From assembly GCF_006345805.1 (NCBI RefSeq), contig NC_042999.1, positions 156,178,001 through 156,242,000 of the forward strand: a stretch of 64,000 nt of DNA. The letters run 5' to 3'. The notes beneath the pieces are model-generated. The model was not told where the DNA came from and made no database searches. It was given only the letters and a program-made list of their open reading frames with translations. Source of the stretch: Octopus sinensis (taxonomy: Eukaryota). Position 1 is the stretch's first letter. Every line of letters begins with the position of its first letter. This document shows positions 1 to 64,000 of this stretch, piece by piece. The translations under genes were made by a program, and so were the position numbers.

Positions 1-136
1 GGACCCCTTCAGTTATTATTTTATTCTGGTGGTCCCCTATAATCATTTGATGTTTAAAAACTAGTTTTATAAAACCTTCTTTCAAAATTCCTTTTTGTTT
101 TTTGATCAATAACTTGTGTAGGTTAAGTTAATTTTT

Positions 137-400
137 TGGCTCAAAAAGCGAAAAGCAAGGCCATGTAGGGGGACATGGAGTTATGTACAGGGAGGGTGTT
201 CATGCAAAGAGTTCAGGCCATTTCTGGTAAAGAGAGACTTTGAACCGAGCGGTCGTCAGCATCTTCACTATCTCGTCCGGCAGCTTATACCACAGATCCT
301 CTCCTTCGATTGAGATGAAATCGTCGCAGATAGAGCTTTGCGGAGTGACCCCCGCAGCCGACGCTCTGGAGTAGGAGTGAAGAACAGCTCTTTCGAGTAA
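137..400 (-). mobile_element. CR1-type LINE 3' fragment
   Basis: Reverse complement of 23640-23925. Confidence 0.8.
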
Positions 401-499
401 AATGTTAGAGAAAAAAAACCTAGTTGTTTCTTGTAATACATACCAATAAAAAACATCTCAAGCAAAATTTTTTCAGGGACCCATAAAAGATGAACCTCA

Positions 500-870
500 A
501 CATTTTACCATTCATCACAACACACAGAAGCCAAAAATAACCTTGATTATAAGTTGGATTTTTGACTTTCTTCAAAATCAGACGGTTCCTTTCCATTGCT
601 GACTTAGTGCTCTTGTATGGTAGTGAAACATGGATAAATGCCAAACAAGCAAAGATGAGTTTAGATGGCAGTTACACAAGGCTGCTACAAATGGCCCTGG
701 ATGCAAAATAGCAACAGCGCTTGATCAAGGAGCATCTCTATGGGCAGCCTTCCAAAAGTAATCAACAAGATCAGAGAATGAGGTCTCTGTATATCAGGTC
801 ATTGCTTATGGCACCAAGAATAAGGAGCACCAAAACCTGCGCTCTGTGACACACAGTGTAGTACCAGCAA
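500..870 (+). mobile_element. Old RTE-like LINE remnant
   Basis: Degenerate LLYGSETW...LDGSYTRLL...GHC. Confidence 0.6.
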
Positions 871-1677
871 GCATTGGAGATAACTGCAAGGAAATCATAG
901 GACTCACAGAGGCAATGGCAAATAATCGAGATCTTTGAATCCGAACGTGGCCGTTGCCAGCGCCGCCACAACAGGCCTCCGTGCCGGTGGCATGTAAAAA
1001 GCACCATCCGATCGTGGCCGTTGCCAGCCCCGTCTGGCACGTAAAAAGCACCCACTACACTCATGGAGTGGTTGGCGTTAGGAAGGGCATCCAGCTATAG
1101 AAACATTGCCAGATCAGACTGGGCCTGGTGCAGCCTTCTGGCTTCCCAGATCCCAGTTGAACCGTCCGACCCATGCTAGCATGGAAAGTGGACGCTAAAT
1201 GATGATGATGATGATGATTTGGCAATATCCCATGCTTGAGAAGAAGACCCATGAAGCCAAGTGAAATCATAGCGATGGCAGACAGTGGTGTTACACAACT
1301 GGCACGCATGCCAGTGGCACATAAAAGCATTCATTACACTCTCAGTGTGGTTGGCATTAGGAAGGGTATCCAGTTGTAGAAACCATGCCAAATCAGACTG
1401 GAGTCTGGTGCAACTCCCTGGCTTGCCAACCCTGGTCAAACTGTCCAACCTATGCCAGCATGGACAACAGACATTGATTATAAGTTTATCATTGGCCATT
1501 GAAAAGCTAGATCTTTATAAAATGATCACCAAAAGCAACTCAGTCTACAGACACAATTAGTAGCAGTCAGAAAGCTATTTAGTATTCAAGCATCTGTACT
1601 AGTGTCATGTAAAAAAGTACCCATGCTGATGTCACATAAAAAAGCACACATGCTGGTGCCACATAAAAAAAACACCC

Positions 1678-2085
1678 AGGCACAGGAGTGGCTGTGTGGT
1701 AAGTAGCTTGCTAACCAACCACATGGTTCCGGGTTCAGTCCCACTGCGTGGCACCTTGGACAAGTGTCTTCTACTATAGCCTCGGGTCGACCAAAGCCTT
1801 GTGAGTGGATTTGGTAGACGCAAACTGAAAGAAGCCCGTCGTATATGTGTGTGTGTGTGTGTGTGTGTGCACGCGTGTATGTTTGTGTGTCTGTGTTTCT
1901 ACCCCTAGCATTGCTTGACAACCGATGCTGGTGTGTTTATGTCCCCGTCACTTAGCAGTTTGGCAAAAGAGATCGATAGAATAAGTACTGGGCTTACAAA
2001 GAACAAGTCCCAGGGTCGAGTTGCTCGATTAAAGGCGTTGCTCCAGCATGGCCGCAGTCAAAATGACTGAAACAAGTAAAAAGAA
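1678..2085 (+). mobile_element. tRNA-derived SINE family A (~400 bp, internal (TG)n). Other copies near 11873+, 13775+, 23020+, 29370-, 40788+, 41400-, 43650-, 48886+, 55395-, 58335-, 60730-, 62705-
   Basis: A-box/B-box-like head (TGGCTGTGTGG, GGTTCAGTCCC); conserved end CAGCATGGCCGCAGTCAAATGACTGAAACAAGTAAAAG; many dispersed copies. Confidence 0.88.
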
Positions 2086-2702
2086 AAAAAAAAGAATATT
2101 GGGGCACCATGTAAAAAGCATCCGTGCTGATACCATATAAAAACTGCCCAGTACACTCTGTAAAATGGTTGGTATTAGGAAGGGCATCCAGTTATAGAAA
2201 CCATGTCAAAATAGATGACTGAGGTTTGGTGAAACCCTCCAGCTTCCCAGCTCCTGCCAAACTGTCCAACCAATGCCAGCATGGAAAGCAGATGTTAAAA
2301 CATGATGATGATTATGATGATGGTGACAGTGATGATGATAATGATGAGGTGAAAACTTCTGTTTGATATGATTCTTATAACAGAATCCAATGAAGGTGCC
2401 GGTGGCGTGTAAAAAGCACCAATCCGATCGTGGCCGTTGCCAGCCTCACCTGGCACGTAAAAAGCACCCACTCGCACTCTCGGAGTGGTTGGCGTTAGGA
2501 AGGGCATCCAGCTGTAGAAACACTGCCAGATCAGACTGGAGCCTGGTGCAGCCTCCTGGCTTCCCAGATCCCCGGTCGAACAGTCCAACCCATGCTAGCA
2601 TGGAGAACGGACGTTAAATGATGATGATAATATTGAAATATAGAAGAATGATGGTTAATATTACCCAAGGTTGAGGTTTGTTACAAATGACTTTTTAACC
2701 AC

Positions 2703-3131
2703 ACCGAACGTGGCTGTTGCCAGCGCCGCCTCGACTGGCTTCTGTGCTGGTGGCACATAAAAAGCACCATCCAAATGTGGCCAATGCCAGCGCCGCCTCG
2801 ACTGGCTTCTGTGCCGGTGGCACATAAAAAGCACCATCCGAACGTGGCTGATGCCAGCGCCACCTTGGCTGGCTTCCGTGCCGGTGGCACGTTAAAAGCA
2901 CCAACCGATCGTGGCCGTTGCCAGACCCCCCCTGGCACCTGTGCAGGTGGCAAGTAAAAAGCACCCACTACACTCGCGGAGTGGTTGGCGTTAGGAAGGG
3001 CATCCAGCTGTAGAAACACTGCCAGATCAGACTGGAGGCTGGTGCAGCCACTGGCTTCCCAGACCCCAGTCAAACCGTCCAACCCGTGCTAGCGCGGAAA
3101 AACGGACGTTAAACGATGATGATGATGATGA
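2703..3131 (+). mobile_element. Retroposon family B with (ATG)n tail and variable ~60-bp internal repeats. Other copies near 940+, 2395+, 6600-, 8215+, 17660-, 21530+, 27033+, 30045+, 31550+, 37363+, 39480+, 53030+, 53500-, 54180-, 58946-
   Basis: Shared 3' core GGAGTGGTTGGCGTTAGGAAGGGCATCCAGCTGTAGAAAC...CATGCTAGCATGG...(GAT)n with variable 5' truncation. Confidence 0.88.
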
Positions 3132-3164
3132 TCATGGAAAGGAATAAAATTTTCATGCACTAAC

Positions 3165-3342
3165 CATTGCAAAATCCATATATCTGTATAATTCTTTCAT
3201 GACGCAATTCAATAAGGATTTTAAATTCCAAATTAAGCTTAAGAGAAGATGGCTGATTCTTGGGGTGAAATTCCTTAAAGGCCGCAGTCTTTTTTTCATC
3301 ATTCTTTTTATATGTTATTTTCCAGACTTTACCAAATGCCCC
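3165..3342 (-). CDS. JAK: JAK-like kinase, exon 13: tyrosine kinase (JH1) N-lobe; gene continues beyond the window start
   Basis: GAFGKV..AAFK..E..IL.ELRHERIIQIYGFC. Junctions ttcAG and G|GTTAGT. Confidence 0.93.
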
Positions 3343-4212
3343 CTGAATTTGAAAAAAAAAAAAATAAAAAAATAAAATAAAATTAGCACATTTGATGATA
3401 CAAAACATGCATAGGCTTATTAGATGCACTCCAATTCATTGCAGCAGCATAAATTCAGGAAAAAAAGTTTTTATTGAGAAAATTAAAAGATCTTCAACAA
3501 ATATATCCTATCAGTGATGATTTACAGCAATAAAACAAGGAGCTATCAAACACTACCATCATGAACACCCTTATTTCTTTATTGCCCACAAGGGGCTAAA
3601 CGTAGAGGGGACAAACAAGGACAGACAAAGGGATTAAGTCAATTACATCTACCCCAGTGCGTAACTGGTACTTAATTTATTGACCCCGAAAGGATGAAAA
3701 GCAAAGTCGACCTCGGTGGAATTTGAACTCAGAACGTAACGGCAGATGAAATACCTGTTTCTTTACTACCCACAAGGGGCTAAACACAGAGGGGACAAAC
3801 AAGGACAAACAAACGGATTAAGTCGATTATATTGACTCCAGTGCAAAGTCGACCTTGGCAGAATTTGAACTCAGAACATAAAGACAGACGAAATACTGCT
3901 AAGCATTTTGCCTGGCGTGCTAACATTTCTGCCAGCTCGCCGCCTTTAATGTACACCCTTAATGTAGTCCAATAGGTTCTCAAAGTGGGTTCTACCACCC
4001 CACAGTGGCCATTGAGAGGATCCAGGTGAGCACTGGTATCTAGGGGGTGGTGGTGCAGGGAGAGTGGTAGAGAAAAAGGAGACATTGAAAGGAAGGCAGT
4101 GGACTGGGAAACACTATGAACCTATATTATTATAGTATTGTATACAAATTATATATTATATTAAATATCAAATGATTCATAGTTTATATAAATTAGTAAA
4201 ATATAAAATGTT

Positions 4213-4522
4213 TATTCTATTGTGTCTGAGGAGAGTAATTTTCTTTTTGTACCTTGTTGTGTAACACACTCACCGGTAAAATTTCCACTTTTTTCTTATT
4301 TCTATTTTCCTAAAATTCTTGTTGTGTCTTGCAACCTTTTCAAATAGTTTGAAAAACCTTTTCAGTAGTTTTGACTCTCAATAGTTTTGACAATTGAAAA
4401 GGTTGCAAGATGCAATGAAAATTTTAGGATAATAAAATAAAAACAAGTGGAAATGTTACCGGTGAGTGTGTTACATAATAAGGCACAAAAAGAAAATGAC
4501 TCTCCCCAGACACAACAGAATA
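4213..4522. repeat. Foldback (inverted repeat) of a dispersed family
   Basis: Arms at about 4213-4345 and 4392-4522 are reverse complements. Single arms also near 9700-9880 and 56530-56640. Confidence 0.8.
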
Positions 4523-4629
4523 TGCTTCAACACAGGAACTCATATAAAGAATCTTGCAAACCAAATCCCAAAACGAAATAAAATGTTTAGTTATACATAA
4601 AAATAAGGGGGGGGGGACACTGAGGGTAT

Positions 4630-4900
4630 TATGTGGCCATGAAGGTTTGAGAAGCTCTGATGTAGCCCAATGGAATACAGAATAAACCGTGCTCAGCCCC
4701 ACATTGTGGCACAACAAAACCAACGCCTGGATTCAACAGCATGTGAGAGTCAATGACATCATAAGAACCATGAAAGAGAACAAATATAGATGGGCTGGTT
4801 ATGTTTTCACAACAGAAGGACGATAAATGGACAACCGAAGGGATGGAATGGACACCAAGATAAGGGACAAGATCAAGAAGCTGACCTAAGACAAGAAGGC
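4630..4900 (+). mobile_element. Old LINE C-terminal remnant
   Basis: WIQQHVRVNDII..KYRWAGYVF..EWTPR. Confidence 0.6.
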
Positions 4901-4903
4901 AAA

Positions 4904-6180
4904 TTGAGAGTGGAGGGGGAAGGAATAAGAGTGGGGGAGGGAGGGATGAGAGTGGAGGAGGGAGGAATGAGAGTGGAGGAGGGAAGAATGAGTGAGAGTG
5001 CAGGAGGAAGAGAGAGGAATGAAAGTGGAGGAGGGAGGAATGAGAGTGGAGGAGGGAGGAATGAGAGTGGAGGAGGAAGGAATGAGAGTGGAGGAGGAAG
5101 GAATGAGAGTGGAGGAGGGAGGAATGAGAGTGGAGGAGGGAGGAATGAGAGTGGAGGAGGGAGGAATGAGAGTAGAGGAGGGAGGAATGAAAGCAGAAGA
5201 GGGAGGAATGAGAGTAGAGGAGGGAGGAATGAAAGCGGAAGAGGGAGGAATGAGAGAGGAAGAGGGAGGAATGAGAGAGGAGGAGGGAGGAATGAGTGTA
5301 AAGGAGGGAGGAGTGAGAATGCAGGAGGGAGGAGTGAGAGTGGAAGAGAGAGGAATGAGAGTGGAGGAGAGAGGAATGAGAGTGGAGGAGGGAGGAATGA
5401 GAGTGGAGGAGGGAGAGAATGAGAGTGGAGGAGGGAGGAATGAGTGTAGAGGAGGGAGGAATTAGAGTGGAGGAGGGAGGAATGAGTGTGGAGGAGGGAG
5501 GAATGAGAGTGGAAGAGAAAGGAATGAGAGTGGAGGAGGGAGGAATGAGAGTGGAGGAGGGAGGGATGAGAGTGGAAGAGGGAGGAATGAGAGTAGAGGA
5601 GGGAGGAATGAAAGCAGAAGAGGGAGGAATGAGAGTGGAGGAGGGAGGAATGAGAGAGGAGGAGGGAGGAATGAGTGTAAAGGAGGGAGAAGTGAGAATG
5701 CAGGAGGGAGGAGTGAGAGTGGAGGAGGGAAGAATGAGAGTTGAGGAGGAAGGAATGGGAGTGGAGGAGGGAGGAATGAGTGTGGAGGAGGGAGGGATGA
5801 GAGTGGAGGAGGGAGGAATGAGAGTGGAGGAGGGAGGAATGAGAGTGAAAGAGAAAGGAATGAGAGTGGAGGAGGGAGGAATGAGAGTGGAGGAGGGAGG
5901 GATGAGAGTGGAGGAGGGAGGGATGAAAGTGGAGGAGGGAAGAATGAGAGTTGAGGAGGGAGGAATGGGAGTGGAGGAGGGAGGAATGAGTGTGGAGGAG
6001 GGAGGAATGACTGAGAGTGGAGAAAGAAGGAATGTGAGTGGAGGAGAGAGGAATGAGAGTGGAGGAGGGAGGAATGAGTGGAGGAAGAAGGAATGAGTGT
6101 AGATGAGGAAGGAATGAGTGGAGGAGGAAGGAATAAGTGTAGAGGAGGAAGGAAGGAGTGGAGAAGGAAGGAAAGAGAGA
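4904..6180 (+). repeat. Purine-rich 21-bp minisatellite (GAATGAGAGTGGAGGAGGGAG)n
   Basis: Direct tandem repeat over about 1.27 kb; explains the 7-aa periodic ORFs. Confidence 0.97.
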
Positions 6181-6240
6181 AAAGAAATTCAAAACAAAAA
6201 CAATAAAAAGCTCATAAAATGAATCTGTGTTTTTCCTTAC

Positions 6241-6488
6241 CTGTCCAATAACGAAGTCCATAGCCATGTCTTTTTTAAATATTTCCAGTGGATTGGGCAA
6301 TGCTACGGATTTGTTGGTTCTAGGAACTTGTGAACAAAGGCGTTTTATCTCTTCGGTGATTGGTGGTGGTTTCAAAAAATGTCTAGTCCATTTGTGATTA
6401 CATAAAGTTTGAGCACCGTCACTGCTGTGCACTGCTTTGACAAGTTCAACGTCATCAACACTGTACTTTAATTCCGGTGTGTTCCCCA
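6241..6488 (-). CDS. JAK: JAK-like kinase, exon 12: JH2-JH1 linker up to VIGQ
   Basis: ttgcAG and CAG|GTAAGG, phase 1/0. Joins the next exon to give IGQGAFGKV. Confidence 0.85.
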
Positions 6489-6914
6489 CTGCAAGTAGTC
6501 AAATTCTTCGAAATTAGATGATTTTACATGTTTCTTTTCATAACTGAATATATAAACAAGTATATAGTATACATACATAGATATATATATATATATATCA
6601 TCATCATCATCATCGTCGTCGTTTAATGTCCGTTCTCCATGCTAGCATGGGTTGGACGGTTCGACCGGGGTTCTGGGAAGCCAGAAGGCTGCACCAGGCT
6701 CCAGTCTAATTTGGCAATGTTTCTACAGCTGGATGCCCTTCCTAACGCCAACCACTCCGTGAGTGTAGTTATATATATATATATAACCATCCTTTAACGT
6801 CCGCTTTCCACACCTGCATGGGTTGGATGATTTGTCTGAGGACTGGCGAACCAGATGGCTGTGTCAGGCTCCAATCTGATCTGGCAGAGTTTCTACGGCT
6901 GGATGCCCTTCCTA

Positions 6915-6950
<36 letters not shown>

Positions 6951-8569
6951 TTTCATACATATACACATACCCTGGTATCAATCAGACTATCAGATGATGT
7001 TATACATCACCGGTCACATGACTGATCCAGCCAGCAGCCCAGCCAGCCATACATACAGCCATATTTAGCAATGGAAATGTGCTGTGGTTGTATGAATTGC
7101 AGTTTAAGGTTTGATAATGTTATGTCTTCTGTTAAATGAAGTCAGGATGGATATCAATAAACACATTCAAAGATAAGTTGCAGTTGACTACCCTAAAACA
7201 TTTAATACCATCACTAAAATTAGATACAGCAAAACTGATAGGACATTAATAATTGTCATATATTATAAATTCAAATGCTTGTAAAAACGAAGATAAGAGG
7301 TTAGAAAAACCTGGAGCATGGTATCACAAAAATTCTTGTTGAAATGTTGGTAAGATGCAAAGAATAAGATCAAGGATTCTGGTTTCAGTTCTGTTCAAAC
7401 TGAAACTGCATTGAGGAATCAAAATGTTCTCACACCAAAGGTCCCAGGTTGCTCGTAGCAAAACTCACCTGCCTAGAATTAGCGGGCAAAAACTTCCCAT
7501 TTTACAGTTGATGTACAGATGCTAGACTAGTCCATCAGGTTAAAAGGTGGATGGCCCAAGTAAAGCTAAATGGACCTGATCATCATGTGGTGAACCAAAT
7601 GGATAGTTAAAAGTAAAAAGGCAGAATGTGGGTAGCTAAAGTTCAAGAGTGATCATACTTCTGCTACACATACAGTTTGCAATACAGCTCCATGTCCCTC
7701 AAATCTTTCAATTTTGCAAATCATACAAATGTGAAACCAGCTATGTGTTTTATTATCAAAACCAATTAATCTTGATGCAGCCTTCCAGCATGCCAGCCTG
7801 GTCAAACTGTCCAACCCAAGCTGATATGGACAACATACATTAAATAGCAACAGGAATGACATCCTGCAGGAAAGAAACCTGCCTCAACAAATTCGTCTGA
7901 CTGATTCAAGTATGGAAAAGTATGTTTGTCAGATGACGATGTTGATGATAATCATTCCTAAGTCCACCATTTCGTCAATCGCAGCAGCTTCCTAGCTTCA
8001 CCACTAATTCAGTTCCCAACTAAATTGCAAACTGTTAATAGTTTTAAAGAGGACATCTTCTCAGCTACACTTTGGTATAAATAGTTTGAGATTTGGTTCA
8101 GTAGAGAAAAAGTTACATCAAAATATGTCATATATATATATATATGTATGTATGTATGTATGTGTGTGTGTATGTGTGTATATATATTTATATATATATA
8201 TATATATATGTATCATGGCCGAAGCCAGTGCCGCCTCGACTGGCTTCCGTGCAGGTGCCACGTAAAATGCACCAATCCGACCGTGGCCGATGCCAGCCTC
8301 GCCTGGCACCAGTGCAGGTGGCACGTAAAAAGCACCCACTACACTCACGGAGTGGTTGGCGTTAGGAAGGGCATCCAGCTGTAGAAACATTGCCAGATAA
8401 GACCGGAGCCTGGTGCAGCCTTCTGGCTTCCCAGATCCCCGGTCGAACTGTCCAACCCATGCTAGCATGGAGAACGGACGTTAAACGATGATGATGATGA
8501 TGATGATACACACACACATACATACATACATATATATATATAAAAGCAAAGAAATTAATTTAAACTTAC

Positions 8570-8762
8570 ATTTATCAGCCAACTGCAGTAATATTGTGCT
8601 TACATCACCTGGTTTAGGTCGGCATTCACTACCTTTTGCACGGCACTTAAGTATTAAGGAATGGATTTCTTTGTAGATCGCATCAAACTGCTCGGTATTG
8701 CCATCATTCTTGCTGACAGTTTTGGATTCAATCAGCAAACGGCACACATGTGCACAGCTAGC
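8570..8762 (-). CDS. JAK: JAK-like kinase, exon 11: pseudokinase C-terminus (LILKC..ECRPK)
   Basis: ttacAG and T|GTAAGT, phase 0/1. Subdomain XI C..RP motif. Confidence 0.88.
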
Positions 8763-9960
8763 CTGTAAAAAAAAAGGGGGGTGGATTAAAGTGTAGATTC
8801 TTTTACTTGTTTCAGTCATTAAACTGGCTCGGGGAACCCCTGTGCAATAATTTAATAGTCTTATGCACACATATTTGCACAGGAAAATTTAAAATTACTG
8901 CCGATTTTAGCAGTTTTGTAACTTCTTGCGGAACCCCTAGACTGTACAGGCGGAACCCTGGTTGAAAACCACTGCTGTAGTATGTATGCCTATAGGTGTA
9001 TCCAAAGATTATATTTGCAGTGGACCTGCTATGTTTTACGGCAATCATTCTACAATGTTTAACGTATATACATAAATCATCCCCAGTATTAATCCACTTA
9101 AGGTATAGAAAATTTTTATTTACACCAGGAATCAAACCCACTACTTCATGATTGTGAACCCAAAGCTTTAATCACTGAGTCTTCTGCCTTCACCATAATC
9201 TTGTGAAATTATCCTGACTGGGGAGATTAAAGAAGATAAAAAATGCTAAAGGAGCAGTTTCTTTTTGATGAATAATAGAAATAAAATCGAAATATAATTT
9301 TAGAGGAAAGCGAGTTTATAAATAGTGTATTTAATGGCCTATAAAATGCACCTTTTTTTTTACCCCAAAATGGCTTTAAAAATCCCCCTGCATCCAATGC
9401 ACACAATGTAGATTCAAAACTCACTCAAAATGGTATGTATGTTAACAAAATGTGTGCTGCCATCTATTGGTGAACAATCGCCTATGGTTTCTGTAGAAGA
9501 GCGTAGGCTCAAAACGTAAAAGACTTTTTCTATTCCTGAGCGTTATACTAATACATCTGTTTGTTTTGTACACTACCTGTCCTATGTTTTTTTCGTAAAC
9601 TCTCCCTATATATGTGTATATAACGAATGTGGATGCAATAAATTGCTTATAATTACCAGTAATAACAAAGTTATACAGATAAACTTTATTTTAGTGTTTC
9701 ATTTTGGGATTTGGTTTGCAAAATTCTTTATGCGAGTTCGTGTATTGAAGCATATTCTGTTGTGTCTGGGGAGAGACATTTTCTTTTTGTGCCTTATAAT
9801 GTAACACACCGGTAAAATTTCCACTTTTTTCTTATTTATATTTTCCTAAAATTTTTGTTGCGTCCTGCAACCTTTTCAATAGTCTATTTATTTTACAAAT
9901 GTATAGCCTAGGCTATATACTCATGCATCTTATAGACCATCAAATATGGTAAATACTTAC

Positions 9961-10099
9961 TTGACTTTGAAAGTTTTCTTGTGGAGGATTGCATTCAAAA
10001 CATAACATCTCACAAAGACAACTTCCAAATGCAAACATATCAGATTCACAGGTGGGTTTCTGTAAATTACTTTGAAGTTCAGGTGCCAACCAGGGTTTT
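9961..10099 (-). CDS. JAK: JAK-like kinase, exon 10 (RKPWLAPE...SDMFAFGSCLCEM)
   Basis: tttcAG and CAA|GTAAGT, phase 2/0. Kinase subdomains VIII-IX. Confidence 0.93.
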
Positions 10100-10392
10100 C
10101 TGAAAGAGTTTTTGATATCATATATTAAAAAAAAAAAATGACAAAAGGAAAGAACTGTAAAAATCATGCGAAAACTAACCTCGCCTGTGCTAGTGCCACG
10201 TAAAAAGTATGGAGCCCCCTCTGCAGAGTGGTTGGCATTAGGAAGGGCATCCAGCAGTAAGAACCCTGCCAAAGCAGACAGAGTAGCTTAGGGAACCATC
10301 CTAGCCACGTATGCATGGAAGATGGACGTTAAACAATGAGGATGACTCCTTTCAGAAATTCATGTTGTATAAAAGTTCAAAAGAAATGGGTC

Positions 10393-10451
<59 letters not shown>

Positions 10452-11100
10452 TGGTGTGTGTGCGTGCATTTTGTGTTGTGTTGGATATGTGTGTTGTGTA
10501 TGTGATTATGTTCTGTGTGTATATATGTTGTGTGTGTATGTATGTGTGTGCATGTGCATGCATGAGAACAGGTGAGTAAGAGGCTGACTATGGAAAAACC
10601 CAATGAAGGCATGTGGCTTTGTGGTTACAGGTATTTGGCTCAAAATCAGAAAATCACGAGTTCAGTTCCTAATGATGAATTGTGTCCTTGAGCAAGACAC
10701 TTTATTTCTCATTGCTTCAGTGCTGGCAAAAAATGTGTTGTACCTATTTCTTTACTACCCACAAGGAGCTAAGCACAGAAGGGACAAACAAGGATAGACA
10801 AACGGATTAAGTCGATTATATCGATCCCAGTGCGTAACTGGTACTTATTTAATCGACCCCGAAAGGATGAAAGGCAAAGTCGACCTCGGTGGAATTTGAA
10901 CTCAGAATGTAATGGCAGACGAAATACCGCTAAGCATTTCGCCCAGTGTGCTAACGATTCTGCCAGCTCGCTGCCTTAAAATGTGTTGTACCAGTAATTC
11001 AAAGGACCAGCCTTGTCACATTCTGTGTCAGGTTGAATCTCCCTGAGAATTACATTAAGGTTAGCAATCTCTGAGGAGACTTCAGCAACATGAACATTAA

Positions 11101-12378
11101 CCCCTTAATGGATCAATTATTTTGACATGGAGTTTCATTTCAGAGCATTTTTTAAAATTTTCTTTTTTAATTAATATACACTATGTTAATTATAAAAAAA
11201 AGTTTTTTATCTTGCTTCCTTTATTTTTTATTATAGAAATTAAAATGTACTTTTACTCATTTGGATTTAAACGAGTTAACTCAGACATTGAAAAGATACA
11301 TATAACTTAACTATCTTCAATTTTTTATAAGATGTATTGCTTTTAAATCAAAGCAAAATTTTTTTTAAAATGAGATAGACAGTTTATTTAGAATGATAAT
11401 TTTTAAAAAATGGAGCTACACACAAAGTTATTTTGCAGACATCACACATGTATCTGCTTTCTCTTTGAATCGGACTAGCATATTGATTTCATGCCATGCA
11501 TGTGCATCTATCTGATTATCTTCTCTGTCATCTGAAAAATTGTCAGAGTCTGAATTATACGTGTCTAATTCATCCTCAGAGCTTTCCAGATCGTGAAATG
11601 AAAAATCGCTTTCATGATTGCTAAATGTATCTAAATCTTCATCCATTTTGAGAAAAAAAAAACGCGTAAATAATTCTATTATTTGTATAAATAATAGAGA
11701 ATCAAAACGAGACGGTTCTAAAATGACACCAACCTCCTCCTGAATCTGAGTATGCACTGAAGTAAAAGTTCAAAACTCAGAAGCATAAATTCTTTGAAAT
11801 GGTGCCAGAATATGTACTGCCGGGTGTACGACAATGCGAGTAAAGTCGTGATTGCTCAAAAAATGAAACGATAGGCGCAGGAGTGGCTGTGTAGTATGTA
11901 GCTTGTTTACCAACCATATGGTTCCGGGTTCAGTCCCACTGCGTGGCACCTTGGGCAAGTGTCTTCTACTATAGCCTCGGGCCGACCAAAGCCTTGTAGT
12001 GGATTTGGTAGACGGAAACTGAAAGAAGCCCATCGTATATATGTATATATATATATATGCGTGTGTGTGTTTGTCCCCCTATCATTGCTTGACAGCCGAT
12101 GCTGGTGTGTTTATGTCCCCGTTACTTAGCGGTTCAGCAAAAGAGACCGATAGACTGGGCTTACAAAAGAATAAGTCCCGGGGTCAAGTTGCTCGATTAA
12201 AGGTGGTGCTCCAGCATGGCCGCAGTCAAATGACTGAAACAAGAGTAAAAGAGACACAAAACAAATAAACTCGTTTGAGTGCTAAAATTAAAAGTTAATT
12301 TTGACTGAGTATACTTGTCTGGTTCTAAAAAGATACATTTGCGATGCAGAAGTAAAATCGGGATAATCCTTTAAGGGG
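11101..12378 (-). mobile_element. Internally deleted piggyBac-like element
   Basis: TTAA TSDs at 11097-11100 and 12379-12382; TIR CCCCTTAAwGGAT. Acidic N-terminal transposase-like remnant (MDEDLDTFSNHESD...). Splits a SINE at its TTAA. Confidence 0.75.
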
Positions 12379-12924
12379 TTAATCCCACAGGCAGGCTGTT
12401 CCACTGATTGGATCAAATGGAACCCTTGCCTTCATAACTGACCGATTGCTGCCACTGCTACCAATGACAACACTGCTGCTGTTTGTTTGTTTGTTTGTAG
12501 AGCGAAGTGGTCTTCGTTCGTAGTGGGAGAAGTCCAATACGTGGTCCTTTGCTATTCGTAAGACCCGCAGAAGAGAAAGCAGGTCAACCCCCGACACCGA
12601 GAGCATCGACGGATGGATGAATGCGCATCCAGGCTCAGTGGTTGAGTTGGAAGTCGGGGACAAGAAACAAGAAGAAAGAGTGAGAGAAAGTTGGGGCGAA
12701 AGAGTACAACAGGGGTCGCCACCACACCCTGCCGAAGCTTCGTGGAGCTTTAGGTGTTTTCGCTCAATAAACACACACAACGCCCGGTCTGGGAATTGAA
12801 ACCGCGATCCTCCGACCGTGAGTCTACTGCCCTAACCACCGGGCCATTGCGCTTCCACACACTGCTGCTGCCGATAATGACCACCACCACCGTTAATGTA
12901 TTTTAGAGGTTTTAATAAAGGTAA

Positions 12925-13500
12925 AGATATCCCTATCTTGCCCAGGATATTAATCGTCTGGAAGCCGTTCAGCGACGTGCAACCAAGAGAATACCTTCCA
13001 TCAGGCATTTACCATATTCTGAATGCCTTACTTCCCTGGGCATGGACACATTGAAGCTCCGACGTCTGGCAGCTGACTTGGCAGACACCCATAAAATTAT
13101 TAACCATCTTACAAACAATAACTCTGAGCACCTTTTCAAACTCTACCTGTCTAACACCTGTGGACATGTTTACAAAGTCAGTAAACAGCACAGCTCCCGT
13201 GACTTTAGGAAACATTTTTTCATGCTGAGAGTTGCTGAAGAATGGAACAAACTGCTGGCATCAGTTGTTAGTTGTCGGAGCACTGCATCTTCAAAACTTC
13301 CATGCTTCCTGAGATTCGCCAACACTACACCTGATTTTCTCCCCTCCATACACACGCAAGCATGTATCTGACTCATACACTGTTCACTTTCCAGACATTT
13401 GTACATTACTGCATTTGCTTTATACACACTTTTGACAAGTTGTGGTGCACCTGAGCACTGTATACAATAATTTCATTATTATTATTATTATTATTATTAT
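12925..13500 (+). mobile_element. CR1/L2-type LINE 3' end
   Basis: LEAVQRRATK..TLKLRRL..RKHFF..RV..WNKL; (ATT)n tail. Sibling copies at 17120-17555 and 19075-19325. Confidence 0.85.
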
Positions 13501-13518
13501 TAAAGATTCATATCAAAC

Positions 13519-13658
13519 CTGATGTTGTTAACTTGGCTATCTAATGGTAGATGATCTGTAACTTTGACAAGTCCCGCATCAGCTATTTTCACTTGGCTCA
13601 TCGTACACAACAATAAGTTACGACAGTGAAGGTTACCATGAACCAAACTCTGTCCCCG
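13519..13658 (-). CDS. JAK: JAK-like kinase, exon 9: pseudokinase catalytic-loop region (LVHGNLHCRNLLL..VKIADAG)
   Basis: Translated by hand. tttcAG and AG|GTTTGA, phase 0/2. HGN replaces HRD, as in JAK JH2 domains. Confidence 0.93.
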
Positions 13659-14720
13659 CTGAAAGTAACAACAACAACAACAATGAAAATTTGTAGGTGT
13701 TTTGTTATTTCTTACATTAAAAATATTTACAAGAATGGCTGTGTGATTAAAAGCTCACTTTCCAACAACATAGGCACAGGAATGGTTGTGTGGTAAGAAG
13801 CTTGCTTACCAATCACATGGTTCCGAGTTCAGTCCCACTGCATGGCACTTTGGGCAAGTGTCTTCTACTATAGCTTCAGGTCGACCAAAGCCTTGTGAGT
13901 GGATTTGGTAGATGGAAACTAAAAGAAGCCTGTCATATATGTGTGTGTGTGTGTGTATGCATTTGTGTATGTTTATCCCCACCACCACCATTGCTTGACA
14001 ACCAATGCTGGTGTGTTTATGTCCCCGTAACAATAGAATAAGCACTAGGTTTACAAAGAATAAATCCTGGAGTTTGATTTGTTCAACTAAAGGTGATGCT
14101 CCAGCATGACCACAGTCAAATGACTGAAAAGAATACATAGTTTTGAGTTCAATCTCACTACAAAGCACCTGGGGCATGTATCTTCTATTATAGCCTTGGG
14201 TCATCCAAAACTTTGTGAGTGAATTTGGTAGACAGAAACTGAAAGAAGCTTGTTAGGTGCATAGACATATGTGTGTGTGTGTGTGTGAGTATAAATATAT
14301 TTATATCTGTGGAGGCACAATGGCCCAGTGGTTAGGGCAGCGGACTTACGGTCATAGGATCATGGTTTTGATTCCCAGACCGGGCGTAGTGTTTATTGAG
14401 TGAAAACATCTAAAGCTTCATAAGGCTCTGGCAGGGGGTGGTGGCGAACCCTGCTGTACTCTTCCACCACAAATTTCTCTCTTTCTTCCTGTTTCTGTTG
14501 TACTTGTATTTCAAAAAGGCCAGCCATGTCACATTCTGTGTCACGCTGAATCTCCCTGAGAACTACGTTAAGGGTACACGTGTCTGCGGAATGCTCAGCC
14601 ACTTGCATGTTAATTTCACGAGCAGGCTGTTCCGTTGATCGGATCAACTGGAACCCTCGTTGTCATAACCATGGAGTACCACGATATTTATATCTATATC
14701 TCTCCCTCTCTCTCTCTCTC

Positions 14721-14758
<38 letters not shown>

Positions 14759-15065
14759 GAGGCGCAATGACCCAGTGGATAGGGCAGCGGACTTGCGGTT
14801 TCAATTCCCAGACCGGGCGTTGTGTGTTTATTGAGCGAAAATGCCTAAAAGCTCCACGAGGCTCCGGCAGGGGTGGTGGTGATCCCTGCTGTACTCTTTC
14901 ACCACAACTTTCTCTCACTCTTTCTTCTGTTGGCCTGCTCGCTTATCCAGCAGGGTGGCATAACTTGAAGGCTAAGACAATGCAAAGCGCATTGTGACCA
15001 GCAATGTGTAGCAACATCTGATAGCCTGGTCGGTCACGGTGATATATATATATATATATAAATAA

Positions 15066-15100
<35 letters not shown>

Positions 15101-15624
15101 TAAAAAAAATAAATAAATGTGCCCTTTTAAAGCCTAGCCAAGCTCATGGGCCCAGTTTCCCAGTTTCTATGGTGTATGTGTCCCCCAGCTGGATGGGACG
15201 CCAGTCCATCACAGCGTTACTCATTTTTGCCAGCTGAGTGGACTAGAGCAACATGAAATGAAGTGTTTTGCTCAAGAATACAACACGTCACCCGGTCCAG
15301 GAATCGAAACCACAATCTTACGATCATGATGCTGACACCCTAACCACTAACCCACATGCCTCCACATATACATACATATATGTGTGTGTGTGCGTGTGTG
15401 TGTCTAAAATAATGAAGGTGGCCAGATGCAATATAAAACCGAAAAGGAAAAATTCAATTGTCACTGATAGTGACAGAGGGTGCAGGTAGCACCTACATTG
15501 CTAGAACCAAAAATAGAGTCAAAGACTCTTGTAGTCACGAAAAGCACATTGTCTATGTAGATGAATTCGACTCAAACCCTCACCTAAAATTTCAGGTCTT
15601 GAGCCTTTAGTCGAAAGGATTATT

Positions 15625-16122
15625 GGAGGAGGGAGGGAGGAGGAGGAAGAGGAGGGGATTAAGAGGATGGGGGTGAAGAGAGGGGGGGTGAAGAAGGGGG
15701 GAGGAGGGATGAGGAGGAGGAAGAAGAGAAGGGGAAGAGATGGGGAGGAAGGGGAGGGGTGAAGAGAAGGAGGATGAAGAGGGGTGAGGGGGGATGAGGA
15801 GGAAGAAGAGATGGGGAGGATGAAGAGGGGTTGAGGGGGGGATGAGGAGGAGGAAGAAGAGACGGGGAAGAGATGGGGAGGAAGAGGAGGGGTGAAGAGA
15901 AGGAGGATGAAGAGGGGTTGAGGGGGGATGAGGAGGAAGAAGAGAAAGGGAAGAGATGGGGAGGAAGAGGAGGATGAAGAGGGGTTGAGGGGGGATGAGG
16001 AGGAAGAAGAGAAGGGGAAGAGATGGGGAGGAGGAAGAGAGGGGAAGGGGAAGCGATGAGGAGGAGGAGATGGGGAGGAAGAGGAGGAGAAGGAGAAGAG
16101 AAGAGGAAGAGAAGAGGAGGAG
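15625..16122 (+). repeat. Polypurine (GA-rich) low-complexity tract with internal higher-order repeats
   Basis: Almost no C on the plus strand. Confidence 0.95.
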
Positions 16123-16134
16123 GTTTATATTTAC

Positions 16135-16347
16135 CAGATACATCAATCCATCTGAGACCTTAGCTGCCATTTTCAATATCAACCCAACACGAACATCAGT
16201 ATTCCGGCAGAGAAATTGACTGACGCTTTTATGATTTGCATATTCCATTACTAGACCACATTTTGGCTTCAGAATTATTCCTTCCATTTGTAAAAAGGAT
16301 GGATTCTTTGACAGAAGATAATGATCCTCAATAGCATTCAAGAAAAA
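16135..16347 (-). CDS. JAK: JAK-like kinase, exon 8: pseudokinase alphaC to alphaE (LVMEYA...DGLMYL)
   Basis: tttcAG and CTG|GTAAAT, 213 nt, phase 0/0. Confidence 0.92.
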
Positions 16348-16530
16348 CTGAAACGATAAATGAAAACCCAAGTTGAAAAGGATAAAATAAATAAAGCAAA
16401 CCTCGTGAAGATATCTTCTAGTGATCTCTAAGTCTTTGGAAGTCAGAAATAGCAGCCAAATCTATAAATCACATCTTAACTTTTAAAGATATTTATGTCT
16501 TTGTGAGTTGAGTCAGAAATAGAAGCTAAA

Positions 16531-16902
16531 TCTCTCTATATATAAACGGCAGTTTGTCTGTGTGTGTTTCTGTGTGTCTGTTAGGTTGTACCCTCACCCT
16601 GACCACGGCTTTCAACCGATTCTGATGAAACTTGACACACACATAGCCCAATGTCATAATTCAAAACTAACGCAGCGAAAACTTTGAAAAGTTCCCCCAG
16701 TTCTGAAAAAAATCGATAAATTCGACATGGCGTCGAGAATCAGAAACACAAACCACAGACTGTCTAGGGGACGCAACTCGACCTTTTTAACTAAAAAAAA
16801 AATTTACCATAATTTTTTTTCCATTTTTTGGCTATAACTCTCTAAAAATGCTTTATAGTTATTTCCCTTACAAACCCGAGCAACGCCGGGCAATACTGCT
16901 AG
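16531..16902 (+). mobile_element. Non-autonomous Helitron-like element
   Basis: 5' TC, subterminal hairpin CCCGAGCAACGCCGGG, 3' CTAG; inserted between A and T with no TSD. Confidence 0.75.
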
Positions 16903-17119
16903 TTTTCTATAAATCACATCTTATCTTCTAGTGATTTCTATATTTTTATGAGTCACAAATAGCTGCCAAATCTATAAACTACCTCTTTTCTGTATATCTC
17001 TGTAAGACAAAAATAACAGCTAAATTTGCTATCAATTACAACTTACCATCTTGCAAGGGCGAACTGAGCCATCGGTCAATTGGGCACTGCCCGAGGGTCC
17101 AGAGCTCTGAGGGGCCTGC

Positions 17120-17555
17120 ACTCTACGTTGAAACTCCTACGTCTGGCAGCTAACTTGGCAGACACCCATAAAATTATTAACCATCTTCCTAACAATAACT
17201 CTGAGCACCTTTTCGAACTCCACCTGTCTAACACCCGTGGACATGTTTACAAAGTCAGAAAACAGCACAGCTCCCATGATTTTCGGAAACATTTTTTCAC
17301 GCTAAGAATTGCTGAGGCATGGAACAGACTGCCGGCATCAGTTGTTAGTTGTCGGAGCACTGCATCCTTCAAAACTTCCATGCTTCCTGAGATTCGCCAA
17401 CACTACACCTGATTTTCTCCCCTCCATACATATGCAAGCATGTATCTGATTCATACACTGTTCACTTCTCAGACAGTTGTACATTACTGCATTTGCTTTA
17501 TACGCACTTTTGACAAGTTGTGGTGCACCTGAGTACTGTATACAATAATTTCATT
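17120..17555 (+). mobile_element. CR1/L2-type LINE 3' end
   Basis: TRGHVYKV..RKHFFTLRIAEAWNRLP; high identity to 13050-13475. Confidence 0.85.
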
Positions 17556-18296
17556 CATCAGTATGGACAGAGTCAATGACTATTGAAAAGGTTGTAAGAT
17601 GCAACGAAAATTTTAGGAAAAATAAATAGGTAAATTAATGGAAACTTTACTGGTGATTGTCATCATCATCATCATCGTTCAACATCCGCCTTCCATGCTA
17701 GCATGGGTTAGACGATTTTGACTGAGGGCTGCACCAGGCTCCAATCTTGATCTGGCAGAGTTTCTACAGCTGGATGCCCTTCCTAACGCCAACTACTCCA
17801 AGAGTGTAGTGGGTGCTTTATGTGTGCCACCGGCACGGGGGCCAGTCAAGCGGTACTGGCAATGACCTCGCTCAAATCTTTCTACACGTGCCAGTGAAGC
17901 AACATTGGTAACGATCACGCTCGAATGGTGCCATTTTACGTGCCACAGGTATGGAAGCCAGTTGGCTGCTCTGGCAATGATCATGCTCGGATGGTGCTCT
18001 TGGCACCCTACTAGCACATGCACAAGTGCCAGTAAGGCGACGCTGGTAACGATCATACTCGAATGGTGCCCTTTTTATGTGCCACAGGCACGGAAGTCGG
18101 TTAGTCGCTCTGTCAGCGATCACACTTGTATGGTGCTCTTTAAGGCTCTAAAAGAGAATGACTCACGCTACAACAAAACTGAGATTGAAAGTTTGAATTT
18201 TAAGTAGAAGCACAAAGAACATGTACAGAATTTTCTTCTCTCTCTCTCTCTCTCTTTTTTTTTTTTTTTTTTTGAAAAGGAAATAGTGATGCAAAC

Positions 18297-18415
18297 CTGT
18301 AAATAGTAAGGAGAATCTGAGAAGTCTTTCAATTGTTTAACAACCACAGGTTTATTTCCATTTCCTTTATGAATACCAACCTTTACATCAGTGAACACAC
18401 CACTTCCAATAAGAG
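18297..18415 (-). CDS. JAK: JAK-like kinase, exon 7: pseudokinase P-loop and beta3 (LIGSGVFTDVKVG...VVVKQL)
   Basis: cccAG and CAG|GTTTGC, phase 1/0. JH2-type GxGxFT motif. Confidence 0.92.
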
Positions 18416-18685
18416 CTGGGGAAAATAAAATGGATATGAAAATAAGAAAAAAAAAATCATTATTTAAACTGGCAGTTATTCATTAATTATTTATTATTTC
18501 TATTACTGGACTGTGGGTAATGCTGGGGGTTTTAGTCAAACAGATCAACCTCATCACAAGTGTCAAATAAGACATACATTCGTTTATGAGTAGTATTCCT
18601 TTCTCTTCTGAATATCTTATGAATGAATTTAAAAAAAAAAAAAAAAGAACAAAAAAAAAGATTTAAAAAAAGAGACTTTGTTCAC

Positions 18686-18805
18686 CTTGTTCTGTTTGGA
18701 AAAAAATATCTGACTGAGAAATTATCTCAGGTTGCGAGTGTTTTGTCACTGATTCTTGTATTCCAGTATAATTTTCAGGTTTACATAGCAACAGATTTGA
18801 AAGCG
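18686..18805 (-). CDS. JAK: JAK-like kinase, exon 6: SH2-pseudokinase linker (ALSNLLLCKPEN...QTEQ)
   Basis: tgcAG and G|GTGAAC, phase 1/1. The SNLL motif is typical of the JAK linker. Confidence 0.87.
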
Positions 18806-19654
18806 CTGCAGAGAAAAGAAAATACAGAAAGGAAGAAATTTACTTTAAGAAAGAGACACATGCACCAATGCACACACATATATCAGTATACAACTCCTTT
18901 AAGTTTCTGCCAACCAAATTCACTCCCAAAGCTTTGGTTGACCTAGAGCTACAGAAAACACTTGCTCAAGGTACTATGCAGTGGCACTGAACCTAAAACC
19001 ATGTTGTTGGGAAGCAAACATTTTAACAACACAGTCATGCTTGTGCCTAAAGCTATGCTTGCATCACTAGGTTTAAAACTGCCATCCGAGAGTTGTTAGT
19101 TATCGGAGCGCTGCAATCCTTCAAAACTTCCATGCTTCCTGAGATTCGCCAACACTACATCTGATTTTCTCCCCTCCATACACACGCAAGCATGTATCTG
19201 ACTAATACACTGTTCGCTTTCCAGACATTTGTACATTAATGCATATAATTTATATGCACTTTTGACAAGTTGTGGTGCACCTGAGCACTATACAAAAATT
19301 TCATTATTATTATTATTATTATTATATGTTATGAGTGTCTCAACAACTCCATCAGGAGTTGAGAGCTCAAGGCAAACCAAGATAAATATATATTTACATG
19401 TTGTACATGTGGTTGCCCAATTTTGGGGTGTGCAAACAGTCATGTGATGAAGTAGTTTGCTTCACAAAATAGGTGCATTAATCAAAAATATCCAGTTGTA
19501 TTTAGTTCTGTCCAAACTACAACCATTCACACTGAGACTGACTTTACAAATAAAACCAATAAAATATACAAGACAACAATTGCTGCAGATAAAATTCCCA
19601 GGTGATCTGGTACCTATTCATGTAAAATGCCCAGTCTCTTTTACAATCTCTTGT

Positions 19655-20338
19655 ACAAGCCTCAAATTGTGTAGGTCTTTACCTCAATGAGTCCAAGATT
19701 GAATATATAAACAAGTGTCTGTCCAACAGTGATTTCATCATCCATACTCTCGACAATACGCTCTTAAATATGGTTTCTGATTACAAATATCTTGGGTCAT
19801 ACATATCATCATCTGAAAAAGATTTTCTAACTAGAAAGGGTATGGCCTGGTCAGCCTGTAATGATATGCATAAGATCTGGTCATCAAATCTAAGTAGAGA
19901 TTTCAAACTTAAAATCTTCAAAGCCACAGTCGAACCAATTCTACTATATGGCTCAGAAACATGGATGTTATCAAAGAAGCTTGAGAGGCAGTCGGATGGA
20001 ACTTACACTCGCCTCCTTATGAGAGCTCAAAATCTCTCGTGGAAGCGTCATCCAACCAAAGTACAAATATATGGGAAACTACCACCTGTATCATCTCTTG
20101 TGAACGGTAGAAGAGTCCTGTTTGCTGGACATTGTTGTAGAGCTGAAAACGAGGTAATTTCTGCTCTTCTCCTCTGGAAGCCATCTACTTGTGATACCAG
20201 AGGGCGCACACTCTCCTACCCTGATGTAATCTCCAGGGATACAGGCATCCAGCAACAGGACCTCCGTAATGCTATGATGTCTGGTGTAACATAGTAAATT
20301 CCATTGTCTCGACCACGGTCAAACAATGATGATGATGA
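19655..20338 (+). mobile_element. RTE-like LINE 3' fragment
   Basis: YKYLGS...ILLYGSETW...FAGHC; (ATG)n tail. Confidence 0.9.
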
Positions 20339-21066
20339 CCTAGGGTCACTGTCGATCATCTGGTGCTAGTACATCTTGGGGCATCCCCTGCATCATTGCC
20401 CCTCAGGGTGCCACTTAAGGACTTAATTAGCAAATCTGTTTGTTGAGAGTCTTACAACAAGCCTCAGCAAACTCAGGGTTAACACATACTGATGGACACT
20501 GAGCATTGGTCTGTTCTTCTTCTGACCTCATCACTGTTGATAAAGTTATTCCATTTGATGGCTGAAAAAATTTGCAGTACTCTTTTACTTGTTTCAGTCA
20601 TCTGACTGTGGCCATGCTGGAGCACTGCCTTTAAAAAAATAAATGCGCCCTTTTAAAGCCTTGCCAGGCTCATGGGCCTGGTTTCCCGGTTTCTATGGCG
20701 TATGTGTTCCCCAGCTGGATGGGATGCCAGTCCATCGCAGCGGTACTCATTTTTGCCAGCTGAGCGGACTGGAGCAACGTGAAATGTGGTGTTTTGCTCA
20801 TGAACACAACGCGTCGCCCGGTCCAGGAATCGAAACCACATTCTTACAATCATGATGCTGACATCCTAACCACTAAGCCACGTGCCTCCAGTATTTGGTC
20901 TTTTTTTTTTTCAAAATCATAATTTATGGGAAGATTATGGGCCTAATTCTTGAATATTCCTCCATTTACATCTAGTAATCTATAAAAATACTCTTGTACA
21001 TTAGTTCACTGTTCTCCCTTAGTTAAAGTATTGAATATAAAGAAAACTTTCACAAAATAAACTTAC

Positions 21067-21335
21067 CAAATTTATCAGGTTTCAGCATTTGGCTCATTTT
21101 ACTACTTTTGATATGTTCCAAAAGATTTATAATGGAAGGAAATGCTTCTTTATATTTCTTTTGAGAATAATCAATGGTTTCATACAATATTTCTTCCTCA
21201 TTTGCATTTCTGCTGTTAAATTTTGGGTTAAAACAAGCAATATGGTAAAGAAATGGGTGGACAACATTCCATTGAATGAGATAACATCCAGGTTGATGAC
21301 ATTTTTTCCGAAGAATATCAGTAATGTATTTTTTG
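21067..21335 (-). CDS. JAK: JAK-like kinase, exon 5: SH2-like domain
   Basis: tacAG and G|GTAAGT, phase 2/1. Peptide LRKKCHQPGCYLIQW...FPSIINLLEH. Confidence 0.9.
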
Positions 21336-22276
21336 CTGTATAAACAAGACAGAAACAAAATTGTAATTTGAAAGTTCTAACATGTAAAATAAATTCTTGT
21401 ACAATCTGAATTATAACGCAAGTAGAATGTGTGTGTGTGTGTGTGTGGTGAAAATAACAATAAGTATGATGAGATAGCATTTGATGAATTCAATTTACAC
21501 TTTGATTTAAATATTGCCAGTACCGCTGGACTGACTCCTGTGCAGGTGGCAAGTAAAGCAACACCGTTTCGACCCTGCGCTTGAGGAGACCTATTGAGTC
21601 AAGTACACCAACATCAAAATCAATGGAAATTGTAGTTGTGATCCCTGTGCTGGTGGTACGTAAAAAGCACCATGTGAATGTGGCCGATGCTAGCGCCGCC
21701 TTGACTGGCTTCCGTGCCGGTGGCACATAAAAAGCACCAACCGATCGTGGCTGTTGCCAGCCTCGCCTGGCACCTGTACCAGTGGCACATAAAGAGCACC
21801 CACTACACTCACGGAGTGGTTGGCATTAGGAAGGGCATCCAGCTGTAGAAACACTGCCAGATCAGGCTGGTGCCTGGTGCAGCCTTCTGGCTTCCCAGAT
21901 CTCGGTCGAACCGTCCCAACCCATGCTAGCATGGAAAACGGATGTTAAACAATGATGATGACAGCTTATTAATGATGTACATGTTTCCACTACATCAGTT
22001 ATCAACTGTTGCATTAACAGCTTTGCCATAACACATGTTTCATCCTTATATATTATAATTTATCAAATCCACTAGACCACTGGTAGAAAAAATTTCTATA
22101 ATTTTTCCTACCCTATATAAATTTTAAGAAATGATTTTAGCAATTTCTGAAGTTTAATAGGAATTTTTAGTTGCTGTCAATTGAGACTGCTATGCGCAGT
22201 GGATTTGAAAAATTATAATATGTAAGGATGAGATGTGTTATTTGGTCTCTAATTTATATGTTAATGTTTTGGTGTA

Positions 22277-22346
22277 CCCGCTGATGAGAACTTCGCCTTG
22301 CAAATTATATTATTTGCTAATTAAAGCTTGAAACCTGAGGTCTGGC
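22277..22346 (+). ncRNA. Type I hammerhead ribozyme motif
   Basis: CCG-CTGATGA-GAACTT...(GCAAAT/ATTTGC hairpin)...AAGCTT-GAAAC-CTGAG-GTC-TGG. Confidence 0.65.
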
Positions 22347-22683
22347 AATAAAACATGGTAAATGTTGCTATTTTCTATTCCCTTCGAAATTGCTCTTAGC
22401 TGTGGTTTGGACTTTTTGACTATTCTTTCTAGTATGTTAGGCAACCTGTTAAGGCTCGCCTCTTTGCATATAAATGTACACTAATTTTTATAGATATATA
22501 TATATATATACATACATGAATACATATGTAAATATATATATATATATGTGTGTGTGTGTGTTTGTACATGTATGTTCTAATGGTAATATTTTAGAACTGT
22601 TTAATTTTTAATAAAAGAGGGAGAACAATGGATGAGGTTTGGTTTTTTTTTAAACAAAAAGAGAACAACTTAAAGAAACATAC

Positions 22684-22841
22684 TCAATATTTCCATGGAA
22701 ACCATGTTCTCGCATATATTTGATACTAGGTGGCTCCACTTGTTCACATAAGCTATTGTAGAAGTCATAAGAAAGCCGAAAATATCCATCTATACATGAT
22801 ACAAATGACACTGCTGATTCTTCATCATCAAAGGATAACAC
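22684..22841 (-). CDS. JAK: JAK-like kinase, exon 4: end of FERM and FERM-SH2 linker
   Basis: SFVSCIDGYFRL..LC..V.PP...HG is a JAK hallmark (SFVSLIDGYFRL). Junctions tttcAG and GA|GTATGT. Confidence 0.95.
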
Positions 22842-23469
22842 CTGAAAAAAATTGATAACATTTCATTTAAATCTTTTGTTACCATATTTTCGTTGAAATA
22901 CATCCTCTTTAATTTAATTAATCTTTAAGTGGCAGAAATCATCAATTTATGCTTCATTAGAGAACAGCAAACATCATCAATTGACATTTCAAAAATTGTA
23001 CAAATTGTACAGTGGTCGTGTGGAAAGATGGTTCTGGGTTCAGTCCCACTGTGTGGCACCTTGGGCAAGTGTCTTCTACTATAGCCTCAGGCAACTAATG
23101 CCTTGTGAGCGGATTTGACAGACAGAAACTGAAAGAAGCCCACCATGTGTGTGTGTGTGTGTCTTTGTTTGTCCCCCAGCCACCGCTTGCCAACTGATGT
23201 TGGTGTGTTTATGTCCCTGTAATTTAGCAGTTCAGTAAAAGAGACCAATAGAATAAGTACTAGAGTTTTAAAAATTAAGACACAGTGTCGAGTTGTTTGA
23301 CTAAAACCCTTCAAAGTAGTGCCCCAGCATGGCCATAGTCAAATGACTGAAACAAGTAAAAGATAAAAATTGAAAGGTACAGCCATCATCAACTGGCGCC
23401 CAAGTGTCTATGCCATCAAATACTCCTAAGCATAAGTAACCCTCATCAATGGGAGAAATAAAGTCACAA

Positions 23470-23935
23470 AGACATACATCATCTCGAAAGAGTTCAGAAG
23501 CTGGCTACCCGCATGGTTCTTGGTTTCAAGCATTTGTCTTATGAAGAAAGGCTGAAGACGCTCGACCTTTATTCTCTAGAAAAACGCCAATGCCGTGGTG
23601 ATCTCATTCTTGCTCACAACATTATAAGCGGAAAGTGTAACCTCTTGAAAGAGCTGTTCTTCACTCCTGCTCCAGAACATGGGCTGCGGGGTCACTCCAA
23701 AAAGCTCTATCTACGACGATTTCATCTCAATCGAAGGAGAGGGGCTTTCTCTGTCCAGGTTGCGGATCCATGGAATAAGCTGCCGGACGAGATAGTGAAG
23801 ATGCCGACGACCGCTCGGTTCAAAGTCTCTCTTGACCAGAAATGGCCTGAACTCTTTGTATGACCACCCTCCCTGTACATAACTCCCAGTCCCCCTACAT
23901 GGCCTTGCTTTTGCTTTTTGAGTCAATAAAATTGA
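23470..23935 (+). mobile_element. CR1-type LINE 3' end (second family)
   Basis: LSYEERLKTLDLYSLEKR..RGDLI..LRGHSKKL..WNKLP. Inverted sibling at about 137-400. Confidence 0.88.
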
Positions 23936-24849
23936 ATTTGAATTTGAAAATTTGAAACTGAATTTGGATCAAACATTTAACAGCATCTCTTTTAGATATT
24001 TACATTCTGAACTCAAATACCACCAAGTTTGACCTTTCAGGTCAATAAAATAACTAAGGTGGCGAGCTGACAGGATCGTTAGCACACTGGGTGAAATTCT
24101 TAGCGGTATTTCACCTGTCACTATGTTCTGAGTTCTGAGTTCAAATTCCGCCAAGGTCAACTCTGCCTTTTATCCAATCAGAGGTCAATAAATTAAGTAC
24201 CAGTTGCATACTGGAGTTGATGTAATCGACTATCCCTCTCCCCCAAATTTCAGGTCTTGTGCCTATAATAGAAAGGTCAATAAAACAAGTACCAGTTCAA
24301 ATGGGGTTGGTATAAATGGTTTCACCCTCTCCTCGAATCTGCTGGTTTTATGCCAAAATCAGAAAGGAAAATCAAAAATATAGTAAAAAAAAAACTTTAT
24401 TCTTATTTAGTTCATTTTTGGAATGTAAATTAATTTGAAATATTATGGAAAAATTTTAATTAATATCACTTAAAAAGATGAAGTTCGAAAGATGGAACAA
24501 AGAGCAATCTTATGCAGATTAGTATCGAAAGGATTAATACGTGTAATAAATGTATATAAATATAAACAAACTAATATTCATTTTTTTGTAAGCATTGAAA
24601 TGTGTATTGTAAGATACAAATAAAATGATAATTTATTTTCAAATATAGAAACATCATTATAACAGCAGAAATATTGGGTAAATTACATTTACAAGGCAGA
24701 AAAATTTGCCAACAAACAGCCATAGGACTCAAACTCACACCCTTCAAAGACTCCAGTCGACTGCTTTACTATTAAGCTAAATTGCCCATTGGCAAATTAA
24801 TCTGCAAATTTAGACGCTATAAAGCTAAATGCAAAATAATACAACTTAC

Positions 24850-24936
24850 TATTGGTGGACTTCGTTTAAAGTTCAACTGTACACTGTTATTAGACTTGAT
24901 TTCAATCCATCTTAAACTACTTATAAAATAGGCACT
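24850..24936 (-). CDS. JAK: JAK-like kinase, exon 3 (SAYFISSLRWIEIKSNNSVQLNFKRSPPI), FERM F3 lobe
   Basis: tttcAG and GTAAGT junctions, 87 nt, phase 0/0, open frame. Not in the ORF track. Confidence 0.82.
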
Positions 24937-25259
24937 CTGAAACAAATAAGATAGAAGTTAAAAATGAAATAATAATAGATGTAATTATAATTTATGTTAG
25001 TTATTATCTTTAAAATATGTGTCTGAAAAGCTGAAGATAGTGAAAGCACTTACACAAAATTTTCTTCCATCAGATTTTTGTTAATCTGTTGCTTTTTAAA
25101 CATATTTTTATATAGATTTTAACTTTAAAAACTGTTATACATACATATATACATACATACATATAAGTGTATTCAGATTACTGTCAAATTTGGGCAAATG
25201 ACTTCTATTATAGCCTCGGACTGAACAAAGCCTTGTGAAAGGATTTGGTAGGCCCGTTG

Positions 25260-25332
25260 TGCGTGTGTGTGTATATATATATATATATATAATATATAGT
25301 GTGTGTGTGTGTATATATATATGTGGTGTGTG

Positions 25333-25363
<31 letters not shown>

Positions 25364-25755
25364 TGTAATATATATATATATTATGTGTGGTGTGTGTGTG
25401 TGGTGTGTGTATATATAGTGTGTGTTGTGTATATATATATATATATTATGTGTGTGTGTGGTGTATATATATATATGTGTGTGTGGTATATATATATATA
25501 TGGTTGTGTGTGTATATATATGTGTGTGGTGTGTATATATATGTGTGTGTGTGTATATATATAGTGTGTGTGTGTATATATATATAGTGGTGTGTGTATA
25601 TATATATATATGTGTGTGTGTGTGTATATATATATGTATAGTGTGTATATATATATATATGTGTGTGTGTGTATATATATATATATGTGTGTGTATATAT
25701 ATTGTGTGTGTATATATATGTGTGTATATATATATATGTGTGTGTATATATATAT

Positions 25756-25812
<57 letters not shown>

Positions 25813-25978
25813 CTACACTCACGGAGTGGTTGGCGTTAGGAAGGGCATCCAGCTGTAGAAACATTGCCAAATTAGACTGGAGCCTGGTGCAGCCTTCTGG
25901 CTTCCCAGAACCCCGGTCGAACCGTCCAACCCATGCTAGCATGGAGAACGGACGTTAAACGACGATGATATATGTGCG

Positions 25979-26014
<36 letters not shown>

Positions 26015-26411
26015 TACATACATACATACAGACACATACATATATATATATATACATACACACATACATATATATATACACACACGTACAAATGCTTCTG
26101 CATGTTACCGAGAAATTTATAGAGAACAAAAAAGCTATATATATATGTGTGTGTGTGTATATAATATATGTATATGTGTGTATATATATATATATATGTG
26201 TGTGTGTGTATATATATATATGTGTGTGTGTGTATATATATATATGTGTGTGTGTGTATATATATATATATGTGTGTGTGTGTATATATATATATATGTG
26301 TGTGTATATATATATGTGTGTGTATATATATATGTGTGTGTATATATATATGTGTGTGTATATATATATATGTGTATATAATATATATATATATATAATA
26401 TATATATAATA

Positions 26412-26453
<42 letters not shown>

Positions 26454-26730
26454 TACACTCACGGAGTGGTTGGCGTTAGGAAGGGCATCCAGCTGTAGAA
26501 ACATTGCCAAATTAGACTGGAGCCTGGTGCAGCCTTCTGGCTTCCAGAACCCGGTCGAACCGTCCAACCCATGCTAGCATGGAGAACGGACGTTAAACGA
26601 CGATGATATATATGTGCGTATATATATATAATATATATTATATATATATACACACACATACATACATACATACAGACACATACATATATATATATATACA
26701 TACACACATACATATATATATACACACACG
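25260..26730. repeat. Compound (TA)n/(TG)n microsatellite field with a ~640-bp local duplication
   Basis: 25811-26137 recurs at 26451-26780. Confidence 0.92.
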
Positions 26731-27535
26731 TACAAATGCTTCTGCATGTTACCGAGAAATTTATAGAGAACAAAAAAGCTTCTTCTAAGCAAATAACTCT
26801 AGATTTGTTTTTTAAAAAGAAGTGTAAAAGTCTGTTTACGAGTGCTTGTGAATCAGCAATTGTGACTACAAGTGATTGTGTGCGTGAGTCTAGTGCTAGT
26901 GAAAGTGATTCAGAAAATGCTTATAATAATAATAATATATTTTATTATAAATGATTTTGACATTCCTTTTATTTTACATAGAATATTCTTTACATTATAC
27001 TGTTGTTTTATTGCCATTTATTTATGAGTATTAGCACCATCCGAGCAGGATCGTCGCCATAGCAGCAAACTGGCTTCTATGCTGGTGGCATGTAAAAAAA
27101 CATTCGAGCAAGGTTGTTGCCAGTGCTGCTGGACTGACTCCTGTGCAGGTGATACGTAAAAAATACCTTTGAGTGTGGCCATTACCAGTACTGCCTGACT
27201 GGCCCTTGTGCCGGTGGCACATAAAAGCACCCACTACACTCTCAGAGTGGTTGGCGTTAGGAAGAGCATCCAGCTGTAGAATCTCTGCCAGATCAAGATT
27301 GGAGCTTGGTGCAGCCATCTGGTTCACCAGTCCTCAGTCAAATCATCCAACCTATGCCAGCATGGAAAGCGGACGTTTAATGAATGACGACTGATATAAA
27401 TTTTATAGGTAAAATATTTTTCTGGGAATTAATTAAAATTTACTACGATGGGAAATTATTGCTCTGCTTTACAAGTTTTTGCTTTACAAGTGACCTCTGG
27501 GAACAAATTAATTTGTATATTGAGACAATATTGTA
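26730..27535 (+). mobile_element. Tigger/pogo 3' remnant interrupted by a SINE
   Basis: [14 protein letters not shown] / KQITLDLFFKK (one frameshift) resembles the Tigger transposase C-terminus. Degenerate end near 27460-27535. Confidence 0.55.
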
Positions 27536-27727
27536 ATAGATTTTATTCAAACACTGTGACTACATTAGCTAATGTAGTTACAGTGCCTGAATAAAATCAG
27601 GAATGGTCAAAGCTAGAATGTTTGAACAATCAAAGCTACTTTGCAGTTAAACATCAACTAAAACAAAAATATCACAGATGAAATTTTAAAAAATACACAT
27701 TAATGAGAAAATATAATTCATACTAAC

Positions 27728-28454
27728 ATTTCCTAAGGCAATACACATTTCATTAGTATTGTCATTTCTTTGGACAGATACTGTGACTTGATGATTCAGA
27801 TTCCTGCATTCAAATGTTTCTTTACACATATGATCACGGAACATATTATACACACCCTCAACAAAGGTCTTACGAAGTCCTTCTAAGGAGTTTATTCTTA
27901 TTACTTCCCTCCTAGTTTCATCTCCTATTCTATTCTTTAACAAGACTTTTTTAAGCCATTTAACATTTTTGAAAATTTGTTTGGGAAAGAACTGACATAA
28001 ATTGCTAGGCATTCTAAAAGGACCATTGTTTCTCTCATTGTAATCAATAGTGATATCAGTAACGCCAAATCCCAAAATTTTAGGCTCATCCTTTTCATGA
28101 AATGGGTAAATGCCACTTCTGAAATCATTCCGAAACTGTTTATGTAAATAATTTATTAAATCACTTTCTCGAAGAATTGATGATGAATAGTAACGTAGTC
28201 GGAAGATGTATTTGTTCGAATTCTTTACACCAGGCTCCAGAGTTTTTGCCATGTTCAGCCAAGTTTTGCCATCTGTTTTCACAAGACCAAACAAATAGAT
28301 ATTGTTGGAGACAATAGAAAGCTGTTTTGCACATTGTATGCAAATATTTTCAACAGTTAATGCAACATCTGTTTCAATACAAAACTTCTGCTTTTCATCA
28401 TAACCCAAAATGCAGATACAGTTCTCCTTATTACAGTCATGTATAGGCAGCTCT
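27728..28454 (-). CDS. JAK: JAK-like kinase, exon 2: FERM domain
   Basis: 727-nt open exon between tttcAG and |GTTAGT. Peptide TVENICIQCAKQL..LFGL..W..FRLRYY..YLHKQFRNDF matches the JAK FERM pattern. Confidence 0.93.
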
Positions 28455-30789
28455 CTGAAAAAAAAAAGAAAAACAGAGAACATAAAATAATAAATGATAA
28501 AATGCTTTAGCGATTATGATGAAATAAATTTACATACATATTTACATGTGTGTGTGTGTGTGTATGTGTGTAAAATCTATATAACATAAGTTTGGATTTT
28601 TGTATGTTTTATTAAATGTTGTAGATAGATAATCATGAATTATTTCCTTTCGCTTAACTTGCACATGTACAGCTAATTATGAGAATTTATTGTTTACGTT
28701 TAATAATTTGAAAGTGAATTTAACGATGTACATTGTAATATCCGGAGATAAATACTGTATATCTATTTATTACACATTTTAGTTACTAAGAAAATATACA
28801 TTAAAATATTACATAGTTTTTACAAAAAGTAGAATATAATATTATATAACTTTACGGTTTGTTATTACATAGGTTAGTACATACATGTATGTGGTTATTA
28901 CATAGGTTAATACATGCATGTATATATGTATATGAGTGTATATTTCCATAGGCTGAAACAGCTGTAAGTGATTTTAATGATTCTTACAATTTATATTAAT
29001 GTTTTTTAATAACTACTTGTATTCTTATCCTAAATGTATTGAATTTTATACTGTATATATGTATGTTATTATGGTTGTAGTTTTGATAATTAAATAAGTC
29101 AACATTCTAATATCCTAAAGCTGATAAACCAACTAATGTGTTTCTCCATTTTCTTATTTGTAATAATGGTAAAATATTGTAAAAAATTGTAATAATAGTA
29201 AAATATTTCTTTACCTTCACCCATTTAATACAATAAGTGAGTTTATTGCATTGCAATTAAAAACACTTGTGTATTAATAATTTGGGTAGTATACCAACAG
29301 TATACTGGATAAGTATTATCCCTTAGAGGGTTGGATCCACAACCCCTAACTTACTTGATGGTATACTCTTTTACTCTTTTACTTGCTTCAGTCATTTTGA
29401 CTGCGGCCATGCTGGAGCACCGCCTTTAGTCGAGCAAATCGACCCCGGGACTTATTCTTTGTAAGCCCAGTGCTTATTCTATCGGTCTCTTTTGCTGAAC
29501 CGCTAAGTGACGGGGACGTGAACACACCAGCATCGGTTGTCAAGCAATGCTAGGGGGACAAACACAGACACACAAACACACACATATATATACATATATA
29601 CGACAGGCTTCTTTCAGTTTCCGTCTACCAAATCCACTCACAAGGCATCGGTTGACCCAGGGCTATAGCAGAAGACACTTGCCCAAGATGCAACGCAGTG
29701 GGACTGAACCCGGAACCATGTGGTTGGTTAGCAAGCTACTTACCACACAGCCACTCCTGCGCCTATGTATATATATATATCAATAATAATAAAGGGTAAA
29801 ATTAATTTATCAATTAATAATTTTACCAAGTAGTTTGGTATGTTAAAAGAATCGTTATCAGTAACCTTATACAAAAATTCTATAATTATAACCATAATTA
29901 TAATTAGGGTTCAGCAAAATTTGCTTTACCACATAACGAAATTTAGAAATAGCAGTATGTGGTGAAGCAATTTTTGCTGAACCCTAATTATAATTATGCT
30001 TATAATTATAGAATTTATATATATATATATATATATATATTACTGCCGGTGGTACGTAAGAGAACCATACAAACGTGGCCGTTGCCAGCGCCACCCCGAC
30101 TGGCCTTGTGCCGGTGGCACGTAAAAAGCACCATCCGATCGTGGCTGTTTGCCAGCCTCGTCTGGCACCTGTGCTGGTGGCACATAAAAATCACCCTCTA
30201 CACTCACGGAGTGGTTGGTGTTAGGAAAGGCATCCAGCTGTAGAAACATTGCCAGATCAGAAAGGGCCTGGTGCAGCCTTCTGGCTTCCCAGACCCCAGT
30301 TGAACCGTCCAACCCATCCTAGCATGGAAAGCGGATGCTAAACAATGATGATGATGATGATGATGATGATATATATATATCAGTAGGTCATATAACTGAA
30401 AAAGAAGCATACTCTAAAACATTAGAGCAGTCATATATTTTTTTTAGGAAGTTAAATATTATGGCCATAGGGTGACCAATAGACACTCTATTACTGGCCA
30501 TAGAATTTAACTTCCTAATATATATTATATATATATAAAATACTGCAATACAAATGTATTACTTTCCAGTAAAATAAAGCACCGTAAAGGTAGAAGTATA
30601 AATATAGAATAGTGGTACAAGGCACCAATATTAACAGGAAACAGCATTTGATACATTTATAATGCTATAGTATACTAGCATTGATGTAGCAACATTTGAA
30701 ATATTGTCCAGGTGAATCCAGCTGATGAAGACAATCGATTTTACATTATTTACAATTGATGGATATTTGTCCTCATCTTGTTTGTTGTT

Positions 30790-30835
30790 AACACAATGTT
30801 TCGGCTGATATACCCTCCAGCCTTCATCAGGTGTC
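30790..30835 (-). ncRNA. Minimal hammerhead ribozyme motif, inverted copy
   Basis: Minus strand reads GACAC-CTGATGA-A-GGCTG..CAGCC-GAAACATT-GTGTT. Helix I is GACAC/GTGTT. Confidence 0.68.
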
Positions 30836-31039
30836 TTGGACAAATTTTGAACCTGGGTTCTCATTCCTATGGTATTTTTCGATGTTATTATTATTATTAT
30901 TATTCAGGTCACTGCCTGGAAATGAACTCAGAATCTTGGGGTTAGTAGACTGCGCCCTTAACCACTACGCCATATGCCCATGGAAGTTAGGAGCGCGGGC
31001 TACTAACCCCAAGATTCCGAGTTCGATTCCAGGCAGTGA

Positions 31040-31092
<53 letters not shown>

Positions 31093-31139
31093 TCGAAAAA
31101 TACCTTAGGAAGGAAAACCCAGGTTCAAAATTTCCCCAA

Positions 31140-31185
31140 GATTCCTGATGAAGGCTGGAGGGTATATCAGCCGAAACGTTGTGTT
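31140..31185 (+). ncRNA. Minimal hammerhead ribozyme motif (Penelope-like element type)
   Basis: CTGATGA-A-GGCTG..CAGCC-GAAACGTT-GTGTT. Confidence 0.7.
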
Positions 31186-31904
31186 AACAACAAACAAGAT
31201 GAGGACAAATATCTCTCAATTGTAAATAATGTACATAATTCCTCATCTCTTAAATATAGAACTGTAATCAATTTTATGTTGACAAATGTATTTGAAGAGT
31301 CCGAAACCTAGGTACTGGATTATCCAATTCTGGGTTGTTCATTTATCTAATGTTCTTCCTAGAGGTAACACAAAATTTTTCATGCTTGCTGCACTCACAC
31401 GTCTTTGCCAGTATATACACAGTGAAGCTTTACTATAGCATCGTAAATGTATCAACTGCTATTTCCAGTAAATATTGGTGTCTTGTTGTACCACTGCTCT
31501 ATATTTTTATATATATATAGGATACATCAACATCATAATTAAAATCAAATGGAAATTGCAGTTGTGATACCCGTACTAGTGGCATATAAAAAACACCATC
31601 CGAACATGACCGATGTCAGCGCCGCCTTGACTGGCTTCCATGCCGGTGACACATAAAAAGCAACAACTAATCATGGCTGTTACCAGCCTCCTCTGGCCCC
31701 TGTGCCGGTGGCACGTAAAAAGCACCCACTACACGCATGGAGTGATTGGCGATAGGAAGGGCATCCAGCTGTAGAAAAACTGCCAGATCAGACTGGAGCC
31801 TGGTGCAGCCTCTTGGCTTCCCAGACCACGGTCGAACCATCCAACCCATGCTAGCATAGAAAATGGATGTTAAACGATGATGATGATGATGATATATAGG
31901 ATAC

Positions 31905-33770
31905 AGGTATACATAGCCAAGAGAGTAGCAGAAAAGAAGTTTGCCAATGTTCAGCAACGTGAGGACCAAAGAACTGATGGTGTGTGAGAGAAAACCATGA
32001 TGTTATAGGAGAGAAATGTGTCCACATGGATGATGGTGCCCTTATGCTTAATGATTCTGCAAAGAAAGATGCCATTATGAATGACTGCTGAATGCGGAGA
32101 ATGAATAGAAAGAGAGTCTGCCAAAGGTTGACCCAATTGAGGGACCAGCTACCCGAATCAACAGTACTCTGGTAGATAAAGCAATTAAGGATATGAAGAC
32201 AAGGAAAGCACCTGGTCCATCAGGACTCACCGCTGAGATGTTTAAAATATCAGGCAGTGTGTGTTATGTCTAGTCACTCGCAACATAAATCAGGTAGTTC
32301 ATGAAGGAATCATACCCAATGACTGGTGTAGCAGCACCATAGTCAACTGCTACAAAGATAAAGGCGATGCTTTAGATAGAAATAACTACAAGAGTATCAA
32401 ATTATTGGATCAGGTGATAAAAGCTACAAAGAGGATCATAGTCCAACTAATTAGGGAGAGAGTTAAGCTAGATGAGATGTAGTTTGGTTTTGTGCCAGGC
32501 AGAAGCACCATTGATACTATATTTCTGGTAAGGCAACTGCAGGAGAAATACCTAGCCAAAGATAAACCTCTGTACTTGGCTTTTGTTGACTTGGAGAAAG
32601 CCTTTGACAGGGTCCCCCAATCCCTTATCTGGTGATCAATGCAGAAACTGGAGATAGATGAGTGGTTGTTAAGAGCTGTACAAGCCCTGTACAGAGATGC
32701 TGTCAGTAAGGCTGGCAATGAGTATAGTGAAGAATTTTGAGTAGAAGTAAGGGTTCACCGAGGATCAGTCTTCAGCCCCCTCTTATTCATTATAGTCCTC
32801 CAGGCAATAACAGAGTAATTCAAGATGGGCTAACCCTGGGAGCTCCCCTATGCTGACGACCTTACTCTAATAGCTGAGTCGCTGCCAGAACTAGAGATGA
32901 AATTTAGGGTGTGGAAGCAAGGTCTAGAATCAAAGGGCCTTAGGGTTAACCTAGCAAAATCCAAAATCTTAGTAAGTAGGAAGGCTGCCAAATCACAAAC
33001 CCCTTCAGATAGATGGCCCTGCTTGATCTGTAGAAAAGGTGTGGGTAGAAACTCCATAAGATGTACCCAGTGTAAGCTATGGACACATAAAAGGTACAGT
33101 AATATGAAAGGAAGGTTAACCGGGAAGATAGTTTTTGTGCGTGGCAGATGTACAGGGGCAATAAACACTGAAGATTTACAGAAAATAGATTCCATCAAAT
33201 GCTGGGAGGGAAAACTAGAAGTAGTTAATAGCTTCCGCTACCTAGGCGACCAATGCTCTGAGAATGTAGCAGCTAGAGTAAAAATAGCCTGGGAAAAGTT
33301 TAGGGAGCTCCTACCTCTGCTGGCACCTAAGGGCCTCTCGCTCAGGATGAAAGGTAGACTGTATGGTGCATATGTGTGAACTGCCATGCTACACAGCAGT
33401 GAAACATAGGTCATGACTGCTGAGGACATGGGTAGGCTTGAAAGAAATGAAGCTAGTATGATATGCTGGATGTGTAATGTCAGTGTGCATACACAACAGA
33501 GAGTAAGTGCCCTGAGAGGAAAGTTGGGCATAGGAGGCATCAAACGTGGTGTGCAAAAGACGACTGCACTGGTATGGTCATGTGTTATGTATGGAGGAAG
33601 ACAGCTGTGTGAGGAAGTTCCACGCCTTAACTGTGGAAGAGGTAGACTCAGGAAGACATGGGATGAGGTGGTGAAGCAAGACCTTTGAACATCGGGCCTC
33701 ACAGAGGCAATGACAGGAGACCAAGACCTTTGGGGATATGCTATGATTGAAAAGTTCCAGCAATTAAAGT
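31905..33770 (+). mobile_element. Decayed RTE-clade LINE (RT domain + PHD-like insert + C-terminus)
   Basis: KAPGPSG, FGFVPGRST, AFVDLEKAFD, GSVFSPLLF and YADDL motifs with many stop codons. Confidence 0.92.
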
Positions 33771-33873
33771 GAGATTGCATTGTATTAAAGTACAAGTGAA
33801 GATATATAAACCTCAGAGGGATAGAAATATCCAAGATTAGACTGGTTGAATACCTTATAATATAGGCATATAC

Positions 33874-34770
33874 ATCATCATCATCATCATTCATTTAGCG
33901 TCCGTTTTCCATGCTAGCATGGGTTGGACGGTTCAACTGGGGTCTGGGGAGCCTGAAGGCTGCACCAGGCCAGTCAGATCTGGCAGTGTTTCTACAGCTG
34001 GATGCCCTTCCTAACGCCAACCACTCCGAGAGTGTAGTGGGTGATTTTATGTGCCACCGACACAGGTGCCAGACGAGGCTGGCGAACGGCCACGCTCGGA
34101 TGGTGTTTTTTATGTGCCACCGACACAGGTGCCAGACGAGGCTGGCAGATGGCCACGCTCGGATGGTGTTTTTTATGTGCCACCGACACAGGTGCCAGAC
34201 GAGGCTGGCAGATGGCCACGCTCGGATGGTGTTTTTTATGTGCCACCGACACAGGTGCCAGATGAGGCTGGCGAACGGCCACGATCGGATGGTGTTTGTT
34301 ACGTGCCCGCAGCACGGAGGCCAGTCGATGCGGTACTGGCTACGGCCACGTTCGGATGGTTTTCTTGTGTGCCACAAAGATACAAATTCCATTGATGTTC
34401 ATCTATTTTGATTTGATTTGATTTGATTTTCACTTGCCTCAACAGGTCTTCACAAGTGTCACAAGAAGGAAGGTATGCACAGGTGGACTGACTACGTCCC
34501 AGGTAGGGGCCACGGGTTATGGCCTGACTAGTCTTGCCGGGTCTTCGGATGGTGTTTTTATGTGCCACCGACACAGGTGCCAGATGAGGCTGGCGAAACG
34601 GCCACGATCGGATGGTGTTTGTTACTTGCCCACAGCACGGAGGCCAGTCGATGCAGTACTGGCTACCGCCACGTTCGGATAGTTTTCTTGTGTGCCACCG
34701 GCACTGGTACCACAAAGATACAAATTCCATTGATGTTCATCTATTTTGATTTGTTTTGATTTGATTTGAT
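33874..34770 (-). mobile_element. Long family B copy with four tandem 63-bp units and a 5' duplication
   Basis: Units start at 34051, 34114, 34177 and 34240. Confidence 0.85.
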
Positions 34771-34812
34771 TAGATTATTATTATAAGAATCAAGAGAGAA
34801 GATGGAGATCAA

Positions 34813-35600
34813 CATCATCATCATTGTTCGAACATGGTCAAGACAATGGAATTTACCATGCTACACCAGCTTCACGGTCCATCATAGCATTACGGAGGTC
34901 GTGTTGCTGGATGCCTGTATCCCTGGAGATTACATCAGGGTAGGAGAGTGTGCGCCCTCTGGTAACACAAGTAGATGGCTTCCAGAGGAGAATAGCAGAA
35001 ATTTTCCTCGTTTTCAGCTCTACAACAATGTCCAGCAAACTGGACTCTTCTACCTTTCACAAGAGATGATACAGGTGGTAGTTTCCCATATATTTGTACT
35101 TTGGTTGGATGACGCTTCCACAAGAGATTTTGAGCTCTCATAAGGAGGTGAGTGTAAGTTCCATCCAACCGCCTCTCAAGCTTCTTCGATAACGTCCAGG
35201 TTTCTGAGCCATGTAGTAGAATTGGTTCGACTGTGGCTTTGAAGATTTTAAGTTTGAAATCTCTACTTAGATTTGATGACCAGATCTTATGCATATCATT
35301 ACAGGCTGACCAGGCCATACCCTTTCTAGTTAGAAAATCTTTTTCAGATGATGATATGTATGACCCAAGATATTTGTAATCAGAAACCATATTTAAGAGC
35401 GTATTGTCGAGAGTATGGATGATGAAATCACTGTTGGACAGACACTTGTTTATATATTTTGAGCTCTCATAAGGAGGTGAGTGTAAGTTCCATCCAACCG
35501 CCTCTCAGGCTTCTTCGATAATGTCCAGGTTTCTAAGCCATATAGTAGAATTGGTTCGACTGTGGCTTTGAAGATTTTAAGTTTGAAATCTCTACTTAGA
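34813..35600 (-). mobile_element. RTE-like LINE 3' fragment, near-identical to 19700-20338, with an internal duplication at 35458-35600
   Basis: Same peptide on the minus strand; 35458-35600 repeats about 35128-35270. Confidence 0.9.
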
Positions 35601-35831
35601 GATGGAGATATGATTAATAAAAATGTATTAATACACTGACAAGACCTACAATTGTTTCAACTGATTCAAAACATCAATATGAATTGACAATATGAAATAA
35701 CTCTTTTGGACTGATAAGGGACATTACAAGGTCTACCTAATGGTTAGTTTTTAAAAGTCTTAACCAAAACAAGCAACAGTGAAGAAGACAAAAAAGATGA
35801 AGGGGAAAGAGGATTTAATTACAATACTGAC

Positions 35832-35890
35832 CCATTTGGTTTATGCTTCTTGAAAATGCTATTAACACAATTTCTTATATGTTCAGCCAT
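35832..35890 (-). CDS. JAK: JAK-like kinase, coding exon 1 (MAEHIRNCVNSIFKKHKPN-G)
   Basis: Acceptor tttcAG 4 nt before ATG 35890, which implies an upstream non-coding exon. Donor GG|GTCAGT is phase 2 and matches the next exon. Confidence 0.75.
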
Positions 35891-36179
35891 ATTTCTGAAA
35901 TAGAATATTGATAATATAAAGATTGTGACTGAAACAAGTAAAAGATAAAATATAAAAAGATACATAAATACATACATATAGACCAGTGGTTGCCAAACTT
36001 TTTGGACCATCTACCCCCTTTAGCCACTTCTTCCGCATTGACCACCCTCCTCAGTTAAAATATCTTAACTCAAGTTATGTTGTACTGATTTTAAACCGAT
36101 GTTAAACGATGATGATATATATATATCATCATCATATATATACATATATATATACACACACACACACAACATAATATTT

Positions 36180-36219
<40 letters not shown>

Positions 36220-36593
36220 TGACAACAAAAGAGTGAATGAGACCTCAATATTATGTAAATAGAGGAATTTGTCTGTAATATAATATGTGACAATTATTCG
36301 GTTGCTATTGAATAATTGTCACATTATATATATATATATATTCATGTAACAGGTTATGTTGCACTTAAATTGTTCAAACTCTGAGACAGTATAATAATCA
36401 ATATGGAAAAGAAAATTATTGCTTACAGATTTTATTTGCACATAGGATCAATATACAGGGCTAGGGTAGTAGTCAGCTGTTTAGTGGTACAAGCAGAATG
36501 AGAGAAATGAAGCCCACAGTACCCTCAGATGTCTGTTAGGCAAAGCTGCTTGCTAGAAGGTGAAACACGTACAACATATGGAAACAAAAAAAA

Positions 36594-37015
36594 GATCTTT
36601 TCGGTTTGAACAACAGTTTTTTCTAGCTGTGTCATATGAAATTGTCACCCATAATTATGACCCTAGTATCGATCTATTGCATTTCAATCTGTTTTAGGGT
36701 TAGTTAGAGTTAGGGGTGGGGGAAGGGAATCTTTTTTTTCTTCACAAATGTAAATAAACCCAATCTGTTTCTTAAACGAGGGACATATTCATACGGCACA
36801 GAATGTTTTTTTTACCTCAATAGACGTCAGTGATTGGTTGAAATTGCAGAAATTGAAGAAAAACAACAACAAATATCTTACAAACTATAGAATTTTCTCA
36901 ATAAAGCCAAGAGAAAAAGATGTTTTATAAACACATTCTACCAGTATATGAAGTTTAAAATTTTTTAGTTACCTAGAAATTATGTTAAAAACTGCCGTTC
37001 AAACCGAAAAGATCC
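36594..37015. mobile_element. Second copy of the same Merlin-like MITE, opposite orientation
   Basis: Same TIRs; internal sequence is the reverse complement of 46411-46811. Confidence 0.8.
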
Positions 37016-37592
37016 CCAAAAAATACTGACTGTAGATATTCCCTGTGGGTTCTTATTTATACCTATGGCAAAAGCTGAATGCATGTTGGCCAATAAAAGA
37101 ATGTGATTTGTCTTATCTATGTTAGTCTCCAGTTGGCCCAAAAATGCTCAATTAACTAAGATAAGAGTGACAGGTGACCTCATAAATTTCCTAGTACTAA
37201 TGCCGAAAACAAAAGAAAGTATCTCTCATGAAAATCCAAGGCTAAGGTTTTGATTCTTGGCTAAAAATCCAAGAAATGTTTCTTATAAACACCTAAGTGC
37301 TTATGCATGTGTGGGTGTGTATGAGTATATATGTTTATGTGCACGAGTATGTATGTATATATACCCACTACACTCACGGAGTGGTTGGCGTTAGGAAGGG
37401 CATCCAGCCGTAGAAACACTGCCAGATCTGACTAGGCCTGATGAAGCCTTCCGGCTTCACAGACCCCAGTTGAACCGTCCAACCCATGCTAGCATGGAAA
37501 ACGGATGCTAAACGATGATGATGATGTTAGGATCTGCACTTATGGTGAGTACTTAGGTTAAAGCAACAAATACGTTTTACTTTTATCTTTTA

Positions 37593-37972
37593 CTAGCAGT
37601 ATTGCCTGGCGTTGCTCGGGTTTGTTTCGACCCTTTAGAATTGGAATTTTTGAAAAGTAAAAATTTTGCATTATGTAGCTTGTTATTCTCTTTCAGTGAA
37701 CATTTTTCTGAAAAATGGTGACACAGCAATCAAAAAATCATGAAAAATAGGGATTTTCATAGAAAAAAAGCACGTTTTTGATGTAAATAAATTTTGGTGT
37801 TAACTTGGTCTAATTTGAATTTTTTCTTCTATGGAAGGAAGAGCAAGTCTTCTTCTATCATACTCTCAATTTTGGTCCACTTGCGCCGCAGGGCCTCGGA
37901 GGAGATAGTGTTAGTTGAAGGCTACCAAACCTGTCATACACAGACAACTTCAGCTTTATATATATAGAGAGA
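37593..37972 (-). mobile_element. Non-autonomous Helitron-like element
   Basis: Same termini as 16531-16902 on the minus strand, with a different interior. Confidence 0.7.
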
Positions 37973-38280
37973 TTAGGTTGAGAAAAAAGTTTGTGCGCCA
38001 TGTTAAAATAATGCTTTTTTATATATTTTCGTGGTCTGTGTTCATTCAGTTCATGTCATGTTCAATGGTGATTCACTGCGTTTGTCAAAAATATGCTTTG
38101 TTTCAACAAGACAATGCAAAGCCACATACCGCCAGAAAGACCAGCAACAAGATTGAAGAATTGGATGGTGTGGAAGTTTTGCTGCATCCAGCCTATAGCC
38201 CAGACGTTGCTCCATCTGACTATGGTCTCTTCTGATCAATGTAGCACATTATGAAAGGTCACCGATTTGAGTCACTTGGT
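37973..38280 (+). mobile_element. Mariner transposase remnant
   Basis: QQDNAKPHTA...HPAYSPDVAPSDYGLF followed by stops; TIR-like TTAGGTTG start. Confidence 0.85.
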
Positions 38281-38829
38281 GAAACTACAAGGGATAACAC
38301 GCATTTTTGTCTGTCTCCTGTCAAAACTTATTTCTCCAGTGTTCACCACTTCAACTTATTATGGCTTAACAGCCCTTACTGTTTGTTTTAACTGTCCCAT
38401 CTTTGTTACCAACTTCAACCCTCTGCAAATCCCAAATTTTATTTAATTTGCTTTGCGGGAGCGACTGTTTTGATGAAGACGCATTTTTTCCGAACACTCG
38501 AAATGTGAAATAGATAAAACAGGGGACAACTGATGAAGGGATTCTTCTTTATGTTACCTGTCTCATTTTTCTATTTGTTTCTTTCGTTGTTTGCAAAAAA
38601 AGTTCATTTTCCATGTTTTTGTATTTCATGTTCTCGTTTTTCATGTTGTTTGCTTTTTCTGACGTCCTTTACCCATATATGCACATGTATATATATCTAT
38701 ATGTAAGTATGTATATGTATATATATATATATTTCACTAATTTTGTCACAGATTGGCTGACTGAAAATTCTTAGATTTTTCAATTCTATTTCAATATTAT
38801 CAGCATTAAATTACAGCTTCTGTTACATT

Positions 38830-39420
38830 CTTGGGAGAAAAACTATAAGTAGTTGATAGCTTCCATTACCTGGGGGACCAAGTCAGTAGCAGGGGTGGAT
38901 GCTCTGATAGTGTAGCTGCTAGAATAAGAATAGCCTGGGAAAAGTTCAGAGAGCTCCTACTTCTGCTGGTGACAAAGAGCCTCTCACTCAGAGTAAAAGT
39001 TAGACTGTATGTCGCATGTGAATGAACAGCCATGCTACATGGCAGTGAAACATGGGCTGTGACTGCAGAGGACATGTATAAGCTTGCAAAGGAATGAAGA
39101 GAGAATGCTCCACTGGATGTGTAATGTCAGTGTGCATACACGACACAGTGTAAGTGCCCTGAGAGAAAAGTTGGATTTAAGAAGCATCAGATGTGGTGTG
39201 CGAGAGAGAGGACTGCACTGGTATGGCCATGTGTTGCAAGTGAACCAGGACAGCTGTGTGAAAAAGTGTCACACCCTAGCAGTTGAGGGAAACTGTGGAG
39301 GAGGTAGACCTAGGCAAACCTTGGATGAGGTGGTAAAGCATGACCTTCGAACATTGGGCCTTACTAAGGCAATGACTAGTGACCGGGACCTTTGGAGATA
39401 TGGTGAGCTTGAGAAAATAC
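38830..39420 (+). mobile_element. RTE LINE 3' fragment
   Basis: SFHYLGDQVSS..HGSETW..WYGHV..GRPRQT; same family as 31905-33770. Confidence 0.88.
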
Positions 39421-42360
39421 AAGAAACCAGTGGGTGTAACCAGCCCAGCCCATTTATGAATACTCCTCATTCATTGGACAATAAACCTTGTTTGTTAAGA
39501 CCTATTGAGGCAAGTGAAATCAATATCAAAATTGCTGCCATGGCCGATGACAGTGCCGCCTGATTGGCACTCGGGCCAGTAGAATGTTAAAAGCACATCC
39601 AAACGTGGAGTGTAACTGGCCCACATATGAGTACCCCTCATTTATTGGACAATGAACTTTGCTTGCGAAGACCTATTGAGGCAAGTGTAAAGAAATCAAA
39701 TTCGCTGATGTGGCCGATGACAGTGCCTCCTGATTGGCACACATGCCAGTGGAACGTTAAAAGCACATCCAAGCATGATCACTGCCAGGGCCATGGATTG
39801 GTTCCCATGCCAATGACACGTAAAAAGCACTATTTGAGTGTGGTCGTTGCCAGTGCCGCCGGACAGGTTCCCGTGCAGGTAGCATGTAAAATACCTTTCG
39901 AGAGTAGTTGTTGCCAGTACTGCCTGGTTGGCCCTTGTACCAGTGGCACATAAAAGCACCCACTACACTTTCTGAGTGGTTGGCATTAGGAAGGGCATCC
40001 AGCTGTAGAAACTTTGCCAGATCAGAGTGAGCCTGGTGCGGCCTCTGACTCACTAGTCCTCAGTCAAACCATCAAACCCATGCCAGCATGGAAAGCGGAA
40101 GTAAAACGATGATGATGAGGATATATACTAGCTGGCATATACTAGTAATACCCAGAAAAGTGGGGGATATTTCCAGTTCCTATTCCCATAACACTGTTTC
40201 ATGTGCTCTCCCATTCCCTGTCCAGTTCCTGTTTTAGTTCCGCTCGCATTCCTGTCCCCCATGCTATGTCAATATATAAGTTTTAGAATCATTTAGGTGT
40301 AACTAAGCCATTAAATATTTTATTAACCTTTATGGTAATAGTTTATTGCTAAAAATAGGCATTACAAACTAATAATACAATTAGTGGGTTCTTGCTGTTG
40401 TTTGTTCCTTCTCGAGCCATGCCTGGCTCATAAGGGCCGGTTTCCCGGTTTCCTTGGCATATAGGTTCCCCACCTGGATGGGACGCCGGTCCATCGCAGG
40501 TGAGCTGCAAGATGCAGGAGGAAAGAGTGAGAGAAAGTTGTGGCGAAAGAGTCAGCAGAAGTTTGCCATTACCTTCTGCCAGAGCCGCGTGGAGCTTAGG
40601 TGTTTTCGCTCATAAACACACACATCGCCTGGTTTGAGATTCGAACCCGCGATCCCTCGACCGTGAGTCCACTGCTCTAACCACTAGGCAATGTGCCTCC
40701 TCACAATTAGTGGGTGAATAAAGAAGGTCTATATATCATTTTTATCAAAAAAATATGCATCTGAGTAAAATAAATTCGATAAATAAAGGCACAGGAGTGG
40801 CTGTGTGGTAAGTAGCTTGCTAACCAACCACATGGTTCTGGGTTCAGTCCCACTGCGTGGCATCTTAGGCAAGTGCCTTCTGCTATAGCCTCGGGCCGAC
40901 CAAAGCATTGTGAGTGGATTTGGTAGATGGAAACTGAAAGAAGCCTGTCGTATATATGTATATGTATGTGTGTGTATATGTTTGTGTGTCTGTGTTTGTC
41001 CCTCCAGCATTGCTTGACAACCAATGCTGGTGTATTTAAGTCCCCGTCACTTAGCGGTTCGGCAAAAGAGACCGATAGAATAAGTAGTGGGCTTACAAAG
41101 AATAAGTCCCGGGGTCGATTTGCTCGACTAAAGGCGGTGCTCCAGCATGGCCGCAGTCAAATGACTGAAACAAGTAAAAGGGTAAATAGATTTACAAACA
41201 CATTGACAAATAGTCACGTTTTTAGCTTATTATAGCTGATTTTAAACATATAACATCCACCCCCCCACTCCCTAGAGGGCCCATTATAGATTTTTATTGA
41301 AATCCCAATCGCCTATAATTCAACTGGATGTTAGGAACAAATAAATAACAAAATTTGATTTAATAAGGAAAATTATTTCAATATATTACGTTTATATTCT
41401 CTTTACTTGTTTCAGTCATTTGACTGCGGCCATGCTGGAGCACCGCCTTTAGTCGAGCAAATCGACCCCGGGACTTATTCTTTGTAAGCCCAGTACTTAT
41501 TCTATCGGTCTCTTTCGCCGAATCGCTAAGTGACGGGGACGTAAACACACCAGCATCGGTTGTCAAGCAATGCTAGGGGGACAAACACACACACACATAC
41601 ATATATACGATAGGCTTCTTTCAGTTTCCGTCTACCAAATTCACTCACATTGGTCGGCCCAAGGCTATAGCAGAAGGCACTTGCCCAAGATTCCACGCAG
41701 TGGGACTGAACCCGGAACCATGTAGCTGGTTAGCAAGCTACTTACCACACAGCCACTCCTGCGCCTATATATTTGTTTTGCAAGATTTTTGATGTGAAAT
41801 CATGTGTTGAAACAGATATTGTTGCATTTAGGAATGGTCATTTTGCCAGTTTAGCCAATAAATACAAAATACAAAATGGCTGACCGTTAGTAAGGCGAGA
41901 CACACAGATAAGAAAGAAGAAAGCAAAGGACCACTGATGCGGTCACAGGAGTGTGACGAAAGAACTCTGGCCGAAATAAGATTAAGATTAATGTAAAAAA
42001 TAAATAATGCTGAAGCAAAGTAACACCAAATATATAGTGCGTGTGTTTTTATTGGCTAAACTGGCAAAATGACCATTCCTAAATACAACAATATTTCAAT
42101 ATACCAAATTTGAAAATTTTGACATACTTTTAAAATCTCACAATATGAGAGAAAGAAAGTTATAGGAAGTGATACACACACACACACACACATGCAAATT
42201 TACAAATGCATACACAGGTAATCACAAGTTTAAAATAGTAGACCTATGTAGGTATGTATGAATGTAAGCATATTTATGTATGTGTGTGTGTCTGTGTGTG
42301 ACAGCAAAAAAAGCCACCTACCCCTCTCTCTTTAAAGTTATGTATTCCTCACACCCACCC

Positions 42361-42394
<34 letters not shown>

Positions 42395-43853
42395 ACGCGC
42401 ATGTTGTATCTATGTATTTACAAAAGTATGTATACAGCATCATGTGCGTATGACAGCTTTCTTTAACATTACCATCGTATTCTCAATGCTGTTCTCGCCT
42501 TCACTGATATAAGTCACTCACTCTCTGTTACCACCTCAGACTGGAGGGGCAGGAGGCACATTATAGATTTTTATTGAATTGATGTGTCATATGTATGCAA
42601 AGTTTCATGAATATTGGTTCGGTGGTTTAAACACTAAGATGGTAACAGACAGACAGAAATTGCCAAATTTATATAGATACGACAGGCTTCTTTCAGTTTC
42701 CATCTACCAAATCCATTCACAAGGCTTTGGTTGGCCCAAGGCTATAGCAAGAGACACTTGCCAAGGTGCTGTGCAGTGGGACTGAACAGGGAATCACATG
42801 GTTGGGAAGCAAGCTTCTTACCACACATGCACAATTCATGAATATACAACATCAGTCTCACTTTCATGAAAGTGAAAGTGAAACAAATTCATCTTATAGA
42901 TCTTCAATGAAGACCATGAAATGTTTTTTGCTTTCACTTCTCACATGATCTGTTTTTTGTGTTTCACTTTTGTCATGACTGTAGTGATGTAACAGAGATT
43001 GGGTGGATCAGACCGGATAGCCATATTATATGCATGTGTGTGTGGTTGTGAAGGGGGAGACAGGAAAAAAAGGTCACATTTAGACAGGGAAAGAACTTGG
43101 CTTAGGGGATGTAAACACAGACCTGAAATTTTTTACAAGGTCCATTTTTAAGATTGATTAATATTCTTTTCTACTCTCAGCACAAGGCCTGAAATTATTG
43201 GGGAGGGGGGCCAGTTGATTAGATCAACTCCAGTATACTACTGGTACTTAATTTATTGACCCCAAAAGAATGAAAGACAAGGTTGACCTAGGTGGAATTT
43301 GAACTCAGAACGTAGACAAATGAAATACCTATTTCTTTACTACACACAAGGGGCTAAACAGAGAGAGGACAAACGGATTAAGTTGATTATATCAACCCCA
43401 GTGCACAACTGGTACTTATTTAATCGACCCCAAAAGGATGAAAGACAAGGCTGACCTATTCGGAATTTGAACTCAGAACGTAAAGACAAATGAAATACCG
43501 CTAAGCATTTCACCCAGCATGCTAACACTGCTGCCAGCTTGCTGCCTTAGATTAATATTAAAACAAACAGGTATAATTATTATAATATTTAGGATGGTGA
43601 ACTGGCAAAACTTAGCATGCTTGGCAGAATGCTTAGTGGCCTTTCTCTTTTACTCTTTTGCTTGTTTCAGTCATTTGACAGCAGCCATGCTGGAGCACTG
43701 CCTTTAGTCAAGCAAATCGACCCCAGAACTTATTCTTTGGAAGCCTAGTACTTATTCTATCAGACTCTTTTGCCAAACTGCTAAGTTACGGAGACATAAA
43801 CAAACCACCATCGGTTGTCAAGCGATGTTGGGGGGACAAACACAGACACCCAT

Positions 43854-43887
<34 letters not shown>

Positions 43888-44629
43888 GACGGGCTTCTTT
43901 CAGTTTCCGTCTACCAAATCCACTCACAAGGCTTTGGTCGGCCTGAGGCTATAGTAGAAGACACTTGCCCAAGGTGCCATTCAGTGGGACTGAACCTGGA
44001 ACCATGTGGTTCGTAAGCAAGCTACTTATCACACAGCCACTCCTACGCCTATAGCTACTTATTTCTTTATTGCCCACAAAGGGCTAAACAAAGAGGGGAC
44101 AAACAAGGACAAAGGGATTAAGTCGATTACATCGGCCCCAGTGCGTAACTGATACTTAATTTATCGACCCCAAAAGGATGAAAGGCAAAGTCGACCTTTG
44201 AACTCAGAACGTAACCGGGAGACGAAATACCTATTTCTTTACTACTCACAAGGGGCTAAACACAGAGGGGACAAACAAGGACAGACAGACGGTATTTCGT
44301 CTGCCGTTACTTATTTAATCGACCCCGAAAGGATAAAAGACAAAGTCGGCCTCAGCGGAATTTGAACTCAGAACATAACAGCAGACGAAATACGGCTATG
44401 CATTTCGCTCGGCGTGCTAACGTTTCTGCCAGCTCACCGCCTTTGTGAAATTTTATACTTGAGTAGCACTATGACCCAGCAACGCCTGGTCATAATGCTA
44501 GTGCATGCATATACAGCTGCGTGTGTGTGTGCACATACATGCGAGTACTGTCCAAATCTCCGACCAATTACATACAGCTAGCTAGCATTCAATTGGCATA
44601 TCAAGTTTCGGGTGTTTTGATTGGATAAA

Positions 44630-44810
44630 CGAATGTTGAGGTGGTTTGGCCACATGGAGAGGATGGATGAGGAGCAGATGGTAAGGAGGATGATGAAGGC
44701 AGAAGTGGTAGGCAGCAGAATCAGAGGCAGACGTCGGTTTATGTAGACGGATGGAGTGAGGAAAACTTTGGTGGTCAGAGGTATTGGAGTGAGAGAGGCA
44801 AGAGAGTTAA
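44630..44810 (+). mobile_element. RTE LINE C-terminal remnant
   Basis: MLRWFGHMERMDEEQMVRRMMKAEVVGSRIRGR. Confidence 0.75.
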
Positions 44811-45165
44811 TAAACAGGTTATCTTTCGTTTTCCACCACTGAAAGTCACTTAAAGGTCAGAGGTAGTTAGACCGGGTAATAATATACCCAAGACCTAGGT
44901 TACGCCACAACACATAGACGGCTTATTTTCCTACTTCCGTGTGCGAAGATTGACTTCGCATCTCTTCAAACTACGAAGAGAGAATTAAATAAGATGAATT
45001 AATGCATTCAGGCAGTGATGTTTTAAGCCATGGACACACAGGCTGTCGGCCAGGGTCCCCTAGGCCCAATACTAATCTACTTAATGCCTAGTTGTTGTAT
45101 AGGCAACGACCCTTGTACACTGCTTTGCCGGGGGTGGTGAAGATGCTGTAATAATGTTACGACAG

Positions 45166-45372
45166 GGATCTTTTCAATTCTGAAGCCAGTTTTTTCAAAT
45201 TTTTCCTAGATCTGTGGTCCTGGCTTCAGAATTGAAAAGATCCTAGATTTTTCTCAAATAAACTAGTTCCAACCTGTGTCTTGTTTTGCTAGACTCTATC
45301 AGCATACGAAGTTTCAGAATATTTAGTTAAGTAGAAAGATCTGTGGTCCTGGCTTCAGAATTGAAAAGATCC
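45166..45372. mobile_element. Related Merlin-like MITE
   Basis: TIR GGATCTTTTCAATTCTGAAGCCAG; TSD TACGACAG/TAGGACAG; extra internal copy of the right end near 45208-45243. Confidence 0.7.
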
Positions 45373-46410
45373 TAGGACAGCTCTAAATTCAAGTTAAGTA
45401 TAACTATCGTTGCTGTTTAGCCCCTAGATCAATTCTGATCAAGTAGGCTTATAATAAAAGGTATCAGCGGAGGTAATGAATACGTACACCACCCGTTTTC
45501 GGCGTAACAACCCTAAACATCGAGTGTACGCATTCTTTACTTTCGCCAAGGTATCATCATCTGGAGTTTTGTTGTTGCTTTATTCAGACGATATGATGTA
45601 AATTGAAGGATAGGGTACTTGGCTGCTATTTCTAACAAATCAAAAAGCAATATAGAGGCTCCGTCGTTGGCCCGTTATGATTGTATAGGGGTCATTTGAT
45701 GTGTTAGCATTGTTTCAAGGGTTATTCTGTTCCGTTGCTTCAAATATTGTTTTTAAATTAGATATAAATTTGAACAAGATGTAATTTGAGGAGCATTTTG
45801 GCTACTATTTCTAGCAGAGCGAAGGGACATGTAGACACCTTGTGGTTTGTTGGCACTGTGGTTTAGCCATTTACTGTTAGTTAATAAATGACGAAAATGT
45901 TTAATTACTGTTAACTATTATCTATGGTATGTAAGTGAAACGTGACCGTTTTTCCGCAACTTTTTTGACTTTTCAATCTTCATTTTCCTTGATCCTAAAC
46001 TAACCACTGGTTACTCAAAACCAACGAGAGATCTGCGAATTCGTTCAACCTGCTAGAAATAACAGCCAAAAAGCCTTCAGGTTACATCTCATAGTCTTAA
46101 AACGACGATTCTTTATATTTACAACCATAAACTTGCATGAAAATATAAACAGGAACCAGAATACAATACAAAACACGAACATCATTAAATTTACTAAAGA
46201 AACAAATTAAAATGCTCCAAATATGTTATGTTCAATAATATATTTTAAAAGTTAAACTTTGAATTGTACTGACTGACATAAACTCAAGCATCACAGAATA
46301 TAAAATATACATTTAGCAAAGATAATATTGTGAGATCCTATAAGGAATTAAAACCAGATTCTTTTAGAAATTTACATGCAGGGTTCCTTGTAATGTCACT
46401 TATAGAAGAA

Positions 46411-46811
46411 GGATCTTTTCGGTTTGAACAGTAGTTTTTAAAATAATTTCTAGGTAACTAAAAAAATTTAAACTTCGTATACTGGTAGAATGTGTTTATA
46501 AAACATCTTTTTCGCTTGGCTGTCTTGAGAAAATTCTATAGTTTGTAAGATATTTGTTGTTGTTTTTTCTGCAATTTCAACCAATCAATGATGTCTATTG
46601 AGGTGAAAACATTCTGTGCCGTATGAATATGTCCCTCGTTTAAGAAACAGATTGGGTTTATTTACATTTCTGAAGAAAAAAAGATACCCTTCCCCCACCC
46701 CTAACCCTAAAACAGATTGAAATGCAATAGATCGATACTAGGGTCATAATTATGAGTGACAATTTCATATGAGACCGCTAGAAAAAACTGCCGTTCAAAC
46801 CGAAAAGATCC
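46411..46811. mobile_element. MITE, Merlin-like (GGATC termini, 8-bp TSD)
   Basis: TIR GGATCTTTTCGGTTTGAAC; perfect TSD TAGAAGAA; internal CCCTAA repeats. Confidence 0.8.
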
Positions 46812-47211
46812 TAGAAGAATTTGACAGAGTCATTCGATCCGTTAGAAATGGTTTGACTCGTCTCCTAACCAAAATAGGAAGCCCCCAAAATAATATAAAG
46901 TCGACCTTTGTACGGGAAATAAAACAAAAAAGCCAGACTCTTTTTACGCTATCTCAGTATTATCTCTTCCTGCTGAATTTTAACAATTTAAGAGATAATA
47001 CCCAACTTGTCATCTAGTTTAACACCGCTGCTTGGCTTTAAAAACTTGACCGAATTTACTGTTACAAGCATTCAAGAACAGGTTTACGAATTGTGGTTTT
47101 TACCATCTATTCCCCCAACTGTCCGGGAGACCCTTCAAAACATTTATGGACCCTGCCCGTCTCTTATGACAACGCCATAAAGAGAAATAAAGGATTAAAT
47201 AATATCAGTTG

Positions 47212-47377
47212 ATTTTATTGTGTCTGGGGAGAGTCATTCTCTTTTAGTGCCTTATTACTTAACACACTCGCCAGTTCGATTTCCACAGATAAAAATAAGT
47301 GAATGGAAATCGAACTGGTGAGTGTGTTAAGTAATAAGGCACTAAAAGAGAATGACTCTCCCCAGACACGATAAAAT
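47212..47377. repeat. Near-perfect palindrome with ~73-bp arms, same family as 4213-4522
   Basis: TGTGTCTGGGGAGAGTCATTCTCTTTTAGTGCC... and ...GGCACTAAAAGAGAATGACTCTCCCCAGACAC. Confidence 0.88.
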
Positions 47378-48029
47378 ATATTTCAACACACGAATTCACA
47401 TAAAGAATCTTGCAAACCAAATACAAAAACAAAATTAATGAACGTAAATATTTAAATTGGCAATCTATCGTTTTGACTCGGGGTCGTGTTCGAAACAGCC
47501 TTAAAAACTTTGGTGTTTAGAAAAATTAATGTTCGTGTTTATAATTCTATTTTAGCTACCTTTTCTTATTTATTACAGAGGCAATATGAGACATTAGACA
47601 ATGTAATGCACTGTACAATTCCATTATCGAATACTTTCGTTAATCAAATACTTTAAAACGAACTCATATCATGTAAAGCGGGAGGGGTTTGTTTTGTTTT
47701 TATTATCACAGATTCATTCGATCTCATCGATACACTTTCCATTATCGAATACTTTAATTGCACAATTTTTTCAAATCGACTATCAACTTGTTGTTAATTA
47801 CTAAAAGGATGTAATAACATCAAGTATGGTCCAAAATAGCAACAAAGTACTTCAAGCACACTCCTATAATTGACTAAACCAAGTTAAATGATCGAAACAT
47901 TTAATCGCACATATATATATCTATCTGTCTGTCTGTCTCTCTTTTTTTCTCCCACACATTATTATTATTGTGTAAGTATTATGCAAATAACATAACATTA
48001 AAAAAATAAAGAAATTACCACATACCAAT

Positions 48030-48760
48030 ATAATTCTCATGAAGAAAGCTGGTCATTGATTGTAACTTCAATAAATATTCAAATTATAACAGGTCCAATT
48101 GGCAGTCTCTTATTGTATATATGACAAAAAATTCCCGGGAAAGAAGCTTTTGCGTCGTTGTTCGACCTGCTAAAAATAACAGTCGAATCTCGCTCAAACC
48201 ACACCCTAACGTCTTAAACAAAGAAAAGAGTACCTTAAATAATGTTGTCTTGGATAGATTGAAAAAAAAAAAAACCCCAGCCAACTCACATATTGTATAA
48301 TTTACTTGTCTGCCTATATCTTGATATCTATATAGGCCTATATATCTACTATTTTTACCTTATCTATTTGTATTTTGTTTGTTTGTTTTTTCCACAAATG
48401 CCATTACAGTAATGAGTTGATAAAGTTTCAGTAATAAGCTTAAGCTACAATATAACTATTTTTTAAAAAATTGGTATTCGGAAGGCTACCAAATTAATAA
48501 TGCAGTAAATCTTACACATCACAAGTATGTTTTATACATACGTGACTACAGTTGAAGTTAGTCTTCGCACTAAAAAGCTTCTTATGAAATTACGGGAATC
48601 AAAGCTCTGTTCGTAATACAGAGGAGTAGTGCGAGAGAGAGAGAGAGAGAGAGAAAGAGAACAGGAGGAGGAGGAGAGAGAGAGATTACAAGTACCTGGC
48701 TGCTGTATACATCCGGGAGGATGTTTCATAATTCGTCTAATATGTAAACTCGTTCCTAGT
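48030..48760 (-). promoter_or_regulatory. Candidate 5' regulatory region and non-coding first exon of the JAK gene, with STAT-type motifs
   Basis: Repeat-poor segment with more CpG than its surroundings. Possible donor CAG|GTACTT at 48695. TTC-N4-GAA at 48034, 48132 and 48579; TTACGGGAA at 48590. Confidence 0.35.
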
Positions 48761-49384
48761 TACGTTATTTTGTCGTCTTCTCTTATTTGACGAATAAATT
48801 TCAACCCCAGTCCAATTTATCCATTTACGACGATCTCAGCGAACATTTTAAAAGCTCAGAATGTTTTTAAAATCCACATAAGGATACGCGCAGGAGTGGC
48901 TGTGTGGTAAGTAGCTTGCTAACCAACCACATGGTTTCGGGTTCAGTCCCACTGCGTGGCATCTTGGGCAAGTGTCTTCTGCTATAGCCCCGGGCCGACC
49001 AATGACTTGTGAGTGGATTTGGTAGACGGAAACTGAAAGAAGCCCGTCGTATATATGTATATATATATATATATGTGTGTGTATATGTGTTTGTGTGTAT
49101 GTGTTTGTCCCCCTAGCATTGCTTGACAACCGATGCTGGTGTGTTTACGTCCCCGTCACTTAGCGGTTCGGCGAAAGAGACCGATAGAATAAGTAGTGGG
49201 CTTACAAAGAATAAGTCCCGGGGTCGATTTGTTCGACTAAAGGCGGTGCTCCAGCATGGCCGCAGTCAAATGACTGAAACAAGTAAAAATAGAATAAGAA
49301 ACAGCAATGAAGTGGGAAAATCAAATAAAATACATGTGAAAATATGTACAAATCATTTATTAAAACAAATATAAACTTTTAAAA

Positions 49385-49579
49385 GGCGATCCTTCGGTAT
49401 AGGTACCGTAAGTGCAGGAAGTGATTTTGTCTACATTTCTGAAGATAACAGAAACCCTTTTCTCCCACCCCTAACGCAAACACAAACCCTAACCCTACCC
49501 CTAACTCCCCATATATATATAAAAAAACACTTTCTTGAAATGTATCCGCTATTTCCGGTACCTATACCGAAGTTACGCC
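49385..49579. mobile_element. Unclassified MITE with internal telomere-like repeats
   Basis: Inverted termini CTTCGGTATAGGTACCG and CGGTACCTATACCGAAG with GGCG ends; internal CCCTAA-like motifs. Confidence 0.6.
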
Positions 49580-49794
49580 AAAAAATTTTTCGGAGTTTTT
49601 TTGGGGTCCCCCCCCCCCATCCATCTTTTAAATCGTTTTTCAAGTGAAGTCGCACATGCTTTGATGCTGATTACTGATGTTAGTTGAGTTATGTTTGTAC
49701 TCGCTAAGATATGTTTTATTAAATGGTGTAACACTGTTGGATTTAGGCATTAGCTAGGCAAGTTGCATGTTAGAACTATACAATACTAGCGGAC

Positions 49795-50045
49795 GTGGAG
49801 GCGCGTGGCTTAGTGGTTAGGGTGTCAGCATCATGATCCTAAGATTGCGGTTTCGATTCCTGGACCGGGCGATGCGTTGTGTTCTTGAGTAAAACACTTC
49901 ATTTCACATTGCTCCAGTCCACTCAGCTGGCAAAAATGAGTGACGCTGCGATGGACTGGCATCCCATCCAGCTGGGGAAGACATACGCCATAGAAACCGG
50001 GAAACCGGGCCCAGGAGCCTGGCAAGGCTTTAAAAAGGGCACATT
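49795..50045 (+). mobile_element. tRNA-derived SINE family E. Other copies near 15118- and 20643-
   Basis: Head GGAGGCGCGTGGCTTAGTGGTTAGGG..GGTTTCGATTCC; tail GGCTTTAAAAAGGGC. Confidence 0.82.
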
Positions 50046-50051
50046 TATTAA

Positions 50052-50280
50052 AAGCGGCGAGCTGGCAGAAACGTTAGCACACTGGGCGAAATGCGTAGCC
50101 GTATTTCGTCTGCCGTTACGTTCTGGTTCAAATTCCGCCGAGGTCGACTTTGCCTTTCATCCTTTCGGGGTTGATAAATAAAGTACCAAGTACGCACTGG
50201 GGTCGATATAATCGACTTAATCCCTTTGTCTGTCCTTGTTTGTCCCCTCTGTGTTTAGCCCCTTGTGAGTAGTAAAGAAA
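50052..50280 (+). mobile_element. tRNA-derived SINE family C. Other, often tandemly re-duplicated, copies near 3571-, 10744-, 24057+, 43165-, 44057-, 52307-, 56700-, 58740+
   Basis: Head GGCGAGCTGGCAGAAACGTTAGC..GTTCAAATTCCGCC; body GACTTTGCCTTTCATCCTTTCGGGG. Confidence 0.85.
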
Positions 50281-51593
50281 TATATACAATATTAGCGAGG
50301 GGGTCATGAATTAATTTGAAAACACATTTTGCCTTAACCTTTTTTTTTTTGCATGCTAAAATAAGATTTAAACTTCTCAAGTCTAAATCCGACCCTGAGA
50401 TAAGTAAGCTAATTATTGCCCATATAATGCCACTGCTGGGGCGCATAGCTTAGTAGTTAGGGTAATCGGCTTGCTGTGCTCATGCCTTAAGGCAGCACTG
50501 CTCAATTTAGTGGTTAGCATATTCGGTTCACAATCATGAGGTTGTGAGTTCGATACCTGGCAGCACGTTGTGTTCTAGAACAAGACGCTATCTCATGTTA
50601 CTCCAGTTAGAAATGTATTCAAAGGACCGGCCTTGTCACACTCTGTGTCATGCTGAATCTCCTGAGAATTATATTAAGGGTACACGTGTCAGTGGAGTGC
50701 TCAGCTACTTGCACGTTAGTTTCACAAGCAGGCTATTCCGTTGATCAGATCAACTTGAACCCATGTCGTCGTAACCGTGGGAGTATCAGTTTTATAGTGA
50801 AGGCGCATGGCTCAGTGGTTTGGCTCACAATCCTGAGGTAGTGAGTTCGATTTCCGGACTAAGGTATGTGTTGTGTGTCTGAGCAAGACACTTTATCTCA
50901 CGTAGCTCCAGTTCACTCAGCTATAGAGATGAGGTGCAATGTCACTGGTGCCAAGCTGTATCGACCTTTGCCTTTCCCTTGGATAACATCGGTGGTGTGG
51001 AGAGGAGAGGTTTGTATGCATGGGCGACTGTTGGTCTTCCATAGACAACCTTGCCTGGACTTATGCCTCGGAAGGGAACTTTCTAGGTGCAATCCCTTGG
51101 TTATTCATGACCAAATTGGGTGTTTAACCAATGCTACTACTTTTAACTAGAACTATCTAACTAGCTAGCAGCATGAGTTATGATAAATATCAGATGGATA
51201 TATTACGTTCACAGTTATTCAGATTTACTAATGGGGTGGGGTGTTTAGTTCCAATTTATAGACTAGTTTATCAAGTCTAATGGAAACTAGAATCTATCTT
51301 TTATGGATAGGGTAAACAGACAGTTTAAGTGGTAGAGTCATAAATCAAGATTTCTTTGAAGTAAAACCATTTTTGTTCAGTAAGAATATATTTCAGCTAA
51401 ATTTGCAGGCTAAAGCTGATGGGGTAGGGAGAGTAAAATTTATGATACTTAACTATTTGACAACCATAAACTCAGTGTTAATTTGATATACATAGGTACA
51501 TTTTAAAGAATGTTATTCACACGCACAAAAAAATCGTACTGCATTACCTGTAGATATCCTTGTTGCTTATTTTGATTATATATACATACATAT

Positions 51594-51895
51594 GTGGAGG
51601 TGCAATGGTCCTGTGGTTAGAGCACTGGACTCGCAGTCGTAGGATCGCGGTTTCGATTCCCAGACCGGGCGTTGTGAGTGTTTCTTGAGTGAAAACACCT
51701 AAAATTCCACGAGGCTCCGGCAGGGGGGGGGGTGATCCCTGCTGTACTCTTTCACCACAACTTTCTCTCACTCTTTCTTCTGTTGGCCTGCTCGCTTAGC
51801 CAGCAGGGTGGCGTCATTTGAAGGCTAAATCAATGCAAAGCGCATTGTGACCAGCGACGTGTAGCAACATCTGATAGCCTGGTCACTCACGGTGA
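51594..51895 (+). mobile_element. tRNA-derived SINE family D. Other copies near 12490-, 14309+, 14756+, 40390-, 56240-, 57373+
   Basis: Consensus head GGAGGCGCAATGGCCCAGTGGTTAGGGC..GGTTTCGATTCCC, with interchangeable 3' tails. Confidence 0.85.
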
Positions 51896-54800
51896 TATAT
51901 ATATATATGTTAGTGTCATGCTATTCCTGTTTGAAAATTATTTTGAGAGTTCATTTGTCCGCAATTCTCAGTCATGATTACTTGTTCTTGAATGAACAGG
52001 TAACTCAGTTAATCAAACATGCATAGTAATTTTGCACACCCAAAAAAGAAAAGGATCTGTTCATGTCTTCACGTGTGCAAGTGCTAGTCGTGACATGATG
52101 TATTAATATGTATGACATAATACTGTGTCAACAGTCATGATGTACAATAAGAATTAAGAAAGTACATCTTATTACTAGGTCAATGGGTTTAAAGATATTT
52201 TGATAAAAGAAAATGCTTGCTTACACTCAAACACACACATACATATGTATTAGACATACACACACACCCCCATATATATATATATATGACAGGCTTCTTT
52301 CAGTTTCTTATTTCTTTACTGCCCACAAGGGGCTACACACAGAGGGGACAAACGGATTAAGTCGATTATATCGACCCCAGTGCGTAACTGGTACTTATTT
52401 AATCGATCCTGAAAGGATGAAAGGCAAAGTCGACCTCGGCCGAATTTGAACTCAGAACGTAGCGGCAGACGAAATACCTATTTCTTTACTACCCACAAGG
52501 GGCTAAACACAGGGAGAACAAACGGATTAAGTCAATTAGATCAACCCCAGTGCATAACTGGTACTTATTTAATGGATGAAAGGCAAAGTTGACCTCGGCG
52601 GAATTTGAACTCAGAACGTAGCGGCAGATGAAATACCGCTGAGCATTTCGCCCAGCGTGCAAACGTTTCTGTCTACAAAATCCACTCACAAGGCTTTGGT
52701 CAGCCTGAGGCTAAAGTAGAAAACACCTTTCTGAAGTGGAACTGAACTTGGTTGGTAAGCAAGCTACTTACCACGCAGCTACTCCTGAGCATGCACACAC
52801 ACACACACACACACATACAGAGGTGGGCACCGTTAACCGAAAAGTTAACTTCGTTAATTCTTTGAAAATGTAACGGAAGTAACATTAACTTTTATCGAAA
52901 AAATGCATATCTACAGTTTGATACCCCATCGACTTCATTGCCTCAACATGCCATGTTTGAGGAGACTTATTGAGTCAAGTACATGAACATCAGCAATATC
53001 AAAATGAAGTCAAATAGAGATTATAGTGGTGAGCCCCATGCCGGTAGCACATAAAAAGCCCCATCAGAACATGGTCGATGCCAGCTCCTCTGGCCCCTGT
53101 GCCAGTGGACATAAAAAGCACCCGCTACACTTTCAGAGTGGTTGGTGTTAGGAAGGGCATCCAGCTGTAGAAAGAGCCAGATCAGATTGGGGCCTAGTGC
53201 AACCTCCTTGCTTCCCAGACCCCAGTCGAACCGTCCAACACACACATGTACACATGCACATACATATACGACAGGCTTCTTTCAGTTTCCATTTACCAAA
53301 TCCACTCACAAGGTTTAGGTCAGTCCAAAGCTATAGCAGAAGACACTTGCCCAAGGTACCATGAGGTAGGACTGAACCCGGAACTATGTAGTTGAGAAGC
53401 AAGCTTCTTACCACATAGCCATGTTTAACATAACAGCAAAAATTCCTCAAATAACTCTTTCTGTAGACGGGAGATATTGTATAATGTAGTCATAGACAAA
53501 TCATCATCATCATCGTTTAACGTCCGTTCTCCATGCTAGCATGGGTTGGACGGTTCGACCGGAATCTGGGAAGCCAGGAGGCTGCACCAGGCTCCAGTCT
53601 GATCTGGCAGTGTTTCTACAGCTGGATGCCCTTCCTAATGCCAACCACTCCGTGAGTGTAGTGGGTGCTTTTTACATGCCACTGGCACAGGTGCCAGGCA
53701 AGGCTGGCAATGGCCACGATCGGATTGGTGCTTTTTACGTGCCATCGGCACGGAAGCCAGTCAAGGTGGCGCTGGCTAGCTGAAAAAAAGATAGGATTGT
53801 CATGGCTTGAATGCCAGATCAAATTCACTTGGTTGAGCCATCATATGTGGTGTTGAACAATTTATAAGTACATAGGGTGTGACTGATGTAATCAACTATA
53901 TTTTGGCTATAAGTGGCTGATACCTGTCATAGATTAAAAGAATGAATATTTACAGTCCACAACATATCTTACTCTTTATTGATTTCTGAGTATTGTACTA
54001 AAATGTTATATTTTCTCATTTCATATCCTTTTATATCAGGTTGCTTCTTTGATACAGACTAAATAAGTATTACACCGAAACAAATTTCAATAATTGTAAT
54101 GTAATTCGAGGCTTCGTTTGGAAGTGACTATATACACACTCATTATATACACTTCATTTGACTAAATATATTTCTTCATCATCAGCATCATCATCATCGT
54201 TTAACGTCCGCTTTCCATGCTAGCATGAGTTGGATGAATGATTGAGGGCTGGCAAACCAGATGGCTGCAATCTTGATCTGGCAGAGTTTCTACAGCTGGA
54301 TGCCCTTCCTAACGCCAACCACTCCGAGAGTGTAGTGGGTCCTTTTTACGTACCACCAGCACAGGGCCAGTCAGGCAGTACTGGCAACGACCTCGCTCGA
54401 ATCTTTTACACATGCCACCGGCATAAGTGCCAGTAAGGCGATGCAGGTAACGATCACGCTTGGATGGTGCTCTTAATACCCTACTAGCACGGGGCTCGAG
54501 TGCCAGTAAGGCAACGCTGGTAACGATCACACTCGAATGGTGCTTTTTAAGTGCCACCGGTACTGAAGCCAGTTAGCCACTCTGTCAATAATCACACTCT
54601 TCTATTCTTTATTATTTTATTGGTTTTACTGTGAGTGGTGAATTAACAGAATTATTAGTGTTGGGGAAAAATGCCTATGGTATTCGTTTTCAGCTTTTTA
54701 GTTCTGAATTTCATTCAAATCCTGTTGAGGTCAACTTTGCTTTTCTTTCCTTGAGAACTGATGAAGTCAAGTACTAGGGGATGTGTTGTGGATTGACTAA

Positions 54801-54906
54801 CCTTCTCCTTTCAAAACTGCTGGCCTTGTGCCTAAATTAGAAATCATTATTTTATTGGTTTCTATAATTTTCTTTAATTTCAAAGTGGAGTTCTACTAAT
54901 ACTTAA

Positions 54907-55041
54907 GGTATTTGCAAAGGGAGGTCATCCTTCCCCCGTCAACCTAAGTGATACGCACGGACTGCAGTTTCTAGGTACTGACCTGTCATCAGCGTACGAC
55001 AATCACCGGTTTTCAATGAAAGGGGTCCCAATGCAAATACC
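54907..55041. mobile_element. Short MITE with TTAA TSD (Kolobok-like)
   Basis: TTAA|GGTATTTGCA...TGCAAATACC|TTAA. Confidence 0.6.
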
Positions 55042-58000
55042 TTAAGGGCACAGAAAGTGTGCCTAAAGCCAGCTGGAGACGATGTTCTCCTGGGGCTACA
55101 GGCTACAGTAACATCCACCCTTAGTGGTTAGCCATATTGAGATGGCAAATATACCTCACATTGTCCTGCAGTTACTATTTATACCTCGTTCAGAGATTTA
55201 TTATTAAAAGTATTTAGTTTGCTCTGAATTTTTCCAAAGTATTTTCCAATATTTACTTCAGATCTTTGCTCTCCATGAAGCATAGGCCATTAATTATATT
55301 TGTCCACAGTTCTCAATTCTGGGCTGTTTTTTTTAAGGCCTTCCATTTTCAGGTCTTGTTGGTTTTGAATAGTCATTGATGCTTATTCTTTTATTTTACT
55401 TCTTTCAGTCATTTGACTGTGGCCATACTGGAGCAATACCTTGAAGTGTGCTTTAGTCAAACCCTGGACTTTTTTTTAAAACCTAGTACTTATTCTATCA
55501 GTCTCTTTTGCAGAACTTCTAATTTACAGGGATGTAAACACACTAACACCAGTTGTCAAGCATGATGGGGGTGCACACACACACGAACAAACAAACAAAC
55601 ATACACACACATGACAGGCTACTTTCAGTTTGTGTACCAAATCTACTCACAAGGCTTTGGTTGGCCTAAGGCTATAGTAGAAGACACTTACTTAAGGTGC
55701 CATGCAGTGGGACTGAACCCAGAACCATGTGGTTGGGAAGCAAGCTTCTTACCACACAGCCACACCTGTGCCTATGTGCTTTTTAGTTAGGAATGTTGGT
55801 CTAATGCAGTTCAATTTTCACCACTGGAAAGCAGTGGTCCATATTACTCTGGCTTCTCTCTTTTGACCTGTCCAACATGGGAATCTCTATCAGAAGCTTG
55901 TGCGCCACTGGCACAACTCTTAGGGTCATTGAGGCACAGATGCCTCCACACTGCAATAAGGACTGGACTTTGTGGTAGTATTTTCCAATAACTTCTCAAT
56001 TTGCAAACTAGCTCGTTAAGAAAATCTCAGTTACTATGTTGAAAAGTAATGTTTATCACCACGGATGTTAAATAATGATGAGTATGTTGTGAATATAAGA
56101 AATAGGAACCAATGCCAACACCAATTTTTTACCAGCATGCTAAAGGTAAAAATGGTTCATTTGATAAAAAAACATTAAGGTCAAAACTATTGAAAAGGTT
56201 GCAATAGAAATTTTACCCATGAGTGTGTTATATTCACGTGATCACGTGACCAACCAGACCATCAGATGTTGTTACACATCGCTGGTCACAATGCGCTCGC
56301 ATTGTTTTTTAGCCTTTGAATGACGCCACCCCGCTGGCTAAGCGAGCAGGCCAACAGAAGAAAGAGTGGTGAAAGAGTACAGCAGGGATCACCACCCCCT
56401 ACCAGAGCATCGTGGAGCTTTTAGGTGTTTTTGCTCAATAAACACTCACAACGTCTGGTCTGGGAATCGAAACCGCGATCCTGCGACCGCAAGTCCGCTG
56501 CCCTAACCACTGGGCCATTGCGCCTCCATGTGTGTTATATTATAAGGCACAAAAAGAAAATGACTCTCCCCAGATACAACAGAATATGCTTCAACACACG
56601 AACTCATATAAAGAATCTTGCAAACCAAATCCAAAAACGAAACTTTATGGTAAATATCTTTTCAATACATTCACACAGCCCAACACTAAGACAAATTATT
56701 CTTTCCTACTTTAGGCACAAGGCTCGAAATTGGGCGGGGGAGAGGCAGTCGATTAGATTGATCCCAGTATGCAACTGGTACTTAATTTATCGCCCCTGAA
56801 AGGATGAAAGACAAAGTCAACCTCAGAGGAATTTGAACTCAGAACGTAAAGACAAAAAATACTTATTTCTTTATTGCCCACAAGAGACTAAACATAGAGG
56901 GGATAAACAAGGACAGACAAACGGATTAAGTCGATTACATTGACCCCAGTGCGTCACTGGTACTTAATTTATCGACCCCGAAAGGATGAAAGGCAAAGTC
57001 AACCTCAGAGGAATTTGAACTCAGAACGTAAAGACAGACAAAATACTTATTTCTTTATTGCCCACAAGGGGCTAAATATAGAAGGGACAAACTAAGACAG
57101 ACAGAGGGATTAAGTCGATTACATTGACCCCAGTATGTAACTGGTACTTAATTTATCGACGCTGAAAGGATGAAAGGCAAAGTCAACCTCAGAGGAATTT
57201 GAACTCAGAACATAAAGACAGACAAAATACTGCTAAGCATTTCGCCTGGCGTGCTAACATTTCTGCCAGCTCACTGCCTTTACACTAAGACAAATTATTG
57301 AAACAATATACATACCAGAGGCACAATTCATACACTCTCTTAACAGAAAGTATGAACGCAACAACAACAGCAGTGGAGGCGCATTGGCCCAATGGTTAGG
57401 GCAGCGGACTCGCGGTTTCGATTCCCAGACCGGGCGTTGTGTGTGTTTATTGAGCGAAAACACCTAAAGCTCAACGAGGCTCCAGCATGGGGTGGTGGCG
57501 ACCCCTGTTGTACTCTTTCACCCCAACTTTCTCTCACTCTTTCTTCTTGTTTCTTGTCCCCGACTTCCTACGCAACCGCTGAACCTGGATGCGCATTCAT
57601 CCATGCGATGCTCTCGGTGTTGGGGGTTTGACCTGCTTTCTCTTCTGCAGGTCTTACGAATAGCAAAGGATCACGTTTCGGACTTCTCCCACTTCAGAGG
57701 CGTGATCTTGCAAGCTCTGGGACGAAGACCGCTTCGCTCAACAGCAACAGCAACAAGAGCATCAGTACCATCACCAGCACTGCCACCACCATCACCAGAC
57801 GATGGTCTAGACATAATTAGCTCATTACTGCCTACACAAAAACATATAATTTCACACGATTTAAGGCAGTATGACATTGACTATCATAATGTAATACAAT
57901 ATAAAAAAAACAAACAAAATTAACCTATTAAACATAAGTGACAGTATGTGGACTGGTTGTTAAGGTGTCACACTCAAGGTCATAATATCAGTTTCAATTC

Positions 58001-60354
58001 CTGGACAGGGTGGGGGTGCTGAGTATTTGAGCAAAACACTTCATTTCACATTGTTCCAGTCCACTCAGCTGTAAATGAGTCACTATGTATGTATGTATGA
58101 ATTATCAACATCATGGGTTACGGGGACATACACAAACCAACACCAGTTGCCAAGGGGTGTTGGACAAACAGAAACAAAAACACACATACAAATACACACA
58201 CACACACATATACAACAGGCTTCTTTCAGTCTGTGCAGGCTTTTGCCTGGCTGGCTCCTGTGATACCGTCCCACCCATGCTAGCATGGAAGGTGGAAGTT
58301 AAACAATGATGATGATGATGATGATATCTTTTATATTTTACTTGCTTTGGTCATTAGACTGCAGCCATGCTGGCGCACTGCCTTGAAGTTGTTTTAATAA
58401 AACAAATTGACCCCAAGACATTTTTTTAAGCTTGGGGCTTATTCTATTGTCTCTTTTGCCAAGCCACTAAGTTATGGGGACATAAACCCACCAACAACAG
58501 TTGTCAAGCTGTGGTGGGAGACTAAGAGAAACAAACACACACACACACAACAGGCTTCTTTCAGTTTCCATCTACCGAATCCACTCACAAGGCTTAGTTT
58601 GACCCGAGGCTATAGCAGAAGGCACTTACTGAAGGTGCCATGCAATGGGACTGAACCCAGAACCATGGAGTTGGGGAGCAAGCTTCTTACCACACAGCCA
58701 CACTTATTAATATTATATATTAAAGTTTAATAGGCACCAAGCTGGCATACATAGTTAGCATGCCGGGTGAAATGCATAGCCGTATTTTGTCTGTCGTTAC
58801 GTTCTGAGTTCAAATTCCGCCAAGGTCAACTTTGCCTTTCATCCTTTCGGGGTCGATAAATTAAGTACCAGTTATGCACTGGGGTCGATGTAATCGACTT
58901 AATCCCTTTGTCTGTCCTTGTTTATCCCCTCTTTGTTTAGCCCCTTCATCATCATCATTATCATCGTTTAACGTCCGTTTTCCGCGCTAGCACGGGTTGG
59001 ACGGTTCGACCGGGGTCTGGGAAGCCAGGGGCTGCACCAGGCTCCAGTCTGATCTGGCAGTGTTTCTACAGCTGGATGCCCTTCCTAACGCCAACCACTC
59101 CGCGAGTGTAGTGGGTGCTTTTTAAGTGCCACCTGCACAGGTGCCAGTGGGGTCTGGCATCGGCCACGATCGGTTGGTGCTTTTAACGTGCCACCGTCAC
59201 GGAAGCCAGCCAAGGCGGTGCTGGCGTCGGCCACGTTCGGATGGTGCCTTTTATGTGCCACCGGCACAGAAGCCAGTTGAGGCGGCGCTGGCATCGGCCA
59301 CGTTCAGATGGTGCTTTTTATGTGTCACCAGCACAGAAGCCAGTCGAGGCGGCGCTGGCAACGGCCACGTTTGGATGGTGCTTTTTATGTGCCACCCTTC
59401 ATCATCATCGTTTAACGTCCGCTTTCCATGCTAGCATGGGTTGGACCCTTGTGGGTAGTAAAGAAATATATATATTAAAGTTTGTTTTCATATCAAATCA
59501 TATTCAAAGACAGTTTAACATTAAACGGAAAATTTACTGTTAAATATTTTTTACTCAGTATTTTTCAGTAGAGTAAACATTTATTAAATTTTGTAGACAG
59601 CATCTTCAAAATTTTGGCTAGTTTGTCTTCATCAGACAGTCTATGGAGGCAGGCAATCCAAAACTTTGAAGTCACTGCCAGTAAGTTCTTTGAAAAATTC
59701 ATCTGTAAATATGTGTGTGTATGTGTAGGCGATATCCTTGTAGATATCACAAATCATAAACAGGATTTGACTTCAACCCCAGACACTTTTCTACTTGAAG
59801 ATGTTTGGATCATCTGCAAAGCCGGATTTTCCAATTCATAGGAAATCCTATCACAGGATATACTAATTCTTCTGTAAAAGAGTGGCAATCACCATTTATT
59901 TATTTATGTATGTATGTATGTATGTATGTATGTATGTGTGTGTGCGTGTGTGCATGCGTGCGTGCATGTATGTATGTATGTATGTATGTATGTATGTATG
60001 TATGTATGTATGTATGTATGTATGTATGTATGTATGTATGTATGTATGTATGTATGTATGTATGTATGTATGTATGTATGTATGCATGCATGCATTTGTA
60101 TATATACATATGTGGTGGTGACGATGATGATGATAATTAATACATCCATGCATGCATGAATACATACATACATACAATGTATGCAAACATGAATGCATGA
60201 GTGTGTGTGTGGATGGGTACTTGTATGTAAACATGTGTATAAAAATAGCTTGGATAAATATTTGTAATGAGACATGATAATTAGTGCTGTCAACATACAT
60301 GAGTGTGTGTGTGTGTGTAAATAAATGTCAAGTCACAAAATTAAGCTAAACCCA

Positions 60355-60385
<31 letters not shown>

Positions 60386-61158
60386 TGTGACCTAAAATGG
60401 CGATCATATGTTGAAATCCCCAGTTAACATATTTCCTCGTAACTCTGCACTTTAGAAGGCAAGTGGAATAAAGGAATTCCTTACTTGAAAAACAAGCATT
60501 GGTTAACAATAATGGCTTAGAAATAAGTATTCATCCAACCCTTACTGACATGGAAAACCAGATGTAAAACAAACCAACAACTACAAAAAAGTAGACTAAC
60601 TAGACCGTGTGTATGTGTGTGTTAGCTGAAATTTATAGAAAAACAAAACACGAAGATAGGTTTATGAACAACAACCAAGTGTATTAATTTGAAACTCGGG
60701 AAAAATGAATATATATTCTTTTCTTTTTATTCTTTTACTTGTTTCAGTCATTTAACTGTGGCCATGCTGGAGCACCACCTTTAGTCGAGCAAATCAACCC
60801 CCAGGACTTATTCTTTGTAAGCCTAGTACTTATTCTATCGGTCTCTTTGCCGAACCGCTAAGTGACGGGGAAGTAAACACACCAGCATCGTTTGTCAAGC
60901 GACATTGAGGGGCAAACACAAACATATACGCACATACACACACACACATATATACCACGGGCTTCTTTCAGTTTCCGTCTATGAAATCCGCTCACAAGGC
61001 TTTGGTCAACCCGAGGTTATAGTAGAAGACATTTGCCCAAGGTGTCACACAGTGGGACTGAACCCAGAACCATGTGGTTGGTAAGCAAGCTACTTACCAC
61101 ACAACCACTCCTGCGCCTATATATATATATATAATATATATATATATACATACATACA

Positions 61159-61231
<73 letters not shown>

Positions 61232-61232
61232 C

Positions 61233-61750
61233 ATGTATCCGGTGTAAGCTATAGACACATAAGAGGTGCAACAATATCAAAGGAAGGCTACTGGGAAGAT
61301 AGTTTTTGTGTGTGGCTTCCATTACATACCATGGGGAAAAACTAGAAGTAGTTGATAGCGTCCGTTACCTAGGTGACCAAGTCAGTAGTGGGGATGGGTA
61401 CTCTGAGAGTGTAGCTGCTACAATGAGAATAACCTGGGCAAAGTTCAGAGAGTTCCTACCTCTGCTGGTGACAAAGGGCCTCTCGCTCAGAGTAAAAGGT
61501 AGACTGTATGACGCATGTGTGCAAACAGCCATGCTACACAGCAGTGAATCATTGGCTGTGACTGCTGAGGACATGCATAAGCTTGCTAGAAATGAAGCTA
61601 GTATGCTCTGCTGGATGAGTAATGTCAGTGTGCATACACGAAAGAGTGTAAGCGACCCGAGAGAAAAGTTGGACATAAGAAGCATCAGATGTGGTGTGCA
61701 AGAGAGATGACTGTGCTGGTATGATTGTGTGTTGCATATGGATGAGGAGA
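61233..61750 (+). mobile_element. RTE LINE fragment (duplication unit 1)
   Basis: KLEVVDSVRYLGDQVSS...SIRCGVQER. Confidence 0.85.
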
Positions 61751-62322
61751 CCCAGCAAGCCAAGTGAGACCGTAACCGTGGCTTATACCAGTGCAGCATA
61801 ACCGGCCCAATCTGTAAATATGTGTGTGTATGTGTAGGCAATATGCTAGTACACATCACATATCATAAACAGGATTTGACTTCAATCCCAAACACTTTTC
61901 TACTTGAAGATGTTTGGATCATCTGCAAAGCCGGATTTCCCAGTTCATAGGAGATCTTATCACAGGATATACTAATTCTTCTGTAAAAGAGTGGCAATCA
62001 CCATTTATTTATTTATTTATTTATGTATTTATGTATGCATGCATGTATGTATGTTTGTATGTATGCGAATGTATTTGTATATGTACATATGTAGTGGTGA
62101 TGATGATGATTAACACATCCATGCATGCATGAATATATATACATACATACAATGTATGCAAACATGAATGCATGAGTGTGTGTGTGGGTGGGTACTTGTA
62201 TGTAAACATATGTATAAAAATAGCTTGGATAAATATTGGCAATGAGACATGATAATTAGTGCTGTCAACATACATGAGTGCGTGTGTGTGTAAATAAATG
62301 TCAAGTCACAAAATTAAGCTAA

Positions 62323-62353
<31 letters not shown>

Positions 62354-63114
62354 TCTGACCTAAAATGGTGATCATATGTTGAAATTCCCAGTTAACATAT
62401 TTCCTTGTAACTCTGCACTTTAGAAGGCAAGTGGAATAAAGGAATTCCTTACTTGAAAAGCAAGCATTGGTTAACAATAATGGCTTAGAAATAAGTATTC
62501 ATCCAACCCTTACTGACATGGAAAACCAGATGTAAAACAAACCAACAACTATAAAAAAGTAGACTAACTAGACCGTGTGTATGTGTGTATGTGTGTGTTA
62601 GCTGAAATTTATAGAAAAACAAAACACGAAGATAGGTTTATGAACAACAGCCAAGTGTATCAATTTGACACTCGGGAAAAATGAATATATATTCTTTTCT
62701 TTTTATTCTTTTACTTGTTTCAGTCATTTGACTGTGGCCATGCTGGAGCACCGCCTGTAGTCGAGCAAATCGACCCCAGGACTTATTGTTTGTAAGCCTA
62801 GTACTTATTCTATCGGTCTCTCTTGCCAAACCACTAAGTGACGGGGAAGTAAACACACCAGCATCGTTTGACAAGTGACGTTGGAGGGCAAGCACAAACA
62901 TACACACACACACATATATATATACGAAGGGCTTCTTTCAGTTTCCCTCTACGAAATCTGCTCACAAGACTTTGGTCAGCCCGAGGCTATAGTAGAAGAC
63001 ACTTGCCCAAGGTGCCACACAGTGGAACTGAACCCAGAACCATGTGGTTGGTAAGCAAGCTACTTACCACACAGCCACTCCTGCGCCTATATATATATAT
63101 ACATACATACATAA

Positions 63115-63149
<35 letters not shown>

Positions 63150-63151
63150 AC

Positions 63152-63670
63152 ATGTATCTGGTGTAAGCTATAGACACATAAGAGGTGCAACAATATCAAA
63201 GGAAGGCTACTGGGAAGATAGTTTTTGTGTGTGGCTTCCATTACATACCATGGGGAAAAACTAGAAGTAGTTGATAGCGTCCGTTACCTAGGTGACCAAG
63301 TCAGTAGTGGAGGTGGGTGCTCTGAGAGTGTAGCTGCTACAATGAGAATAACCTGGGCAAAGTTCAGAGAGTTCCTATCTCTGCTGGTGACAAAGGGCCT
63401 CCCGCTCAGAGTAAAAGGTAGACTGTATGACGCATGTGTGCAAACAGCCATGCTACACAGCAGTGAATCATTGGCTGTGACTGCTGAGGACATGCATAAG
63501 CTTGCTAGAAATGAAGCTAGTATGCTCTGCTGGATGAGTAATGTCAGTGTGCATACACGAAAGAGTGTAAGCGACCCGAGAGAAAAGTTGGACATAAGAA
63601 GCATCAGATGTGGTGTGCAAGAGAGATGACTGTGCTGGTATGATTGTGTGTTGCATATGGATGAGGAGAC
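63152..63670 (+). mobile_element. RTE LINE fragment (duplication unit 2)
   Basis: Near-identical to 61233-61750. Confidence 0.85.
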
Positions 63671-64000
63671 CCAGCAAGCCAAGTGAGACCATAACCGTGG
63701 CTTATACCAGTGCAGCATAACTGGCCCAATCTGTAAATATGTGTGTGTATGTGTAGGCAATATGCTAGTACACATCACATATCATAAACAGGATTTGACT
63801 TCAATCCCAAACACTTTTCTACTTGAAGATGTTTGGATCATCTGCAAAGCCGGATTTCCCAGTTCATAGATCTTATCACAGGATATACTAATTCTTCTGT
63901 AAAAGAGTGGCAATCACCATATATGTAAGTATGTGTGTATGTGTATGTATATATTTGTGTATGTGTGTGTGAGGATGTATGCATGTATGTGGAGTGTGTA

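Follow-up and report, generated by a model that had tools for sequence, protein, structure and literature searches.

How did three hammerhead cores come to lie nested in a single intron of Octopus sinensis, and can any of them cleave? A first-pass annotation of the window (the whole 64,000-nt stretch of contig NC_042999.1 that was analysed) had described three cores, the foldbacks and their nesting, all of which are real and lie where it had placed them. The reading we favour, to which we assign a probability of about 0.72, is that the locus consists of head-to-head Penelope/Poseidon-type pseudo-LTRs in stem II of an ORF-less Penelope-type unit, that this nest is likely inert, and that a captured tRNA-SINE head likely serves the inner family as its promoter.

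The nest is located in the first coding intron of a JAK1-like gene of the 2.7 Gb Octopus sinensis genome. This location had been proposed earlier and is borne out by exon mapping, with the FERM exon in the window a 100% match to the JAK1-like protein of Octopus sinensis. Absent from the first-pass annotation were the placement of JAK on the minus strand and a tRNA-like head on each arm of the insert. Since the JAK exons are on the minus strand, two of the ribozymes, the outer one and that of the right inner arm, run antisense to the gene. The features in window coordinates are as follows.

28457..35830 (limits approximate), minus: JAK1-like first coding intron hosting the nest
From 35890, and from about 28453, minus: JAK coding exons, the former encoding residues 1-20, the latter being the next exon
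30535..30672, minus: outer element 3' end, inverted copy; its ~65-nt tail (30535-30596) is on this arm only
30597-30672 and 31431-31509: inverted arms, outer
30669..30743, plus: outer 5'-truncated forward copy, part 1, with donor-like CAG/GTGAAT, helix I 5' strand, CTGATGA and the start of stem II
30715-30721, plus: outer hammerhead helix I 5' strand, AATCCAG
30722-30728, plus: outer core CTGATGA
30729-30732, plus: outer A-GAC
30733..30743 (left) and 31266..31276 (right), plus: target-site duplication of the inner insertion, 11 bp, one mismatch
30742-30975 and 30986-31233: inverted arms, inner
30742..30979, minus: inner inverted pseudo-LTR without tail, with head, (AAT)n, ORF start codon and hammerhead
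30790..30835, minus: inner hammerhead, left arm, sense to JAK; core at 30830, helix III palindrome broken (ACAT for ACGT)
30905..30979, minus: tRNA/SINE-derived head, left arm, with an intact A box (30972-30962) and a mutated B box
30976..30985, no strand: head-to-head junction, near-palindrome GCCC-NN-GGGC, right side deleted
30986..31265, plus: inner pseudo-LTR, forward and tailed; comprises a head remnant whose B box (31021-31030) is intact, (AAT)n (31044-31091), a hammerhead and the tail
31140..31185, plus: inner hammerhead, right arm; core 31145-31151, stem II GGCTG/CAGCC, palindrome ACGT, one helix I mismatch, predicted cut after 31180
31234..31265, plus: Penelope tail, 32 nt, near-ORF-start coding sequence in full-length copies
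31266..31509, plus: outer part 2, with the remainder of stem II, GAAA, helix III palindrome, cut site, helix I 3' strand, acceptor-like CTAAT..TTCCTAG and a 3' end in (TA)n
31299-31302, plus: outer GTC-C
31303-31306, plus: outer GAAA
31306-31313, plus: outer helix III palindrome ACCTAGGT
31314, plus: outer A17, with the predicted cut after it, as first proposed
31315-31321, plus: outer helix I 3' strand, CTGGATT

The insert had been described as a palindrome of ~520 bp flanked by a duplication. It is indeed a foldback, but an imperfect one, with the 32-nt tail only on the right arm and ~16 nt of the right-arm head lost; the duplication is present, its length corrected to 11 bp. The left outer arm extends to about 30535 as an unpaired tail. 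Other repeats were observed around the nest: a MITE-like small hairpin with 31-nt inverted arms (30437-30525) immediately left of the outer element, a common repeat ending in (GAT)n, present in two same-orientation copies that bracket the nest (30040-30380 and 31570-31900), and, in the same intron, decayed LINE-type RT fragments (31940-33600, plus; 34856-35656, minus).

A genome search with 31270-31510 as query returned 1,592 outer-family candidates, of which 40 were scored. The insert is absent and the two outer halves are contiguous in all 29 other outer loci examined, and a 25-nt pattern spanning the empty site has 120 exact matches in the genome. The proposal of two ribozyme-bearing retroelement families, one inside the other, is therefore upheld by the very comparison that had been suggested for it. 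The outer unit is 436 nt long with variable 5' truncation and a fixed 3' end in (TA)n. Some copies carry a ~65-nt tail, and partial tandems and inverted 5' flanks occur, a tandem at locus L275 holding two ribozymes. The unit is ORF-less (longest stop-free stretch 90 codons), and no autonomous partner was found in a small sample of 29 control-family and 14 GIY-YIG loci. The outer family matches what would be expected of a retrozyme-like, non-autonomous unit of Penelope type.

Helix III of the outer hammerhead occurs in two palindromic forms: ACCGGT accompanies a GTC site, ACCTAGGT a GTA site. Such a palindromic helix III indicates Penelope-type dimeric hammerheads, as had been recognised. Covariation was scored in 23 of 59 copies, namely those lying on the plus strand of their respective loci, with one row (L055) off register. 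The hammerhead pairs in 91.6% of cells, and 14 cells display two-sided change versus 6.5 in shuffles (0/500), mainly at two helix I pairs and in counts inflated by kinship. Core pairs of stems II and III displayed no two-sided change in these 23 copies, where related copies likewise inflate counts. The covariation proposed as a check is hence found for helix I but not for stems II and III.

Two further observations concern the outer unit. A donor-like CAG/GTAAAT is conserved before the hammerhead, with a second donor 2 nt past the first, and a branch and acceptor-like CTAAT..TTCCTAG follows it (window 30710-31361; loci L241-L270); these motifs suggest that the outer ribozyme lies within an intron. 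In outer units such as L045, L047 and L056, a short hydrophobic frame opens near the 3' end, crosses the tail and terminates where two units join. This frame, read by eye, may be the start of a lost parent ORF.

Can the ribozymes at this locus cleave? The hammerhead model search proposed earlier produced nothing: the Rfam hammerhead had no match at gathering score in the whole window, and none up to E = 5 in the nest region, where the core is interrupted or duplexed. The first-pass annotation had proposed that the insert serves as an extended stem II and leaves the outer ribozyme foldable and cleaving. The outer core, helix I and helix III are intact, the native outer stem II is already long, and outer helix I reaches a probability of about 0.8, though only in a wider sequence context. 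However, stem II is still unformed in that context, and within 30700-31335 its probability is about 0 and the hammerhead fold lies 8.6 kcal/mol above the minimum. The tail and duplication furthermore produce a branched junction, a dimer partner would be required, and the strand is antisense to JAK, so we regard cleavage through an extended stem II as very improbable. In the predicted fold, every position of the right inner core pairs with the left arm. The thermodynamic model behind these predictions disregards dimers and co-transcriptional folding; by its account both inner cores are trapped in duplex, and the hammerheads in the foldback cannot fold. Of the three ribozymes, only the left inner one is in sense orientation to JAK, and it has ACAT for ACGT in helix III. 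The modelled folds thus point to a nest that is likely inert.

The family behind the insert was traced with 31090-31235 as query, which gave 1,397 candidates. One copy (L010) carries a Penelope-like RT thumb fragment, and this peptide as query returned 4,212 candidates; among the 30 loci examined, 22 have the head sequence downstream of the RT thumb. Inner copies that reach the 5' end have the order head, (AAT)n, ATG, hammerhead in the ORF, the tail as coding sequence, RT and GIY-YIG. Copy L226 begins at head +3 and reads through hammerhead and tail into the ORF. A single full-length copy with a head was found, and its start is the head. The predicted inner cut is inside the ORF, downstream of the first ATG. 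The majority ORF encodes 816 aa with DKG, YVDD and CCHH-type endonuclease motifs, i.e. RT plus C-terminal GIY-YIG. Pfam RVT_1 matches it weakly (E 0.001), and comparison to the PDB retrieves distant RTs and telomerase only. Homologues reach 68% identity and carry PF00078, few with PF01541, and one (P0006) retains the hammerhead-encoded peptide. The RT-endonuclease linker lacks the Cys pairs of the control families and hence has no zinc finger, as in the Penelope/Poseidon group. By its coding sequence, the inner family is a Penelope/Poseidon-type retrotransposon with an RT plus GIY-YIG ORF in the same genome.

As the inner terminus belongs to an ORF-bearing element, the insert corresponds to two pseudo-LTRs head to head. 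For the same reason, the claim that both families are non-autonomous stands for the ORF-less outer family but not for the inner one, whose terminus also ends RT plus GIY-YIG ORFs. Copy number of the inner family is, as a crude estimate, of the order of 10,000, with four insertions in ~375 kb of unselected flank. Structural counts were made on 89 copies defined by the B-box pattern only (90 of the first 100 listed among 992 exact matches, one duplicate dropped). An inverted arm is present in 47 of the 89, and of 43 copies with two arms, 40 have the tail on one arm and not the other. With the window included, a 10-16-bp target-site duplication was counted in 27 of 44 two-armed copies (a raw count without null) and no duplication in 15 of 44. 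By pattern, the inner hammerhead is fully intact in 8 of 67 arms. A GT centre was considered as a mark of the tail-bearing strand and dropped, as L006 and L008 contradict it. Two variants were also seen: 100-900 bp of other sequence often splits the (AAT)n of the inner pseudo-LTR (L121-L210), and in L237 the inner pseudo-LTR and ORF start are fused to the RT of a Neptune-like family.

These counts bear on possible host co-option of the locus, e.g. for RNA editing of a long double-stranded substrate or as a switch that cleaves within the JAK intron. A duplex of >200 bp forms on either strand of the nest, and the foldback region has a folding z of -45 (vs 20 shuffles). With an inverted arm in more than half of the sampled copies the foldback shape is ordinary, and the arms show the usual decay, including the broken helix III in the only sense ribozyme. 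Co-option thus appears extremely unlikely.

What sets the inner family apart is its 5' terminus. Approximately 30 nt past the stop codon, the sequence TGCCC-AC-GGGCA is followed by 75 nt of tRNA-like shape, in which TGGCGTAGTGG forms the A box and GTTCGATTCC the B box. Using a profile built from 15 tRNAs of the same genome, all 89 heads score, with a median of 14 bits, which falls within the span of local SINE heads, compared to 4 of 890 shuffles (maximum 8.4). The Rfam tRNA model has no match to the head, whose acceptor stem is degenerate, and ARAGORN at default settings found no tRNA in it. Relaxed ARAGORN scores were discarded as evidence because control loci matched everywhere. Of the few isotypes compared as source tRNA, Arg(TCT), Ala and Lys come out with similar scores. 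The head scores 50-64 against local SINE heads and 48-58 against sampled tRNAs; being slightly nearer the former, it is likely to originate from a captured SINE. In one copy (L014), what follows the head's B box is the body of another common repeat, which may reflect recombination at the B box. The head pattern has 0 matches in viral contigs, and a tRNA-profile match after the ORF was found neither on the sense strand of 80 related loci of other organisms nor in 14 further GIY-YIG loci of the same genome. Within the open literature searched, which takes in neither Repbase nor Dfam, we found no Penelope element described as carrying a tRNA head. Judged by its tRNA-SINE head, the inner family looks new.

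The 5' ends of inner copies cluster at the head: 49 of 89 lie at -8..+2 (16 of them at -7), 2 at -19..-9, 7 farther upstream and 31 inside the head, and 7 of the 89 sampled heads align to the upstream UTR. Type 2 polymerase III promoters start 13-14 nt before the A box, and the modal 5' end has this spacing. The same nesting could nevertheless hold with the head a mere passenger, either an old SINE relic a short way into a polymerase II transcript or a hairpin that stops or folds back reverse transcription, with no polymerase III role. We place this somewhat below even odds. Its higher scores against SINE heads are compatible with such a relic, 17 of 89 inner copies begin with a short snap-back hairpin, and an uncapped transcript would be a poor message. 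An internal promoter of LINE-like type has been reported for the Penelope of D. virilis (PMC2377424), and palindromic defined 5' ends also occur in Penelope elements without tRNA heads (PMC3846280). The promoter spacing of the modal 5' end argues against a passenger, as does the T-run content of the element, although the T-run statistic is weak.

Polymerase III terminates at runs of at least four T. The 2,642-nt inner majority unit (ORF and pseudo-LTR, UTR included) contains no TTTT, and copies contain 0.43 per kb. The expected count is 4.7 by base shuffle (p 0.006) and 4.4 by third position (p 0.006), while stricter nulls give 2.8 by synonymous shuffle (p 0.04) and 2.6 by dinucleotide shuffle (p 0.059), with all inner-family copies treated as a single observation. 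GGGG is likewise absent (p = 0.039). In contrast, Penelope-like ORFs of the same genome have about twice the expected TTTT: four intact ORFs of two Neptune-like lineages with similar T content contain 9, 13, 10 and 9. In a control family, the majority sequence has 6 in 1,682 nt, and TTTT occurs at 3.95 per kb. Among 73 related ORFs of other organisms (from 80 loci, 7 of which were excluded for their length or for lack of a match), 3 lack TTTT, and those inspected have no head. The deficit fits polymerase III transcription of the inner family and is, with its borderline statistics, suggestive and not decisive. Counts of poly(A) signals were uninformative as a polymerase clue. The genome also holds a young Neptune-like family with intact 780-aa frames (L396, L397, L409 and many other places); Neptune-like L396, L403 and L406 have repeated TGACGTC and ATTGG motifs in the 3' region, which we take to be a polymerase II-type consensus.

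On this sequence evidence, polymerase III use for short RNAs of the inner family has slightly better than even odds, and its use for the full coding RNA is doubtful. The latter would make the whole 2.6-kb coding element a polymerase III transcript with cap-free translation, possibly aided by the hammerhead beside the start codon. TTTT is absent across ORF and pseudo-LTR, the single full-length headed copy starts at the head, and self-cleavage can promote cap-independent translation in other systems, according to the accessible part of PMC13725137. The borderline statistics and a predicted cut within the ORF, past the first ATG, speak against it, and we consider it unlikely. In its fullest form, an autonomous coding Penelope-type element would have captured a tRNA-SINE head as promoter, been purged of polymerase III terminators over 2.6 kb and become wholly polymerase III-transcribed, each solo pseudo-LTR being a ribozyme-bearing SINE mobilised by its parent. 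This scenario is tentative, with odds well under one half; if true, the element would possibly provide a natural polymerase III message for an 816-aa protein.

Returning to the favoured reading, head-to-head pseudo-LTRs behind a likely promoter head, the insertion would proceed as follows. The RNA would start at about -7 of the head, and the element endonuclease would nick both target strands about 11-14 bp apart. Two cDNAs would begin at two internal sites bounding the tail, and their far ends could meet via the near-palindrome GCCC-AC-GGGC (by annealing or snap-back) or via microhomology. Joining would then lead to a foldback with the tail on one arm. The hammerheads are presumably ordinary dimer-type Penelope ribozymes, carried along. 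Less certain is the proposal that RNA polymerase III is recruited by the A and B boxes, if only to make the short RNAs from which most copies arose.

As a chance insertion of element kinds already known, the nest itself is of less interest than the family behind the insert. SINEs are passengers of LINEs, and terminal repeats with an internal polymerase III promoter are known from non-coding LTR elements. A tRNA-headed coding Penelope would join SINE passengers and polymerase III terminal repeats, giving a SINE-like mode for Penelope elements. As tail side, junction position and centre dinucleotide are readable in thousands of insertions, the large set of inner copies constitutes a test bed for Penelope foldback formation.

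The architecture described by the first-pass annotation was already known, as inverted pseudo-LTRs, tails and opposite-strand hammerheads are in print. As far as the consulted portions of these sources go, Craig et al. describe inverted pseudo-LTRs and a one-sided tail for Penelope, PMC11167929 both-strand nicking and two internal RT starts bounding the tail, with ribozyme cleavage unneeded in vitro, and PMC3846280 inverted pLTRs, 5' palindromes, self-priming and 8-10-bp TSDs. The accessible text of the octopus repeat annotation counts Penelope families and does not mention ribozymes. The inner family resembles Anolis PAc (PMC11167929) and Adineta Pen2/Pen2a (PMC3846280), in the sections available, in its single RT plus C-terminal GIY-YIG ORF starting in the pseudo-LTR, a hammerhead at the ORF start with a 30-40-nt coding tail on one end, and inverted pseudo-LTRs with palindromic junctions and short duplications. 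It differs from them as there described in that its pseudo-LTR opens with a tRNA/SINE head (A and B boxes) and (AAT)n, and the whole unit has no TTTT.

The hammerheads share an extra nucleotide after A9, a short helix I and a palindromic helix III with or without a 2-nt insertion with the minimal Penelope hammerheads of Cervera and De la Pena 2014 (PMC4209133), whose available text already reports hammerhead pairs 100-700 bp apart on opposite strands. The outer stem II region, at ~42 nt, is longer than the 7-8-bp helix given there. The non-LTR retrozymes of animals represent non-autonomous Penelope derivatives (PMC7229834; bioRxiv 10.64898/2026.07.22.740005) and, in the parts of these papers at hand, are like the outer family in being ORF-less, with a type I hammerhead and head-to-tail units. 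Unlike them, the 436-nt outer unit is mostly dispersed and truncated at its 5' end; it has a tail, its flanks are inverted and its targets are (TA)n. The inner head has partial parallels elsewhere. Schistosoma Sm-alpha SINE-like repeats also combine a polymerase III promoter and a hammerhead in one repeat; these are non-coding tandem repeats with no tie to a coding element's terminus described in the consulted text of a review (PMC6765202). TRIMp3 elements (Cassandra, Helenus, Ajax) likewise have a small-RNA-derived polymerase III promoter in the terminal repeat, with SINE insertion proposed as its origin in the accessible text of PMC10886601; they are non-autonomous LTR elements, whereas the inner repeat here is that of a coding Penelope-type element.
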